Assembly: GCA_963748825.1 (NCBI GenBank)
Contig: CAVVKN010000004.1
Coordinates: 64,001-128,000, forward strand
Source of the DNA: Methanotrichaceae archaeon
Lineage (GTDB): Archaea; Halobacteriota; Methanosarcinia; Methanotrichales; Methanotrichaceae
Direction: 5' to 3'
DNA: 64,000 bases
Below the pieces are notes generated by a model that did no database searches, was not told the DNA's origin, and was given only the letters and a program-made list of their open reading frames with translations. Each line of letters opens with the position of its first letter. Positions within the stretch are counted from its first letter, which is position 1. Positions 1 through 64,000 of the stretch are shown here, piece by piece. A program made the translations under genes and the position numbers.

Positions 1-81
1 GGCCCGATGGACCAGGGAATGAACAAAGGCCTGGCGGAAAACGGACGCGGGTCCGGTAGCCAGCAGCGAGGCGGAAGATAA
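1..81 (+). CDS. 3' end of a gene entering from the left (Gly/Gln/Met-rich tail ...GPMDQGMNKGLAENGRGSGSQQRGGR*)
   Basis: Open frame from base 1 to TAA at 79-81; GC-rich coding-like composition followed by AT-rich intergenic DNA. Confidence 0.45.
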   Translation, partial: GPMDQGMNKGLAENGRGSGSQQRGGR

Positions 82-204
82 GCAATAGCATTTGCCGAGT
101 ATTGCAGCCTTCAGAAGAGATGCGAGTGGCCTGCCAGCAGCATAGCCATCTGCCAACATCTAATTTTTGGCAATATTGAATTGAAGATTAATGGAGTGAG
201 GAAG

Positions 205-285
205 ATGACAGACAATGCCGTATTCCTTGTATTTTCGGTGAGCTTAGGCTTTGGGATGCTTCTGGTCTTCTCAGCTGCTGGCTAG
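205..285 (+). CDS. Possible 26-aa hydrophobic microprotein MTDNAVFLVFSVSLGFGMLLVFSAAG
   Basis: ATG preceded by GGAGTGAGGAAG; one hydrophobic stretch; too short for the ORF track. Confidence 0.3.
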   Translation: MTDNAVFLVFSVSLGFGMLLVFSAAG

Positions 286-621
286 AAGCAAAGGAGAAAT
301 GAAAATTCAGAGCGCCTACAACATAGATAGGGCCCGGAGATCTCCTGCGACTGTCCGGCTCCAGCTGTAATTCCTTTTTACCAACAGTGTTATGTTAATA
401 TTGTTGTTTTTCTCAAGTTAGTGAAAAAATAAAAATTAATCATAATGAACTTTAAATCAGAATGATACATACGAATGAATCCATAATGATTCTTATGCTA
501 ACGTTTATCCCCCGCATATGTACTCGAATGGAAATGATTGGTAGTCAAGCAGTGTTCAAAATTTCACCAATTAAGTTTATAATATAGGAGATCACACTTA
601 TTAAAAAAAGAGGTAAAAAAC

Positions 622-714
622 ATGAGTATAAAAACTATGGTGCTTATGCTGGCCCTGGCAATCGTGGCAATGCTGCCGGAAGTCTTGGCTCACGTCGTAG
701 TAGTAAAGATGTAG
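622..714 (+). CDS. 30-aa secreted micropeptide precursor MSIKTMVLMLALAIVAMLPEVLA|HVVVVKM
   Basis: GAGGT RBS 7 nt before ATG; TATA-like TTTATAAT at 576-583; signal-peptide n/h/c pattern ending V-L-A; T-rich tract downstream. Confidence 0.6.
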   Translation: MSIKTMVLMLALAIVAMLPEVLAHVVVVKM

Positions 715-809
715 AATCTCGATCTTCCAGGATTGTTTTCCTCATTTCTTCTTGCCAAAACAACCTATCTGGACAACCTATATCAATTCTCATAGCCTCA
801 AACAAAGCC

Positions 810-1754
810 ATGCGCATTAGCGAAGAGCAGTATGGCGATCACATCGGCTCATACATAAATGTCCTCTACCTCTGCCACAGGAATGCCGATCCAGACGCCA
901 TCGGTAGCAGCTTTGCCCTGAGCCAAGCCTTCGGTGGCACAATCGGCGCCGTGGATGATCTGAGCCGCACCGGCGTTTCCTTGACAAAGATCATTGGAGC
1001 CCGCGTCCTGATAAATCCGCGAGTTGAAGACTACGATCTGGTGGTAGTAGTAGACACCTCTGTTGGGACACAACTGGGCGACAGGCTGCCAGCCAAATAT
1101 GCCCTGGTGGACCACCATCTGGATGAAGGGCTGCTGGAGGACGCCCTCTTCTACATACAAAAGCCCGCCAAGTCCACGGCAGAGATCGTCTGGACGATTC
1201 TAAAAGAAAACGACAAGAAGGTCGACCGAAAAGCGGCCCTGGGACTTCTGGCAGGCATGATCGCCGACACCGGCCGCTTCAAGCGCGCTACACCTGGCGC
1301 TTTCCAGGCGGCAGCCGAGCTCTTAGATGCAGGAGGCTTTGCTTATGAAGAGGCACTGGAGGCCCTTTCTGTGCCCTCAGATATCTCTCAAAGAATTGCG
1401 GTCCTCAAAGCCGCCTCCCGGGCCGAGGTAGTGCGCCAGGGAGACTGGCTTGTCGCCTGCACAACTGTCAACTCCTTCGAGGGCTCCGCGGCCATGGCCT
1501 TGGTGGATTTAGGCGCCGACGTAGCCTTCGTGGCAGGACGGCATGGGAAGGGCGACACGGTCCGCATCAGCGCCAGGTCCAGCCGAGAGGCGGCCCGGAA
1601 GGGCTTGAACCTGGCAAAGCTCTTAGGAGAAGTGGGCAAAGCCTACGGGGGCGATGGAGGCGGCCACAGGTCGGCAGCCGCCCTGGAGGCAGTAGGCGAT
1701 CCTTCCGCTATCCTGGAAGCATGCCGAAAAAAAGTGGCCGAGAGCCTGCCCTGA
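810..1754 (+). CDS. DHH/DHHA1 family phosphoesterase (nanoRNase/pAp phosphatase-like)
   Basis: Motifs HRNADPDAIGS, VVVDT, DHH, DTGRF and GGGH. Confidence 0.9.
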   Translation: MRISEEQYGDHIGSYINVLYLCHRNADPDAIGSSFALSQAFGGTIGAVDDLSRTGVSLTKIIGARVLINPRVEDYDLVVVVDTSVGTQLGDRLPAKYALVDHHLDEGLLEDALFYIQKPAKSTAEIVWTILKENDKKVDRKAALGLLAGMIADTGRFKRATPGAFQAAAELLDAGGFAYEEALEALSVPSDISQRIAVLKAASRAEVVRQGDWLVACTTVNSFEGSAAMALVDLGADVAFVAGRHGKGDTVRISARSSREAARKGLNLAKLLGEVGKAYGGDGGGHRSAAALEAVGDPSAILEACRKKVAESLP

Positions 1755-1801
1755 AAAGGCTTCCTCCCAGCCGGTGCAGGCCTAAATACCGCTCTTATGG
1801 A

Positions 1802-1883
1802 TCAGTCAGGTCAGTGTAGATCTGTAGGGACCAGTCTAGGTCTGTACGGGTCAGTCTGAGTCGGTCAGGATCTGTCCGGGTCA
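1802..1883. repeat. Degenerate 10-bp tandem repeat (about 8 units, consensus about TCWGTNNRGR)
   Basis: TCAGTCAGG TCAGTGTAGA TCTGTAGGGA CCAGTCTAGG TCTGTACGGG TCAGTCTGAG TCGGTCAGGA TCTGTCCGGG between convergent genes. Confidence 0.75.
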
Positions 1884-3101
1884 ACTCTTGCGCGCCCGAA
1901 GAGCCGCCTTCTTGAGGGCTTCAATACCTGGCAGTGGCTCGCCCGAGAGATAGGTGATGGACGCGCCGCCCCCCATGCTCACATGAGTGAACTTGGACTC
2001 CAGGCCCAGCTGCTCAATGGCCGCCACGCTATGCCCTCCGCCGGCAATGGAATAGCCCGACTCTGTGGCCGCTTTCAAGAGCTCGGATGTGCCAAGCCGA
2101 AACTTCTCCTGCTCGAAGATCCCAGTCGGCCCATTGAGAACGCTAACCTTTGCCTCCCTCATATACTTGCAATAGCTTACAATTGTCTCCAGGCCGATAT
2201 CGGCTATGGGCAGATCTGTGGGGAGCTTGTCCACGGCAACTTCCACTCGCTCGCCATTCTGGTTCAAAGCTACATCCACGGGCAGTGCGATCTTACCCGG
2301 ATAATCATGCAAAAGCTTTGCCGCAATGGGAATTTGGTCCAGATACTCCTGATCCTCCACGAACTTGCGATTGGCCTCACCAACGTCAATGCCTGCCGCC
2401 ATCATGAAGACAGTGGCTACGACTCCCGAGGTCAGGATCTTATCTGCACCGCCGCGACTCAGAACGTTTTGAGTGACTTTAATGGAATCGTCCGCCTTCG
2501 TGCCGCCCAAAGAGAAGACAGTCGGATGCTCATTTCCCTTCAAGCCCTTATCCAGTGCCGTGATCTCCTTGTCCATGAGAATCCCGGCGTAGCTAGGCAG
2601 CACCTCGGTAAAGCCCACCACGGAACAGTGAGAGCGATGGGAAACTGCAAAAGCGTCATTTATGAAAAGATCAAACAACGGCGCCAGCTTCCTCACCATG
2701 TGGCTTTTGGCATGATCGGCAGGGCTTCGGTTCATGTTCTCTTCTGCATAAAAGCGGGTATTTTCCAGAAGAAGAACCTCACCAGGCGCCAGAGATTTTA
2801 TGGCGGTCTGGGCATTAGATCCGAAGATATCATCAATGTAGGCGACATCGCGGCGCAAGAGCCGCGTTGCCAGGCGGGCATGAGCCTCTAGCGTGGTATA
2901 ATCCTTCTTTCCGGCCCGGCTCTGATGCGCCATGAGAACCACCCGACAGTCCTCTAGAGCACGCAGAGTGTCTAAGTGGCTTTTTATGCGCTTATCATCA
3001 AGGATATTTCCGTTGGGGTCCATGGGAGAGTTGAAGTCCACTCTTACCAGGACCCTTTTATTATCAAGTATGGCGTCATTCATTGTGAGATAATCCTTCA
3101 A
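1881..3101 (-). CDS. pgk: Phosphoglycerate kinase
   Basis: RVDFNSP, LLENTRF, NDAFAVSHRSH and HVSMGGGASITYLSGEPLPG motifs; TTG start. Confidence 0.97.
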   Translation of the reverse strand: MKDYLTMNDAILDNKRVLVRVDFNSPMDPNGNILDDKRIKSHLDTLRALEDCRVVLMAHQSRAGKKDYTTLEAHARLATRLLRRDVAYIDDIFGSNAQTAIKSLAPGEVLLLENTRFYAEENMNRSPADHAKSHMVRKLAPLFDLFINDAFAVSHRSHCSVVGFTEVLPSYAGILMDKEITALDKGLKGNEHPTVFSLGGTKADDSIKVTQNVLSRGGADKILTSGVVATVFMMAAGIDVGEANRKFVEDQEYLDQIPIAAKLLHDYPGKIALPVDVALNQNGERVEVAVDKLPTDLPIADIGLETIVSYCKYMREAKVSVLNGPTGIFEQEKFRLGTSELLKAATESGYSIAGGGHSVAAIEQLGLESKFTHVSMGGGASITYLSGEPLPGIEALKKAALRARKS

Positions 3102-3538
3102 CTCAGTTCCTCCCGGTGTGGTTAGGGGGTTAACACAACAGATATATAGGCGTTGCTGATTTGATCCAGGCGATGGAGCAAATCTGCAGCCACAAGGCCA
3201 CAGAGAGATCTTTTTTGACTATCATGCCGCACCGTGAACACATCTGAGTGAAGTGAACTTGGGATCAATTGGCAACTAGCCTGATTGGAGAAATCGGTTC
3301 TTTTGTCTCCGATTCTTTCATGAATTCGAACCATGATTCGTTAACCTTAAGACCATCCTAAAACCCTTTTGTCATCAGAAGCGATTGTTATTCTTTTTGT
3401 GATCAATGACTCTTGGAAGTATCCTTTTTGTATGGATAACGACAAACGTCGAGAAAAGTCCTTATATGGGTTCGCCAAAAGCACCCCGAGAGATATCACA
3501 AAAGGAAAAACATCGTAGATCGGTCACAGAGTGATAAG

Positions 3539-6500
3539 ATGCAGAAGGCAATCTTCATTATGATCATAACGGCAGCACTTCTCTATGTGGGCGCTGCCGG
3601 CGGGGCAGAATATGGAAAAGAGCGCCCCATAGCCATCTTGGTGGGCTCGGAGCAGATGCAGCCTGCCATAGACGGACATATCGTAACATGGTCGGACAAC
3701 AGGAGTGGAAACTTTGACATATTCATGTACGACCTGGAGATCGGCCTGGAGAAATGGGTATGCATTAATCCGTTCTTCCAGATCAATCCAGCCGTATCTG
3801 TCGAGCGCATCGTCTGGCAGGACATGCGAGCCGGCAACGGGGACATTTACATGTACGATGCTGTCAACCGCACAGAATCAGCGGTAATTGCTGCCGAAGG
3901 CAACCAGACCCAACCCGACATTAGCAAAGAGAGAGTGGTCTGGGCCGATGACCGCGACGGCACCTATAACATCCGTCTCTACGACCTAACCACCAGGAAG
4001 GAGAGCATCGTTTCCACAGGGAAAGGAGAGCAGATTGAGCCCAAGATCAATGACGATAAGGTAGTCTGGATGGATAAGCGCTCTGGCGACTTTGATGTTT
4101 ACCTATATGATATTGCCAGCGGCAAAGAGTCAGCAGTCTCCACAGGACCGGGAGACCAATCATTTCCTTCCGTTTACGGAAACATCGTGGCATGGGCCGA
4201 TAATCGTACCGGCGAGTCCGATATAGCATTTATGGACTTGGCAACTCGAAAGACGACCACACTCACAAAACCAGGTATGCAGACCGATCCCAGAGTTTTC
4301 GGCAACTTTATTGCCTACCTCAACAACCGCACCGACATCAATCTTTATGACATCAAGAGCGGCGATGATTTCCCCTTGGCACCGGGAACCATGAAGATGG
4401 AGCCTGACATCAGCGACCGTGGCATCGTCTGGACGGAGTACAGGCAAGGTCCCAATGATCCGGATGTCCGGATGTACGACTTAAAGATTTTAGCCGATGT
4501 ATCAATAACCAACGGGCCTTTCAACCATACCAATCCCTCTCTCGCCGGGGACAACATCGTCTGGACGGATAACCGAAACGAATACTTCAACGTTTATCTG
4601 TTCAACATCACAACTAACAAGGAACAGAGCATTACCAATAGCGATTTTGATCACAGCAGCCCTGACACCAGCGGCGAAAATGTGATCTGGACGGATAAAA
4701 GCAAGGGAAACCTCAACATTTTCCTCTACAACCTTTTAACGAAAAAGATTACACAGGTGACCAATGGTTCATCCGACAACCGCTATGCAATGATCGACGG
4801 CAATAATATCATCTGGATCGATAAACGCTCGGGCAACGAAGAGATTTATCTCTACGACATCGCTAAAGGAAAGGAGAAGCAGATCACTACTGTAAAATCT
4901 CTGAAACTTTCGCCTGTGATAAACGGCGACAATATCGTTTGGATCGATTCCCGTAGTGGTGAAGATAAATGGGATGTTTATCTCTACAACTTGACCACTG
5001 GAGAGGAGACCGCTATCTGCACTAATCCTGCCAGGCAGGCTCAACCCTGGATCTGGGGCAATACCGTGGTCTGGGCCGACGGCAGAAACAAGAATTGGGA
5101 CATTTACACCTACGACCTCTCCACCAAAACAGAAAGAGCAGTAACAATCAACTCCGCCAACCAGGGCTATCCGACGGTATTCAATAACTATGTAGCCTGG
5201 CTGGATGTTAGAGGAGGAGATTCGGATATCTATCTCAATGATCTGGAAAAAGGAGTGGAAATACCAGTTGCAACACTTCCTATGCAGCAGACGCCCAATG
5301 ACGGCAAGGGCGATCCAGATCAAGTGAAGCCATACCTATCTTCCAAGGTCATATCCGATAACAAGATTGTATGGATGGATAACAATAATGGCTTTTCCCA
5401 GATCAAGATGAGGTACATCAACTCCGATCCGCTGCTTCTGCTCTCCACCGATTTCCCCAGCACCAACGGCAGCCTTCTGGTATGGAGCGACAACCGGAGA
5501 GGCAACTGGAATATCTTTGGCTTTGATTTCTTCACACGGGCGGAAAAGCCTATCTCCACAGGAGATTGGGATCAACTCTATCCCAAAGCTTCGGGGAATA
5601 CTGTAGTCTGGACGGATTATAGAAATAAGAACGCAGACATCTACATGAAGGATCTGACCACAGGCATCGAATCGGCCATAGTGACAGGCAAAGGAGATCA
5701 GACCTGGCCTTCCATCTCTGAAGATAAGGTCGTCTGGATGGACAACTCCAGCGGCAACTGGGATGTATACATGCAGGATCTGGCGAATGGCGAAAGCGTT
5801 GCCGTCTACAAGGGACAGGGCCAGCAGATGTATCCCATCATCAGCGGCAATCTGGTCGTCTGGCAGGACAACCGAAACGGCGACTTTGATGTCTATGTAA
5901 AAGACCTAATAACCGGAAATGAGACCAGACTAACAGAAGGCGGAGACCAGCTCTATCCCGACATATCCGGAAACACCATAGCCTGGGAAGACGCCAAGAG
6001 CAAAGATATTGCCTATTACTTCTGGGACAAAAAGTGGGGCAAGACCTATCCCCGGCCAGGAGAGCAGACGAATCCCGTAGTATCGGGAAAATATATTTCC
6101 TATGTTGATGGAACCGATCCGGACACATCCATTCGCAAGTTGGACATCTCCAACTGGAAGGATGAGCTGGTCCAGGTAGGGCCGGGCCAGGTAAAACCCA
6201 GCATGGATGAAAAGCTGGTTTGGCTCAACACCCATAGCGGCAGGCCGAGGACTGTGCCCGTGACCGCGGGTCAGAAGAGCATCATATGCAACGCACCCGG
6301 AGACCAGAGCTACCCTGTCGTGGGCGGCAACGACCAGGTAGGATACTACGTGGCCTGGATGGACAATCGCACCGGAAAACCGGATATCTATGTTTACAGC
6401 CTGGCTCAGGAACTGGAGCTACCCATAGCAGCCGGCCCGTATGAGGATATGTATCCGGATATCGATGGAAGCATCATCGCCTGGATGTCCAGAAATCCCA

Positions 6501-7183
6501 TGAACCAGTATAAAATCGAGGACTACTGGTCCATCCGGACCTTTGATATATCCATTGTCAATTCCACAGAGCTGGTCTACGGTTTGGAGAATGCCACAAC
6601 CATTTCCCTCAGTGCGGATAACCTGGCATATCTAAGAAAGAACTATTTCGGCTGGATGGTCTATGTGAGACCGCTCTATGAGAAAGAGGTCACCCCCGAC
6701 TATCCGCCCAATGGCATCAATCCGCGGACTGGAGGAGACTATGTAGTCTACCAGGACAACAAGAAGGGCAGCTGGGATATCTGGATGTGGAAGCTGGGGA
6801 AGAGTCCAGTGGCACTGGCAAGCGATGCCAGCGACCAGACGAATCCGGCTACGGACGGACATACTGTGGTCTGGCAGGACAATCGTAACGGCAATTGGGA
6901 TATCTTTGCCTACGACCTGAACACCAGCAAGGAAACACAGATAACCAACGATCTGGCGGATCAGACTAATCCCGATGTCGAAAACGGCGTCATTGTCTGG
7001 CAGGACAATCGTAACGGCAATTGGGATATCTATGTCTACGACCGTAATGTGCAAAAAGAGAAAGCTATTTGCACAGATGCAGGAAACCAGACACAACCTC
7101 GCATAAAGACGGGGCGAATCGTATGGACAGATGATCGCAGTGGAGACAAAGACATCTATCTTTACGAAAACTACATGCCATGA
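3539..7183 (+). CDS. Large secreted/cell-surface protein built of Methanosarcinales-type beta-propeller repeats (TolB-like)
   Basis: N-terminal signal peptide, then tandem ~41-42-aa repeats of the form P-I-G--IVWxDxRxGNxDIYxYDL over the whole 1214 aa. Confidence 0.9.
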   Translation: MQKAIFIMIITAALLYVGAAGGAEYGKERPIAILVGSEQMQPAIDGHIVTWSDNRSGNFDIFMYDLEIGLEKWVCINPFFQINPAVSVERIVWQDMRAGNGDIYMYDAVNRTESAVIAAEGNQTQPDISKERVVWADDRDGTYNIRLYDLTTRKESIVSTGKGEQIEPKINDDKVVWMDKRSGDFDVYLYDIASGKESAVSTGPGDQSFPSVYGNIVAWADNRTGESDIAFMDLATRKTTTLTKPGMQTDPRVFGNFIAYLNNRTDINLYDIKSGDDFPLAPGTMKMEPDISDRGIVWTEYRQGPNDPDVRMYDLKILADVSITNGPFNHTNPSLAGDNIVWTDNRNEYFNVYLFNITTNKEQSITNSDFDHSSPDTSGENVIWTDKSKGNLNIFLYNLLTKKITQVTNGSSDNRYAMIDGNNIIWIDKRSGNEEIYLYDIAKGKEKQITTVKSLKLSPVINGDNIVWIDSRSGEDKWDVYLYNLTTGEETAICTNPARQAQPWIWGNTVVWADGRNKNWDIYTYDLSTKTERAVTINSANQGYPTVFNNYVAWLDVRGGDSDIYLNDLEKGVEIPVATLPMQQTPNDGKGDPDQVKPYLSSKVISDNKIVWMDNNNGFSQIKMRYINSDPLLLLSTDFPSTNGSLLVWSDNRRGNWNIFGFDFFTRAEKPISTGDWDQLYPKASGNTVVWTDYRNKNADIYMKDLTTGIESAIVTGKGDQTWPSISEDKVVWMDNSSGNWDVYMQDLANGESVAVYKGQGQQMYPIISGNLVVWQDNRNGDFDVYVKDLITGNETRLTEGGDQLYPDISGNTIAWEDAKSKDIAYYFWDKKWGKTYPRPGEQTNPVVSGKYISYVDGTDPDTSIRKLDISNWKDELVQVGPGQVKPSMDEKLVWLNTHSGRPRTVPVTAGQKSIICNAPGDQSYPVVGGNDQVGYYVAWMDNRTGKPDIYVYSLAQELELPIAAGPYEDMYPDIDGSIIAWMSRNPMNQYKIEDYWSIRTFDISIVNSTELVYGLENATTISLSADNLAYLRKNYFGWMVYVRPLYEKEVTPDYPPNGINPRTGGDYVVYQDNKKGSWDIWMWKLGKSPVALASDASDQTNPATDGHTVVWQDNRNGNWDIFAYDLNTSKETQITNDLADQTNPDVENGVIVWQDNRNGNWDIYVYDRNVQKEKAICTDAGNQTQPRIKTGRIVWTDDRSGDKDIYLYENYMP

Positions 7184-7191
7184 GTGGTAAT

Positions 7192-7228
7192 GGGGCAGGC
7201 CGCCTGCCTGCCCATACACATTTTTTAT
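7192..7228 (+). terminator. GC-rich hairpin plus T-tract after the beta-propeller gene
   Basis: GGGCAGGC-CGCCT-GCCTGCCC followed by ATACACATTTTTT. Confidence 0.55.
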
Positions 7229-7328
7229 AATTATACGAATTTTTTAGACGGAGATCGAAGTCCGCCGGGGCAAAGTTTATTTATCCTCACTGCATTAGCC
7301 TTGCACTTAAGAACATTTGGGGCAATTC

Positions 7329-8222
7329 ATGGAGCTTGAAAATCTTCGATTTGGTACGGAACTGCTCAAGCGCGGTTTCGCAAAGATGCAGAAGGGCGGC
7401 GTCATCATGGACGTCACAACCCCAGAGCAGGCGGTTATTGCAGAAGAGGCGGGTGCTGTGGCCGTAATGGCCCTGCATGCCGTGCCTGCCGACATCAGAA
7501 AGATGGGTGGCGTGGCCAGGATGGCCCATCCTGAAATCATCGAGGCGATCATCGAGGCGGTGACTATTCCCGTCATGGCCAAGGCCAGGATCGGCCACTT
7601 TGTGGAGGCCCAAATTTTAGAGGCGCTGGGTGTGGATATGGTGGACGAGTCCGAGGTGCTCACTCCCGCGGATGAATTTCATATTGAGAAGACCAAATTC
7701 ACCATTCCCTTCGTCTGCGGCGCTCGAAACCTGGGAGAAGCTTGCCGGCGCATCAAGGAAGGCGCAGCCATGATCAGGACCAAAGGCGAAGCGGGAACGG
7801 GAGACGTGAGCCAGGCAGTTTTGCACATGAGGATGATCCATGGCCAGATAAGGAGCCTGAAGGGCATGGACGATCTGCAGCTTTTGAAGGTGGCACGGGA
7901 GATTGAGGCGGACCTGGATCTGGTCAGAGAGTGCGCCAGCATGCAGCGCCTGCCTGTGGTCAACTTTGCAGCGGGCGGAGTGGCTACACCAGCCGATGCG
8001 GCCCTGATGATGCAGCTTGGGGCGGATGGGGTCTTCGTGGGCTCAGGCATATTCAAGTCCGAAAATCCGCAGGCCATGGCAGGGGCCATCGTTGAGGCGG
8101 TACACCATTACGATGATGCGGCTCTTTTGGCCAGAGTATCCAAGGGTTTGGGTGCGGCCATGAAAGGGCTGGATGCTTCTACGATTCCCGAAGCGGAAGT
8201 TTTGCAGAATAGGGGCTGGTAA
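7329..8222 (+). CDS. pdxS: Pyridoxal 5'-phosphate synthase lyase subunit
   Basis: [29 protein letters not shown] and [20 protein letters not shown]; ATG 7329 preferred over TTG 7317. Confidence 0.97.
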
Positions 8223-8804
8223 GTGGCAAGGATTGGCGTTCTGGCTTTGCAGGGGGACGTCTCGGAGCACGTCCTGGCCCTGGAGAGGGCAGGGCAGGGA
8301 AAAATCCAGGTAGTGGAAGTCAGAAAGAGCGGCCAGATCGAAGAGTGCCAGGCCCTGGTGCTGCCAGGCGGAGAGAGCACAACCATCTGCCGCCAGTTAA
8401 AAAGCAGTGGCCTCATTGAAGAGCTAAAGGCTGCGGCCTTATCCGGCAAGCCCATCATGGCCACCTGTGCTGGCCTGGTGCTGGTCTCCCAGGAGGTAGA
8501 GGGCGAGGGCCGCGTCAAACCTTTAGGCCTCATGGACATCAAGATCAACCGAAACGCCTTCGGGCCGCAGAGGGAGTCCTTTGAGGCGGATCTGCAAATA
8601 AAAGGTCTGGACAAGCCTTACCGGGCCGTTTTCATCCGCGCCCCGGCGATAGCCCAGGTGGGCAGCGGCGTAGAGGTGCTGGCGCGCGTGGGGGACGCGG
8701 TGGTGGCAGCGCGCCAGAAGAATCTGCTGGCTTTAGCCTTTCATCCTGAACTTACGAAAGACACACGGATTCATCAAATATTCCTAAAGATGTTGGAGGC
8801 ATAA
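8223..8804 (+). CDS. pdxT: PLP synthase glutaminase subunit
   Basis: GVLALQGD, PGGESTT, ATCAG, FIRAP and AFHPEL; abuts pdxS. Confidence 0.97.
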   Translation: MARIGVLALQGDVSEHVLALERAGQGKIQVVEVRKSGQIEECQALVLPGGESTTICRQLKSSGLIEELKAAALSGKPIMATCAGLVLVSQEVEGEGRVKPLGLMDIKINRNAFGPQRESFEADLQIKGLDKPYRAVFIRAPAIAQVGSGVEVLARVGDAVVAARQKNLLALAFHPELTKDTRIHQIFLKMLEA

Positions 8805-8805
8805 G

Positions 8806-9162
8806 ATGTTCTCAGAGACAGATCTGGTAGCCAGAAGCAAAGAGGATATGACCCGCGAGGTTGAAGAGCTGCAGGCCGATGCCAAGCGCTTGAAAGAGGA
8901 GCATGATGCTGCCTTACAAAAAGAGATGGAGCTTCGGGCCAAGTCCGTGGAGACCAGGACGGGCGATGCCGCGCTGGCGGAAAAGCTCTGGCAGGAGGCG
9001 GAAGAGCTGCGGGACAGCTCCAAGGAGATGCTGAGCATTTCCATGGAGAAGAGGCTGCGGGCGGCCGAAGTGCAGCACCGCATCGATATTCACGACCAGA
9101 TCGAATCCATAGATAATAGCGACGAGGTCTGGCGGAAGGCGGCGAGAGCGGGAAGGAGCTGA
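8806..9162 (+). CDS. Hypothetical charged coiled-coil protein, likely co-transcribed with pdxST
   Basis: 118-aa E/K/R/A-rich helical ORF starting 1 nt after the pdxT stop. Confidence 0.7.
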   Translation: MFSETDLVARSKEDMTREVEELQADAKRLKEEHDAALQKEMELRAKSVETRTGDAALAEKLWQEAEELRDSSKEMLSISMEKRLRAAEVQHRIDIHDQIESIDNSDEVWRKAARAGRS

Positions 9163-9203
9163 AAAAAAGGCAATCCTTTTTTCTCTAACATCTATTCATA
9201 TTT

Positions 9204-12200
9204 CTATTTCTGTCCCGCATCCGAGAACTCGATATCCTTCTGGGTCTGGAAGGAGCCTGTGTACTTCTGATCGGCCTTGATCTTTTTGTAGAACTTGGCA
9301 TACTTGGTCTGAATGTTCCAGGTTCCATCGAAGGCCTGATCTGTTTTGAAGGCCAGGGTATTGTTGGCAAAATTGTTGCTGCATACACTAGAGGTCTCGC
9401 TCTTGTCCACATGGCTTAAGTTAAACCTCTCGGTTACTGAGGCTCCCATGCCCCCTTGGAAGTTGGGAGAGGCCAGCGTCTTATGGCCTTTGAGATTGCC
9501 GCCGGTAAAGACCAGATCCTTCTTCTCGGTGAAGCTATCCACCGATCCCGTGCGATCAATGGAGCGAAGAGTCTCCAGGCTGATGGAACCGTTGCCCATT
9601 ATCTTCTCATTGAACTGCATCGTCGATCCCATGATGGTATCCTTGATGGAGACCTCGCCACTGCCTTTTACGGATGATGACTCAATGAAGAGCATGCCAT
9701 TTCCGCCAGAAGAGGGGGCTACGACCGTCCGCTCCTTGGCAGAGTTGACTGTGCTCCAGTGGATCAAATAAGGCCCGCCTTCGGCAGTGCTCGATCCGCC
9801 CGTTATAAAGACGGAAAGAGGCATGTAGGTGCCTGCACCCCGGCCGGGAATGGTGCCGCTCCAGTACCCATCTTCGAGGCTGCCTGATTCCAGACTGAGG
9901 GCGCTGTCATAGACCCGATCCACGCTGAGCATATCCTGCCTGGTGAGGGGCAGTTCGGACAGGCCGTATTTCACCGAGGCGGACCTTATTCCATCCGGAC
10001 TCTGCAGGTGCACGGTTACCTTGACCGGCTCATTGGCGGCAGGCTGGGAGGGCAAGGCATTGACATCCAGAATGCTGATAGCCCCGTGCTCTGAGTCTTT
10101 CACTCCCACTATGGATAACTCGTAATTTTTAGATCCGGGCAGGCTATCTTTTCCCTGCGGAGCATACTCCAGGGCGGCATGCGATTGGGATTCATTCGTA
10201 ACTTGGGACTCATTCTCGCCTTGAGGCTCACTTTGACCATTATTCAATCCCAAAAGCTTTTCCACATAGTGTAGCAGGTTGGCAATTCCATCCAATACCA
10301 CATTGTTTTGCCTTGTTGCCGAGCGGTCCACATCGCGGGCCATAGTCCTCGATACCTCGGAGGACGCCTCCTCCTGGGAAGGCAGGTTGAAGGGCAGGCT
10401 GACATTGCCGAAGCTGATGTTGGCCGAAGCCATCTTCACGGCAGACGACTGCAATGGCCGAGATGCTTGACTTTCGGAGGCCTCCAATACCTGGCCAGGA
10501 GAACTGAGAAGCTTCAGGCTCAAGCTGAAAGTGCCGCGCACCGGCTTCTTGTCTTGAGTGAAGCCTTCTGCGGTTATGGTGTCATCGATAGCTTCGCTCA
10601 CCGTCTTTTCGGAAGCGACCGTCGTCTGGCGCTTGGGTGAAAGATAATCGATATTGCCCAGAGGCCCCAGTTTTTTGCTGATAACGAATATGCTGTAGAG
10701 AGGAACACTTCCTGTGTTGGCCACGGTGCAGGTAAGAAGGCTCTTCTCTCCCGGTACTATAGCTGGCGGCGAAGAGCTGACGAATATCTTGAGAGCGGCA
10801 ACTACTGTCGCGACCTTGACACTTGCTCTGTCCGACAGGGTGCTGCCGCGCGAGTCTCTTCCCGTGGCCTCAAATTGGATTGTGCAATTGTCAGATATCA
10901 CAGTTTTAGAATTTATCACTCTGAACTCACCCGGCTGCAGCCCACCGAGGGTGGCGAGCGTGGAGCCGTTCAAGGTTAAAGCTACGTCCTCCAGGCGATC
11001 GTCTCCGGAATTGGTGATAAGGACACTAATCTCTGCCGCCTCATCCGGACAGACCTCAATCTCAGAGGGCATGGCCTTCAAGGTAATGCCGGGCGAAGCG
11101 GACTTTAAAAGCACGCCTGCCGTGCTGACGGCCTCAAAACCGTTGCCATCAAAGCCCTTCGCCGTGACGTTTATCCAGGTGGTTGAGTTCTTGGTGTAAA
11201 TGGCTGCCATCTTTATCGATTGGCTGGGGGCCAGTTCCTTGAGAATGCGTCTCTTTCCGTCCCCCTCTAAGGTAATATTTTGCAATAGCTCCTCTCCACT
11301 GTTGCTCAAGACCCAGGTCACCTCGGCGGGCTCTCCCGGATAAATCCCGACCTCGGAAGGATCGCCCTGTATCAAGAGCGAGGAATTTAGTACCTGAAGG
11401 CCGAACTTCTCACTGGCAAAGACCTCTGTCCCTTCCAGATCATGGGCGATAACCGAAAACATATCCTGTAGGCTCTGGGAGACTGTCATCTCCTTTTGCA
11501 GCACCTGAAAATCGCCGGCAGGAAGTTGAGCTATCCGCTCGATCTCCCCAAAACTATCCCGGACAAGAATATCGGTGAGGTTTTCCGTCCCCTTATTTCC
11601 AATGCGAATTTGTAGGGAAACGCTCTCACCGCGGTGCACCCGCTGGGGGGCAGTAACCTCCAGCTTGAGTGAAGGAGAGATCTTCCAGATGTCGAAAGAC
11701 GTATTGTTGGTGTAGATCCTGTCCCGGGCATCCAACGCTCGCACGCTGGCCGATAGCCTGGTATTATTCTCAATCTGCATGGCTCCATCCAGGAAAAGCT
11801 CTTTGCCAGCAGGGAGATACTTTGTAGAGGCCACCTTTCCGGCGCAAGAGATCTGGATGTCGGACAGTTCGGCTTCTCCCCGGTTTTTCGCCAGGCATCT
11901 GTAGCCCACTACCTCGCCAGCTCTGCCTTCCGACTTATTGGCAGTTATGGTCAGCAGAAGTGCAGATATTTCTGGCGTCTCAACCCCTGTTAGATCAATA
12001 GGAGAAGGAGCCGCGGCGTCGGCACCTGCCGTCCCGGAAAAGGTGGGCTTAGCGGCAGGTGCTGCTTTGGTGCTCAGCACCTCTTCCCTGGAAGCGTGGC
12101 CTGTGGGAGTCTCGCTTGTGGTCGGCGAGATGTACTGGATGCGAGCCAAGACCTCTCCGTCGGTTGGATCGAGAGCTGATACCTGCAGCTCCTCCGGGGA

Positions 12201-12695
12201 GCCGCTGACGGCCAGCACCTTCTTCTCGCCACAAATAAGCTCAGAGAGTATGCCGAGAGATCTTCCCCCGCCTACGATCTTCACCTGATGAAGCTCCAAA
12301 GAGCCTGTGTTCTCCAGGTAGACCTGAGACATTTCAGGCAGCAAATGGACCGTGGCCAAAAGAGAGGCACTCTTGGAGGCAACATTTTGCATAGTTTCAT
12401 ATGCATTTCCATTTTTTGTCTCTGCCGCGACAAATCCGCCTGCGAGATTCCCGTTCGTTTCGTTGTCTGAACTGGGATTGTCTGGGAAGGAGGGAGGACT
12501 TGATTTCAATTCAAGACGGGATAACAGATCAGGAGAATATGATTGAGGAGAGCTGCTATCAGGGACCTGCGGAAATAGATAGAATAGAGATGGAACTAGA
12601 ATAACTAAAAACATAGCTACGCCCAGGAGTGCCGGACTTACCTTGTGGTCAAGCCTCCCCCGAGGTAGTTTACGCCCAAAGCTACCTCTTCTCAT
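9204..12695 (-). CDS. Large membrane-anchored surface protein with repeated CARDB/Ig-like domains and a beta-rich C-terminal domain
   Basis: N-terminal TM helix; repeated GE....NxGxxxLxxI....IxxLxPG motifs typical of DUF11/CARDB-like Ig folds. Confidence 0.8.
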   Translation of the reverse strand: MRRGSFGRKLPRGRLDHKVSPALLGVAMFLVILVPSLFYLFPQVPDSSSPQSYSPDLLSRLELKSSPPSFPDNPSSDNETNGNLAGGFVAAETKNGNAYETMQNVASKSASLLATVHLLPEMSQVYLENTGSLELHQVKIVGGGRSLGILSELICGEKKVLAVSGSPEELQVSALDPTDGEVLARIQYISPTTSETPTGHASREEVLSTKAAPAAKPTFSGTAGADAAAPSPIDLTGVETPEISALLLTITANKSEGRAGEVVGYRCLAKNRGEAELSDIQISCAGKVASTKYLPAGKELFLDGAMQIENNTRLSASVRALDARDRIYTNNTSFDIWKISPSLKLEVTAPQRVHRGESVSLQIRIGNKGTENLTDILVRDSFGEIERIAQLPAGDFQVLQKEMTVSQSLQDMFSVIAHDLEGTEVFASEKFGLQVLNSSLLIQGDPSEVGIYPGEPAEVTWVLSNSGEELLQNITLEGDGKRRILKELAPSQSIKMAAIYTKNSTTWINVTAKGFDGNGFEAVSTAGVLLKSASPGITLKAMPSEIEVCPDEAAEISVLITNSGDDRLEDVALTLNGSTLATLGGLQPGEFRVINSKTVISDNCTIQFEATGRDSRGSTLSDRASVKVATVVAALKIFVSSSPPAIVPGEKSLLTCTVANTGSVPLYSIFVISKKLGPLGNIDYLSPKRQTTVASEKTVSEAIDDTITAEGFTQDKKPVRGTFSLSLKLLSSPGQVLEASESQASRPLQSSAVKMASANISFGNVSLPFNLPSQEEASSEVSRTMARDVDRSATRQNNVVLDGIANLLHYVEKLLGLNNGQSEPQGENESQVTNESQSHAALEYAPQGKDSLPGSKNYELSIVGVKDSEHGAISILDVNALPSQPAANEPVKVTVHLQSPDGIRSASVKYGLSELPLTRQDMLSVDRVYDSALSLESGSLEDGYWSGTIPGRGAGTYMPLSVFITGGSSTAEGGPYLIHWSTVNSAKERTVVAPSSGGNGMLFIESSSVKGSGEVSIKDTIMGSTMQFNEKIMGNGSISLETLRSIDRTGSVDSFTEKKDLVFTGGNLKGHKTLASPNFQGGMGASVTERFNLSHVDKSETSSVCSNNFANNTLAFKTDQAFDGTWNIQTKYAKFYKKIKADQKYTGSFQTQKDIEFSDAGQK

Positions 12696-12894
12696 GCAAC
12701 TACTCCCTTTCTTCCCCTGCTAAACTATCCCTTGCCAGGATCGCGATTCACGATCCGGACTGATTTAAATAAGACTAAATCCCTTCTCTGCCTTTTTTTA
12801 TATTTCTATCTATAAATGCGTTTCGGATGTTTAGGAAAAGAATCCATCGCAGACATAATTATTGTTTTATAGCTCAATAGATATACTTGACAGT

Positions 12895-14103
12895 ATGGAC
12901 CCGTTCCTCGCCTTTCTGGCAGCGGTAATTTTCGTCAGTCTGATCATACCCAGGCTCGGGCCGTTCTTGAGTTTAGTCATCTCCGCTATCGCCTTTGGCC
13001 TCCTGGTGGGCATGGGTGAAGAGGTGCTTGGATATGTGTCCACGGGCCTATCCCGGATCTTTTCCACCCTGGCCATAGTAGTATTCAGCGGTGCCCTGCT
13101 AGCAGAGTATCTGCGCAGAACGGAGAGCTTAGAGCGAATCGTTGCCGACCTGGGGCGACTGGCCGACAAAAGCCTGCTCATCGGGGGAGCGGCCGGTTAC
13201 CTCATCTCGCTGCCCGTGATGTGCAGCATCACCGCCTACATGATTTTGCAGCCGGTGGTAAGCGGCCTGGCCGGAAAAGACGGCGAGAACGGCAAACGGG
13301 CCCTTTTCATGACGGCAGCCTGCTCCATAATTTCTTTCAACCTCATCTATCCCTCCCCCGTCATGATCACACTCTCCACAGGTCTAGGGGCGGAACCACG
13401 CGATCTGCTCATGCGCGGCATTCCTATCTCGCTGGTTTTGTTCGCCCTGGCCTACATCCTTATGAAGCATTTTTTCCCAGCGAAAACAGAATCAAGAGAG
13501 ATCAGAGCCCCTGCTAAAATGAGCCGATCACGTGCCTGGGCCCCTCTGCTTGTACCAATAGCCCTGATCTTATTTGGCGGCCTGCAGGAGCAGACGCGCA
13601 TTTTGGCAGATCCAGGCGTAGCACTGCTCCTGGGAGCCATGCTCTGTTTGGCACTGGAGAGAAAGAAGATGCAAGAGCTGATTCATGTAGCCTCGCGAAG
13701 ATCCGGCGTGATATTGCTGGACCTATGCGGAGCGGGTGCTTTCGGCTATGTGGTAGCGCAAAGCGGCCTATCTCAGGAGATCTTCCGCCTGGGCCATTTT
13801 CTGCCCGCTCTGCTCCTGCCCTTCCTGGTATCTGCCGCCCTGCAGCTCGCCCAGGGCTCAAGAGTTGTGACGGCAACAGTAGCCACTCAGATCATGGCAA
13901 GCTATCCCCTGCCTGCGGTAACTTTAGCCCTGCTCATCGCGTCAGGAGCGTTCATGTTCTCCTATGTCACCGATCCTTACTTCTGGCTCATCAAGAGCTC
14001 CACAGGGGCGAGCATGAAGCAGACGGTTCTGGGATACACTCTGCCCCTCAGCCTGCTGGGCCTGGCCGCCTTCGCGCTAGCTGCAATATCGTCGATATTA
14101 TGA
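12895..14103 (+). CDS. GntP family permease
   Basis: Polytopic membrane protein with LQLAQGSRVVTATVA and SYVTDPYFWL (GntP-type signatures). Confidence 0.85.
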   Translation: MDPFLAFLAAVIFVSLIIPRLGPFLSLVISAIAFGLLVGMGEEVLGYVSTGLSRIFSTLAIVVFSGALLAEYLRRTESLERIVADLGRLADKSLLIGGAAGYLISLPVMCSITAYMILQPVVSGLAGKDGENGKRALFMTAACSIISFNLIYPSPVMITLSTGLGAEPRDLLMRGIPISLVLFALAYILMKHFFPAKTESREIRAPAKMSRSRAWAPLLVPIALILFGGLQEQTRILADPGVALLLGAMLCLALERKKMQELIHVASRRSGVILLDLCGAGAFGYVVAQSGLSQEIFRLGHFLPALLLPFLVSAALQLAQGSRVVTATVATQIMASYPLPAVTLALLIASGAFMFSYVTDPYFWLIKSSTGASMKQTVLGYTLPLSLLGLAAFALAAISSIL

Positions 14104-14184
14104 GGAGATACTATGGGCAGGGGTCTGAGATGAAAGCAGCTGCAGAGGATGGCAGCATTTCCAAGAGAGAAGGTGCAAGTCACA

Positions 14185-14258
14185 AAATTGTGTAATTAGG
14201 AGGGAGGCAAAAGTCCTGAAACATAGGAGGGAAAGAAATGAGTCTTCGACCTTTGCCA
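14185..14258 (-). ncRNA. Candidate hairpin sRNA with two anti-SD (UCCCUCCUA) motifs
   Basis: TATA CTTAAATA (RC of 14282-14289) about 24 nt upstream; 10-bp stem GGCAAAGGUC/GACUUUUGCC with a G-U pair possible only on the minus strand; ends in AAUUUU. Confidence 0.55.
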
Positions 14259-14373
14259 ATCTAACTATACGTCAATCGCCGTATTTAAGGATTTCGTTCA
14301 CTCCGGTTAAAGAGTCAGGATTTAGAATTCTGTATCTGGCATGCATTTGGGAGTCCTCATCTGTGTTTTGCAT

Positions 14374-15174
14374 TCAGGATTTCGCCAGATCAAAGACCCA
14401 ACGGCAGACTCCGGGGGCAACATTGCCGCAGCTGCGAGCTTGCATAACCACCAGGCCCAGATCTTCGTAGCTCTTCTTGAGCGGCTCGATCTGGTGGCGC
14501 TTCTTGAAGGTATAAAAGTGCAAGCTTCCCTTGGATTTCACCAGGGGCAATACTGTTTCCAAAATCCCGTCTGCTCCGTAGGGCGCAGGAATGACGGCCC
14601 TGTGGAAATCCTTCCGGAGCAGCTTTGCCATATGAAAGGCATCGGCGTTTATTATCGCTATCCTCCTTTCCACTCGATTTCGCCGGGCGTTCTCCGCCAG
14701 ATAAAGGCATGCTTCGCGACTTTTCTCCAGTGCCAGGACATGGGCGCCCCGAGCGGCCAGGGGAATGGCAAATGGTCCCACGCCCGAGAAAGGAAGCAAC
14801 ACATCCTCACCGGCCACGACCGCTGCCGCCACCCTCATTCTCTCGTAACCGAGATGGCTGTTAAAGAAGACATTTGCTACATCCAGACGGTAGAGAAAGC
14901 CGAATTCCTTATGAATGGTGATGGTATCACCGACACCGGCCAGTAGCTCGAAGCCGGCCACCCTTCTCTCACCTTGCAGCTTGGAGGTCTTATTCAGCAC
15001 GGTATGAATGCTCTTGCCAGAAGAGAGCACAGCCCCAGCAATCTCCTTCTTGTAAGATGCCAGCTCCGGGGCAAGGGAGAGTATGGCAATATTCCCAATG
15101 ACATGAAAGCGATCCGATAGCCTGCTCAAGCACTCCTGTGGCACAACTCCTTGCAGCTTCTCTTTGAGGCGCAT
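14374..15174 (-). CDS. Trm5/Taw2 (Met-10+-like) class I SAM-dependent tRNA modification enzyme
   Basis: FHVIGNIAIL, IHKEFG..RLDVANVFFN..LGYERMR and PFSGVGPFAI motifs. Confidence 0.88.
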   Translation of the reverse strand: MRLKEKLQGVVPQECLSRLSDRFHVIGNIAILSLAPELASYKKEIAGAVLSSGKSIHTVLNKTSKLQGERRVAGFELLAGVGDTITIHKEFGFLYRLDVANVFFNSHLGYERMRVAAAVVAGEDVLLPFSGVGPFAIPLAARGAHVLALEKSREACLYLAENARRNRVERRIAIINADAFHMAKLLRKDFHRAVIPAPYGADGILETVLPLVKSKGSLHFYTFKKRHQIEPLKKSYEDLGLVVMQARSCGNVAPGVCRWVFDLAKS

Positions 15175-15399
15175 TATATTTAGTCCGTTAGGCTTTGCTT
15201 TGTCATTTCGTTGGGCCTTTGGGCCCTGATCTATCCATTTATTTTGGCAATATCTTGGTTTTGCAGCCTTATCTACATGCCCTCATGGGCAAAGCCGGCA
15301 TATCCATCCGTGGGAAGGGCTTTTCTCACCAACTTGGACAGGGCATGGATAAACCCATTTTTAGTTCAGGATAAACAGCCAAATGATCCCATCATCTAT

Positions 15400-16726
15400 G
15401 TGAACTACCGCGTCCTGAAGGGCGCGGCTTCCCACTTCATCGCCAATACTTGCATCACAGATATGCGATGTAGTGGTTTTGGCTCTATGGGCGCTACGGG
15501 CTGTTCCATCCCTGCGAAGAATATGTTCCTGGATGCATTGTAGTCTCGATCACATGAGAATCCGCAATAAGGACACTCATGTACTCGGACTGATAGGTCT
15601 TTTTTCACGATGCTTCCACAAACAGAACACTTTTGTGTGGTGTTCCTGGGATCTACTCTTATCAGCTTTCGACCAGCACTTTGAGCCTTGTACGAAAGCA
15701 TGAATATGAACTTAGACCAGGATGCATCATGAATGCTGCGATGCATGCCAGTGTTATGGCCTTTCTCTTTCAGGCCTTTGACATCAAGATCTTCAACACA
15801 AATGAGATCAAAGTTATTGATATAGGTCCGAGATAACTTATGCAGGAAATCATCACGTTGGCAATTGATTCTCTTATGCAGCTTCGCGATCTTATCCTTG
15901 ATTGCTTCGCGATTATTTGATCCCATCTTGGCTCTGGCTAGCTTTCTTTGTAGCTTTGCCAGTTTATCAGCAGATTGCTCGGCACATCTTGGATTCTCTA
16001 TATTATTGCCTTCGGAGTCAACCACGAAGGAAGTCAAACCGACATCCAGACCTACCGCTTCCTCGGTTCCTGGTAACGGCTGTGGTTCCCGATCGGCCTG
16101 GACTATGGCAAACCATCTCTCGCCTTCTCTCTTGATTATGACGGCTTTGATGCAACCTTCAATCTTTCGATAGATTTTGATCCGCATATCTCCTATCTTG
16201 GATAAATGCAATAGGCTGCGATCTTGATCAACCTTGAAACCAGATTGGTTGTAATTCAGGGTGTTGTACCAACCATATCCCTTGAAGCGAATATGTCCGA
16301 TCTTTCGGCCATTCTTTTGGGAAGCCGAGAGTCCTTTGATATTAGACCAAATAGTATAATTCACCATCTGAAGAACTTTTGTGTAGACCAGATTCAGCTT
16401 CGGATTTGTGAGCTTCAAAGAAGGAATCATGTTCTGAGTATCGTAAGTCTTGAGTTTGATGCCATTCTTCTTAGCATCATTCAGGTCTTGGAGGAGTCGA
16501 TTATAGAGCCACCTGCAAGCATCCAAATTCTCCGCTAACTTCCATTGGGTGATCTTGTTAGGAAAGATAGGATACTTGTAGCAGATCATCAAACGAATAT
16601 AGACATGCAAAACTAATATTTATATCAGTTGAGCGCGGCGTGAAAGTAATCATGGCAAAGGACTCCGCTTTCATCCCCACCCTAAAGGATGGGGACTTCC
16701 CGCTTCGTCCTTCGCAATCCTACAAG
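15400..16726 (-). mobile_element. IS200/IS605-family (IS1341-type, TnpB-only) insertion sequence
   Basis: tnpB; right end CCGCGCCCTTCAGGACGCGG hairpin then TAGTTCAC (boundary about 15400); left-end hairpin TCCCCATCCTTTAGGGTGGGGA at about 16674-16695; no tnpA; left boundary approximate. Confidence 0.85.
15405..16589 (-). CDS. tnpB: RNA-guided endonuclease TnpB
   Basis: N-terminal HTH-like region; RuvC residues GLDVG, VEDL and DRDYNAS intact; Zn ribbon CSVC..CPYC. Confidence 0.95.
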   Translation of the reverse strand: MICYKYPIFPNKITQWKLAENLDACRWLYNRLLQDLNDAKKNGIKLKTYDTQNMIPSLKLTNPKLNLVYTKVLQMVNYTIWSNIKGLSASQKNGRKIGHIRFKGYGWYNTLNYNQSGFKVDQDRSLLHLSKIGDMRIKIYRKIEGCIKAVIIKREGERWFAIVQADREPQPLPGTEEAVGLDVGLTSFVVDSEGNNIENPRCAEQSADKLAKLQRKLARAKMGSNNREAIKDKIAKLHKRINCQRDDFLHKLSRTYINNFDLICVEDLDVKGLKEKGHNTGMHRSIHDASWSKFIFMLSYKAQSAGRKLIRVDPRNTTQKCSVCGSIVKKDLSVRVHECPYCGFSCDRDYNASRNIFFAGMEQPVAPIEPKPLHRISVMQVLAMKWEAAPFRTR

Positions 16727-16755
16727 TTAAAAATCCGTTTTCAAGGAACAAGACG

Positions 16756-17184
16756 TTGATGGAAATGGGTTATCTAAGAGAAATCCGCAGGAGAGGAAGG
16801 GATGCCAACCCCTTCTTCCAATTGATGGAAATTGAGATCGGCACTTACGGCAACGGCGAAGCAGAGCTCTTCATGCCGGTGCGGCCCGATATGCACAACG
16901 ACGTAGGCTGGCTGCAGGGCGGCCTTTTTACCGCCCTTTGTGATGAAGCCATGGCCCTGGCCCTTTTCACAGTCCTGGAAGAGGATGCGGCCATCGCCAC
17001 CATATCGGAGAGCACCTCCTTTCTGCAAGGAGTTCGGAGCGGAAGAATCGCGGCCACGGGCAAGGTAGTCAAGAAAGGCAGAAACGTAGCTTTTATGGAA
17101 GGGTATGTCAAGTCCGAGGACGGCACAACCCTCACCGAGACCAGGGCCTCCTTTGCCATCATGCCCAAACGGAAGAACGCCTGA
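16756..17184 (+). CDS. PaaI family thioesterase (hotdog fold)
   Basis: NPFFQLM and HNDVGWLQGGLFTALCDEAMALA motifs. Confidence 0.9.
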   Translation: MMEMGYLREIRRRGRDANPFFQLMEIEIGTYGNGEAELFMPVRPDMHNDVGWLQGGLFTALCDEAMALALFTVLEEDAAIATISESTSFLQGVRSGRIAATGKVVKKGRNVAFMEGYVKSEDGTTLTETRASFAIMPKRKNA

Positions 17185-17213
17185 GAGGCGTTGTGGTCGA
17201 TAATGATAAAAAA

Positions 17214-17423
17214 TTATTGCCCGGCCGGCTTGAATCCAGTCATGCCGTGCCCCCCAAGCTGCAGCGTTCTCACTATCTCGCCGGCAGCATAAGCGTCCTC
17301 CGCCTGGGCTAAAACCCTCACCTTACTAAGAAGAGTTCTCTTTCCACAGGGGCATGTCCTGGTCTTGGCGTCCTTCGGGGCGTAGAGGTGGCGACCACAA
17401 CTACACCGGAAGACGACGAACAT
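17214..17423 (-). CDS. Small archaeal zinc-ribbon protein (DUF1922-like)
   Basis: VFRCSCGRHLYA....TRTCPCG pattern. Confidence 0.8.
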   Translation of the reverse strand: MFVVFRCSCGRHLYAPKDAKTRTCPCGKRTLLSKVRVLAQAEDAYAAGEIVRTLQLGGHGMTGFKPAGQ

Positions 17424-17440
17424 CTAAAAGAGAAGGGATT

Positions 17441-17824
17441 TTACGCGGCAGGCAGCAGTATGGCATTGATGACGCCATCCTGGCCGGGCCGGTTGGTTAT
17501 CCTGGCATCTCCCATTTCCGTCTTGATGACAGCACCCTTGGTGAGAATGTTCCTTCTCATGTAGTGCAAATTAGCCTTGTTTTCCTTTACGGTCTCAATC
17601 TTGACCATCTTGGACTTGCCAGTCACTGGATCGGCAATTGTGGCCATATTGCCCCGCAGCATGCGCATCTTTATGTTTCCGCCTTTTGTCTCGATCTTTT
17701 TAACTCTGACCGCGGCAATGGTGGTATCGCTCTGCTCTCTGCCTATCTCATACTTTCTCTTGCCCCTGGCGAGAATCAATTTTCCCCCGGTGGGCTTCCT
17801 TCCAAATTTGCCTTGCCAACGCAT
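17441..17824 (-). CDS. rps8e: 30S ribosomal protein S8e
   Basis: MRWQGK..RKPTGG, RKYEIGRE, RRNILTKGAVI and ITNRPGQDGVINA. Confidence 0.97.
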   Translation of the reverse strand: MRWQGKFGRKPTGGKLILARGKRKYEIGREQSDTTIAAVRVKKIETKGGNIKMRMLRGNMATIADPVTGKSKMVKIETVKENKANLHYMRRNILTKGAVIKTEMGDARITNRPGQDGVINAILLPAA

Positions 17825-17928
17825 ATTATAATTCCTCAGATCGCAAATCCTCTTTGGTGCACGGTATTTAATGGTTGTGGTGCTTTTGATCCCCGCCCCA
17901 TTCTTTTCAAATCCATTTCAAACCTATA

Positions 17929-19516
17929 TCAAACCTGTTTCAATCGCTTGGTCATGTAAGGCCCGCAGAGCTCATATCCCAGCCGCCGGTAGTAGCCTCG
18001 GGCACCAATGCCGCTGGTAATTTCCAGGGAGCTGTAGCCCGCTTCTTCTGCCAGGGTCTCTGCCTCATGCACCAGTCTTTCTCCGTAACCACGGTGCTGC
18101 CACCCTTCAGCTCTGCTGCCGATAGGAAGCATGGGCCCGTAGACATGCAGCTCCCTCACCCGGGCACGGGCAGAAAGTCGCAGGCGCAGGAATCCGACTA
18201 TTGTCTCGTCTTCTCCCTCAAAGGACAAAAAGTGCTCGGCACCGCCGCATGCCTCATAAGCCTCATGCATAAGCCGCACTTCCCCGCCCAAGAACCGGCG
18301 CAGTCCCGCTTCTCGACAACGAATGCAGCGGCAATGGCGGTCACGTGCCGACAGCAGCTGCTGGGCAAGCTGACGCAGATTGGATTTCTTGACCCCCGCC
18401 ACGATGAGCTGGGCGGGAATGTCTCGCTGCACACGCTGTAGCCGAACGTAGCCGGGCAGAATCTCTTTTATGCAAGAGACCAGCTCTGCCGCAGCGGCGT
18501 CGCCCAGTGGGACGTACTCGCCACTCAGGTACTGCCGGTAAAGCTCGGTTCCCTCCACCACTAAAGTGGGATATATTTTGAGGTAGTCCGGGCGAAAGCG
18601 GCTATCCGAAAAGAGCTCTTTGAAGACCTCCAGATCCACCTTTGGAGAGGAGCCGGGCAGTCCCGGCATCATGTGAAAGCCCACCTTCAGGCCCACCTCC
18701 CGCAGAGCACGATTGGCAGAGACTGTATCTTCGACCGTATGGCCACGCTTCATATTCTCTAAGAGATCATCACGAGTACTCTGCACGCCAAGCTCCACCT
18801 TGGTGGCTCCAAGAAGGAGCATGTTCATTGTCTCCTTGGGACCGCAGAAGTCCGGCCGGGTCTCGAAGGTGGTGCCGATGTTTCTAACCGATGCCGTCTC
18901 ATTGGCCGCAGCCACATCGACAAATGACTGGTACTCTGTGGAGAGCGCTTTTGCCGCAGGATAATCATTCATGGCCTGAAGACAGCGCTTGACAAACCAG
19001 TGCTGATAGCCCAATGGACGCGCTGTGATCGTTCCACCCATGATGATCAGCTCTGACTTATCCAGGGGATGGCCAATCTCATCCAGCTGAGCCAACCGCG
19101 CCCTTACTTGGCGGTAGGGGTCGTAGCCGTGCTGCGCAGCCCGAAGTGCCGCCGGCTCGCGACCGGTGTAGCTTTGCGCTGAGGAGCAAAGAATGCCGCC
19201 CGGACAGGGAACGCAGGTGCCGTGCGGGCAGCGGGCCGGAGAGGTCATGGCTGCAATGACGGCCACGCCGGAGAGGGTTCGTGTGGGCTTACGCACCAGC
19301 ATCTTGAGCCGGGCGCCGCTCCTGGGGCGTGGCATTGCTGAGTATATCGGCATTGCTAGGGAGCGATGAGAGGGCTAGCCGAGATGAGGCGTCCTTCTTA
19401 TGCGACTCCAGATCCGCCTGCGTCTTGATAACGCCGGCCAGTATGGCATCGACTATGCTTCTAAGCTCAATTGCCAGAGCCTTGCCATCCCGACATGCCG
19501 AAAGCGACTCATTCAT
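17929..19516 (-). CDS. elp3: Elp3 tRNA uridine(34) carboxymethylation enzyme (radical SAM + GNAT), split by one +1 frameshift near 19315
   Basis: N-terminal ORF 19289-19516 joins 17929-19353 (RKPTRTLSGVAVIAAM, CPHGTCVPCPGG, ETRPD, RELHVYG, QHRGYG) if one C is removed (TPQERARLKMLVRKP). Confidence 0.9.
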
Positions 19517-19540
19517 AGCGAAAAGGATGCAAAGGGACCA

Positions 19541-19870
19541 TCAATCACAACCACAATCAGGCTCAATTTTTCCTTCTGCCTTCGCTTGCAGATACTGCTG
19601 CTCAACCTGCTGGGCAAGATTGCAGCGAAGCAAGCCCGAGACGAACATGCCTGCCATCAAGACCTGCTCTTTGGACATCTCTTTTAACGCCTCCTTGAGC
19701 TTTGCCACCGCTTCCTGCTCGCTGCCGGTCTGGGGATCGAAGAGCAGCATTTTGAATTGATCGCCGATCTTCATCATCTCCTCTGATGGAATGTCAAAGA
19801 AGCCGCGAACTATCTCCAGGACCAGGGATTCCTCGTTTGGTTCGAACATGTTTTGACCTAGAGGATACAT
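19541..19870 (-). CDS. Hypothetical protein ending in CGCD
   Basis: 109-aa ORF co-oriented with and closely spaced to the metallophosphoesterase and elp3. Confidence 0.7.
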   Translation of the reverse strand: MYPLGQNMFEPNEESLVLEIVRGFFDIPSEEMMKIGDQFKMLLFDPQTGSEQEAVAKLKEALKEMSKEQVLMAGMFVSGLLRCNLAQQVEQQYLQAKAEGKIEPDCGCD

Positions 19871-19889
19871 GATGAAATAGGTTTGGCAT

Positions 19890-20852
19890 CTAGAGAAGCT
19901 CGCACAAAAAGAGAGGCCTTTTCCGGCCCAACTGCCTTATGGCCAGTCCTCCCTCATCCAGAAGCATATAGGTATCGGGTGTCTCAAGGCAGGTGCGATT
20001 TTTCTGCTCGCGCGTAAAGCTGCCCGCGTTCACGGCCAGAGGGCCACCCTTTCTCTGAAATATGCCAGGACGGTGCGTATCCCCATAAATGAAGCAGTCT
20101 ATTTTGCCGAGGCTCCTCTCGCGAATGAACTTCAATATGGCCTCATATTGCCCCTCTACAGAAGCCTGGCGCTGGTTGGGAAAAACACCAGCGTTAAACC
20201 TCAGCAGAAGACTGGAGGCCTTCCAGATAGAGTTCTCGAAAGAGACCATCTCTCCGATGCAGGCAGAACGGTAGATGCTCTCGTAGGCGTAAGTCATCAT
20301 CATCTCCAGGTCTGCAGGAAGAAACTCCTCCCCAGAGAGTCTGCGCAGCTTCTCCACCAACTGCAAAGTGAAAGTTTGGATGCCGTCCAGATGATGACCA
20401 TGCGTGAAGAGGAAGGTCCTATGACAGCATCGGGCCCGGTAAGTAGGATAGAGCATATCGATATCAACGCCGCAAAAAGTCCGGCGCCAGCGAATTGTTG
20501 GAATATAAATGGGATATAGATCGCCGCGACTTGCCCTCTCCATGAACTCGGCCTCCTGCTTTTGTACCACCAGGTGATGATCGTGATTTCCTACAACGTA
20601 GCGAATCTTCAGATTCTCCTGAGAGAGCCGTTTTAAGAAAGGAATTGAGCCCTTCACAGCATTCTCTGGGCGTACCCTCCAAAAATCGAAGATATCTCCC
20701 AAAAGCACAACCTCATCGAAGCCGCCCTCAAATTCCGATATCTCTTGCATCAACTGGTCTACCTTTACCGGATTACTGAGAGTCGATGAATCCAGGCCGA
20801 AATGCGTATCAGAGATTATCAGAGATGCCATGCTTACCTTCCCCCTTCCCAC
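19890..20852 (-). CDS. Calcineurin-like metallophosphoesterase
   Basis: SDTHFG, LGDIFDFW, VGNHD, THGH and GDTH motifs. Confidence 0.88.
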   Translation of the reverse strand: MGRGKVSMASLIISDTHFGLDSSTLSNPVKVDQLMQEISEFEGGFDEVVLLGDIFDFWRVRPENAVKGSIPFLKRLSQENLKIRYVVGNHDHHLVVQKQEAEFMERASRGDLYPIYIPTIRWRRTFCGVDIDMLYPTYRARCCHRTFLFTHGHHLDGIQTFTLQLVEKLRRLSGEEFLPADLEMMMTYAYESIYRSACIGEMVSFENSIWKASSLLLRFNAGVFPNQRQASVEGQYEAILKFIRERSLGKIDCFIYGDTHRPGIFQRKGGPLAVNAGSFTREQKNRTCLETPDTYMLLDEGGLAIRQLGRKRPLFLCELL

Positions 20853-20993
20853 AACTGTTTATTACTGTTGTTATTTATAAATATTGTGAGTCATGAACAC
20901 CTGGAAAACGGCAAGTGAAACATAGTTCCTAGACAGATTCACCCCCCTCGAGCAAAAGACAAAAATATGTTCTAAAAAAAGCAAAACATCAGA

Positions 20994-21866
20994 ATGATCG
21001 ACATCGCCATTCCCAAGGGCAGCCTGCAAAATCAGACACTGCAGCTCTTCGAGCAAGCCGGGCTGGAGGTTAAGAGAACCGAGCGGGAGTACAATGCCCG
21101 CATACAAGATCCTCGCATCGGCAAGGTGAAGATCCTCCGTCCCCAGGAGATACCAGGATATGTAGCCAAAGGCTATTTCGACCTGGGCATCTCCGGAACG
21201 GACTGGATAATGGAGTCCGGTTCCGTCGTGGCCCATGTGGCTGAGCTCAACTACGGCAAACTGGGACCGGGCATTGTAAAGCTGGTGGTTGCCGTGCCCG
21301 AGAGCCTGGATATTCACTCCGCCCGTGAGATAAAACCGGGCAGCCGCGTATCCACGGAATATCCGAGCCTCACCCAGGCCTTCTTCTTGAGCCTGGGAAT
21401 ACCGGTGGACATCCAGTTCTCTTTTGGAGCGACCGAAGCCAAGGTTCCGGAGCTGACCGATGTGGTCGTCGATCTCACCGAGACCGGTTCCACCCTGAAG
21501 AAGAACGGCCTGAAGATCATTGATGTCATGCTCAAGTCCACCTCGGAGCTGATTGCCAACAAAAAGAGCTGGGCTGACCCGGAGAAGCGCGAGGAGATCA
21601 TCGCCGTGGAGACGCTTCTATCCGCAGTCATAAAGGCGAGAGGAAAGGTCCTGCTCAAGATGAATGTGCCCGAAGATGCCATTAAGGATGTCATCTCCAT
21701 GCTGCCCAGCATGAAGAATCCCACCATCTCCAAGCTCTACAACTCCGGCTACTACGCCGTGGAGACTGTGGTGGACAAATCCACCGTCAACCTGCTCATT
21801 CCCCAGTTGAAAAAGTCGGGAGCAGAGGATATCCTGGAGCTGGCCATCTCCAAGATCGTACCCTAA
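20994..21866 (+). CDS. hisG: ATP phosphoribosyltransferase (long form)
   Basis: IAIPKGSL, DLGISGTDW, GATEAK, VDLTETGSTLKKNGL and C-terminal regulatory domain. Confidence 0.97.
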   Translation: MIDIAIPKGSLQNQTLQLFEQAGLEVKRTEREYNARIQDPRIGKVKILRPQEIPGYVAKGYFDLGISGTDWIMESGSVVAHVAELNYGKLGPGIVKLVVAVPESLDIHSAREIKPGSRVSTEYPSLTQAFFLSLGIPVDIQFSFGATEAKVPELTDVVVDLTETGSTLKKNGLKIIDVMLKSTSELIANKKSWADPEKREEIIAVETLLSAVIKARGKVLLKMNVPEDAIKDVISMLPSMKNPTISKLYNSGYYAVETVVDKSTVNLLIPQLKKSGAEDILELAISKIVP

Positions 21867-21935
21867 ATCTATAATTCATCCTTTTTCCAAAGCAAGTAGC
21901 AGCAAAACAATAATATGTTTTTTAAAAAAAGCAAG

Positions 21936-22010
21936 CGGGCGCGGGGGGATTCGAACCCCCGATCTACAGCTTAGGAGGCTGCCGCCTTATCCGGACTAGG
22001 CCACGCGCCC
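21936..22010 (-). tRNA. tRNA-Arg(CCT)
   Basis: RC folds as a cloverleaf: GGGCGCG acceptor, anticodon arm CAGC-CT-CCT-AA-GCTG, T-loop TTCGAAT. Confidence 0.95.
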
Positions 22011-22200
22011 TTTTCAGGCTTTTCCGTATAACCAACACGTATATCAACCTTTCCGGATTGGCACGCTCCTTTATTCCGATTGGCGATATTCTTTGCATCG
22101 CAAAATCCATCCGGAGAGTGAGATCGTTCCAACCGCGATATCTCGCTCTTAGCGAGGTCTCTCCTTTCAGCGATGTCTCTTCTTTGGCGCTATCGCTCCT

Positions 22201-23724
22201 TCATCGAATGAGCACTGCGCTCAGAACAACCACGAAGAGGCCCAGGAAGAACCAGCCCAATATCCCTTCTGCCATGGCCAGATGCCTGTAAACGCCTACA
22301 GGATAGGTATTGACTGGCGCCTGGGAGGTAGTGAACATGGCAATGCTGAAATAGAGGGCATCGGTGAAAGATACGCGCTTGCTGGGCTTTAGCCTGGGAT
22401 CTCCAGGAAGCTCCACGCCCTCGATCTCGAACTTGTCCATGCCCTTTCCTGCCCAAAATATAACTCCAAAGATGAGAATGGTAAAGAGACACCAGAAGGC
22501 AGTGTAGCTTACCCGAACACCATAGCCGCAGGAGAGCCAGGAGATGATGTCCGAGATTTTGCCCCAGCCCCAGGGCGCCTGGTCCTGACCGATTCTGCGG
22601 TATTGATAGTAACATTCATCGGCCTCATCAAACCACTCCAGGCTCTTGTAGTTCTTCACCAGTGCCAGGTAGGCGGCCCCATTGTACACCATGCGGTCCC
22701 GTATGGTGCTCCAGTGGACCACGAACTTGGAAAAGTCCGTGCTGTTAAGGTTAATTTTAGAGTTCTCACTGAATGTGACATTATCCAATTGCATGCTGTA
22801 TAGCCTGGCCCCCTCCAAGATCAAATCCTCACCAAACCTGGAATTGACGAAATAGGCCAGGTCTGCCAACTTCACTCCCCCAAAGAAGGCCGTCTTTTTG
22901 AAGTCAACATTGCCAAAGTCCGCGAGACCACCAAAACTAGACAGGCCAAAAGTGCTGCCTCTCCAGAAGCGGGCATCACGAAAGACCACATCGCTCTCGA
23001 AACGAGTGGCGGCAAAAGTTGCATTGCCTCGAAACTGGGCAGATCGAAATGTGACCTGTCCGGCAAACTGAGTCTCAAAGAAGCTTACATCTTCGAAGTT
23101 AGCATTCCAGAAAGATCCGGAACGTAGGAACTTGGCATAATTAAAGTCGACATCACTGGCGAAACCGGAATCAAGGAAGACGGCATCACCATCGAACTGA
23201 ACGTTGCCAAAGCTGCTATCGCTCTGAAAAAGCGCGCTGATGAAGGAGGCTAGCGTACCAAAATAGGTGTCGGCAAAATCGGCCTGCTTTTGGAATCTTG
23301 CACCGGAAAACTTGGCGTCTCCCAGAAACCTGGACTTGACAAAGCTGACATTCTCTTGAAAGATGCATCCCCGCAAATCCAGGACCTCAGCGAAAATCAC
23401 TGCCTCTATTCTTACAGTTCCCAGGAAGCGGGAGTTGGTAATTCTTATCGATTGCTTGACAGGTCCATCCAAAAGCCCCAGATCCAGTTGACCGGCGATG
23501 GTTACATTGTTATAGTTCAGCGGCTCGCCCGATCTTATTTGGTCCAGGATATCCTGGGCGGCTATGGTAGGAGGAGCCAAACCCTGCGGCAAAGAGGCAT
23601 TAAGCCCAGGCTCTTCTGCCAAGGCATCGCTAAGCAGGAGGAACAGTAATAATGCCAAGAGCAGCATGTGCCATCTGGGAACTCGAATCACTGAGCAATT
23701 TGAAGATGGCCCAGGATTTATCAC
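22201..23724 (-). CDS. Pentapeptide-repeat protein with C-terminal channel-like membrane domain
   Basis: Signal peptide, long AxFxx repeats, then CGYGVR, a TM helix, pore-helix-like DALYFSIAMFTT and AEGILGW TM. Confidence 0.85.
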   Translation of the reverse strand: MINPGPSSNCSVIRVPRWHMLLLALLLFLLLSDALAEEPGLNASLPQGLAPPTIAAQDILDQIRSGEPLNYNNVTIAGQLDLGLLDGPVKQSIRITNSRFLGTVRIEAVIFAEVLDLRGCIFQENVSFVKSRFLGDAKFSGARFQKQADFADTYFGTLASFISALFQSDSSFGNVQFDGDAVFLDSGFASDVDFNYAKFLRSGSFWNANFEDVSFFETQFAGQVTFRSAQFRGNATFAATRFESDVVFRDARFWRGSTFGLSSFGGLADFGNVDFKKTAFFGGVKLADLAYFVNSRFGEDLILEGARLYSMQLDNVTFSENSKINLNSTDFSKFVVHWSTIRDRMVYNGAAYLALVKNYKSLEWFDEADECYYQYRRIGQDQAPWGWGKISDIISWLSCGYGVRVSYTAFWCLFTILIFGVIFWAGKGMDKFEIEGVELPGDPRLKPSKRVSFTDALYFSIAMFTTSQAPVNTYPVGVYRHLAMAEGILGWFFLGLFVVVLSAVLIR

Positions 23725-23737
23725 TTTTGTATTTACA

Positions 23738-25276
23738 TTACCGGATCATAACCCGGCCCAAGGTCACCAGGAAGAGTGCCAGCAGCAGCCAGCCTAAAAT
23801 TCCTTCCAGGATGACATAATATCTGTTTTTGCCTACCGGCAGAAATTCATTGGGCCCCCGGGAGATGAAGATCATGGTGCTGAAAAAGAGGGCGTTACGT
23901 AAGGTAACGTGTCCGGGCACGGCATACTTTTCCGCCGGCTCATGCAGGGGCTTGGCTGACTTTCGAATGCCGTCCCCACTCCAGAAAACCAGGGCGAAGA
24001 TGAAGATTGTCAGAAGCGACCATATCCCTGCATAGCCGGGACGCACGCCATAGCCGCAAGAGAGCCAGGCCAAAATATCGATGACCTTAGACCAGCCCCA
24101 TCCCTTATGATCTTGATCAATCTTTCGATATTGATAGTAGCAGTCATCCTGATCACCAGACCAGCCCAGGCGGCGGTAGTTTTCCACCAGCGCAAGATAA
24201 GCTCCCGGCTCCCAGACCACATGCCCAGCGATCTCATTCCAATGAGCCTTGAAGCGGGCAAAATCGGTGTCGTTCAGGATAATTCGAGAATTCTTGCCGA
24301 ATTTTGCCTTATCCAAAAGGATGGTGGAGATCGATCCGCCCTTGAAGTTGAGATCACCATCGAACAGGGCGCTCTGGAAGCTGGCGATGTCCTGGAACTT
24401 GGTCAGGCCAAAGAAGGCATCCTTCTGAAACTTTGCTCCCGAGAAGTAGGCGGCATCAGAAAAGCGAGCCAGGCTGAAGACCGCCTCCCCGGAAAAGAGC
24501 GCGCCGCCAAAGGAAGAGAGGCCGGAGAAGCTGGCCAGGCCGAACTGGGTGGGGCCGGAAAAGACGGCATCGCTGAAGAGGGGACTGTTAAAACGAGACT
24601 GGAAGAAGTTGGCTTTACCGGAAAAGGAAGCGGCGGAAAAGTCTGGCGCCCCCAAGAAATCGACATCCGAAAAGAGGGCGTCTCCTAGGAACTGCGCGGA
24701 CGCGAAGTAGGAATATGAGTCGAAATTGGAGTAATTGAAGTAAGCATTGGCCATGAACCGGGCCTCATTGAAAAAGGCATCCATGCCAAACGTGGCATCC
24801 TCGAAGCTCACGTTATCGCGAAAGAGGGCGCCATCGAAGACTGCTGGCTGGGAGAAGGAGGCGGCGGAAAAGCTCGCGTTGCCAAAGGCGGTGTTGGCGA
24901 AATCGGCCTGGCCCCGAAAGCTGGCCCGCTCAAAGCTGGCATTGCCAAAGGTGGTGCCCCAGAAGACGGCGTCCTTCGCGAAGGTGACGCCGGAGAAAGA
25001 AGCGTTGGCAATGGAGGAGTTGGTAAGCGCGAAAGTGGCGGAATCCTGGGCCTCTGGAAGGGAGCTGAGATCCAGGTCGCCAGAGATGCGGACACCATCG
25101 TAGTAAACGGGCTCGTTCTCTGCGATTTTGGCCAATATCTCCTGGGCGGGGACGACCTGTTGTGCACCGGAAGTGACGACTAACGCCAACGCCAAGACGG
25201 TTATCAGTGCAAGAGATCGCCTGAGCATCCAGAAGCACTTTGGGATTTCCGGGTCATATTCTTTGCGTACTGGCAT
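23738..25276 (-). CDS. Pentapeptide-repeat protein with C-terminal channel-like domain (tandem paralogue)
   Basis: Same architecture; shares GAYLALVxNY, D.CYYQYR, WGW.K..DI..WLSCGYGVR and EGILGW with its neighbour. Confidence 0.85.
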   Translation of the reverse strand: MPVRKEYDPEIPKCFWMLRRSLALITVLALALVVTSGAQQVVPAQEILAKIAENEPVYYDGVRISGDLDLSSLPEAQDSATFALTNSSIANASFSGVTFAKDAVFWGTTFGNASFERASFRGQADFANTAFGNASFSAASFSQPAVFDGALFRDNVSFEDATFGMDAFFNEARFMANAYFNYSNFDSYSYFASAQFLGDALFSDVDFLGAPDFSAASFSGKANFFQSRFNSPLFSDAVFSGPTQFGLASFSGLSSFGGALFSGEAVFSLARFSDAAYFSGAKFQKDAFFGLTKFQDIASFQSALFDGDLNFKGGSISTILLDKAKFGKNSRIILNDTDFARFKAHWNEIAGHVVWEPGAYLALVENYRRLGWSGDQDDCYYQYRKIDQDHKGWGWSKVIDILAWLSCGYGVRPGYAGIWSLLTIFIFALVFWSGDGIRKSAKPLHEPAEKYAVPGHVTLRNALFFSTMIFISRGPNEFLPVGKNRYYVILEGILGWLLLALFLVTLGRVMIR

Positions 25277-25981
25277 TTTCGCTGCGACGTCCCGAAACCT
25301 TTGACTTTTATATACCCATCAATGGGGCATGGGAAAGAATCCATTCTTGCTGGTGGCCGGAGATTGCAGAGGATGATACGGAATGGCTGTATGGAATAAA
25401 GTCATTCAAAAGCTACAAAATGCGGCATTGGCGTCTAGAAGAACGGAAATTTATCAGAATTTTGTACTTTAGTCGCTATCCCTCCGCAAGCTTTTTCGTG
25501 TGCGCGAGGGATTGAGCACCAGAGAGATGAGATTTGGCGGCATCTAACGAGATCGCTGATCTAGGTGAGAAGTATTGGCATGATGGTAGACTCGCACAAC
25601 GCATTTCACACGTCCGAAGAGGTCCTTCTCCATGCCTGAGCCTGGTCGCAGTGTCCCATCAACCTCATCCGAACTCGCAAATGGCGCTTCAGATACCACT
25701 ACTGCAAAAATCAAACCTAACGTTATCGCCCATGACCTGGTCTTCCCCGAGCCAGTGCAAGTCGCAGGTCACCTACGATTATGTCCCCTTGAGGGCGGGT
25801 CCGCGTGTTTCTGCCTAGGTATCCTAAAGAGGAACGCCCGAGAGATATCCATAAATGCCAAAGCCCTGCAAAGGGCCAGTAAGATGAAAGACAAAGCAAT
25901 TCATGTCTATGGATGCGCGCGTCTTGAGGTTAATACTTACTAATACTCTGATTAAGTAATTATAGCGAGAGGAAGTGGAAA

Positions 25982-26647
25982 ATGTTTGTTTCGATAATAA
26001 TACCGATAAAAGATGAGCCTGCCATTCAAGAGCTTATTGAGGATCTAAATAAGGCAATAAAACAAAATCATGAAATAATTATTGTTGATAAAAGCAAGGT
26101 TACGCCTAATATTCAGGATGCAAGAATCATATCTCAGAGATCTGATGGCCTTGGCAATGCCTTCGTTGAAGGTTTGAGCAAAGCAAATGGCGATGTAATA
26201 GCACTAATGGATGGCGACGGTTCACACAGACCGGAAGATTTGAATAATTTGTTAAGCAAAATTGGAGAATATGATATAGCACTTGGCTCCAAGCTTATAG
26301 AAGGTGGGCAAAGTCATGATTCAATAGGTAGAAAGACTGTCACACTTGTTTTTTCTCTGTTAACCCGATTGATTTTATGGGTAGACATAAAAGATCCGAT
26401 GACTGGGTTTATGGCTGCAAAAAGGAGCGTGTTTAGGGATCTAACGCTCAAACCCAGGGGTTTCAAAATAGTAATTGAAATTGTATATAAATCTCAGGCA
26501 AATACTACAGAAGTTCCTATCCTATTCCGAGAGAGACAAGGTGGGGCTTCAAAAGCAGGCTTCAATGCAAATGGTCTTAAAGAGGTTTTCTTGATAATTA
26601 AGACCCTATTCGGGCTAAGAATGGGGCGATTGAGGGGATACTGGTAA
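25982..26647 (+). CDS. GT2 polyprenol-phosphate glycosyltransferase (DPM1/GtrB-like)
   Basis: SIIIP..DE, IIIVD, GLGNAF..G, MDGDGSH and KDPMTGF; AT-rich. Confidence 0.9.
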   Translation: MFVSIIIPIKDEPAIQELIEDLNKAIKQNHEIIIVDKSKVTPNIQDARIISQRSDGLGNAFVEGLSKANGDVIALMDGDGSHRPEDLNNLLSKIGEYDIALGSKLIEGGQSHDSIGRKTVTLVFSLLTRLILWVDIKDPMTGFMAAKRSVFRDLTLKPRGFKIVIEIVYKSQANTTEVPILFRERQGGASKAGFNANGLKEVFLIIKTLFGLRMGRLRGYW

Positions 26648-26741
26648 ATCGTTGATTAGAGGACACTCATAACTTTAGTTGTTTATCACTCCAGTATTTT
26701 CTTAGCGAGGGGTTATATAGCGATGTTTGAGAAGAGGATCA

Positions 26742-27179
26742 ATGGACTTGAGGGGGGATCAATTAATTGGTGCTAAGATTAGTGGTCACCGGAAAACCAT
26801 ATCCAAATTTGCCTTTGTTGGGGCAATTGGGGCTATTATTAATCTGTCTTTGTTGTGGTTTTTAACAAGTGTTGGCTTATTATACTACATTTTTTCGGCA
26901 ATTATCGCGATTGAGGTGAGCATATTTTGTAATTTTTATTTAAATTCTAAGATAACATTTGATTATCAGTTCTTGAATAGATCGGACATTGTTTCGGCAA
27001 TTTTTAGATATCATTTAGCATCCTTGCTTGGGATATTAGTTAATATTTTAACGCTGATTATCTTAACTGAATATTTTAAAATATTTTATTTGGTTTCAGA
27101 GATTATAGCAATTTTCTCAGCCTTTGGATTAAATTATTTTATTAGTATAAATTGGGTATGGAACAAACCGGGCGGATGA
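26742..27179 (+). CDS. GtrA family flippase-like protein
   Basis: Four TM helices; KFAFVGAIGAIIN, NFYLN..ITF and NYFISINWVW. Confidence 0.9.
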   Translation: MDLRGDQLIGAKISGHRKTISKFAFVGAIGAIINLSLLWFLTSVGLLYYIFSAIIAIEVSIFCNFYLNSKITFDYQFLNRSDIVSAIFRYHLASLLGILVNILTLIILTEYFKIFYLVSEIIAIFSAFGLNYFISINWVWNKPGG

Positions 27180-27381
27180 AAACGTCATTCACTAGTCAAA
27201 TTGCGGCGGCACGCCACTGTCAAGTACTTTCCTCTAATTTTTATGTACTAGATAAAAAAAGGAAAGCGTATTTACATCTTTTGTTAAAGTTAGAGTACTG
27301 AGGGTAACTTTTATAACTGAACGAAGAGTCGAACCACTGAAGTGCTGACGCACTTGAGGTAAGAAGGAGGGAGGTAGAAGG

Positions 27382-29202
27382 ATGGAGCAATCATCGCAGA
27401 AAGCTCGTATCAAAGTCATCAGCGAGCATATCACTAATATTTTCTCAAATGAGAAAAATGTTCTGATTGCATTGATGCTCTTTGGCCTACTCTGTCGCCT
27501 TTTCAACCTGGCCACTCCTCTTCTGGATTATCATAGTTGGCGGCAAACTGACACAGCAGCCATAGCCAGAAATTTTTATTACAATGGATTTAATATTTTT
27601 TATCCGCAAATAGACTGGGGAGGGGCCGGCCCGGGATATGTTGAAGCAGAATTTCAATTAGTTCCATTTATAATTGCTATATTTTATAAAATATTTGGAG
27701 TTCATGAATATGTAGCCCGGCTTGTAATCATAGCTTTTTCAGTAGGTTCTATTTATCTTCTTTATAAAATGGTGCGCATTTACTACAGCAGAAGGGTAGC
27801 TATCTTCAGCGCAATTTTCTTTATTATATCTCCTATGGAGCTATATTTTGGCAGGACCGTTATGCCAGATTCAGCCATGATTTTCTTTTCGATTGGTTCA
27901 CTATATTTTTTTAATAAATGGACCAATGACGAAAAAAATGGCTCATTGATTTTGGCGATAATCTGCACAACCCTTGCCTTCCTTGTAAAGATATCCACGC
28001 TATATTTGGGATTGCCTTTGCTCTGGTTGGCATACACTAAGTACGGAAAGAGGTTTTTATTCGAACCAAAGCTCTACATCTTCACTATACTTATATTAAT
28101 TCCCCCAGTTATGTGGTATTATTTTGCCCATTCAGTTCTTGCCCAGTACAATACATTTGATTTTTGGAACCTTGGCAGCGGGAGCAAATTTGCCAGCCTC
28201 GAAACGCTTACTGATCCGTGGATTTACACAACTCTCGCCACAAGGTTGGTAATCTACATATTCACGCCAGTCGGGTTGCTGCTATTTATCTACGCACTAT
28301 CTTTGAAGACGAAGCTCAAGGATTACGTATTTCATTTCTGGGTCCTAGCCGTAATCATCTTTTTTTTGCTGGTTCCTCTTGGCAACATTGGCAATGACTA
28401 CTACCAACGAGCATTGATTCCTGCCGTAGCAGTCTTTGTGGGAAGAGCTCTCTCTGAGGTGTATGAAAAAAAGAAGATATTACCATTCATTCTTGTTGCT
28501 TTCATATCGATATCATCCGTTTACTATATGGCCCCCGCATATGATCAAGGTTATGTAATCCTTGATGCAGGGACTATGGTAGATAAGGTAACCAGCCAGA
28601 ATGACCTAATAATAACAACCTCATGGATAGGCTCGAGTCCAAATATATTATATTATTCAAATAGAAAAGGCTGGGTAGTTCCAGCGGAAAGATGGTCAGA
28701 GGAGACCATTGAGCAGATGAAAGTACAGGGTGCAAAATTCTTGGTGATTGCTCCACAGTCATTGCTTTCAGATAATCCCCAATTTGCCAATCAAATCTTC
28801 AGTAATTATAGGTCGCTCATTGGTAGTAATTTCGTGATATTTGATTTGTCTCTGCCAAGCGATATAAACCGCTCACCAAATCAGACTGATATAGCCTTCA
28901 AAGGCAGTGGTGCACTCGTCGGTGGAAATATGGAAGAAAGCACCTCAGGTCTCCTGAATATAACCTGTTATTATAATAGATCTGATGTAAATATTAATAC
29001 AAATAGAATAAATGGAAAATATTACGTTCTTGGGGTTGATTTTATGGATAAAGACGGTCAAATAGTACGTGAGAATCGATTCTTCACCAGCGAACTATCC
29101 CCCAGTGGCATCACAAAGAATAACTATGTGACTTCATTGTCTTCAGATGAGAAAGCGAAGATATATGATGCTCAAGTAAAACTTGGCGAAATAGAATTCT
29201 AA
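27382..29202 (+). CDS. GT-C/ArnT (GT39-like) polytopic glycosyltransferase
   Basis: HSWRQTDTAAIARNFY, EAEFQ, many TM helices, YYSNRKGW and a C-terminal soluble domain. Confidence 0.88.
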   Translation: MEQSSQKARIKVISEHITNIFSNEKNVLIALMLFGLLCRLFNLATPLLDYHSWRQTDTAAIARNFYYNGFNIFYPQIDWGGAGPGYVEAEFQLVPFIIAIFYKIFGVHEYVARLVIIAFSVGSIYLLYKMVRIYYSRRVAIFSAIFFIISPMELYFGRTVMPDSAMIFFSIGSLYFFNKWTNDEKNGSLILAIICTTLAFLVKISTLYLGLPLLWLAYTKYGKRFLFEPKLYIFTILILIPPVMWYYFAHSVLAQYNTFDFWNLGSGSKFASLETLTDPWIYTTLATRLVIYIFTPVGLLLFIYALSLKTKLKDYVFHFWVLAVIIFFLLVPLGNIGNDYYQRALIPAVAVFVGRALSEVYEKKKILPFILVAFISISSVYYMAPAYDQGYVILDAGTMVDKVTSQNDLIITTSWIGSSPNILYYSNRKGWVVPAERWSEETIEQMKVQGAKFLVIAPQSLLSDNPQFANQIFSNYRSLIGSNFVIFDLSLPSDINRSPNQTDIAFKGSGALVGGNMEESTSGLLNITCYYNRSDVNINTNRINGKYYVLGVDFMDKDGQIVRENRFFTSELSPSGITKNNYVTSLSSDEKAKIYDAQVKLGEIEF

Positions 29203-29361
29203 TTCATACATGTAATTTGAGCCATTAACTATTTTTGGTCGCCTGCGTGAGCTATTAAAAAGCGCTAATTATAATTCTACATCCAGCAAGGGTCCAATCT
29301 ACCCAAATTGGAAAACATCAAGCGTAGCTATATATGCCGATCTATTCTTTCACCTCATGCC

Positions 29362-30285
29362 ATGCCACCACAAAATCAAGCTACACAGACCCTCACCAAG
29401 CAGGGCTACCACCTGGTGGGCTCGGGCGCAGTCAAGCCCTGCCTGTGGCTCAACCGCTCCCTGCGAGGCGGGGACCAGTGCTACAAGCATCACTTCTACG
29501 GCATCTCCAGCCACCGCTGCGTGCAGATGACGCCCACCTTGGAGTGCAACCACCACTGCCTGCACTGCTGGAGGCCGATAGACGATCCTGTGCCGGGAAT
29601 TGCCCCTCAGGAGCCTGCGGAGCTATTGGACGGCATCCTGCGCGGCCAGCAGAAGTTTATTTCCGGCTATGGCGGAGCCAAGACCACGGATCTGGAGAGG
29701 TTGGCCGAGGCGCGCGAGCCAAAGCATGTGGCTCTCTCCCTCATGGGCGAGCCCACACTCTATCCATATCTAAAGGAGCTTATCGATCTGATACGTAAAA
29801 GAGGCATGACCTCTTTTGTGGTGAGCAACGCCACAAATCCCGATGTCCTGGCCGAGCTGCAGCCGACGCAGCTCTACCTCAGCCTCAATGCTCCCGACGA
29901 GGAGTTGTACCGGCGCGTCTGCCGTCCCACCGGAGAACTCTGGCAAAGGATCCTGGAGAGCCTGGAGATCATCAAGCAGCACCGCTGCCGAAGCGTGATC
30001 CGCCTGACTCTGGTCCGCGGCCTGAACATGGAAAGGCCGGAGGACTACGCCCGCCTCATCGCGAAGGCCGAGCCGGACTTTGTGGAGGTCAAGGCATACA
30101 TGCACCTGGGCCGCTCCCGAGACCGTCTGACCCGCGAGGCCATGCCGCAGCACTCCGAGATCATGGAATTCACTCGCACCTTAGGCAGGGCCCTGGGCTA
30201 CGAGCTGGAGGCAGACGTGCCCCTGAGCCGGGTTGCCCTTCTCTCCAGCCGGCGTGTGGAGAGAAGCCTGGTGGATAAGAATTAA
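29362..30285 (+). CDS. taw1: 4-demethylwyosine synthase Taw1/TYW1 (radical SAM)
   Basis: VKPCLW, CYKHHFYGISSHRCVQMTP, CNHHCLHCWRP, LSLMGEPTLYP and EVKAYMHLG. Confidence 0.95.
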   Translation: MPPQNQATQTLTKQGYHLVGSGAVKPCLWLNRSLRGGDQCYKHHFYGISSHRCVQMTPTLECNHHCLHCWRPIDDPVPGIAPQEPAELLDGILRGQQKFISGYGGAKTTDLERLAEAREPKHVALSLMGEPTLYPYLKELIDLIRKRGMTSFVVSNATNPDVLAELQPTQLYLSLNAPDEELYRRVCRPTGELWQRILESLEIIKQHRCRSVIRLTLVRGLNMERPEDYARLIAKAEPDFVEVKAYMHLGRSRDRLTREAMPQHSEIMEFTRTLGRALGYELEADVPLSRVALLSSRRVERSLVDKN

Positions 30286-30670
30286 AAAGGCAAAATTGGA
30301 GAGAAGCGGAGAACGATTCGTCTCACTCAAGGTGAAACGACGGCGGCGCACCCGCGCGGCAAGCTGCGGGGCATTACGTTTAAAAAAAAGGATAAATATG
30401 CACGATGATCACACCGGATTAAAGACACACTCCGGATTAAAAATCAGTACTTACTCAGACATTTTATAGTTATGAACTCATGAAATGGAAAATTTAGGTG
30501 CAAAGATGGTTACGCACCCAGGATTAAGATACAAGGTTAATCTAAGAGAGAGCATTTAAGAGAAGATATGTTCCGCTCAGTGGGAAAACTATTTTTGTGG
30601 GTAGTTGCAACAACTCCTTTGGCCTTAATGATTTAAGGAGAAGAGTGGGCGTAAAGCTTCAGGTGAATCT

Positions 30671-31069
30671 ATGGACTTAGAAATAAAGATCCTGCTGGTG
30701 GAGGACAATTTAGAGGACGCAGCCGTAACAAAGCGCGTGTTAAAGCATAATAAGCTGAATAATGGTCTGGTTATTGCCACCAGCGGCAAAGAGGCCCTGG
30801 CAGCGCTGCAAAATAAGACTAAGGCAGATCTGCCCCAGCTAATCTTGCTGGATATCAACCTGCCCGATATCAGCGGCATAGATCTTCTCACCTGCATAAA
30901 AAAAGATGAAAATCTTCGCAACATACCCGTGGTCATTCTTACCGGATCCAATGTGGATCAAGATATTCAGAAGAGCTACGATCTGGGAGCGGGCAGCTAC
31001 CTGGTCAAGCCCATCTCCAATGATGCCTTGATGCTGGTCATCGAGAAGCTATTTTATCCCAGAGGCTAG
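30671..31069 (+). CDS. Single-domain response regulator (receiver)
   Basis: ILLVEDN, ILLDINLPDISG, VVILTGS and YLVKP; no kinase gene in the window. Confidence 0.93.
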   Translation: MDLEIKILLVEDNLEDAAVTKRVLKHNKLNNGLVIATSGKEALAALQNKTKADLPQLILLDINLPDISGIDLLTCIKKDENLRNIPVVILTGSNVDQDIQKSYDLGAGSYLVKPISNDALMLVIEKLFYPRG

Positions 31070-31903
31070 ACGCCTCGCTACATCAAGATTCCCTCTATCA
31101 TCCCGGCGAGCATCCACCGGCGTCTCCAGGATCATAGCCAGGTCGGCAAGAGCGGGATGAACAAGAATTGCGCGAAAGCCCTCCTCGCCTATCTGCCCCA
31201 GGCCAATATGCTCATGCCGGTCCAGATGCGACCCGATGGCTCCCTTGCAATCGTTGAGATGGATGAGCATAAGCAACTCTAGTCCGATGCGATCCTGAAA
31301 CTGATCCAGCGTCGTCTGCAATGCACGAGAGGATCGCAGGTCGTATCCTGCGGCATGAAGATGACATGTATCCAGGCAAACGCCCAACCGCTCGCGTTCG
31401 GCTGGCAGGGATTGCAGGATGGCAGCTATATCGGAAAACGTGCTACCCATGCTGTTCTTTGTGCCGGCGCTGTTCTCCAGAAGCAAGACGGTATCGCTAT
31501 CGCACTCAGAAAAGACAGTCTGCAAAGCAGCTACAATCCTCGCGAGCCCACTCTCCCGGCCCCCGCCCAGGTGACTTCCCAGATGAGTTACAAGATAAGG
31601 TATGCCTAAAGCCTGGCAGCGCTCCAGCTCCCTCGCGAGAGCCTCTACCGATTTGGCATAAACCTCTTCCTTTGACGAGGCAAGGTTGGGCAAGTAAGGC
31701 ATATGGTCAACGACAGGAGAGAGGCCGGACTGCCTTTGCAGAGCGAGAAAGCGCTCCACAGATTCATCTGGGATGGGATTTGAGCTCCATTTGCGAGGAT
31801 TGGAAGAGAAGATCTGAAAGGCATCACAACCTTTTTCGCGAGCACGAGAAACGGCCCTGTCCACGCCACCAGCAACTGAAACGTGCACGCCTAATCGCAC
31901 CAT
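31049..31903 (-). CDS. nfo: Endonuclease IV (AP endonuclease)
   Basis: GVHVSVAGG, HMPYLPNLAS, LLLENSAG, CLDTCH and HLND....GSHLDRHEHIG. Confidence 0.95.
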   Translation of the reverse strand: MVRLGVHVSVAGGVDRAVSRAREKGCDAFQIFSSNPRKWSSNPIPDESVERFLALQRQSGLSPVVDHMPYLPNLASSKEEVYAKSVEALARELERCQALGIPYLVTHLGSHLGGGRESGLARIVAALQTVFSECDSDTVLLLENSAGTKNSMGSTFSDIAAILQSLPAERERLGVCLDTCHLHAAGYDLRSSRALQTTLDQFQDRIGLELLMLIHLNDCKGAIGSHLDRHEHIGLGQIGEEGFRAILVHPALADLAMILETPVDARRDDRGNLDVARRLASGIK

Positions 31904-32013
31904 GTTCCAGGTCTCAAGAGTGCTTCTCAGATCAAACTTGCCCTGAGACCAGGCCCATGGATAAATTGATTATGGCATATATCGTTGTTAGGGCACAGGG
32001 CCCCGAGTTGCGA

Positions 32014-32071
32014 CGCCGATGATGATACAGCATGCTCTGATGCCATGATGAGCCCTATGAGTTCTGAGGCG
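32014..32071 (+). ncRNA. Box C/D guide sRNA, likely the tRNA-Met Cm34 guide (sR-tMet-like)
   Basis: CGCC-G-ATGATGA(C)-TACAGCATGCT-CTGA(D')-TGCC-ATGATGA(C')-GCCCTATGAGTT-CTGA(D)-GGCG; terminal 4-bp stem; D guide is antisense to ..CTCATAGGG. Confidence 0.88.
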
Positions 32072-32151
32072 CGCAAAAATATACGCAAATAAGAAAAGTC
32101 AAAAGAAGAAAGGAAAGAAAGCTCGTTGGTTTTGCCGTTCTTTCTGAGCCC

Positions 32152-32460
32152 TCAGGTGTTCATGCGAGCTTTTGCCCATAAGCTAATATTGTCGATCAGA
32201 TTCAGTTCTACGATCTTTCGAGTATCGTAAAGCATCTCTTCCACCTCATGCATTGTGAAGCTCTTCTTCCCACCCTTCTTATCGACAACCTCGAGGACCG
32301 CGTTGGGCGTGGATTTGCTTATCTCCCGCATCTGCCCTGCCAGAACTGAGCAGGCATTTTTTAGATATTTTATGGAGTAGTCTGATGTAGACTTCCTATC
32401 GGTGAGGTTCTTATTAACCTCCTTGATGGACCAGCATATGGTGAGGATATCTCTATACAT
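32152..32460 (-). CDS. Hypothetical protein
   Basis: 102-aa ORF with GGTG RBS-like element and upstream TTTAAATA box. Confidence 0.7.
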   Translation of the reverse strand: MYRDILTICWSIKEVNKNLTDRKSTSDYSIKYLKNACSVLAGQMREISKSTPNAVLEVVDKKGGKKSFTMHEVEEMLYDTRKIVELNLIDNISLWAKARMNT

Positions 32461-32563
32461 CTCGGCACCCTGCAGGAGAAAGGGCCAGAGGATATTTAAA
32501 CGCTGTGGAGAGCCAAGCGCTAAATGAGGGAAATGAAATAAAATAAAATATAGAATAAAAAGG

Positions 32564-32771
32564 TGGGGCTGGTGAGATTCGAACTCACGATCGACGGGTA
32601 TCTCCGATACTGAAGTGCATACAGCCGGAAATCGGTGGCTGATAACAGCTCATTTCAGTGCTCCAACGGATCATCAACGATCTCCCCGTCGAGAGATCTC
32701 AGTAGACCCGTTGCTCATCATTAAATTATACCGCTGGAGCCCATCGCCCTACCTGGCTAGGCCACAGCCCC
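32564..32771 (-). tRNA. tRNA-Trp(CCA) with 134-nt intron at 37/38 (intron 32600-32733)
   Basis: 5' exon GGGGCTG...ATGGG-CT-CCA-G; 3' exon A-CCCGT...GTGAG-TTCGAAT-CTCAC-CAGCCCC-A. Confidence 0.95.
32600..32733 (-). ncRNA. Intron-encoded box C/D guide RNA of pre-tRNA-Trp
   Basis: ATGATGA-GCAACGGGTCTA-CTGA ... TTGATGA-TCCGTTGGAGCA-CTGA; guides complementary to the Trp anticodon arm, a known euryarchaeal arrangement. Confidence 0.9.
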
Positions 32772-32784
32772 GGTCGTTTTAAAG

Positions 32785-32858
32785 CGGGCCGAGAGGGATT
32801 TGAACCCCCGACCTAAAGGTTAAGAGCCTTTCGCTCTGCCTGACTAAGCTACCGGCCC
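32785..32858 (-). tRNA. tRNA-Lys(CTT)
   Basis: GGGCCGG acceptor; AAAGG-CT-CTT-AA-CCTTT anticodon arm; 13 nt upstream of tRNA-Trp; TATATAT box at about 32881-32889. Confidence 0.95.
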
Positions 32859-33027
32859 GGACTCATCCAAGGTTGATGCCATATATATACGTTTCGGGTA
32901 ACGGTTTGCCTGAGAGGCCCGGCGCATTCATTTAATAATAAACGCAAAGGAAGAGATAAGCAAACCTCCACAGAAGTAAATTCAAAGAGTCCAGGAAAAA
33001 AGAGATAATAGGAGCAGCAAACGCTCC

Positions 33028-34353
33028 CTAAAAAGTATTGATATACCTTTCAACCTCCCAGGGATGGACGTAGGTATTGTAAGCCTCCCACTCCAAAAGA
33101 CCCAGGCGCATGATATTCTCAAAAACATGCTCGCCCAAAGCCCCGCGTACGACACTATCCGCTTCCAGATAGTCCAGGGCCTCCTTAAGATTGGCTGGCA
33201 GGGTCTTGATGCCCATGGCTTTTCGCTCGGCGGGGCTGAGATGATAGACATTCAGATCAACCGGCTCTCCCGGATCGATGCCCCTCTTGATTCCGTCCAT
33301 GCCTGCCGCCAGGATTACGGCAAAGGTCAGGTAGGGATTACAGGTGGGATCTGGTGAGCGGAACTCTATGCGTGTGGATAAACCCCGGCCGGCTGGAATG
33401 CGAATTAGGGAGGAGCGGTTCGGCCCGGACCAGGTGATGTAGACGGGTGCCTCAAAGCCTGAGACCAGCCGCTTATAAGAGTTGATAAGGGGATTAGCAA
33501 TAGCCGTTATAGCACAGGCGTGCTCGATCAAGCCCCCTATAAAGAACCTGGCCAGATCGCTAATGCCTGTTTTCGCCTCGGAATCGAAGAAAGCATTCTC
33601 CTCTCCTCTAAATAACGAGATATTGGCATGCATTCCCGTGCCGGCTGCACCGTAAATGGGCTTGGGCATGAAAGTGGCGCGCAGGCCCTCTCTCATGGCA
33701 ATTGTCTTGGTGACAAACTTGAAGGTCACTACTTTGTCGGCGTTCTTCAGAGCATCGTCATAAACAAAGTCGATCTCGTGCTGACCCTTGGCAACCTCGT
33801 GATGAGAGGCCTCGATGGTAAAGCCCATCTGCGTCAGCGCCCGAACGATCTCGCGGCGCACATCCTCGGCCAGGTCTACGGGACCGAGGTCAAAGTAGCC
33901 GCCAAAGTCGTGCGGAATGGTAGCTGAGCCGCCATTCTGCTTTTCGAAGAGGAAGAACTCCAGCTCCGGGCCGACATTCATACTAAAGCCCATCTCCTGG
34001 GCTTTTTTGAGCTGCTGGCGCAAGACATGACGAGGATCGCCCTCGAAGGGCTTTCCGTTGGGCAGATGCACATCGCAGATCAGCCGGGCCTCGTTAGAGC
34101 CGTCCTTAGAGCGCCAGGGCAGGAGGCTGAAGGTGGACAGGTCTGGTTGCAGGACCATATCAGACTCCTGGATTCTGGCAAATCCCTCAATGGAAGAGCC
34201 GTCAAAAGATATGCCGCTCTTCAAGGCTTTTCCTATCTGGGTGACGGGAATGGCCACGTTCTTAACAATTCCCGATATATCCGTGAACTGTAGCCGGAGG
34301 AACTCTACGTTCTTCTCCTGGACGATTTTAAGGACCTGCTCCTGAGAGTACAT
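33028..34353 (-). CDS. glnA: Glutamine synthetase type I
   Basis: FDGSSIEGF, GPELEFF, SHHEVAKGQHEI, ATFMPKP, NSYKRLV and RIEFRSPD. Confidence 0.97.
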   Translation of the reverse strand: MYSQEQVLKIVQEKNVEFLRLQFTDISGIVKNVAIPVTQIGKALKSGISFDGSSIEGFARIQESDMVLQPDLSTFSLLPWRSKDGSNEARLICDVHLPNGKPFEGDPRHVLRQQLKKAQEMGFSMNVGPELEFFLFEKQNGGSATIPHDFGGYFDLGPVDLAEDVRREIVRALTQMGFTIEASHHEVAKGQHEIDFVYDDALKNADKVVTFKFVTKTIAMREGLRATFMPKPIYGAAGTGMHANISLFRGEENAFFDSEAKTGISDLARFFIGGLIEHACAITAIANPLINSYKRLVSGFEAPVYITWSGPNRSSLIRIPAGRGLSTRIEFRSPDPTCNPYLTFAVILAAGMDGIKRGIDPGEPVDLNVYHLSPAERKAMGIKTLPANLKEALDYLEADSVVRGALGEHVFENIMRLGLLEWEAYNTYVHPWEVERYINTF

Positions 34354-34491
34354 TTATTATCATCTCCTGCGTGACCCGCGGAGTCATTTATAAACAGGAA
34401 TCCGCGAGAGTGAAATATAAAGCCCATATGCTAGGGCGTGATTACATTTGCGAATCTGGCTCAATCTGGTGTTTTAAATAACTATCCGATG

Positions 34492-34505
34492 GGAAAGGCT
34501 ATTCC
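34492..34505. promoter_or_regulatory. Putative NrpR nitrogen operator GGAA-N6-TTCC in the glnA/purD divergent region
   Basis: GGAAAGGCTATTCC matches the methanogen NrpR consensus; about 140 bp upstream of glnA, next to TTTAAATA. Confidence 0.6.
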
Positions 34506-34585
34506 GGCTGCATTAACTTCTGGTGCCGCAATTCTTGCGGCAGCAATTACGCTTATCTAGGGTTATACTATTCATAAGGGATTTG

Positions 34586-36007
34586 ATGTCCGGCAAAAGA
34601 GTTTTCGTGGTGGACGCGGGAGGCAGAGGAAATGCCATAGCCCATGCCTTTGCCCGGAGCGGCAGCGTGGAGACGGTATTTGTGGCTCCCGGCAACGCAG
34701 GCAGCGAGATGATAGAGAAGTGCCGCCTGGCAACAGTGCAAGGCAAGCCTCCCAAGACCATCTCGGAAATGCTCGCTTTTGCAAAACAGGAAAATATAGA
34801 CATGACCTTTGTCGGGCCGGAGGGCTACCTGTCCGATGGGATTGTCAATGTCTTCCAGGAGGAAGGCCAAAGAATCCTGGGCCCCAAGAAAGAGGCAGCC
34901 ATCCTGGAGAACAGCAAGTGCACGACCAAAGATCTTCTCAAGAGCCTGAATGTTCCCGTGCCGCGCTGCGAGAACTTCGATGACCCGGCAGCTGCCAGGG
35001 AGTACGCCCATCAGTTCTGCTCGGAAAATTCCGGTCAGGGCCTGGTGATCAAGGCGGACGGTCTGGCGGCTGGAAAGGGCTCCGTGGTTTGCTCCACTGA
35101 AGAGGAGGCCCTGTCTACCATCGAGCGCATCATGGTCAGCCCCAAGCTCTTTGGCAAGGCAGGAGAGAGAATCGAGATTGAAAAGCGGCTGGAAGGGCGC
35201 GAGCTGATGTTCTTTGCCCTTAGCGACGGCAGGACGGCTTTGCCGCTGGAGTCGGCTCTTGACTACAAGCAGGCTTTTTCCGCAGACGAGGCAGTGGCCG
35301 TTCGGCTCTTCAATAAGCTCTCCAATAACCCCAATTTTGAGAACAATCCCAATACGGGCGGTATGGGTGGCTTCTCGCCTCACCCCTGGCTGGATGAGGA
35401 GCTGACGGAGAGAATAATGAATAAAATTGTCATGCCTACTGTGCACGGCTTTCGGGAAGCCACAGGGCACGAATACGTGGGCGTGATCTACTTCGGGCTC
35501 ATGATCTCGGAAGAAAGGGATCCGTCCGTGCTGGAGATCAATGTGCGCCTGGGTGATCCCGAGACGCAGGTCATTCTGCCTCGCCTGGAGACGGACTTCT
35601 TCCAGCTATCTGAGGCCGTGCTGGACAGAAAGCTCGGAACGGTGCCGCTGCAGTGGTCGCGTGACTTCTGCTTGGGGATTTGCGCCACATCTGGCCGGGC
35701 CATCAAGCCCCACTCCTCCGGAGGAGGCGGAGAGCGGCCCGGCTATCCGGGAGAGCACTACACCAATATGCCCATCTCCGGATTGGAGAAGGTGGACCCG
35801 GAGGTTCTGGTCTACCACAACGGCACGGCCTTTGGCCAGGATGCCACGGGCAAGAGAAGGCTGTTTACCACGGGCGGGCGGGTGCTGACCCTAGTCGCAC
35901 GCGGCCGCAGCCTGGGCGAGGCCAGGATCAAGGCCTACGACAACATCAAGCGGATCCGTTTCAATGGAATGCGCTACAGAAAGGACATAGGCCAGGGCTA
36001 TCTATGA
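34586..36007 (+). CDS. purD: Phosphoribosylamine--glycine ligase
   Basis: APGNAG, FVGPE, KADGLAAGKG, NPNTGGMG, EINVRLGDPETQ, GGRVL and YRKDIG. Confidence 0.95.
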   Translation: MSGKRVFVVDAGGRGNAIAHAFARSGSVETVFVAPGNAGSEMIEKCRLATVQGKPPKTISEMLAFAKQENIDMTFVGPEGYLSDGIVNVFQEEGQRILGPKKEAAILENSKCTTKDLLKSLNVPVPRCENFDDPAAAREYAHQFCSENSGQGLVIKADGLAAGKGSVVCSTEEEALSTIERIMVSPKLFGKAGERIEIEKRLEGRELMFFALSDGRTALPLESALDYKQAFSADEAVAVRLFNKLSNNPNFENNPNTGGMGGFSPHPWLDEELTERIMNKIVMPTVHGFREATGHEYVGVIYFGLMISEERDPSVLEINVRLGDPETQVILPRLETDFFQLSEAVLDRKLGTVPLQWSRDFCLGICATSGRAIKPHSSGGGGERPGYPGEHYTNMPISGLEKVDPEVLVYHNGTAFGQDATGKRRLFTTGGRVLTLVARGRSLGEARIKAYDNIKRIRFNGMRYRKDIGQGYL

Positions 36008-36978
36008 TAATATTCGGTCTGGAAGGGACGGCCTGGAACCTTAGCGCCGCCCTGGTGGACGAGCAGGGTGTGATCTATGAGAAGAGCGCCACCTACACCC
36101 CGGCCAAAGGCGGCATCCACCCTCGCGAGGCGGCGCAGCATCATGCAGAGTACATGGCCAAGGTAGTGGGAGAGGTGCTGGCTCACTCTCGCGAGCAGGG
36201 CTTGAAGATCGATGCCATCGCCTTCTCCCAGGGTCCGGGACTGGGGCCGTGCCTGCGCACCGTGGCTACCGCGGCGCGCACCCTCTCTCTGCGCTTTGCC
36301 GTACCCCTGGTGGGAGTCAATCACTGCGTGGCGCACATTGAAGTAGGCAAATGGCAATCAGGGGCGCGTGACCCTGCGGTCATTTACGTGAGCGGGGCCA
36401 ACTCGCAGGTGCTGGCACTGCGCCAGGGCCACTATAGAATTTTTGGCGAGACCCTGGACATCAGCGTGGGAAATGCCATAGACAAGTTCGCCCGCTCCGT
36501 GGGCCTCGCCCACCCCGGCGGGCCCAAGGTGGAGGAGCTGGCCCGCGAAGCGAAGCAGTACATCCCCCTGCCCTACACCGTGAAGGGCATGGACCTCTCC
36601 TTCTCCGGCCTGTCCACAGCGGCCACTGAGGCAGCCAAGAAGCATGATCTGGCCGATGTCTGCTACAGCCTGCAGGAGACTGCCTTTGCCATGCTGGTGG
36701 AGGTCACAGAGCGGGCCATGGCCCATGCCGAGAAGAAGGAGGCCATGCTGGTAGGAGGCGTGGGCGCGAACAAGCGCCTTGGCGAGATGCTCAATATCAT
36801 GTGCGAGGAGAGAGGTGCCAGGTTCTTTTTGCCGCCGCGAAAATTCATGGGCGACAACGGCAGCATGATCGCCTACACTGGCCTGATCATGCTAAAAAGC
36901 GGGGCGACAACGCCGATCGCGGAGTCGAAGGTGCGACCGGGGTACAGGACGGACGATGTGGCGGTGACGTGGGCGTGA
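36004..36978 (+). CDS. kae1: tRNA t6A synthase Kae1 (KEOPS)
   Basis: GLEGTAW, GGIHPREAAQHH, GPGLGPCL, VNHCVAHIE, GETLDI and DNGSMIAY; ATGA overlap with the purD stop. Confidence 0.95.
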   Translation: MIIFGLEGTAWNLSAALVDEQGVIYEKSATYTPAKGGIHPREAAQHHAEYMAKVVGEVLAHSREQGLKIDAIAFSQGPGLGPCLRTVATAARTLSLRFAVPLVGVNHCVAHIEVGKWQSGARDPAVIYVSGANSQVLALRQGHYRIFGETLDISVGNAIDKFARSVGLAHPGGPKVEELAREAKQYIPLPYTVKGMDLSFSGLSTAATEAAKKHDLADVCYSLQETAFAMLVEVTERAMAHAEKKEAMLVGGVGANKRLGEMLNIMCEERGARFFLPPRKFMGDNGSMIAYTGLIMLKSGATTPIAESKVRPGYRTDDVAVTWA

Positions 36979-37147
36979 ATGCGGCGCGCCCAAGGCCAAA
37001 AAAATCCTGTTTCTTCACCCCACCTATAATCAGCCATGACCGATGTCAACGGTCCATAGAATTCGGTTTCTGCAAACGATCGCCCTTCCGAGCACGTTAT
37101 ATTTATCAGCAGTATTGATTATAGATTCGTTTGTCTGTAATTGTATG

Positions 37148-37410
37148 ATGCAGAAAAACGGAGGGGGTCATATATCCTCGCGAAAAGTTCGTGCCATTCT
37201 CGACCTTGTGAGAATAGATCTCGTATTCGGCGCAGGGATATTTGTCGTAGCCGGCGAGATTTTTGGGCTTGGTGAATTACCTCCATTCAACCAGGCGCCT
37301 CCAGGCTTATTCTGAGCAATACGATAGAAGAAGGGCGGGTTCAGATTCGCCGACTGTACCTGACCTGGGGCATGTTTGTTGTCATATTCATATTTGCCAA
37401 CCTCATTTGA
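37148..37410 (+). pseudogene. Internally deleted UbiA-family prenyltransferase remnant
   Basis: N-terminus KVRAILDLVRIDLVFGAGIFVVAGEI stops at 37315; an out-of-frame C-terminal piece EEGRVQIRRLYLTWGMFVVIFIFANLI* follows directly. Confidence 0.55.
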
Positions 37411-37456
37411 CTGCAAACCGGATCAGTCTCGTCCATTTGCTCTGGTGCCCTGAGAT

Positions 37457-37912
37457 TCACATAGCCGCGTAGCTGAAATTGACCGCGGGATCGATCAGCC
37501 CAAATCCCTGCACATCCAGCACAATTGAGCCGTTGTAAGCGGTGGAGAGAAGCTCCAGTCCCTCTGTGCAGTTGATCTCCTGGAAGGCAAAGCCTCCCGA
37601 GACAAAGAATACGGCATGATACTCGTCAAAGTCGCCACTGGCGGGAAACGACAGCCTCCAGCCAGCGCCGTCTTTCTCGACCAGAGAATCACAAACCGCG
37701 TAAAGCTGGCCGTTATCCTCGTAGATTTTATCCGAGGTGTTCAGGAAGGCAAGACCAGAGATGTCGTCCACATTGCCCACGACCAATGCTTTCCCAGGAG
37801 TGCCATCCACATAGATATTTAAAAAGAGCTGCCCGCTATCGCCCAGGGCAGTCGACGAAAAGAGGATAAGCAATGCCATAGCCACCCTAGCCGTCTTTTG
37901 GGATGCCATCAA
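37457..37912 (-). CDS. Secreted protein, stand-alone paralogue of the extracellular domain of the regulator at 39745-40974
   Basis: Signal peptide; colinear shared motifs LNxYxD..GKALVxG..D.SGLAFL, QLYA, W.LSF...G.FD.Y, EIN...GL and DVQG....DP. Confidence 0.85.
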   Translation of the reverse strand: MMASQKTARVAMALLILFSSTALGDSGQLFLNIYVDGTPGKALVVGNVDDISGLAFLNTSDKIYEDNGQLYAVCDSLVEKDGAGWRLSFPASGDFDEYHAVFFVSGGFAFQEINCTEGLELLSTAYNGSIVLDVQGFGLIDPAVNFSYAAM

Positions 37913-37951
37913 AGCACCTCTAAAAGAGCGAGATGATAGGAAGCTATCTAC

Positions 37952-38635
37952 TCATCTCCTCATCATCATTTTATTTTCGCCATGCCGGGGTGGCTCCATG
38001 TCAAGCAGCAGAGAGTACATGGCCGCAAGCGGTCCCTGCTCGATACGAAGCTCGCCCTTTCCGATCATGCCCCCGTCTGAGGGAGAAATGATCATAGAGA
38101 TGCTGCCCAAGATAGATGTATCATTGGCGGTAGATAGCGGCCCCAAATCGGCCAGATCGGCCTTCAAGGCGGTCGAATTATTGCCGGAAGCAGATATGGC
38201 TATGTTGATGAGAGGATAGATGCTGCGATCCAGAATCATGCTGCCACGATTAGTCTTCTCACCCTCTTTTGCCCGGATGTCATTCCTGATCTCCTCCAGA
38301 CTCTTGTTGGAGGCCAGAAGACCTCGGATCTGGTCGGGCTCCAACGGCATGATGGTCTCAACCTTCAGCCGGATGATATGAGACTCATTGCCTAATATTG
38401 CAAAACCATGACCACTAAACAGGACCGCCACGGGAACGCCCATGGGAAAGCCCGCATTTTGGAGGGGAATCATCTCCCCGTTCCGCAGACACATCCCCTC
38501 ACAGGGCTCATCTATCTTCTGGTCGTCATTGGGCTCGGCTAGAGACATGCCGGACAGACCGATAAAGAGCAAACTCGCCAGCCCCATACATAAAATTCTT
38601 TTCATCATCAAAATTCGCCTGCCCAAACGGCCCAA
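37952..38635 (-). CDS. Secreted hypothetical protein
   Basis: Signal peptide MKRILCMGLASLLFIGLSGMSLA; beta-rich mature region; Met-rich C-terminus. Confidence 0.8.
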   Translation of the reverse strand: MGRLGRRILMMKRILCMGLASLLFIGLSGMSLAEPNDDQKIDEPCEGMCLRNGEMIPLQNAGFPMGVPVAVLFSGHGFAILGNESHIIRLKVETIMPLEPDQIRGLLASNKSLEEIRNDIRAKEGEKTNRGSMILDRSIYPLINIAISASGNNSTALKADLADLGPLSTANDTSILGSISMIISPSDGGMIGKGELRIEQGPLAAMYSLLLDMEPPRHGENKMMMRR

Positions 38636-38848
38636 CAGCTTTCCCCGAATTCACAATTCATTAGTTATAAGATTATTTCCAGGGCAAATCTTCGCGGCCC
38701 CAATACAGTAGCACTAATATAGAGAAGACGAGCCGGCATATCTAGGCCGGCCGCCTTTTTTTCCTTTGGCTGGGAGGGGACGCACCATCATCAATTTCGC
38801 AAATGGAGAAGGGCAAAAAAGCCCGGCAGCCACCAACGCTTGATTAAA

Positions 38849-39556
38849 TTAAGCCTTGCTATGGCGTCCGAAGCCTGCTACTCCTAAAATCTGGGCCATT
38901 TCCCGCATATTCTTATTCTCTTCCTTCAGTTGGTTCAGGGTCATGTTGTCTCTCTCCTGCACCTTCTTCTCCTGAAGCAGCTTGACTTCGGCAAGGGTCA
39001 TATTGTCCAGCTCCTGCATCTTCTTCTCGGAGAGATCTTTGATCTGATTGACAGTCATATTGCCCAAATCCTCTACAGTCAGATCATCTATAAGCAGCAT
39101 AATTGGAGAGGCTCTTGCCATGCCCTGAGGAGCTTTATCCCACCGACCGCTCTTTTCATCGTGGCCGTACATTGCGCCGCCCATGCGCCCGGACATACCA
39201 CCCTTTGAGCCGTCTCTCATATGATTGTCACCCATGCCCATTTCCCCCATGAACTTTCCTTTCATGCCGAGGGATTCATTGGCATTCCTTCCCCACAGAC
39301 TGCAGTTTTGTCCTGCCTCTTTAGCAGAGCAAGCGGTCGTATTATTCCAGGCCTGCTGCCGCATCTCCTTCAGCTCACCTAGAGTCATATTGCCCATCTC
39401 TTCAGCAGTCAGGTTATTCATCGGGGCAAACATTCCCCCATGTCCCAACCGGCCAGAGCCGTTATCCATTGGCATTGACAGGGCCGGTGCTGCAAAAAGG
39501 CAGACTGCAGCCAGAGCGATCAAAGCGATCTTTCCCGATATTTCCGCAAATTTCAT
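38849..39556 (-). CDS. Secreted Met/Gly-rich protein with repeated NMT(L/V)xxxK helical motifs
   Basis: Signal peptide; motifs GNMTLGELK, GNMTVNQIK, DNMTLAEVK and DNMTLNQLK; GAGGT RBS. Confidence 0.8.
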   Translation of the reverse strand: MKFAEISGKIALIALAAVCLFAAPALSMPMDNGSGRLGHGGMFAPMNNLTAEEMGNMTLGELKEMRQQAWNNTTACSAKEAGQNCSLWGRNANESLGMKGKFMGEMGMGDNHMRDGSKGGMSGRMGGAMYGHDEKSGRWDKAPQGMARASPIMLLIDDLTVEDLGNMTVNQIKDLSEKKMQELDNMTLAEVKLLQEKKVQERDNMTLNQLKEENKNMREMAQILGVAGFGRHSKA

Positions 39557-39744
39557 CTGTAATCAAACCTCTAATTCGTTATAATCCACAATCATTCCCA
39601 CTCATCATACCCGTTCATCAAACCGAGCAGCCATAAGCTTCAGCCGTCCGGCAAAATAACATACTCCTGAACGATACAAAAAGGAAGGGCCGAACGAACG
39701 ATTTAAAATTAGGATAGTCCGTCTGCAGGCCGGATAAAAAAGGT

Positions 39745-40974
39745 TCACAAACGTTCCTTTTTAGATAAAAACCAATCAGAAAGTTCGATTATATTGGTTC
39801 TGCCCCATTCCTTCTTGCTTACTAGTTTCCTGCGCTCCAGAGATATCAAAATTCCGGTTAAGGACGATTTAGGCGTTCCTGTCTCATACCGGATATCCGC
39901 CTGGGTCATTCTGCCACCATGGTCGATTAATGTGCTTATTACGGCTCGCTCTCGGGCAGTAAGGGTCTGCATGACCGCTTCCATCTCGGAGCTGACCACG
40001 ATGCCGTTTTTCATGGACGGCTCTTCAGGCAGTTTGCTCGCAGCCGGAATCTCCTGGTCTTTTGCAGATTCAGCTGAAAGTGGGCCCTGTGCCAGAATAT
40101 CGGCCGGATCGGCGGCCGGAGAAGACGAGGGCTCTATGCGGCCTGGCCCATTCACTGGGGGTGTTTGTGGTGCCCCGGAAAGAAATACACCATCATCGGC
40201 GGACGGCAAATCTAGCTGCCCCACCATATCAGTCTCCTCGGGCAGGGGAGCTGTCGCGATCTCTCTTGCCGCCTCATCCGCAATTGCTCCCACCACCGTA
40301 TTCTCAATTGAGCTTGCGGTTGGACTCGCCATTGAGCTGCGCTTCTTTCTCTGCAAGAAGACGGCAAAGCCAAAGCCTGCCACCAGGAGAGCGGCGGCAA
40401 TGAGAAGCATGATCAGAGCCGCACCCTCGCCCGGATAGCCCGGGGAAAGGGACGGTAGGCTGCTGCCGTTGGCCGCCAGGAGCTGCCGATACTGGATGGA
40501 GATACGGGGGTCAGAAACCTCATATCCTTGCACATCCGCCACCAGGGACTCATTGGACGCAGAGAGCAGATATCCCAGACCCTGCGAGGCGTTGATCTCC
40601 CCCAGGCTGGTCTCGCTAGGCAGGTAGAATGTGACGCGATAATCATCAAAGCTTCCTATGGCATCAAAGCTCAAAGTCCAGAGATCGCCCACCTTTGCCG
40701 TCAGCCCGTTAGTGAGGGCATAGAGCTGATGAGAATCGTTCTCGAACCGGAACTGTGAGTCTGCGAGGAAAGCTAGACCACTAACATCCTCGGCATAGCC
40801 AGTGACCAGAGCTTTGCCGGCGTTATCCAGGTAGACATTGAGAATCAGACTCTGCCCAAAGGTGGAATCGGATTCCTGGGCATGAGCCGACATAGCTAGA
40901 AGAACGGCTACAAAAAACAATGAAACTGCCATTTTCCTGTGCGCCATCCCGCCCCACTTGCCGCCGCCCTTCAT
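39745..40974 (-). CDS. Membrane-anchored one-component transcriptional regulator (extracellular domain, TM, linker, C-terminal winged HTH)
   Basis: Signal peptide; TM AALIMLLIAAALLVAGFGFAVFL then KKR; C-terminal LTARERAVI..LIDHGGRMTQADIRYETGTPKSSLTGILISLERRKLVSKKEWGRTNIIEL. Confidence 0.88.
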   Translation of the reverse strand: MKGGGKWGGMAHRKMAVSLFFVAVLLAMSAHAQESDSTFGQSLILNVYLDNAGKALVTGYAEDVSGLAFLADSQFRFENDSHQLYALTNGLTAKVGDLWTLSFDAIGSFDDYRVTFYLPSETSLGEINASQGLGYLLSASNESLVADVQGYEVSDPRISIQYRQLLAANGSSLPSLSPGYPGEGAALIMLLIAAALLVAGFGFAVFLQRKKRSSMASPTASSIENTVVGAIADEAAREIATAPLPEETDMVGQLDLPSADDGVFLSGAPQTPPVNGPGRIEPSSSPAADPADILAQGPLSAESAKDQEIPAASKLPEEPSMKNGIVVSSEMEAVMQTLTARERAVISTLIDHGGRMTQADIRYETGTPKSSLTGILISLERRKLVSKKEWGRTNIIELSDWFLSKKERL

Positions 40975-41044
40975 AACAAGATCGCCTTTGGCCTGAATCT
41001 ATTTAAATAACACTCAAAATTATCCGCCACGACGCCATTCCCTT

Positions 41045-42679
41045 TTACCAGGCCAGACTGGCCACCGGCATCCTCCAGCCGCTGCCAAAGGCCCGATCCG
41101 TCACCTTCAGTCCCGGCGCTGCCTGCCGCCTCTTGAATTCGGCACCCTTCACCAGACAGAGCACCCTTTCCACCATTGCTTTTTCAAACCCTTCGGCGAG
41201 CAGCTCCTCTTTTGACTGATGCCTCTCGATATATCTCTCCAGAATATCATCCAGCACCTCATAGGGAGGCAGGCTGTCCTGGTCGGTCTGGCCGAAACGA
41301 AGCTCAGCGGTGGGCGCTTTATGCAGGACCGCCGTTGGGATAATCTCTCTTCCCCGGGCGTTCAACCACTTAGCTATGCGATATACGGCAGTTTTAGGAA
41401 CATCGGAGATGACGGCCAGGCCCCCGGACATGTCTCCGTAAATGGTGCAGTAGCCCACGGCCAGCTCCGACTTGTTTCCCGTGGTGAGAAGCACCAGGCG
41501 AAACTTGTTGGAGAGAGCCATGAGAAGGTTTCCCCGGATGCGGGCCTGGATGTTCTCCTCCGTCACGTCCTTTGGCTGACCCTGGAAGGGCTTGGCCAGC
41601 CCCCGGTCAAAGGACTTCATGATATCGGAGATGTTCATAGCGATCGTCTTAATTCCCAGGTTTTGCGCCAGAGCGCATGCATCCACAATGCTGGTCATTC
41701 TGGTGTAAGGAGAAGACATGAGCACGCCCAGGACGTTCTCCGGGCCGAGAGCATAAGCGGCTATGGCCGCCACAAGGCTTGAGTCTATGCCACCGGAAAG
41801 GCCCAGCAAAACCCCGGAAAAGCCGCACTTGTGCACGTAGTCGCGCGTGCCCAAAACAAGAGCCCGCCAGATCTCAGACTCGGGAGTGAAATCGTCCTCT
41901 GCGATCGCCGCTTCCCCGCAGGCTGGGTCCGCAATTATCAGATCCGGCTCAAAGCCCTGAGCGCGGGCCACAAGCCGGCCCTCTTTGTCGAAGACACAGC
42001 TTCGGCCATCGAAGACCAGATCGTCGTTGCCGCCTACCTGATTGATGTAGAAAAAGGGAACACGGTACTTTTTAGCCAGGCCGGAAAGCATGGCCTCGCG
42101 GTGTTTTTGCTTGCCGGCTGTGAAGGGCGAGGCGGAGAGGTTGATAATAGCATTCGCTCCCGCTGCCACCAGCTCCTGCACGGGATCTGTGTGGTAGCGA
42201 CGGCGCTTCCAAAAGTCGCGATCGTTCCAGATATCCTCGCAGATGGAAATACCCAGGACCTCCTTCCCCAACTCCAGGATCTGTGGCTCTGCTGCTGGCT
42301 CGAAGTAACGGTCCTCGTCAAATACATCGTAAGTGGGGAGCAGCGTTTTTTTAAAGGTCCTCTCCACCCGGCCACTACGAAGAAGGGCGGCAGAGTTGAA
42401 GAGAGGGCGGCCCACCTCACCCGGGTTTGGCTCGGCCAGGCCCACCAGAAGAGGCGAGAGATCAGCAAGCTCTTCGGCCAGGTGGCGCAGGACGGCCCAA
42501 CTGCGCTCTACAAAATCGGCATTGAGGAGCAGGTCGCGGGGCGGGTAGCCTAGCAGAGCCAGCTCGGAGGTGACGGCTAAGTCGGCACCTTTCGCGCGGC
42601 GGGCTGCGCTGGCGATGAGCGCGGCGTTGCCCTGGAGATCTCCGACGATAGGATTGAGCTGCAAGAGGGCTATTTTCAT
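41045..42679 (-). CDS. nadE: Glutamine-dependent NAD+ synthetase
   Basis: Nitrilase domain (LPTYDVFDEDRYF, ICEDIW) plus LGLSGGIDS, ENIQARIRG, TGNKSE and EFKRRQAAPG. Confidence 0.96.
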   Translation of the reverse strand: MKIALLQLNPIVGDLQGNAALIASAARRAKGADLAVTSELALLGYPPRDLLLNADFVERSWAVLRHLAEELADLSPLLVGLAEPNPGEVGRPLFNSAALLRSGRVERTFKKTLLPTYDVFDEDRYFEPAAEPQILELGKEVLGISICEDIWNDRDFWKRRRYHTDPVQELVAAGANAIINLSASPFTAGKQKHREAMLSGLAKKYRVPFFYINQVGGNDDLVFDGRSCVFDKEGRLVARAQGFEPDLIIADPACGEAAIAEDDFTPESEIWRALVLGTRDYVHKCGFSGVLLGLSGGIDSSLVAAIAAYALGPENVLGVLMSSPYTRMTSIVDACALAQNLGIKTIAMNISDIMKSFDRGLAKPFQGQPKDVTEENIQARIRGNLLMALSNKFRLVLLTTGNKSELAVGYCTIYGDMSGGLAVISDVPKTAVYRIAKWLNARGREIIPTAVLHKAPTAELRFGQTDQDSLPPYEVLDDILERYIERHQSKEELLAEGFEKAMVERVLCLVKGAEFKRRQAAPGLKVTDRAFGSGWRMPVASLAW

Positions 42680-42978
42680 AGAAGTGCTGGGATGGATGTC
42701 TGGACGGCATTAATCTCTTTCGTTTCCTTTTGCAGGCGAGAAAAATATGCGCATAATTCAGGGCAATAGAATACCAACCTAAAAACCATTAAATGATCAA
42801 TTGTCGAATATGGAACGCTTAAAACCAGATTTGATCGAATCGGAACCATTTATGAACTTCGACATTTACCGTAAGAATTAAATATCGTTCAGGCAGGGTG
42901 GTCTTCGTGAGAGCGGCTCAACTGGGCCGATCTCGATGATGATCTAATTGGACTTGAAGCCAAGTGGAGGTTAGTAAA

Positions 42979-43293
42979 ATGAGATACATGAAATTGTTCG
43001 CTTCATTGGCAGTATTATGCCTTCTAGCAGGTCTTGCCCTGGCAGCACAAAATGGAAATGGTCCAACTGCCTGCACAGGAGCCTGCAATGGGAACAGCAT
43101 CAAGAACTGCGAGAATCAGGGTGCCTGCAATCAGCAAAATTGCCAGGTAGGAGAGCCCTGCCAGGGCCAGAATTGTAATAAGGCTGGACCTCAGGATGGA
43201 ACCGGCAGCCAGAACGGAAACAGTCAGAATGGTAACGCTCAGGGACCCCAGGATGGAACCGGACCTCTGAGAGACGGCAGCTGCCGGAAGTAA
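42979..43293 (+). CDS. Small secreted Cys/Gln/Asn/Gly-rich protein with GPQDGTG repeats
   Basis: GGAGGT RBS; signal peptide; 8 Cys in the mature part; hairpin and T-tract downstream. Confidence 0.8.
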   Translation: MRYMKLFASLAVLCLLAGLALAAQNGNGPTACTGACNGNSIKNCENQGACNQQNCQVGEPCQGQNCNKAGPQDGTGSQNGNSQNGNAQGPQDGTGPLRDGSCRK

Positions 43294-43553
43294 ACCGACT
43301 ATAGAGCATCCATCAGGGATTCGTTTCCCTGTTTCCCTGATACTTTTTATCTTTATATTTTACATATTAATATTGAAAATTAACCACACCTTAGTCAACA
43401 ATTATCTTGCTTTCCCACGTCACCCCAAAGCGAGGTTGGAAAGACATAATCAGCTACCTTTTTACCTCTGCGCGCCCCCATAGTCTCTGGCGCAATGATG
43501 ATCTGGCCTGTCTGATTTCATGATGAGGATATTGAGTTCTGAGCGCCATAAAC

Positions 43554-44525
43554 CTAAAGATCCCGGCCCGGTATAAGATCGCAGCCCGTGCAGCGATAGC
43601 AGCCCGTCAGGGCAGCGCCCCCGTCCAGACCATTCTTCTCCAGCGCCCCCTTCAGGTAGCGCGCCAGATCCAGCAGCCGCTTTGCCGAAGGCCGCTGCAT
43701 CTGCACCTCGCCGACTCGCCGCGGATGAGGAAAGACGGCCCGCAAGACCGGGATGATGCCCCTCTCCGTCAGCTCATCGATGCTCTTGCGCAGGGTCTCA
43801 TCGGACTCGCCCAGGCCCACGATGATATTAGTAAAGACCCGGTTCTTGCCGAAGAAGCCCACCGCATCCAGCAGGGCATCCATGATCTCCTGATAGGATA
43901 TGCCCGGGCAGACCTTCGAGAAGAGCTCAGGGTCCACGCACTCCAGGTTGTATTTGACCTCATCCGCCCCGGCATCTTTGAGAATTTGATTCACGCCAGG
44001 AAAAGGGCTGATGGAAACGCCCACAGGGACACGAAAACGCTTTAGATCCCTGACAATCCCGGCCACTCGCTCGGCTTCCGCCTGAGGCGAGACCTCCACC
44101 CCGCTGGTCAGGGAGATGGCGCGCAGGCTGCCCTTCCGGGCGGCCTCCTCTACCATCTGCAAGACCATCTGCCCGGTTTTTATGCCCCCTTGCAGTTTGG
44201 GCACGGCGCAGAATTTGCAGTCGTAGATGCAGCGCTCCGAGACCGTGATGTAGGCCTGCTCCGGGCAGTGCAAGAGCTGCTCTACCAGCCGACCGCGGGC
44301 GATCTCCCGACCGTCCTTTAAAATGGCCACGCCCTCTGCACGGCTCTCCAGGCATAGGGGCGAGCTTTCTGCCACAGAGAGTCGGGCTATGTGCGGCCCG
44401 GACTGGAAAAAAACGGACTGTCCGCCCGCACCCGGACCCGCCGTAGAGGCCCGCCCGCCCGCGCGTGGCTCCGCCACCTGCACTGTTCCCACGGAAAGGA
44501 GAAGCGCCTTGGTCTCAAGATCCAT
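43554..44525 (-). CDS. Radical SAM protein (archaeal biotin-synthase-like family)
   Basis: CIYDCKFC motif; HCPEQAY; C-terminal GCYRCTGCD. Confidence 0.9.
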   Translation of the reverse strand: MDLETKALLLSVGTVQVAEPRAGGRASTAGPGAGGQSVFFQSGPHIARLSVAESSPLCLESRAEGVAILKDGREIARGRLVEQLLHCPEQAYITVSERCIYDCKFCAVPKLQGGIKTGQMVLQMVEEAARKGSLRAISLTSGVEVSPQAEAERVAGIVRDLKRFRVPVGVSISPFPGVNQILKDAGADEVKYNLECVDPELFSKVCPGISYQEIMDALLDAVGFFGKNRVFTNIIVGLGESDETLRKSIDELTERGIIPVLRAVFPHPRRVGEVQMQRPSAKRLLDLARYLKGALEKNGLDGGAALTGCYRCTGCDLIPGRDL

Positions 44526-44527
44526 GG

Positions 44528-46507
44528 TTAAGACACCGTCACCACATTGCTCTGGGCCAGGAGCGGACGGTTGATGTCATCCTGGAACAAGCGGAAGTCG
44601 TACTGGCCGGCCGCTCCGGGAAGCTGCCAGACCATGCTGCCACAGCTTCGCCCTCCTGTAGATCTCTTTCCCGAGTCGAACTTGTCAGGCCGGGTCATGC
44701 CATACATACCGACCACACTGGCCGGGGCCGCGCCCCAGAAGGTGACAGTAACCGTTCCGCCTGGAGCTACATGCGAGGGCTCTGCTACAACCTTGTGACC
44801 GGCATTCTCCTTCACCACTACGGCATTGCTCGTGACCAGAGGGAGAGCGGCCCCGCTTGCAAACATCTTGAATACGTAGCTGCCCGCATCAGGAGCGGAG
44901 AAGATAGCATCTCCGCTCACCCGGCTACCCAGCACTTGGCTTGCGACGGCATCCGAGGAGCCTTCCCGGTACATGCCGATCCAGTCATCCTTCTGGCCGA
45001 AAGCCCCCCGGAAGGCGACGATGATCTTCTCGCAGGTGTAAACCGTCGTGGGGCTCGCGGAAATGGCGGGCATCGTCACATCGAAAGGCAGGGAGAGAAC
45101 CTTTGTGCCATTCTTATCGTGCATGAGCAGCTGATAGGAGCCCTCCTTTTGCGGGGCGGTGAGCCAGGCATCCCCCGAGATATTCTGCCCTAAATAGAGA
45201 TCTTCCTGCTGATCCTCCTGGCCCGAGGCCTCGGCCTGCCCCACCCAGACCTCCTGGCCAGTCGGTGCTGTGAAGTTCAGATCCATCCTGCTGCCGGGCA
45301 GATAGCTCTTGCCGGAAAGCTGCAAAGCCGCCCCTCCCGGGCCCGTGGATCGACCGGGGATGCGGACCGGAGAGGCCTGTGGGTAGCGGTCCACGCTGGG
45401 GCCCCCGGTGATGGACTTTTCCGCGTCGCAGATCTTGCGGCCCTTGCAGCCTTCAGCGGGGTCATTGAAATCGCTGTAATTGTTGCCCACTTTGCCGTTA
45501 TCCCAGTTGTCGAGGCTGTCGTCGCGGGCATTCTTCTTGTTGGAGAGATTGTTCAGATAAATGGTATTATTGGTAGAGTCGGTCTCCGAAGAGGGCATGC
45601 TGTTATAGGATATGACCACGCCCTTTCCCTTGGACTGCACATCTTTGCCCGCGCCAAGGTATGAAAGATAGATGCCTTTTTCGTTTCCTACAAAATCGTT
45701 CTTGCGCACGATGTTGTCGCGGCTGCTATCCAGGACCAGTGCGCCGTCGCTTCCTGTTGCAAAATTTCCTTCTATGAGATTGGCGTGGCTTTCCTGCAAA
45801 TTGATGGCATCAAACCTGTTTTGTGAGAAAGTATTTGCCAGGACCATGTTTTCCCGGCTGCCTACCAGCTTGCAGCCGTAGCGATTATCGCTTACCTCAT
45901 TTTTTTCCAGCTGATTTCGACTGCTGTTCTTCAGCAAAATCCCAGCGTTGCCATTTCCCTGGACAACATTGCCGAAGACTGTGTTGTTGCTGCACTTCTG
46001 AAGGAATATCCCGGCATTGCCGCTGCCACTGGCCATATTGTTTCTGATGATATTGTCATTGGAGAGCACCAATATGCCGGAATCTCCCGTCCAGCCGCTT
46101 GCGCTCTTAGCCCAAAAGCCATCCAAAATAACACCGTTTGCCTTGATGGTTATGGCCGGGCCGTTTTCCGATTCCACACGAGGCAGGTTCCCACCGGAGC
46201 TTATGCCTTTGAGGATAAGCGATCTGTCGATGACCAGACTCTCCAGGTAGGTGCCGCTGGAAACCTCAATAGTCTCTCCCGGATGGGCGGCATCTATGGC
46301 CGCCTGGATTTGCTCACCCGGCTTGACAACTACGGTTGCATTCGCGCAATTGGCCAACAGGATGAACGCAAACATTATGGCTAGGAGCCTTAGCGGCTTT
46401 TCTGGCATACACTTCATACAAACCTTATGACTTACTCGGCGGTATAAAATGCCATTCCTTCTTTCAGAGAGTCTTTTAAAGTGGAATGATATCACCCAGA
46501 TAAGCAA
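44528..46507 (-). CDS. Secreted NosD/CASH beta-helix protein with C-terminal Ig-like repeats (true start probably near 46408)
   Basis: IQAAIDAA.PG.TI.V..GTY.E, repeated GI.L..S.NN...N, N.WDNG.VGNNYSD and three WxG..G.Y.F repeats. Confidence 0.85.
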   Translation of the reverse strand: MLIWVISFHFKRLSERRNGILYRRVSHKVCMKCMPEKPLRLLAIMFAFILLANCANATVVVKPGEQIQAAIDAAHPGETIEVSSGTYLESLVIDRSLILKGISSGGNLPRVESENGPAITIKANGVILDGFWAKSASGWTGDSGILVLSNDNIIRNNMASGSGNAGIFLQKCSNNTVFGNVVQGNGNAGILLKNSSRNQLEKNEVSDNRYGCKLVGSRENMVLANTFSQNRFDAINLQESHANLIEGNFATGSDGALVLDSSRDNIVRKNDFVGNEKGIYLSYLGAGKDVQSKGKGVVISYNSMPSSETDSTNNTIYLNNLSNKKNARDDSLDNWDNGKVGNNYSDFNDPAEGCKGRKICDAEKSITGGPSVDRYPQASPVRIPGRSTGPGGAALQLSGKSYLPGSRMDLNFTAPTGQEVWVGQAEASGQEDQQEDLYLGQNISGDAWLTAPQKEGSYQLLMHDKNGTKVLSLPFDVTMPAISASPTTVYTCEKIIVAFRGAFGQKDDWIGMYREGSSDAVASQVLGSRVSGDAIFSAPDAGSYVFKMFASGAALPLVTSNAVVVKENAGHKVVAEPSHVAPGGTVTVTFWGAAPASVVGMYGMTRPDKFDSGKRSTGGRSCGSMVWQLPGAAGQYDFRLFQDDINRPLLAQSNVVTVS

Positions 46508-46545
46508 TGGTCATCAATGGAATGCTCAGCTAAAAAGGAAATGAA

Positions 46546-47190
46546 ATGGAAATAAGCGAATTGCTGCTCTACTTTGTATATGCTTTCACCACGATATTCG
46601 TCATAGTCAATCCCATCGAGGCCACACTGGTCTTCGTCACCCTCACTACCACCCTGAACTCGAAAGAGAGGAGCCACATCTACAGGCGCGCAACTCTGGT
46701 TGCCTTCGCCCTTGCCATTCTCTTCTCTCTGGCGGGAGATGCTGTTTTGCGCATCTTCGGCATCACCGTGGACAGCTTGCGCGTGGCCGGAGGAATACTG
46801 CTCTTCCTGGTGGCCATAGACATGCTGCGGGGGCGCCAGCAGAAGAAGGTAACCGAGGCGGAGCTTCAGGATGCGAATTCGCGGGAGGACGTCTCCATAT
46901 TTCCCCTGGCCATACCGCTGCTCACAGGTCCCGGAGCCATAACCACGGTGGTGGTTTTGATGGGCGAGGCAGACAACTTCACGGAAAAGAGCCTATTGCT
47001 GCTGGCCATCTGTCTGACATTCCTGGCCACATTCTTCATCCTTAAATTCTCGCAGTACATTGATCGGGCCCTGGGAATTACAGGGATTATGGTCATGACC
47101 AGGATCATGGGGCTGATTTTAGGGGCAGTGGCTGTGAGCTTTGTGGCTACAGGGGTCTGGAACTTATACCGGGCGATGGCAGGAGCTTGA
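46546..47190 (+). CDS. MarC family membrane protein
   Basis: IVNPI, LRVAGGILLF..AIDML, FPLAIPLLTGPGAIT and TRIMGLIL. Confidence 0.93.
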   Translation: MEISELLLYFVYAFTTIFVIVNPIEATLVFVTLTTTLNSKERSHIYRRATLVAFALAILFSLAGDAVLRIFGITVDSLRVAGGILLFLVAIDMLRGRQQKKVTEAELQDANSREDVSIFPLAIPLLTGPGAITTVVVLMGEADNFTEKSLLLLAICLTFLATFFILKFSQYIDRALGITGIMVMTRIMGLILGAVAVSFVATGVWNLYRAMAGA

Positions 47191-47194
47191 TTGA

Positions 47195-47884
47195 ATGGAG
47201 AAAGAATCATTCATGCAGTGGTTTTCCAGCGAAATTCCTGAAACCCTCTTCCCCCAGATTGCCGCCCAGGTCCTTTTCCAGTGCGAGAATTGCGGGGAAT
47301 GCTGCCGAGGAGAAGGCTACGCACTGGTTGATGAAGCAGATCTGCAAGAGATTGCCAGAACGCTTGGCATTAGCCCATCCGAGGCAAGGGCCAGGTTTAC
47401 AGATCCTGACCCGGAAAAAAATCCTGGATGCAGGATCCTAAAGAGCATCGGGCCAGATAGAAGCTGCTGCCTTCTTGATGTAAAGGCAAAACGGTGCATG
47501 ATATACAGCCATAGGCCCCGCATATGCCGGACATTTCCCATGCTCAATGCAGATGCGGAGTGTGATGAAATAATATGCTTCTACTCTGACTGCCTGGGGA
47601 CTGCAAAATTCGTGAAAATGCTGCAGGAAAAGAGATGCGATCCGCGGGTTCTAAAGGACATCGATAGCCTCACGAGGAATGCGGAAAGGATTGAAGCCCT
47701 GCAAATATTGCTCTTTGTGTGGCTGCGCCGGATGATGGGAAAAAAAGAGGAAGCAGAGCAGATCTGTCGCATCACGGGGATCTGGCCCCCCCAAGAGGAG
47801 AGCACCTTCAAGAGAGAATGCCTGGCCTACTTCCTGATGACCATTACAACGGACGGACTGGTGGAGTATCAGTACGAAGGCTAA
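47195..47884 (+). CDS. YkgJ family cysteine-cluster (CxxCxxCC) protein
   Basis: FQCENCGECC and C.IY..RP.ICRTFP. Confidence 0.88.
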   Translation: MEKESFMQWFSSEIPETLFPQIAAQVLFQCENCGECCRGEGYALVDEADLQEIARTLGISPSEARARFTDPDPEKNPGCRILKSIGPDRSCCLLDVKAKRCMIYSHRPRICRTFPMLNADAECDEIICFYSDCLGTAKFVKMLQEKRCDPRVLKDIDSLTRNAERIEALQILLFVWLRRMMGKKEEAEQICRITGIWPPQEESTFKRECLAYFLMTITTDGLVEYQYEG

Positions 47885-48705
47885 AGTGGTACGAACCCGT
47901 ACTCCTCTGCAACCTTCTGACCCGCGGCCCCCATCATGAAATCTATAAAGGCCTGGGCACCAGGCTTGGCGTCGCCAAAGGTGTAGAAGTACAACTTGCG
48001 AGCAAGCTCGTAGCTTCCGTTCTTAATGGTCTCAGCCGTTGGCTTGACGCCATCCAGGGTGATGGCACCGACTGCTTCATCCTCGGCATAGCTGAATCCC
48101 AGATATCCTATAGCCTTATCACTGCCGGTTAATGCCGTCCTGATCTCAGCATTGCTGCCAGCGACGGTGTTCACTCCGGGAGTCTCAGCCTTCTTATCAT
48201 CCATGATATCTTCATTGAAGGTGTCCCTGGTGCCGGAACCCTGCTCCCTGGCAACGGCCAATATTTCTGAATCTGGGCCACCCACATCTTTCCAGTTGAT
48301 GGTCTCTCCTGAGTAGATCTTCTTGACCTGATCCTTGCTGAGGGCAGTCACGCCGGCATCAAAGATCTTCTTGCTGACACCAATGACTATGCCGTCGTAG
48401 CCCACCAGATTCTCCTGGAACTTGTCGCCGAAATTGCTCTTCTCTTCGGCAGTAACCTCGCGGGAGGCCATCGCTATATCGGAGTTGCCCTCGGCAATAT
48501 TCTTCATGCCCACCCCGGTGCCGCCCCCGGTTACAAGCACCTGATAATCGGACTGCTCGCCATTGAAGGCCTCCGCCCCGCCTTCTGCCAGAGGCAAGAC
48601 CGTCGTCGATCCAGAGACACGAACCGTCTCCTTTGCCATGACCATAGAGGTGCCGATTGCACCTACGATCAAGGCGATTATTAGAGCACTAAATAGCGTT
48701 TTCAA
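47881..48705 (-). CDS. pstS: Phosphate ABC transporter substrate-binding protein
   Basis: GSTTVLP, GGGTGVG, DIAMASR, REQGSGTR and Y.LAR.LY. Confidence 0.93.
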   Translation of the reverse strand: MKTLFSALIIALIVGAIGTSMVMAKETVRVSGSTTVLPLAEGGAEAFNGEQSDYQVLVTGGGTGVGMKNIAEGNSDIAMASREVTAEEKSNFGDKFQENLVGYDGIVIGVSKKIFDAGVTALSKDQVKKIYSGETINWKDVGGPDSEILAVAREQGSGTRDTFNEDIMDDKKAETPGVNTVAGSNAEIRTALTGSDKAIGYLGFSYAEDEAVGAITLDGVKPTAETIKNGSYELARKLYFYTFGDAKPGAQAFIDFMMGAAGQKVAEEYGFVPL

Positions 48706-49003
48706 TTGGAATTCACCAGCGATAGGAAGCCTGTAATGGTATGTAAAGTTAACCTAAATAAAATATAGTTTTGCTTACATGTATATTACAAGGTCATTAA
48801 ATATATAGTCTATATTCATCAATTTATTTGTACCGATTTCCGCACAGTTCTGCAGAACCAAACGACTATTATCAATCTAACTTATTTTTATTCTATTGTT
48901 ATTTTTTATTTAAGACAAAATAGTATATAGAATATGGTCACAAAATAGAGATATATGTTTTAATGAGAGAAGAAATATATTGGACGGATTCAAATGAGAA
49001 GAA

Positions 49004-49498
49004 ATGATGTTTGAAGCGATCGGATGTGAGGATTCTCGAAAAAGCGAGAACCTGCTTGGCCTTCTGGGATACTACGAGGCTATTTTAGAGAGAAAAGGAC
49101 TGATGGCCAGGATAGGAGAAATTAGATCCCTCAAACTGGGCTTGATCTTGGACCTATTGAAGATGGTAAATATCGCTGAGGACTTAAAGGGCAATTTGAT
49201 CACATCAGTGGTGAGCGCCTGGGAGATGAACGGCGATGATAAGAAGTTGGTGCAGGGCGAGGAAGAAATAAAGACAATGCGTAGCAGCATCGCCGCCGTT
49301 CGGGAAAATGCCCAGATGGTACTGCATAATTGCAATCCAATTAACTTGATGCAACTGGACGTCACTGTGATGTTTGCCTTGCCGCTAATGCCTCACGACC
49401 TCAAAAAAGATGATGTGCCAAAAATCCGCGATCTACTCAACCAGGTAATGGAGAACTTTGCCATGAGAAAAGAACAGGGATTTGCACCAGGCCTATGA
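49004..49498 (+). CDS. Hypothetical helical protein, divergent from pstS
   Basis: 164-aa ORF between pstS and pstA. Confidence 0.7.
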   Translation: MMFEAIGCEDSRKSENLLGLLGYYEAILERKGLMARIGEIRSLKLGLILDLLKMVNIAEDLKGNLITSVVSAWEMNGDDKKLVQGEEEIKTMRSSIAAVRENAQMVLHNCNPINLMQLDVTVMFALPLMPHDLKKDDVPKIRDLLNQVMENFAMRKEQGFAPGL

Positions 49499-49735
49499 CC
49501 TTGGATATTCCTCTCTTGCCCATGGCCATGCAATGAGCCAGACGACCTTGAATCTTCTGCCCCGATTAGCCATATAGTATAACCTAGCAATGATTTTTTT
49601 GCAAGAGACAAAGCGACAAAGGAGATTGATGACTAAGAGGCATCAGATTTTGCTCCCGCCTCATTGATATTATAGGAATCTCTTGCCACCATATAGATAC
49701 AAAATTTCCTGTACGATCCAAATTTTCTGGCCGGC

Positions 49736-50983
49736 CTACCAGGATATCTTCTTTCGATAGTGATTTCTTACTACTATGGCCAGCATATTGGTGCCCAGCA
49801 CTAAGGCAATGAGCACCAGAGCCGTGCCCCAGGCCCTGGCCTCCACATCCCATGCCCCCAGGAAGTAGATCAGATTCAAGAGATGGTAATCCAGGTTATT
49901 GACCGGCTGAAATACATTGGGGATAACGCCGTAAATCATCTGCACGGGCGTGGCAGTAAATGTCACTGCCGTCCACATGATGGGCGCAGTCTCTCCCGAA
50001 GCCTTGGCCACCCCAATGATCACGCCCGTGAGTATGCCGGGCATGGCCGAAGGCAAGACCACCTTTCTTATCGTCTGCCACTTGGTAGCCCCCAAAGCCA
50101 TGCTTCCCTCCCGCAGGGAGTTGGGAACGCTCTTTATGGCCTCCTGGCAGGTCAATATTATGGTAGGGATATTTATGAGCCCCAGGATTATGGAGCCGGA
50201 TAAGAGAGACACCCCGAAGTATGTCACCAGAAAGGCCAAACCGAATAGACCGAAGACCACAGAAGGAACGCCGTTTAAGCAGCTTACCGCAATGGTGATG
50301 ATACGGTTAAGCCTCTGGCTCTTGGAGTATTCATGAAGATAGATGGCCGCACCGATGCCCAGGGGTGAAGATATGACCATAGCACCTAAAACCATCCATA
50401 AAGAGCCCAATATGGCTGTGCTGATCCCGCCAGCCTGGCCCAGGCGCCTGTGGGGTGTGGTCAAAAAATCCCAGCTGATGACCCCAATTCCTTTGTAGAT
50501 TATTATGAAGAGTATTCCGCCCAGTAAGAGGAGCGATAGTACCGCGGAGAGCTTGACTGCCAGAAATACCAGGACCTCCCGACCCCGAGCGCTGTATTCG
50601 TAGATGATATTAAGAGCATCCTTTATGCACAGCAAGCTGGCAAAAAAGATCAGAAGAGGAAGAATAAAAGCATAATCGAAGGAGGCGCCCACCCCAAGAG
50701 GCCGGCGAATGACAAATCCAGCATGAAGGGTCCCGGAATACACCAGAAAGAGGATGGCTGAACAGATAAGAATGTCTAGGGCCAGGAAAGGAGCTGTCTT
50801 CAGATAAACAGCTTTGGAGACAGAATACGATAGGAGAATCAGAAGCAGGCTCGCGAAAAGGCTGGCCTGCCATATAGGCGTCAGCTTTTCCAGGTTGGGT
50901 TGAAGAATGAGGCATGCTAGCGAGGAGACGAACAAAAACACCGATATGGCAAGAGATGCCCCCAGAACAGGCCTGGTATTCAT
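49736..50983 (-). CDS. pstA: Phosphate ABC transporter permease PstA (N-terminally extended)
   Basis: GIGAAIYLHEY, GVPSVVFGLFG, EAA loop LREGSMALGATKWQTI and GETAPI. Confidence 0.93.
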   Translation of the reverse strand: MNTRPVLGASLAISVFLFVSSLACLILQPNLEKLTPIWQASLFASLLLILLSYSVSKAVYLKTAPFLALDILICSAILFLVYSGTLHAGFVIRRPLGVGASFDYAFILPLLIFFASLLCIKDALNIIYEYSARGREVLVFLAVKLSAVLSLLLLGGILFIIIYKGIGVISWDFLTTPHRRLGQAGGISTAILGSLWMVLGAMVISSPLGIGAAIYLHEYSKSQRLNRIITIAVSCLNGVPSVVFGLFGLAFLVTYFGVSLLSGSIILGLINIPTIILTCQEAIKSVPNSLREGSMALGATKWQTIRKVVLPSAMPGILTGVIIGVAKASGETAPIMWTAVTFTATPVQMIYGVIPNVFQPVNNLDYHLLNLIYFLGAWDVEARAWGTALVLIALVLGTNMLAIVVRNHYRKKISW

Positions 50984-51904
50984 TTAGTATCCCCCGAATT
51001 TTCGTCTGATACGAACCCGAGCATAATCAGCAACTAGACTGAATATGGTAACTACTATGAGAAGAACGAATCCGACTGCAAAAAGGACATGGTAATGCAT
51101 TGAACCTCTGGCCACCTCGCCCATCTCACCAGCGATGATCGAGGTGAAGGATGCGCCCTGATCAAAGATATCGTAAGGAGGAGAGGCCAGTCTGGCTACG
51201 TTGCCCACTACCAGCAGCACGGCCATGGTCTCTCCGATTATGCTTCCAATGTTGAGGAGAATGGCCGCGGTAATTCCTGATGATGCCGCAGGTATGGTTA
51301 CATTTCTCAGGGTCTGCCAGCGATTGGCACCCAATGCCAGGGAGCCCTCCTTGAATTCGCTGGGCACAGCCCGCAGAGCATCCTCGCAGATGGTGGTAAG
51401 GCGGGGAATGAACATTACGCCAAGAAGGATCGATCCGGCCAGGATCGACCTGCCGGTGAGCATATCAAAGCTGTCCTGCAAGTAGGATACGAGAATTATC
51501 ACCCCTAAAAAACCATAGACAATGGAAGGGACGCCGGCCAAGAGCTCAATGGACGGTTTCAATAAGGCCTTACTCTTAGGCCCGGCCAGCTCCGCCAGGT
51601 AAATGGCCAGAGGAAAACCGATCATGATATTTATAAAGAGAGCCAGAAGAGTGATAACCAGTGAGGTAGTGATAATGGGCAGTAATCCATAAATATCGCC
51701 TGAAGGATGCCATTTCGAGCCAGATAACAGGGAGAATATGCCAAGTTGCGAAAAAGCAGGGAGGCTTTCATGAATGAGGAAGTAGAAGATGAGAAGCATG
51801 ATGAGGATGGAGGCGATGGCAGACATGAAAAGCAGAGCCTCCACAAACAACTCCCCATATTTGCGAGGCATCTTTATTCTCGGCAGATCCATACGCCTTG
51901 TCAA
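50984..51904 (-). CDS. pstC: Phosphate ABC transporter permease PstC
   Basis: IELLAGVPSIVYGF, EGSLALGANRWQT and IGETMAV. Confidence 0.94.
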   Translation of the reverse strand: MTRRMDLPRIKMPRKYGELFVEALLFMSAIASILIMLLIFYFLIHESLPAFSQLGIFSLLSGSKWHPSGDIYGLLPIITTSLVITLLALFINIMIGFPLAIYLAELAGPKSKALLKPSIELLAGVPSIVYGFLGVIILVSYLQDSFDMLTGRSILAGSILLGVMFIPRLTTICEDALRAVPSEFKEGSLALGANRWQTLRNVTIPAASSGITAAILLNIGSIIGETMAVLLVVGNVARLASPPYDIFDQGASFTSIIAGEMGEVARGSMHYHVLFAVGFVLLIVVTIFSLVADYARVRIRRKFGGY

Positions 51905-52009
51905 AACACATTAACGGGTTAAAGCCCTTACGTATGGAATCTATATAGAGAATAGGCTCGGCCTAAATCACTATATAGGCAGCTTTTACAATTATGATGA
52001 TAGGAGACA

Positions 52010-53143
52010 TCACAAGCTCAGCCTGCTTAAAATCTCCTCAGGCTCATAGCGCACGCTGATGACGCGGCTTCGGCCCCGCTCCCCCGCCCCGGTAAAATCG
52101 GCATTTATCAGCCGGATAGAATCGAGCTTATTGAGAATCTCATGAAAACGAGTGTATCCCGCACCCGACTGCTCATGAAAGCGAGCAAATAGCTCGCCTG
52201 CGCGCCAGCTTTTTTGCTCCGCGGCCAGTCGCAGCACAACCAGTTCATCGTCTTTCAGGGATTTCAAGGCATAGGTGAGGTGAACCAGGCGGGAGCGATC
52301 GCAGGAGCTGGCCACATCAACAAGCGAGACACTCTTAGAGGCACGCTTTTCCGCAGATAGGCCAGACCTCTTGAGAAGGTCAATTCCCACCCGCAGGTCC
52401 CCGGACCTCTCTGTGCAGTCCACAACCGCCTCCAGGACATCATCGGCCATCACGCTGGGATAAAAGCCCATCTGCACCCTGCGGCTCAGGATGTCGCGTA
52501 TCTCTGATCGGGCGTAGAGAGGAAAGATGATTTCTTCCGGCTGGAAGACAGAGACCACGCGTGGGTCGAGAACATAGTTCAAGGCAAGCTCGCTCATAAC
52601 TCCGATCACACCCATCCTGGCACCGGGACAGGTCTCATGGGCCCGCAAGAGGGAGTACAAGACGTGATCCACCTCCTTTTCGTGGAAGAGATAATTTATA
52701 TCGTCTAAAGCCACCATCAGCACCTTATCCTGATCTGAGCAGGCCTGGGCCACCTTTTCGAAGATGCGTTTGAAGGATATGCCGCTGGAGGGAGGGGCAT
52801 GATCGAAGACCTTTTTGTAGATCTGATAAAACACAGAATATCTGGTCGAGTCCATCTGGCAGTTGACATGCACAGGAATGACATTTGTAGAATGGGCCTC
52901 TATTTCCTCGAAGAGCTTGAAAAGAGCTGTGGTCTTGCCCGTACCGGGTGGCCCCAGACAGAGGGCATTGACGGGACGGGCGCCCTGCAAAGCCGGACGG
53001 ATGCAGAATTTCAGACTGTTCATCTGATCTTCCCGGTGCAAGAAGTGCTCCGGCAGATGATCTAACTCAAACAGATCCCTGTCCTTGAAGAGCGTCTCCT
53101 CCCAGAGGAGCATATCCGGCTTTTTAGATTTTTCGGGGCTCAC
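52010..53143 (-). CDS. cdc6: Orc1/Cdc6 replication initiation protein
   Basis: Walker A GPPGTGKTT; Walker B variant VALDDINYL; GDLRVGIDLL; C-terminal wHTH. Confidence 0.93.
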   Translation of the reverse strand: MSPEKSKKPDMLLWEETLFKDRDLFELDHLPEHFLHREDQMNSLKFCIRPALQGARPVNALCLGPPGTGKTTALFKLFEEIEAHSTNVIPVHVNCQMDSTRYSVFYQIYKKVFDHAPPSSGISFKRIFEKVAQACSDQDKVLMVALDDINYLFHEKEVDHVLYSLLRAHETCPGARMGVIGVMSELALNYVLDPRVVSVFQPEEIIFPLYARSEIRDILSRRVQMGFYPSVMADDVLEAVVDCTERSGDLRVGIDLLKRSGLSAEKRASKSVSLVDVASSCDRSRLVHLTYALKSLKDDELVVLRLAAEQKSWRAGELFARFHEQSGAGYTRFHEILNKLDSIRLINADFTGAGERGRSRVISVRYEPEEILSRLSL

Positions 53144-55044
53144 TGGTTGAGTATATTTTGTATTTCCTTCTTCAATATGGCGCTCACCGTGCCGCCATCG
53201 GCTTTGCCCCTCAATTCCTTCATCACCAGGCCCATCAGTGGTGCTGCGGCCCTCTCTCCCTTGGAGCGCACCAGATCGGCCTTGCTCGCCACGATTGCCT
53301 GAACGGCCTTCTCCACATCTGCTTCATCCACGCCCGTCAGGCCCGCCGCTGCAGCCGCCTCATCTGCGGTCATTTCCGGATGCTCGGCCAGGGTGCGCAG
53401 CAGATCCGTTAGCCCCTCTTTGGCCACGCGACCCTGAGCCATGAGGGCAAAGCTCTCCACATAATGCCGATCGATCAGGTTGGAGACGGCTACTCCCTCA
53501 CGGGCCAGCTCGATGGGGATGGTCCCCAGAGCCCGGACCACAATGGAGGAGGAAACCGGATAATTTTGCACAATCTCCTCAAAGAGAGGATAGCTGGGAG
53601 AGGCTGCCATAACCCGGGCCTGTTCGGCATTCAAGCCATATTCGCGCTCGAAACGCTTAGATCGCTCTGCAAAGAGCTCAGGCAGCTTCAGCTGGCTGAG
53701 CATCTCCTCGGTGATCGCAACCGATGGCACATCCGTCTCCGGATACATGCGAGCGGAGCCAGGCAGGGGCCGCATGTACTCCGAGCAGCCGTTGGGCAGA
53801 GCCCGGCGCGTCTCCTCAGGCACGAAGGCCAGCGCCTCGCGGGCTCGAACCAGCACGGCTTGTAGCGCCTTTTCCGCCCTTTCCCGCGGCCCAGTGACCA
53901 TGATCACGGCGTCGCCCTCGCCTGCCGCGAGCAGGCCGCGCACGGCTTCGACCTCCTCGGAGGTTACGCCGTAAGCGGGAAGCTCATCGGTATGAAATAT
54001 GCCGCCCACACCTGCTCTTTTGGCTCGGTCCGACATCTCGGAGCCCAGTCGGCGATCGGGCTGAATCTCCCGGCCCACCAGTCCGGCAAAACCTGTCAGC
54101 CGACAGGCTAAGACCACGCCGCCACTTTTAAGGGAGCGGGCCAGCACCTTGGAGCCGGTAGCCGCGAAAATATTTGATACATCCCAAACAACAGCATCAA
54201 CCGATGCCCCGCGACGGACCAGCTCATCTCTTATTTCCAGCAGCCGCACCTGGCGCAGTGCCTCAAACTCCACCACCTTGTCGACCAGATTCAGGGCCTG
54301 AACACCCTTAACCTCTACGCGCGCTCCGCCCTTGATGGAGACATTTACATCCTGGCGGATGGTGCCAAGGCCTCGCTTAACGCGACCAGTAGAGCGCAGG
54401 ATCATTCCCAGGTAGGATGCAACCTCACGGGCGTGCGCCGGAGAGACGATATCCGGAGCCGTGCCTATCTCCACCAACGGTATTCCCAGCCGGTCTAAAG
54501 AGTAGACCATGCTGTCCCCTCGATCCTCGATGATGCGCGCCGCCTCCTCCTCCAGGCTGAGGATGCCTATGCCCACAGCGCCCTCTGTAGTCTCGATACT
54601 GCCGTCCGATCCGACGTAGCCGGTGCGCTGGAAGCCGGAGGTGTTGGAGCCGTCTATCACCATCTTACGCATGGTCTGCAGCTCATCCACGATTTTCATG
54701 TTGAGCAGCCGGGCAATGACCAGGGAGATCTCGAGGGCCTCGGCATTTATCTCCCGGGGCGGTTCCTCATCCGCCTCTACCAGACAGGTGCTGTCATAGG
54801 ACTTATAATGGAACTTGCGCGATACCAACACCTCTTCTAGAGCGGCGCGATCGATCTCGCCAAGTTCGCTTCGCGAGGGTCGAAGATACCGGAAGAACTC
54901 GAAATTGGACTCCTCCACCTCCCGGTGTTTGGTGGGGCAGCCGCAGAAGAGCTTGCAGGCTGTGTCAAGCTGCTGGTGAATCTCAATGCCGCATATCAGG
55001 CCTAAAGCACGGTAATCTAACCTGGGAGAGTCTTCTTTTGCCAT
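53140..55044 (-). CDS. gatE: Glu-tRNA(Gln) amidotransferase subunit E
   Basis: GIEIHQQL, DGSNTSGFQRT, LDRLGIPLVEI, RGLGTIRQDVNVSI and RMYPETD; start MAKEDS at 55044. Confidence 0.96.
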   Translation of the reverse strand: MAKEDSPRLDYRALGLICGIEIHQQLDTACKLFCGCPTKHREVEESNFEFFRYLRPSRSELGEIDRAALEEVLVSRKFHYKSYDSTCLVEADEEPPREINAEALEISLVIARLLNMKIVDELQTMRKMVIDGSNTSGFQRTGYVGSDGSIETTEGAVGIGILSLEEEAARIIEDRGDSMVYSLDRLGIPLVEIGTAPDIVSPAHAREVASYLGMILRSTGRVKRGLGTIRQDVNVSIKGGARVEVKGVQALNLVDKVVEFEALRQVRLLEIRDELVRRGASVDAVVWDVSNIFAATGSKVLARSLKSGGVVLACRLTGFAGLVGREIQPDRRLGSEMSDRAKRAGVGGIFHTDELPAYGVTSEEVEAVRGLLAAGEGDAVIMVTGPRERAEKALQAVLVRAREALAFVPEETRRALPNGCSEYMRPLPGSARMYPETDVPSVAITEEMLSQLKLPELFAERSKRFEREYGLNAEQARVMAASPSYPLFEEIVQNYPVSSSIVVRALGTIPIELAREGVAVSNLIDRHYVESFALMAQGRVAKEGLTDLLRTLAEHPEMTADEAAAAAGLTGVDEADVEKAVQAIVASKADLVRSKGERAAAPLMGLVMKELRGKADGGTVSAILKKEIQNILNQ

Positions 55045-55048
55045 TGAT

Positions 55049-55279
55049 CTACCTTTCAGAGACCAGGGGAGGTTTAACTCTTTTGACTGCCTCTCTGATA
55101 TCCTCGGACTTGACCGTCTTTCTCTTGGCATGATGAGCCCAGCCGACCGCCTCACGGGCCACCTCTAAGCCATAGCTTTCTAAAACCTCTGCCAGCGCAT
55201 CCCTCGCGCCTTCGCTCACTCTCTTAGCCCCCGCCTCGCGAATGAGTCTGCTCACCGGGGCAACAGGAAGTATCGGCAT
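55049..55279 (-). CDS. Archaeal histone
   Basis: LPVAPVSRLIREAGAKRVSE..A.HAKRKTVKSEDI histone fold; GAGGTG RBS. Confidence 0.95.
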   Translation of the reverse strand: MPILPVAPVSRLIREAGAKRVSEGARDALAEVLESYGLEVAREAVGWAHHAKRKTVKSEDIREAVKRVKPPLVSER

Positions 55280-55613
55280 TTGTCATACACCTCATAAATC
55301 CGGATTTTGCAGCCAGAAGAGACAAAATTTGAACCTTCTAGAGCTACAAGCCAGAATAAGCAGTCTGTTCACCTGCAATTCCATATATAATTTTTGTTGG
55401 GCAAAAGTTTTCATTATTGGAGGGAGATCTCTCAATCGGCTCGATTCAAGATTTATAATCTGTAAATAATCCGATATTTCACATCAATTAAAAAATCGAA
55501 TGAACATTATAGCTTTATTCAAAATATAAAGCTCGAAGAGGAGAAAAATCCAGAAAAGTGGATGGGAAATGTTATTTAGGGTGCCACTAATGCGATTAGC
55601 AAGAGAGGAGCGG

Positions 55614-55952
55614 ATGATGAGCGAGCAGGTATGTAAGGCAATTATATACAAAGATTTAGAAGATGTTTATGGTCCCTGTGGATGCGGTATGAATCTGGCC
55701 ACTCTGCCCGTACTTCTTCCCCGAGACTGGGTAATAGTGGAGCGCCCCGCCCAGGCGGAGTATGACGAATTCGGCAAGGGCTTTGATTTCAGGCGAACCT
55801 CGGGATTTACCTGCAACCAGGTCTTTGAGCATGAGATGGATGGCATAGAGTACATGGCCAATTTCTCCTGCTGCTCAGAGTGTGCTGAGAAGGCAGTAGA
55901 GAACGGGTATGCGACCTTCGCCACGAAATCCTATCCGAGAGCACTGCGCTAG
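55614..55952 (+). CDS. Hypothetical Cys-containing protein
   Basis: GAGGAG RBS; PCGCG and CCSEC motifs. Confidence 0.65.
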   Translation: MMSEQVCKAIIYKDLEDVYGPCGCGMNLATLPVLLPRDWVIVERPAQAEYDEFGKGFDFRRTSGFTCNQVFEHEMDGIEYMANFSCCSECAEKAVENGYATFATKSYPRALR

Positions 55953-55983
55953 AAACAAAGAGCGTCCGGCAAGAGGTATCCCT

Positions 55984-56232
55984 TTGAAATACAGAGTATA
56001 TTCAACGCCTTCCTGCCCCAAATGCGAACAACTCAAAGCGGCACTGGGAAAGGCAGGCATCTCTTTTGAGAATCAGGATATGAGCACCCCCAAAGCCCTC
56101 ACGGAGCTACGCATTAACGGGGTATTTACCCTTTCTGCGCCCGTGCTCCAGGCGGACGATAAGTTCTACACAGTAGAGGAGCTTTTCTCCGGTGAGAAGC
56201 TTGTGAATCTGGCCGAGATCCTCAAGAGCTAA
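55984..56232 (+). CDS. Glutaredoxin/NrdH-like redoxin
   Basis: VYSTPSCPKCEQLK and SAPVL; TTG start after GAGGT. Confidence 0.88.
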   Translation: MKYRVYSTPSCPKCEQLKAALGKAGISFENQDMSTPKALTELRINGVFTLSAPVLQADDKFYTVEELFSGEKLVNLAEILKS

Positions 56233-56906
56233 AACTCCCGGCCCCGCACGCGACCTATATCGAAGACAGCGGTGCTGGCTACATGCATGACCGCGAAGGT
56301 GCCAGCTTGAATGGGATCAGTTACTACCAGATCCGCCTGCTCGGGAACCGAGCCGGCCATCTTCAGAGCGATAACCGGTATCCCTTCTTCCTGTAGCCTT
56401 TTCACCTCTTTCGTGATGCGTCCGCCCATGAGGGCTCCGGCCAATACCAGGATAGAGGCACGCGGCAGCCGGCGCACAGCGCTCACGGCATCGGCAATAG
56501 CATCTTCTCCCACCAGTGGAATGGTATCCACGCTGATGCGTTCTCCTCGCAGATTATGCCGATCGGCCTCGCTCACAGCTCCCACAGCGACCTGAGCCAC
56601 CTGGGCGCCGCCGCCTATGATGATCACCCGGGAGCCGTAGATCTTCTCGAAAGGCTCGTGGATGGAAACCTCGAAGACGGAATCAAAAGAGGCCAGCTCT
56701 TCCACCACCACCAAAACATCCTCGGCAGGACAGTCTATCTCCATATAAACCGAGGCTTTGCCCCGGTTCATGCCTCTTTCCACTACAAACTGTTGAGTGT
56801 AAACAATGTTGCCGCCCCTTTTGGCCACCGCGCCGGCGATGTCGCGCAGCATTCCCGGGCGATCCAGACATATCACATTAATCGCGGTACTCATATCGTG
56901 CCTCAT
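56229..56906 (-). CDS. ACT-domain protein (DUF5612-like)
   Basis: N-terminal ACT domain; GGGAQVAQVA.GA..EADRHNLRGERISVDTIPLVGE. Confidence 0.88.
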   Translation of the reverse strand: MRHDMSTAINVICLDRPGMLRDIAGAVAKRGGNIVYTQQFVVERGMNRGKASVYMEIDCPAEDVLVVVEELASFDSVFEVSIHEPFEKIYGSRVIIIGGGAQVAQVAVGAVSEADRHNLRGERISVDTIPLVGEDAIADAVSAVRRLPRASILVLAGALMGGRITKEVKRLQEEGIPVIALKMAGSVPEQADLVVTDPIQAGTFAVMHVASTAVFDIGRVRGREF

Positions 56907-56961
56907 TCATCACCAAGGATACTGGGAAACTTTAATATGACGAGTGGTTTACTTTATATCG

Positions 56962-57270
56962 ATGGATTTTTGTCCCCAATGTAAGAGCATGATGATGCCC
57001 AAGGACGGCATGATGGTCTGCAGAAAGTGCGGCCACAAGATAGCGAGAACTGTAGGCGAATCCATGGTCAGCAAGACCAAGCAGCTGGATCGCGTAGTGC
57101 CGGTCTTAGAGCAGGAGTCATCGGGCCTGCCTACTACCAATTCCAGGTGTCCGGAGTGCGGCAATAATATCGCATACTGGTGGCTTCGCCAGCTTCGTTC
57201 TGCTGATGAGAGCGAGGTTCGCTTCTTCCGCTGCACCAAATGCAGCAGAACCTGGCGAGAGTATGACTAA
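56962..57270 (+). CDS. tfs: Transcription factor S
   Basis: Two Zn ribbons; QLRSADESEVRFFRCTKC. Confidence 0.95.
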   Translation: MDFCPQCKSMMMPKDGMMVCRKCGHKIARTVGESMVSKTKQLDRVVPVLEQESSGLPTTNSRCPECGNNIAYWWLRQLRSADESEVRFFRCTKCSRTWREYD

Positions 57271-57302
57271 GCATCAACTATATTAAATATTAAACGGTTC
57301 TG

Positions 57303-58055
57303 ATGGAGGAGGCTCAAGGAATGTTCAAGGCAGTAATCAACGCAGAAACTCTGCGCGATGCAATCGATTCAGTCTCTTCTCTGGTGGATGAGGTCAAGTT
57401 CTCCATATCGGAAAATGGCCTGGAACTTAAGGCGGTAGACCCTGCGAACGTGGCTATGGTTTCGCTTAAGATTGGCAATGAGGCCTTCGAATACTTCAAA
57501 GCCGATACTTGTGAAATCGGCATAGACTTGGTTCGGCTCAGTGATGTTCTGAGCATGGCCGATAAGGGCGAAAATGTGCAACTGGAGCTAGAAGAAGAGA
57601 GCCACAAGCTGAAGATTGGAGTGGGGTCCCTCTCCTACACCTTAAGCCTGATCGATCCCACAGCCATCCGCAAAGAGCCGCGCATACCAGAACTGGATCT
57701 GCCGGCCCACGTGACACTCCCTGGAGTGGAGCTACGCCGGGCGGTAAAAGCCGCAGAAAAGGTCAGCGATCATGTAATACTGGGCGTCTCAGATGAGGGC
57801 TTTTACATGGAAGCCAAAGGAGACATCGATTCGCTCAAGCTAAAGATTCCCAGCACCGAGCTTTTGGGCATGAAGCCCGGCGAGGCCAGGAGCCTCTTCT
57901 CCCTGGACTATCTGGAAGACATGTCCAAATCCATCAGCAAGGCAGGCGAGGTCACACTAGAGATGGGTATAGACTACCCGCTGCGCATTCACCTCAAGCT
58001 CGGCCAACATGTGGAGATCAATTACCTCCTAGCTCCTAGAATTGAACAGGAATGA
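57303..58055 (+). CDS. pcn: DNA polymerase sliding clamp PCNA
   Basis: AVDPANVAMV, SLFSLDYL and YLLAPRIE. Confidence 0.96.
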   Translation: MEEAQGMFKAVINAETLRDAIDSVSSLVDEVKFSISENGLELKAVDPANVAMVSLKIGNEAFEYFKADTCEIGIDLVRLSDVLSMADKGENVQLELEEESHKLKIGVGSLSYTLSLIDPTAIRKEPRIPELDLPAHVTLPGVELRRAVKAAEKVSDHVILGVSDEGFYMEAKGDIDSLKLKIPSTELLGMKPGEARSLFSLDYLEDMSKSISKAGEVTLEMGIDYPLRIHLKLGQHVEINYLLAPRIEQE

Positions 58056-59074
58056 GGATCTCCGATTACCCTTTTACTGAAATTGCTGCTGCCCTGGTGC
58101 GGTCAGCCGGCTATTCTTTAGAAAGCCTTCTTGGCAAAACCTCTTTTAAGACGGTACGGGGCCGGGCCGCAGAAAGGGTGGCGGGAGCCATGAGTGGCAC
58201 TATTTCGGAAAGCTCGGCCAATACGGATGCTGAGCTTTTGGCTGAGCTTCTCTCTTATCCTCTGGCCAGAGTCATGGTCTCGTGTCTAGGCGATTCCATT
58301 TTGCTGCGCCGCTATGCTCTGGCCGAGGCAAAGCTGGCCTATCGAAGGATGCAAAATGAGAAGGAAGGGCTGGCGACCATCGCAGACGACCTGGGGCTTC
58401 ACCCCCAGGGACCGGGGCCCTACAAGATTCATTTTTCCGAGTATATTCGGGCGGCGCACAGCATGCACAGCCCTAAATGGAAGCTGACGAACAGGGATCT
58501 CTCAGAGGGCTACCTCACCATTACAGAAGAGGAGCTGAAACGAATCATGGAAGAAGCTGCCCGGGAGAAGATCTTAAAAGGGCTGCCTCTGCCCGTAGAC
58601 GAGAAGATTTGCGCCACTCTCCAGGAATACCTGGGGCCGCTCAAAGAACAGCTAGATATTATAAGAGCCCGCGACAAGGTGGACCTCGGCAAGGTTGAGG
58701 AAGGGGCCTTTCCGCCCTGCATCAAGAAGATGCTCTCCGAGGTTGCCAAAGGCACCAACCTGGCCCACAGTGCGCGCTTTGCTCTGGTCAGTTTTCTTTT
58801 GCAGATCAATATGACCGCCGTTGAGATCGTATCACTCTTCAACACCAGCCCGGACTTTGATGAGGAGAGGACAAGATACCAGGTGGAGCACATCGCCGGG
58901 GCCTCCGGCACTCACTACAAGCCACCGGCCTGTGCCACCATGGCCACCTACGGCAACTGTCCCGGCGAGGACGAGCTCTGCCGCAGGATAAGGCATCCCC
59001 TCAGCTACTATGAGCGACGGATGAGGACTTTCAAGCCCCTTCCGCCTGAGAAAGAGCAGAAACAAGGGACCTAA
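58052..59074 (+). CDS. priL: DNA primase large subunit
   Basis: FPPCIK, NLAHSARF, PDFDEERTRYQVEHI and Y.PP.C.TM...G.C. Confidence 0.95.
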   Translation: MRISDYPFTEIAAALVRSAGYSLESLLGKTSFKTVRGRAAERVAGAMSGTISESSANTDAELLAELLSYPLARVMVSCLGDSILLRRYALAEAKLAYRRMQNEKEGLATIADDLGLHPQGPGPYKIHFSEYIRAAHSMHSPKWKLTNRDLSEGYLTITEEELKRIMEEAAREKILKGLPLPVDEKICATLQEYLGPLKEQLDIIRARDKVDLGKVEEGAFPPCIKKMLSEVAKGTNLAHSARFALVSFLLQINMTAVEIVSLFNTSPDFDEERTRYQVEHIAGASGTHYKPPACATMATYGNCPGEDELCRRIRHPLSYYERRMRTFKPLPPEKEQKQGT

Positions 59075-60798
59075 GCCGGGCATTCTCCAACATTCGTTGG
59101 CCTGGCCAGCAGTTTTATCTCATCATGCCCCAGGGGCTGAAAGCCCAGGCCCGCATCAATCGCAGCCTGCTTTTCTGCAAAGCCCACGTCCGCCCGTCCG
59201 GAGGCGACGGCGGCAGCCACAGCCGAATGCGTCCTGGCCGCCCGCACATACTTTGGATGAGAGAGGCCCAGGGCCAGAAGGTGTCGCTCAAATGCGGCAT
59301 GCATGGCAGAGTCGCGCTGCCAGCCCACAATGCGCAGGCCGGCAAGGTCCGACAATGCACCAGCATCCCGGAAGACCAGGCCCAGCTCTCTTTTGAAGCT
59401 CCAGATCAGCTCCATTCCTTCCGCTGCCGCCTTCGGCCCGGAAACACAGGCCAGGTCAGCCACGCCGTCCTCCAGGTAGAGCCTGGCTCGCACCGAACCG
59501 GTGTTCAGAAGTCTGAGATTCCAGGGCAGGCTCTCGGCCAGATTTTCCAGCAGAATGCAGTTTTCGCCCGCCACCACCAGATCAGAAGGTTCCACCTCAC
59601 GAAAGAGTTCCACCCCTACCTTCTCGCCCTTCTCCAGAAACTCCACGCCTGCCGGGATGTCTATAACCCCATCCGCCCCGGCCAGGGTGGTGATAGAGCC
59701 GCTGCCCTTGTCCACTGGATAGACCAGATCACCGGATAGGCCCACGGCCAGCATCTGGCGGCGGCCCTCCAAGCGCAGCGGCCCGGCCAGCCGTCCTGCC
59801 GCCCTTTTCCCCGTATGCTTTTGGCCTAAAGCGGCGCGAATGGCGGGAGCTGCCAGGCAGGAGAAGACGGTAAGCGCACTGGTAGGGTAGCCGGGCAGGC
59901 CCAGGCAGGGCTTGTCATCGATCTGGCCGAAGATGGTGGGCTTGCCGGGCTTGAGGTTCACGCCGTGAAATATCAGCTCGCCGATCTCGTCTATTACCTG
60001 AAATATCATGTCGCCCGCACCAGCGGAGGTGCTGCCGCTCACCAGGATCATGTCGCACTCTGTGGCCATCTTCTGCAACGCCTTGGCCATTGATCCCTTT
60101 TCATCGGGAAGGATGCCGTAGGGAACGGCACGAGCGCCGCAGTCGGCAACAGCCGCAGCAATGGTATAGGTGTTGATGTCGTAGATTTGGCCAGCAGCCA
60201 GAGGCTGGCCGGGAGGCACCAGCTCATTGCCGGTAGAGGCCACGCCCACCAACAGGCTGCGCACAGCCACATCCGTGCGACCCAAAGCTGCCAGAACCCC
60301 GATCTCGCGCGCGGCGAGCTTTGTGCCAGGAAAGAGCAAGGCTTCGCCAAAAGAGATGTCGCTTCCCGCCGCCTGCACGTTCTCGCTGCTGAAAACGGGC
60401 CTTCTGATCAGGACCCGATCTCCTTGGGCCTGACTGTATTCAATCATGACAACCGCGTCTGAACCTGTCGGCATCATGGAGCCGGTGGACACCTCCGCAG
60501 CCTCACCCTGCGCTACGCGCAGAGAGGGGAGAACGCCCATGGGCACGGTGCCTGCCAGCCGCAGGCAGACGGGCCGGTCCTCTCTGGCGGCCAAAGTGTC
60601 TTCGGCCAGCACAGCAAAACCGTCCATGGAGGCGCGAGAGAAGCCCGGCACGTCCAGAGAGGAGACGACCTTCTCGGCCAGGATGCGGCCCCTGACCTCG
60701 GACAGCGGCACAGCCTCCGTTGCCGTGCGGGGAAGGTGGCTCTGGACTATCGATTGGGCTTCCTCCAGGGAGATGAGGCTACGAAACTCCTTACGCAT
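59071..60798 (-). CDS. moeA: Molybdopterin molybdenumtransferase MoeA fused to a C-terminal PBP domain (C-terminus possibly frameshifted)
   Basis: MRKEFRSL start; RASMDGFAV, STGNEL, SGSTSAG, KPGKPT and GLPGYPTS; PBP motif THSAVAAAVASGRADVG. Confidence 0.9.
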   Translation of the reverse strand: MRKEFRSLISLEEAQSIVQSHLPRTATEAVPLSEVRGRILAEKVVSSLDVPGFSRASMDGFAVLAEDTLAAREDRPVCLRLAGTVPMGVLPSLRVAQGEAAEVSTGSMMPTGSDAVVMIEYSQAQGDRVLIRRPVFSSENVQAAGSDISFGEALLFPGTKLAAREIGVLAALGRTDVAVRSLLVGVASTGNELVPPGQPLAAGQIYDINTYTIAAAVADCGARAVPYGILPDEKGSMAKALQKMATECDMILVSGSTSAGAGDMIFQVIDEIGELIFHGVNLKPGKPTIFGQIDDKPCLGLPGYPTSALTVFSCLAAPAIRAALGQKHTGKRAAGRLAGPLRLEGRRQMLAVGLSGDLVYPVDKGSGSITTLAGADGVIDIPAGVEFLEKGEKVGVELFREVEPSDLVVAGENCILLENLAESLPWNLRLLNTGSVRARLYLEDGVADLACVSGPKAAAEGMELIWSFKRELGLVFRDAGALSDLAGLRIVGWQRDSAMHAAFERHLLALGLSHPKYVRAARTHSAVAAAVASGRADVGFAEKQAAIDAGLGFQPLGHDEIKLLARPTNVGECPA

Positions 60799-60832
60799 GA
60801 GGCTCTTTTTTAGGTCCGAGAAGATATAAAAT

Positions 60833-61924
60833 CTACAGCCTCGCCGCCCTCTGCCGGAGAAGGTGATCGGCCAGCACCAGGGCCACCATGGCCTCGGCCA
60901 CGGGCACAATTCTGGGAGGGATGGCCGGGTCGTGCCTGCCTTTAATCTCGATTTCTGTCGCCTCGCCTCGAGCAAGATCGACCGTATTCTGCCGCTTTGC
61001 AATGGAAGGCGTCGGCTTCACGGAAATGGTGCAGACGATGGGCGCGCCCGTGGAGATGCCGCCCAAAATGCCTCCGGCATGGTTGCTCTCGAAATCAACC
61101 TTGCCCTCCTGCAAGAACCAGGGGATCGTTCATTTCGCTGCCCCGCATGCCGGCGCACTCGCAGCCCGCGCCTATCTCCACCGCCTTCACGGCGCCGATG
61201 CTCATGAGCGCCTTGGCCAGGTCGCCGTCCAGCTTGTCGAAGACCGGCTCGCCAAGACCGGCAGGCACGCCCGTCTGCGGTTATTACTACTACGCCGCCC
61301 AGGCTGTCGCCCTCCGCGCGCACGCTGTCCAGTCGCTCCAGCATCCTTTCCGCCGTAGCGGGATCAGGGCAGCGAACGGCATTGGACTCAGCCTGTGCCT
61401 TAAGCTGCATCAGATCTGAAGAAGCAATTTCTGCCTTTATTCCGCCCAGCTCCGTAACATAAGCCACTATCACAATTCCCGCCTCGTGCCAGCAGCTTCT
61501 TGGCGACGGCTCCCGCGGCAACGCGGCCCACCGTCTCGCGCGCCGAGGCCCGCCCCCCTCCCCGATGGTCACGCAGGCCGTATTTCATCTGATAGGCATA
61601 ATCAGCGTGCCCCGGCCTGGGTTTGTCGCGCAGGAGATCGTAGGCCGAAGAGTCAGCATCCTTGTTCCAGACGAGCAGGGAGATGGGCGTGCCCGTGGTC
61701 TGCCCCTCGAAGATGCCGGATAAAATCTCCACGCGATCCTCTTCCTGCCGGGCTGTGGAGGCGCGGCTCTGGCCGGGACGCCTGCGGTCCAGCTCCTTCT
61801 GAATATCCTCCGCGGCCAGGGCCAGGCCGGCCGGACAGCCGTCCACGACCACGCCCACGGCTCGGCCGTGCGACTCGCCCCAGGTGGTGATGCGAAATAT
61901 GGTGCCAAAGGTATTGCCGGACAT
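60833..61924 (-). CDS. aroC: Chorismate synthase, interrupted by three +1 frameshifts (about 61485, 61271, 61121)
   Basis: [20 protein letters not shown]; GDSLGG; [10 protein letters not shown]; [21 protein letters not shown] and GRHDP lie in successive frames. Confidence 0.9.
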
Positions 61925-61955
61925 TATAGGAGGCCTCGCTTAAATTATGATACTA

Positions 61956-62333
61956 TTAGATCGCGATCATTTTTTCTGCGGAGTTATATTCTCGGTCCCA
62001 TCTTTCCAAAAGTTCTACCGTGCAAAACGCCAAGAAGGTTTCGATTGTAGGCACGTGACCCGCGTATTCTTCGAAGGTTATGTCAGATATTTGCACACCT
62101 TCTGGGTCTTGATCATCAATAAAATCCTTAAAATCAGAAACAGGATCGTCATTGCCTTCGATCCTTACTATGAGATATCGCAAACCTTCAGAATATCGGA
62201 TGCAAGAGAAGAACCTCTCGCAGCCTAATTCCATTGCTTTATAAAAAAGGAAGAATCTGTAATCCATCTCATCTACTTTGTCGCCGCCGATAACGGCTTG
62301 AAGCTTCATATTGGGATTATACGCGAACCTCAT
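61956..62333 (-). CDS. Acylphosphatase-like protein (degenerate)
   Basis: I.G.KV....YR.FL...A..LG...V.IEG pattern of the acylphosphatase fold; canonical GVGYR motif altered. Confidence 0.55.
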   Translation of the reverse strand: MRFAYNPNMKLQAVIGGDKVDEMDYRFFLFYKAMELGCERFFSCIRYSEGLRYLIVRIEGNDDPVSDFKDFIDDQDPEGVQISDITFEEYAGHVPTIETFLAFCTVELLERWDREYNSAEKMIAI

Positions 62334-62350
62334 TAATAACTTCTGTGATC

Positions 62351-63205
62351 TTATTGTCTCAGCGCCTTCGCAATCAGCGGTGCCACCGAGACCGTGCTCA
62401 CGCCCTTGTCCAGTGTGTCCGTGGCCAGCACCGCCTCCACTCCGGAGCGATAGAGCTTGAGGATAGCCGACCCGGTCAAGACGGGATGCACTGCCGCCAG
62501 ATAGACACGACTTGCGCCCTGCTCGCGCAGAAGCGCTATGGCTGTGGCCATGGTTCCGCCTGTAGCGATCATGTCATCGAAGATGACCACGTCCCTGCCC
62601 TTAACGGCCACCTCTTTAGGAGCCATGGAGACCTCGGTTCCGGAGAGGCGGGTCTTTTGCAGGTAATCGCAGTCGCAGCCAAGGCAGGCGGCTGCCGTCT
62701 TCGCCATGGCCACCGCCCCTTTGTCGGGAGAGATGACCACGGTATCCTTCAGTCCCATGCTGCCGATCCTCTCGGCCAGCAGCACAGTCGCATCCAGATT
62801 CTCGATGGGGCACTGGAAATGGGCCATAATGGACGGAGCATGAATGTTGACCAGATGGACACTGCCGTTCTTTAAAAACGGATTCAAGGCCGTGGCCACC
62901 GCCCGGGCGGTCATGGGCTCTCCCGGTTTGAAGATCTTGTCCTGACGGGCGTAGCCGAAATAGGGTATTACCAATGATACATGGCGGCCCTGACAGACGT
63001 CCAGGAGCTGCAAGAGATAGACCAGATCTTGATCGGTGGGTGTAGACTGGATTATTACTATCTCATCATCTAGCTGGGTCACAATCTGAGAGTATGACTC
63101 ACCATCGGGAAATGTCTTGTAATCGCAAAGTGCAAGAGTTTCATTTAAAGTTGTAGCCACCCGGCCAGCGAGAAGCTGGGAGGCAGGCCCTCCAATAATC
63201 ATCAA
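62351..63205 (-). CDS. prs: Ribose-phosphate pyrophosphokinase
   Basis: FPDGE, PYFGYARQDK, SPDKGA and DDMIATGGTM. Confidence 0.96.
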   Translation of the reverse strand: MMIIGGPASQLLAGRVATTLNETLALCDYKTFPDGESYSQIVTQLDDEIVIIQSTPTDQDLVYLLQLLDVCQGRHVSLVIPYFGYARQDKIFKPGEPMTARAVATALNPFLKNGSVHLVNIHAPSIMAHFQCPIENLDATVLLAERIGSMGLKDTVVISPDKGAVAMAKTAAACLGCDCDYLQKTRLSGTEVSMAPKEVAVKGRDVVIFDDMIATGGTMATAIALLREQGASRVYLAAVHPVLTGSAILKLYRSGVEAVLATDTLDKGVSTVSVAPLIAKALRQ

Positions 63206-63214
63206 AAATCACCT

Positions 63215-64000
63215 TTAGCTTCCAACTACCTTCATTCTGAATTTGACGGTGGGCGTAACAATGGCACCAATGGCCCGCACGTCTCTGCCAATCTCGATAT
63301 CCTTTAAGAGCTCGAAGAAATTTCCGGCCAGCATCAAAGAGCGGATGGGCTTCGCCTCTTCTCCCGGCGCGATAAAGAAGGCATTTTTTGCCTCCACAGA
63401 GAAGTCGCCGGAGATGGGATTGGCGGTATGAGCACCAATGAGACCGTTTACCAGATAGCCTTTTGTCTCCGCCAGAAGATCCCGGGCATCAGGGGAGCTG
63501 ACAATGATATTTCGATTTCCCACTCGGGGAACATCGGAGTATCCGGAGCGCACAGCATTACCCGTGGACGGTACGCCCTCCTTTCCGGCCGTGTAGCTGT
63601 CGTAGATATAGCCCTTTAAAATGCCCCCATCAATCAGGACCGTCCTTTGGGAAGGCACACCCTCGCCATCAAAGGCCGAGGAGTCCATGCCGCCGGGAAC
63701 AAGCCCATCATCCGCTATAACGAGGCTCTCGGATGAGATCTTCTCGCCCACCCGTCCTCGAAGAGAGGAGCGACCCTTTTGCACATCGTCTGCAGCAAGA
63801 GCGGGAAGCAGGGTGTACTCGAGCAGCTCCGCCATCGCCAGGGGCCTCAAGAGCACATCAAAGGTTCCGCTCTCGGCCTTGACCCCACCCAAAGAGGAGC
63901 GGGCCATCTCCGCCGCGGCGCGGCCGACCTCCTCCAGCGAGGGCTGATAGCCTCGGGAGATGAAAAACTCGCTTCCTGTCGCCACATCCGCCGCCCTGGC
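63215..64000 (-). CDS. TldD/PmbA family protein (5' part outside the window)
   Basis: FDGEGVP, STGNAVR and GAHTANPISGDFS; frame open to the window edge. Confidence 0.9.
   Translation of the reverse strand, partial: ARAADVATGSEFFISRGYQPSLEEVGRAAAEMARSSLGGVKAESGTFDVLLRPLAMAELLEYTLLPALAADDVQKGRSSLRGRVGEKISSESLVIADDGLVPGGMDSSAFDGEGVPSQRTVLIDGGILKGYIYDSYTAGKEGVPSTGNAVRSGYSDVPRVGNRNIIVSSPDARDLLAETKGYLVNGLIGAHTANPISGDFSVEAKNAFFIAPGEEAKPIRSLMLAGNFFELLKDIEIGRDVRAIGAIVTPTVKFRMKVVGS

Follow-up and report, generated by a model that had tools for sequence, protein, structure and literature searches.

What, if anything, is encoded in the 270-nt spacer between two converging genes of a Methanotrichaceae genome, and on what might its product act? 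The spacer lies in a stretch of 64,000 nucleotides (the window), and an earlier note, made from the letters of that stretch, had placed a candidate small RNA (sRNA) gene in it, proposing that the minus strand encodes a hairpin whose loop displays anti-Shine-Dalgarno and anti-start-codon sequence. Methanothrix species are among Earth's most important acetate-consuming methane producers and are hard to grow, and we know of only a handful of archaeal sRNAs with a known mechanism.

Anatomy of the element

The spacer is bounded by a GntP-family permease gene (12862-14103, plus strand) and a TRM5/TYW2 methyltransferase gene (14374-15174, minus strand), whose coordinates and strands agree with the convergent gntP and trm5-like flanks of the earlier note. 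The TATA box, 24-nt spacer, stem and loop that it had read on the minus strand matched exactly when we re-read the sequence. We list the parts of the element below by window position.

14297-14291, minus strand: BRE-like ACGAAAT, part of the archaeal core promoter (14282-14297)
14290-14282, minus strand: TATA box CCTTAAATA of the core promoter, with CTTAAATA at 14289-14282
14281-14258, minus strand: 24-nt spacer between TATA box and stem, CGGCGATTGACGTATAGTTAGATT
14281-14270: palindromic box CGGCGATTGACG, between TATA box and start site; family consensus CGnCAATTGnCG
14269-14258, minus strand: 12-nt leader TATAGTTAGATT
14257-14248, minus strand: 5' arm of the stem, GGCAAAGGUC (DNA GGCAAAGGTC), from the RNAalifold consensus
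14247-14216, minus strand: 32-nt loop GAAGACUCAUUUCUUUCCCUCCUAUGUUUCAG, mostly unpaired in the predicted fold
14242-14225, minus strand: seed CUCAUUUCUUUCCCUCCU, with its core CUCAUUUCUUUCCC at 14242-14229
14215-14206, minus strand: 3' arm of the stem, GACUUUUGCC (DNA GACTTTTGCC), from the RNAalifold consensus
14205-14197, minus strand: tail UCCCUCCUA (DNA TCCCTCCTA), the second anti-Shine-Dalgarno (anti-SD) motif
14187-14184, minus strand: T4 run TTTT
14259-14184, minus strand: predicted transcript of ~75 nt, its 5' end expected at ~14259-14257 and its 3' end close to the T4 run

The stem comprises 10 pairs, among them the G-U pair to which the earlier note had drawn attention and which would be A-C on the plus strand. 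The repetition of the loop motif in the 3' tail was likewise borne out: TCCCTCCTA occurs twice in the 64-kb window, at 14224-14232 and 14197-14205, both times within the element. Taken as a single sequence, the hairpin and its motifs stand weakly above chance. The minus-strand fold (-17.8 kcal/mol, z -1.95) was equalled in stability by 11 of 200 shuffles, the stem is absent from the plus-strand fold (z -0.58), and two or more occurrences of TCCCTCCTA in the window, where 0.56 would be expected by chance, were reached in 8 of 100 shuffles. The significance of the hairpin lies in its conservation across copies and not in these single-sequence statistics.

A multi-copy family in the Methanotrichaceae

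Using the spacer as a query against its own genome, we recovered six more copies of a stretch of ~100 nt. A covariance model (R1) built from an alignment of 36 copies (A1) found 17 copies in this genome at E<0.01, one of which is the element itself, a unit of ~110 bp (14188-14297, minus strand). BLAST detected the family in 59 of 59 Methanothrix genomes, with 2-10 copies each, and R1 detected it in 74 of 74 other Methanotrichaceae genomes from 15 genera, with 2-16 copies each. In three neighbouring families R1 gave weak single matches, in 3/4, 2/2 and 6/67 genomes (the last at E 0.002-0.009), and in 3 genomes of a fourth it gave zero matches. A TATA box, the box CGTCAATTGACG and the stem sequence are common to these out-of-family matches and the family, and one match carries a compensatory U-A to C-G change in the stem. 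The stem and, in most copies, the CCUCC motifs, for which the earlier note had proposed a covariance model from homologues, are conserved. Among GTDB species genomes, an exact degenerate pattern retrieved at least 115 stretches, and 113 of the 115 listed carry the label Methanothrix, Methanosaeta, Methanotrichaceae or Methanosarcinales, from which we take the source organism to be a Methanothrix. Two short contigs (L141 and L154) make up the rest and were binned as Micrarchaeota and 'uncultured archaeon'; with R1 they reach 65-93 bits, and they are probably Methanothrix contigs misplaced in the wrong bin.

The family seems to be previously undescribed. Against Rfam 15, the region around the element (window 13000-15500) gave no match at E<=10 over the element itself, and 19 further copies, searched at E<=1, matched only tRNAs and Ocean-VII, the latter below threshold (23.1 bits, with a gathering score of 53.5) and on the opposite strand of one copy. 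The Rfam search for which the earlier note had called therefore yielded no family for this copy or the 19 others. Our literature search returned nothing on Methanothrix or Methanosaeta regulatory RNAs or on this element; the supplementary sRNA tables for Methanosarcinales, which were beyond reach, might list the weak single-copy relatives. The only Rfam match in the searched region was sub-threshold, to sot0042 (15407-15479, minus strand; 15.7 bits, with a gathering score of 88), at the 3' end of an IS605-type TnpB/OrfB gene (15405-16610, minus strand; Pfam OrfB_IS605, Cas12f1-like TNB and HTH). This match is as expected of an omega-RNA-like region and is unrelated to the hairpin RNA.

In all copies the parts follow one another in a uniform order: BRE/TATA, CG-N8-CG box, ~12 variable nucleotides, stem, loop, second arm and short tail. 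Loops are 25-50 nt long (median 32, n=57 copies); 51 of the 57 copies have CCUCC in the loop and 40 have it in the tail. Loop classes recur between genomes, with that of our copy accounting for 22 of 110 copies at 100 pattern-selected loci. Judged by their sequences, siblings are alike in promoter, box and stem and unlike in the loop. Members also occur head to tail: four lie at G000:C14:28259-28790 (L181 1501-2032), 120-180 nt apart from start to start, with no ORF between them and with a tRNA gene after the array (L181 2327-2398), and comparable tandem arrays are present in other genera (G086:C24:28170-28697; G079:C47:86799-87871). Five extra genomic sites of the stem 12-mers were judged to be chance occurrences, lying within coding sequence or having a partner arm that is at most degenerate (one site).

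We examined the stem across 57 copies in an alignment that was fitted to the covariance model, which favours the structure; there, pairing is preserved in 98.9% of 564 cells, compared with 41-54% for slid controls. Covariation is weak: the stem sequence is nearly invariant, and double changes occur in 5 cells at 3 stem pairs. Of 500 shuffles, 13 gave at least as many such pairs, and none equalled the stem covariation score. The stem sequence itself, beyond its pairing, is conserved in at least three families of the class. Among 30 orthologues of this copy, conservation is selective. The loop segment UCAUUUCUUUCCC ranks highest, with 98.5% mean pairwise identity and an exact match in 27 of 30, followed by the 3' arm (98%), the 5' arm (96%), the tail (96%, with CCCUCC there in 29 of 30) and the promoter (87%). 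Identity falls to 72.6% in the linker, 59% in the leader, 55% in the post-tail sequence and 41.4% in the distal loop.

This pattern bears on whether the family is a dispersed repeat without RNA function, be it MITE-like, a promoter relic or a terminator hairpin common to converging genes. A multi-copy, sharply bounded, intergenic unit with an IS605-type TnpB gene 1.1 kb away would suit such an origin, but the unit ends lack terminal inverted repeats, the conservation inside the unit is uneven, unlike that of neutral repeats, and all 74 Methanotrichaceae genomes searched contain the unit, with relatives outside the family. In at least 10 relatives having both flanks, this copy keeps its gntP-like/trm5-like position, which argues against a recently mobile repeat. 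In a terminator, a conserved upstream BRE/TATA would not be expected, and the plus strand is without the stem. A functionless repeat is thus very improbable in our estimation; by sequence comparison, the element is a conserved, predicted small-RNA gene of a family-wide, multi-copy class.

Promoter, strand and predicted transcript

BRE/TATA is found upstream of the stem at a fixed distance in every copy aligned in A1 (promoter consensus in A2, CCGAAAnnTTTATATT). A CGAAA+TATA arrangement of this kind also precedes the two tRNA genes of the window, where the TATA box ends 23 and 30 nt before the mature tRNA 5' end. Because the stem of our element begins 25 nt past the TATA box, a tRNA-like geometry, the RNA would be expected to start at the stem foot (~14259-14257), 23-25 nt beyond the box. 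All one-sided changes in the stem are G-U pairs on the minus strand. G-U or U-G occupies 47 of the 564 stem cells (n=57 copies) and would mismatch (A-C) on the opposite strand; at pair 48-92 of A1, for instance, 28 sequences have G-U and 8 have A-U. The side on which the promoter lies, together with these 47 cells, places the RNA on the minus strand. The strand, promoter and 5' end near 14258 given by the earlier note accord with the fixed promoter distance, the G-U pattern and the tRNA promoters. The 3' end, placed near 14187-14184, is uncertain: only about half of the copies have a clear oligo-T terminator, with a T4 run no more than 35 nt from the stem in 14 of 30 orthologues and in 7 of 16 copies of our genome.

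The earlier note had also put forward an alternative in which the plus strand is functional, with TAGGAGGGAAAGAAATG driving the micro-ORF MSLRPLPI and the minus-strand RNA acting as its antisense. Read as its complement, the conserved seed does give the orthologues a strong SD sequence and a properly spaced ATG. The ORF is nevertheless 8 or 16 amino acids long among the 30 orthologues, and in 5 of them it is frame-shifted, without a stop in the stretch read, or without an ATG. Its conserved residues fall on the stem and the promoter box, and the ATG is missing there in most of the other 16 own copies. With a plus strand that lacks a conserved promoter and G-U pairs that favour the minus strand, we find the peptide scarcely credible.

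Metatranscriptome contigs from four data sets cover 14195-14300, promoter included, in a form that gives no strand, ends or level. One of them, of 89 nt, corresponds to 14202-14297, and others join trm5 to the element (14195-14428 in X2; 14120-14467 in X1). Contig coverage of both flanking genes is similar and low, as it is over the element, and the contigs may reflect DNA carry-over or trm5 read-through.

In the palindromic box, the outer CG..CG is 90-99% conserved (n=57 copies), all four genomic occurrences of the strict palindrome CGNCAATTGNCG are in family members, and the box is also present in the out-of-family matches L217-L219. Since the box has no loop for an RNA hairpin and lies upstream of the predicted start, we read it as a protein-binding site in DNA, probably an operator for a dimeric DNA-binding protein; as a promoter element common to the siblings, it points to a common regulator. 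Box-like palindromes occur outside R1 matches at G000:C25:53605, G000:C4:90896 (window 26896) and G000:C23:130343. The first is accompanied by a TATA-like sequence and CGTCGATTGCCG, and both of the others have CGGCAATTATCGCGATT after AT-rich stretches. Such sites may be other promoters under the presumed regulator's control, or family members that have diverged strongly.

Candidate targets, proposed function and known counterparts

The earlier note had described the loop as the exact complement of an SD sequence, a spacer and ATG, and we located that complement at a gene start in this genome. The seed CUCAUUUCUUUCCCUCCU is a perfect 18-nt complement of AGGAGGGAAAGAAAUGAG, which spans the SD sequence, spacer, AUG and two further nucleotides (+2) of gene G000:C9:270529, and the 14-nt core CUCAUUUCUUUCCC is complementary to two tandem paralogues upstream of it, making the tandem genes G000:C9:268210, 269435 and 270529 the predicted targets. 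The predicted seed duplexes have energies of -34.8 and -28.3 kcal/mol. When all 17 siblings were compared with the whole genome, this was the only 18-nt exact antisense match, the control maximum being 15 nt. The same comparison gave 14 antisense matches of at least 15 nt, against 1 in a complement-only control, although several of the 14 resemble stem arms or represent a single site counted once for each of three siblings. The target takes first place among 11,800 loosely defined candidate start regions. Hybridisation energy alone does not set it apart, its z of -4.7 being comparable to the best matches of the other 16 siblings (-3.8 to -5.1). Those best matches mostly fall at internal or doubtful starts or are antisense to the sRNA genes themselves, and the energy-based scan of all 17 siblings gave no convincing targets for the other copies. 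The seed of a copy from another genus, compared with start regions in its genome (G077), matched its own sRNA gene only.

The predicted target protein, 242 aa long, begins with a signal-like N-terminus, is Cys-rich in its C-terminal part and has no match in Pfam, NCBIfam, PDB sequences, a cluster look-up or the ESM Atlas. All 59 Methanothrix genomes searched contain its family, at 3-29 matches apiece. In our genome, the tandem cluster occupies G000:C9:268210-271257 and 274279-274989 (L253, L008), its genes being 99-100% identical. From these sequences, the target appears to represent an abundant, uncharacterised Methanothrix family of secreted proteins. We recovered 52 start regions from 29 of 30 fetched target-family loci. 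The target 14-mer GGGAAAGAAATGAG is present in 34 of the 52 (at 20 of the 29 loci), a 13-mer in 38 and the full 18-mer in 4, and the sequence further upstream of the starts differs between paralogue types.

The complementarity could in part reflect common descent, with the loop an inverted copy of a start region. We favour function over such an inverted-duplication relic because the complementarity persists even though adjacent positions of the loop have drifted.

A start region within the window shows complementarity to siblings. TAAGAAGGAGGGAGG, at 27360-27374 on the plus strand just upstream of a 606-codon ORF (ATG at 27382), is exactly complementary, over 15 nt, to the 3' tails of G000:C2:105128, C17:25981 and C23:266421, and the start of this ORF is a possible target of the three tails.

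Family members adjoin target-family genes in other genomes, in the same orientation. At L285 (G074:C31:18700-19500), a different sibling bearing our copy's seed, as CUCAUUUCUUUCC, stands ~500 nt before a gene with a matching start region, GGAAAGAAAUGAG, and at L283 (G001:C25:5900-6400) a member precedes a target-family gene by ~60 nt. The latter gene is seemingly without a standard ATG at the aligned start. We count this adjacency in favour of the proposed target. Such proximity also raises the question of whether the element is a cis-acting promoter-plus-leader cassette, its CCUCC folding back on a downstream SD sequence, of which our copy would be a stranded remnant or a part of the trm5 3' UTR. 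The L283 arrangement fits this, as do some other copies just upstream of a co-directional gene (one, in our own genome, ~76 nt before an SRP54-like ORF) and the RNA contigs continuous from trm5 through the element. A purely cis-acting leader is inapplicable here, however, because the RNA runs into the end of the converging gene, with nothing downstream to regulate. At least three of the first seven own copies likewise converge with a neighbour, the four copies of the tandem array have no intervening ORF, and the orthologue, its seed conserved, has stayed in this gene-less spacer in at least 10 genomes. We judge a cis-acting cassette to be distinctly unlikely.

Is masking of start codons a property of the whole family? 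CAU stands 5' of CCUCC in 16 of 56 loops, where 10.9 would be expected and where 122 of 2000 shuffles reach 16; as a general family feature, anti-start-codon sequence is thus not significant. Of the trans-acting, ribosome-binding-site (RBS)-masking regulator that the earlier note had envisaged, the core was strengthened by a concrete candidate target, the 18-nt match and the genus-wide conservation of both partners.

Other features of the motifs would suit a different role. The genome's own 16S rRNA, which ends in GGAUCACCUCCUAA at four rRNA loci, has the tail sequence CCUCCUAA at its 3' end, and the longer motif CCCUCCUACAUCC, which exceeds the needs of SD pairing, is recurrent in many loops across genera. 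The genome shows no excess of 9-mers able to pair with the loop motif (19 and 15 found, 22 expected). The RNA might then be real and mainly protein-bound, its stem (GGCAAARGUCGA / GACUUUUGCC) forming a protein handle in place of a naked antisense repressor, and its CCUCC motifs either guiding the protein or mimicking the 16S 3' end and titrating the factor that binds it. A stem conserved beyond its pairing across at least three families, with arm identities of 96-98%, would agree with this, whereas a conserved seed facing a conserved target start region is what an antisense mechanism predicts. We regard a mainly protein-bound role as unlikely; a protein-bound particle and an antisense repressor are, however, compatible, and the near-invariant stem, CCCUCCUACAUCC and the identity of the tail to 16S rRNA leave room for a protein partner. 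A K-turn, as bound by L7Ae, was considered at the stem-loop junction and rejected by eye, the motif not fitting.

Our preferred reading, to which we assign a probability of roughly 0.55, is that the element is a self-contained sRNA gene whose loop masks specific mRNA start regions in trans, repressing translation. A BRE/TATA promoter with a palindromic box, its probable operator, would drive a ~75-nt RNA starting at the stem foot. The 32-nt loop and the 3' tail would each expose UCCCUCCUA, the complement of the Shine-Dalgarno sequence, and the loop would pair with the translation-initiation region of specific mRNAs, keeping the ribosome off. For this copy, the targets would be the tandem secreted-protein genes, matched over 14-18 nt from SD sequence through spacer to AUG. 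Two features of RBS-masking sRNAs are found here: a C-rich anti-SD motif exposed in the unpaired loop and tail of the predicted fold, and extended complementarity to a target start that is conserved in relatives, with energy z-scores that are unexceptional.

One may also picture a modular 'handle plus guide' system, in which the invariant stem, its sequence kept in at least four families of the class, binds a protein, paralogue-specific loops guide it to start sites and the box co-switches up to 17 genes. We consider this doubtful; if true, it would amount to archaeal protein-assisted translational control by a battery of guide RNAs, for which there is no described counterpart. The RBS-masking sRNA of our preferred reading, for its part, would offer an entry point to post-transcriptional control in Methanothrix. 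The family is large and easily recognised, occurring in every Methanotrichaceae genome searched, R1 can be used for annotating its genes, and this copy comes with a specific, testable candidate target, the multi-copy secreted proteins.

Several bacterial sRNAs invite comparison. The C-rich or UCCC sRNAs of Firmicutes (Listeria LhrC1-5, RsaE/RoxS and the loops of S. aureus RNAIII) are encoded by several near-identical genes, some in tandem, and their loop and tail C-rich motifs pair with SD regions, blocking initiation. They are unrelated in sequence to the Methanothrix RNA and have sigma-type promoters and Rho-independent terminators, in contrast to its BRE/TATA and box. CyaR and other enterobacterial CCUCC-loop sRNAs carry the ribosome's anti-SD pentamer in a hairpin loop; unlike the Methanothrix family, they are bacterial, Hfq-dependent and single-copy.

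Among archaea, sRNA41 of Methanosarcina mazei, which is credited to Buddeweg et al. in 2018, is reportedly ~120 nt long, single-copy and Methanosarcina-specific. The Methanothrix RNA differs from it in being ~75 nt long and forming one hairpin, with 2-17 siblings per genome that have a common stem and promoter box. Compared by description, the two are alike as intergenic archaeal sRNAs of related methanogen orders with a single-stranded region that would mask RBSs: a conserved single-stranded region of sRNA41 has been proposed to do so, lowering protein and leaving mRNA unchanged (PMC5867862). The same review describes loop 2 of M. mazei sRNA154 as an anti-RBS hairpin loop that masks the RBS of glnA2 mRNA, within a two-loop RNA that also stabilises other mRNAs (PMC5867862). 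Its likeness to the Methanothrix RNA lies in the anti-RBS sequence in a hairpin loop, and it is set apart, on that account, by its two loops and by not being a multi-gene family. By analogy, then, the closest counterparts in mechanism would be the RBS-masking sRNA41 and loop 2 of sRNA154 of M. mazei.
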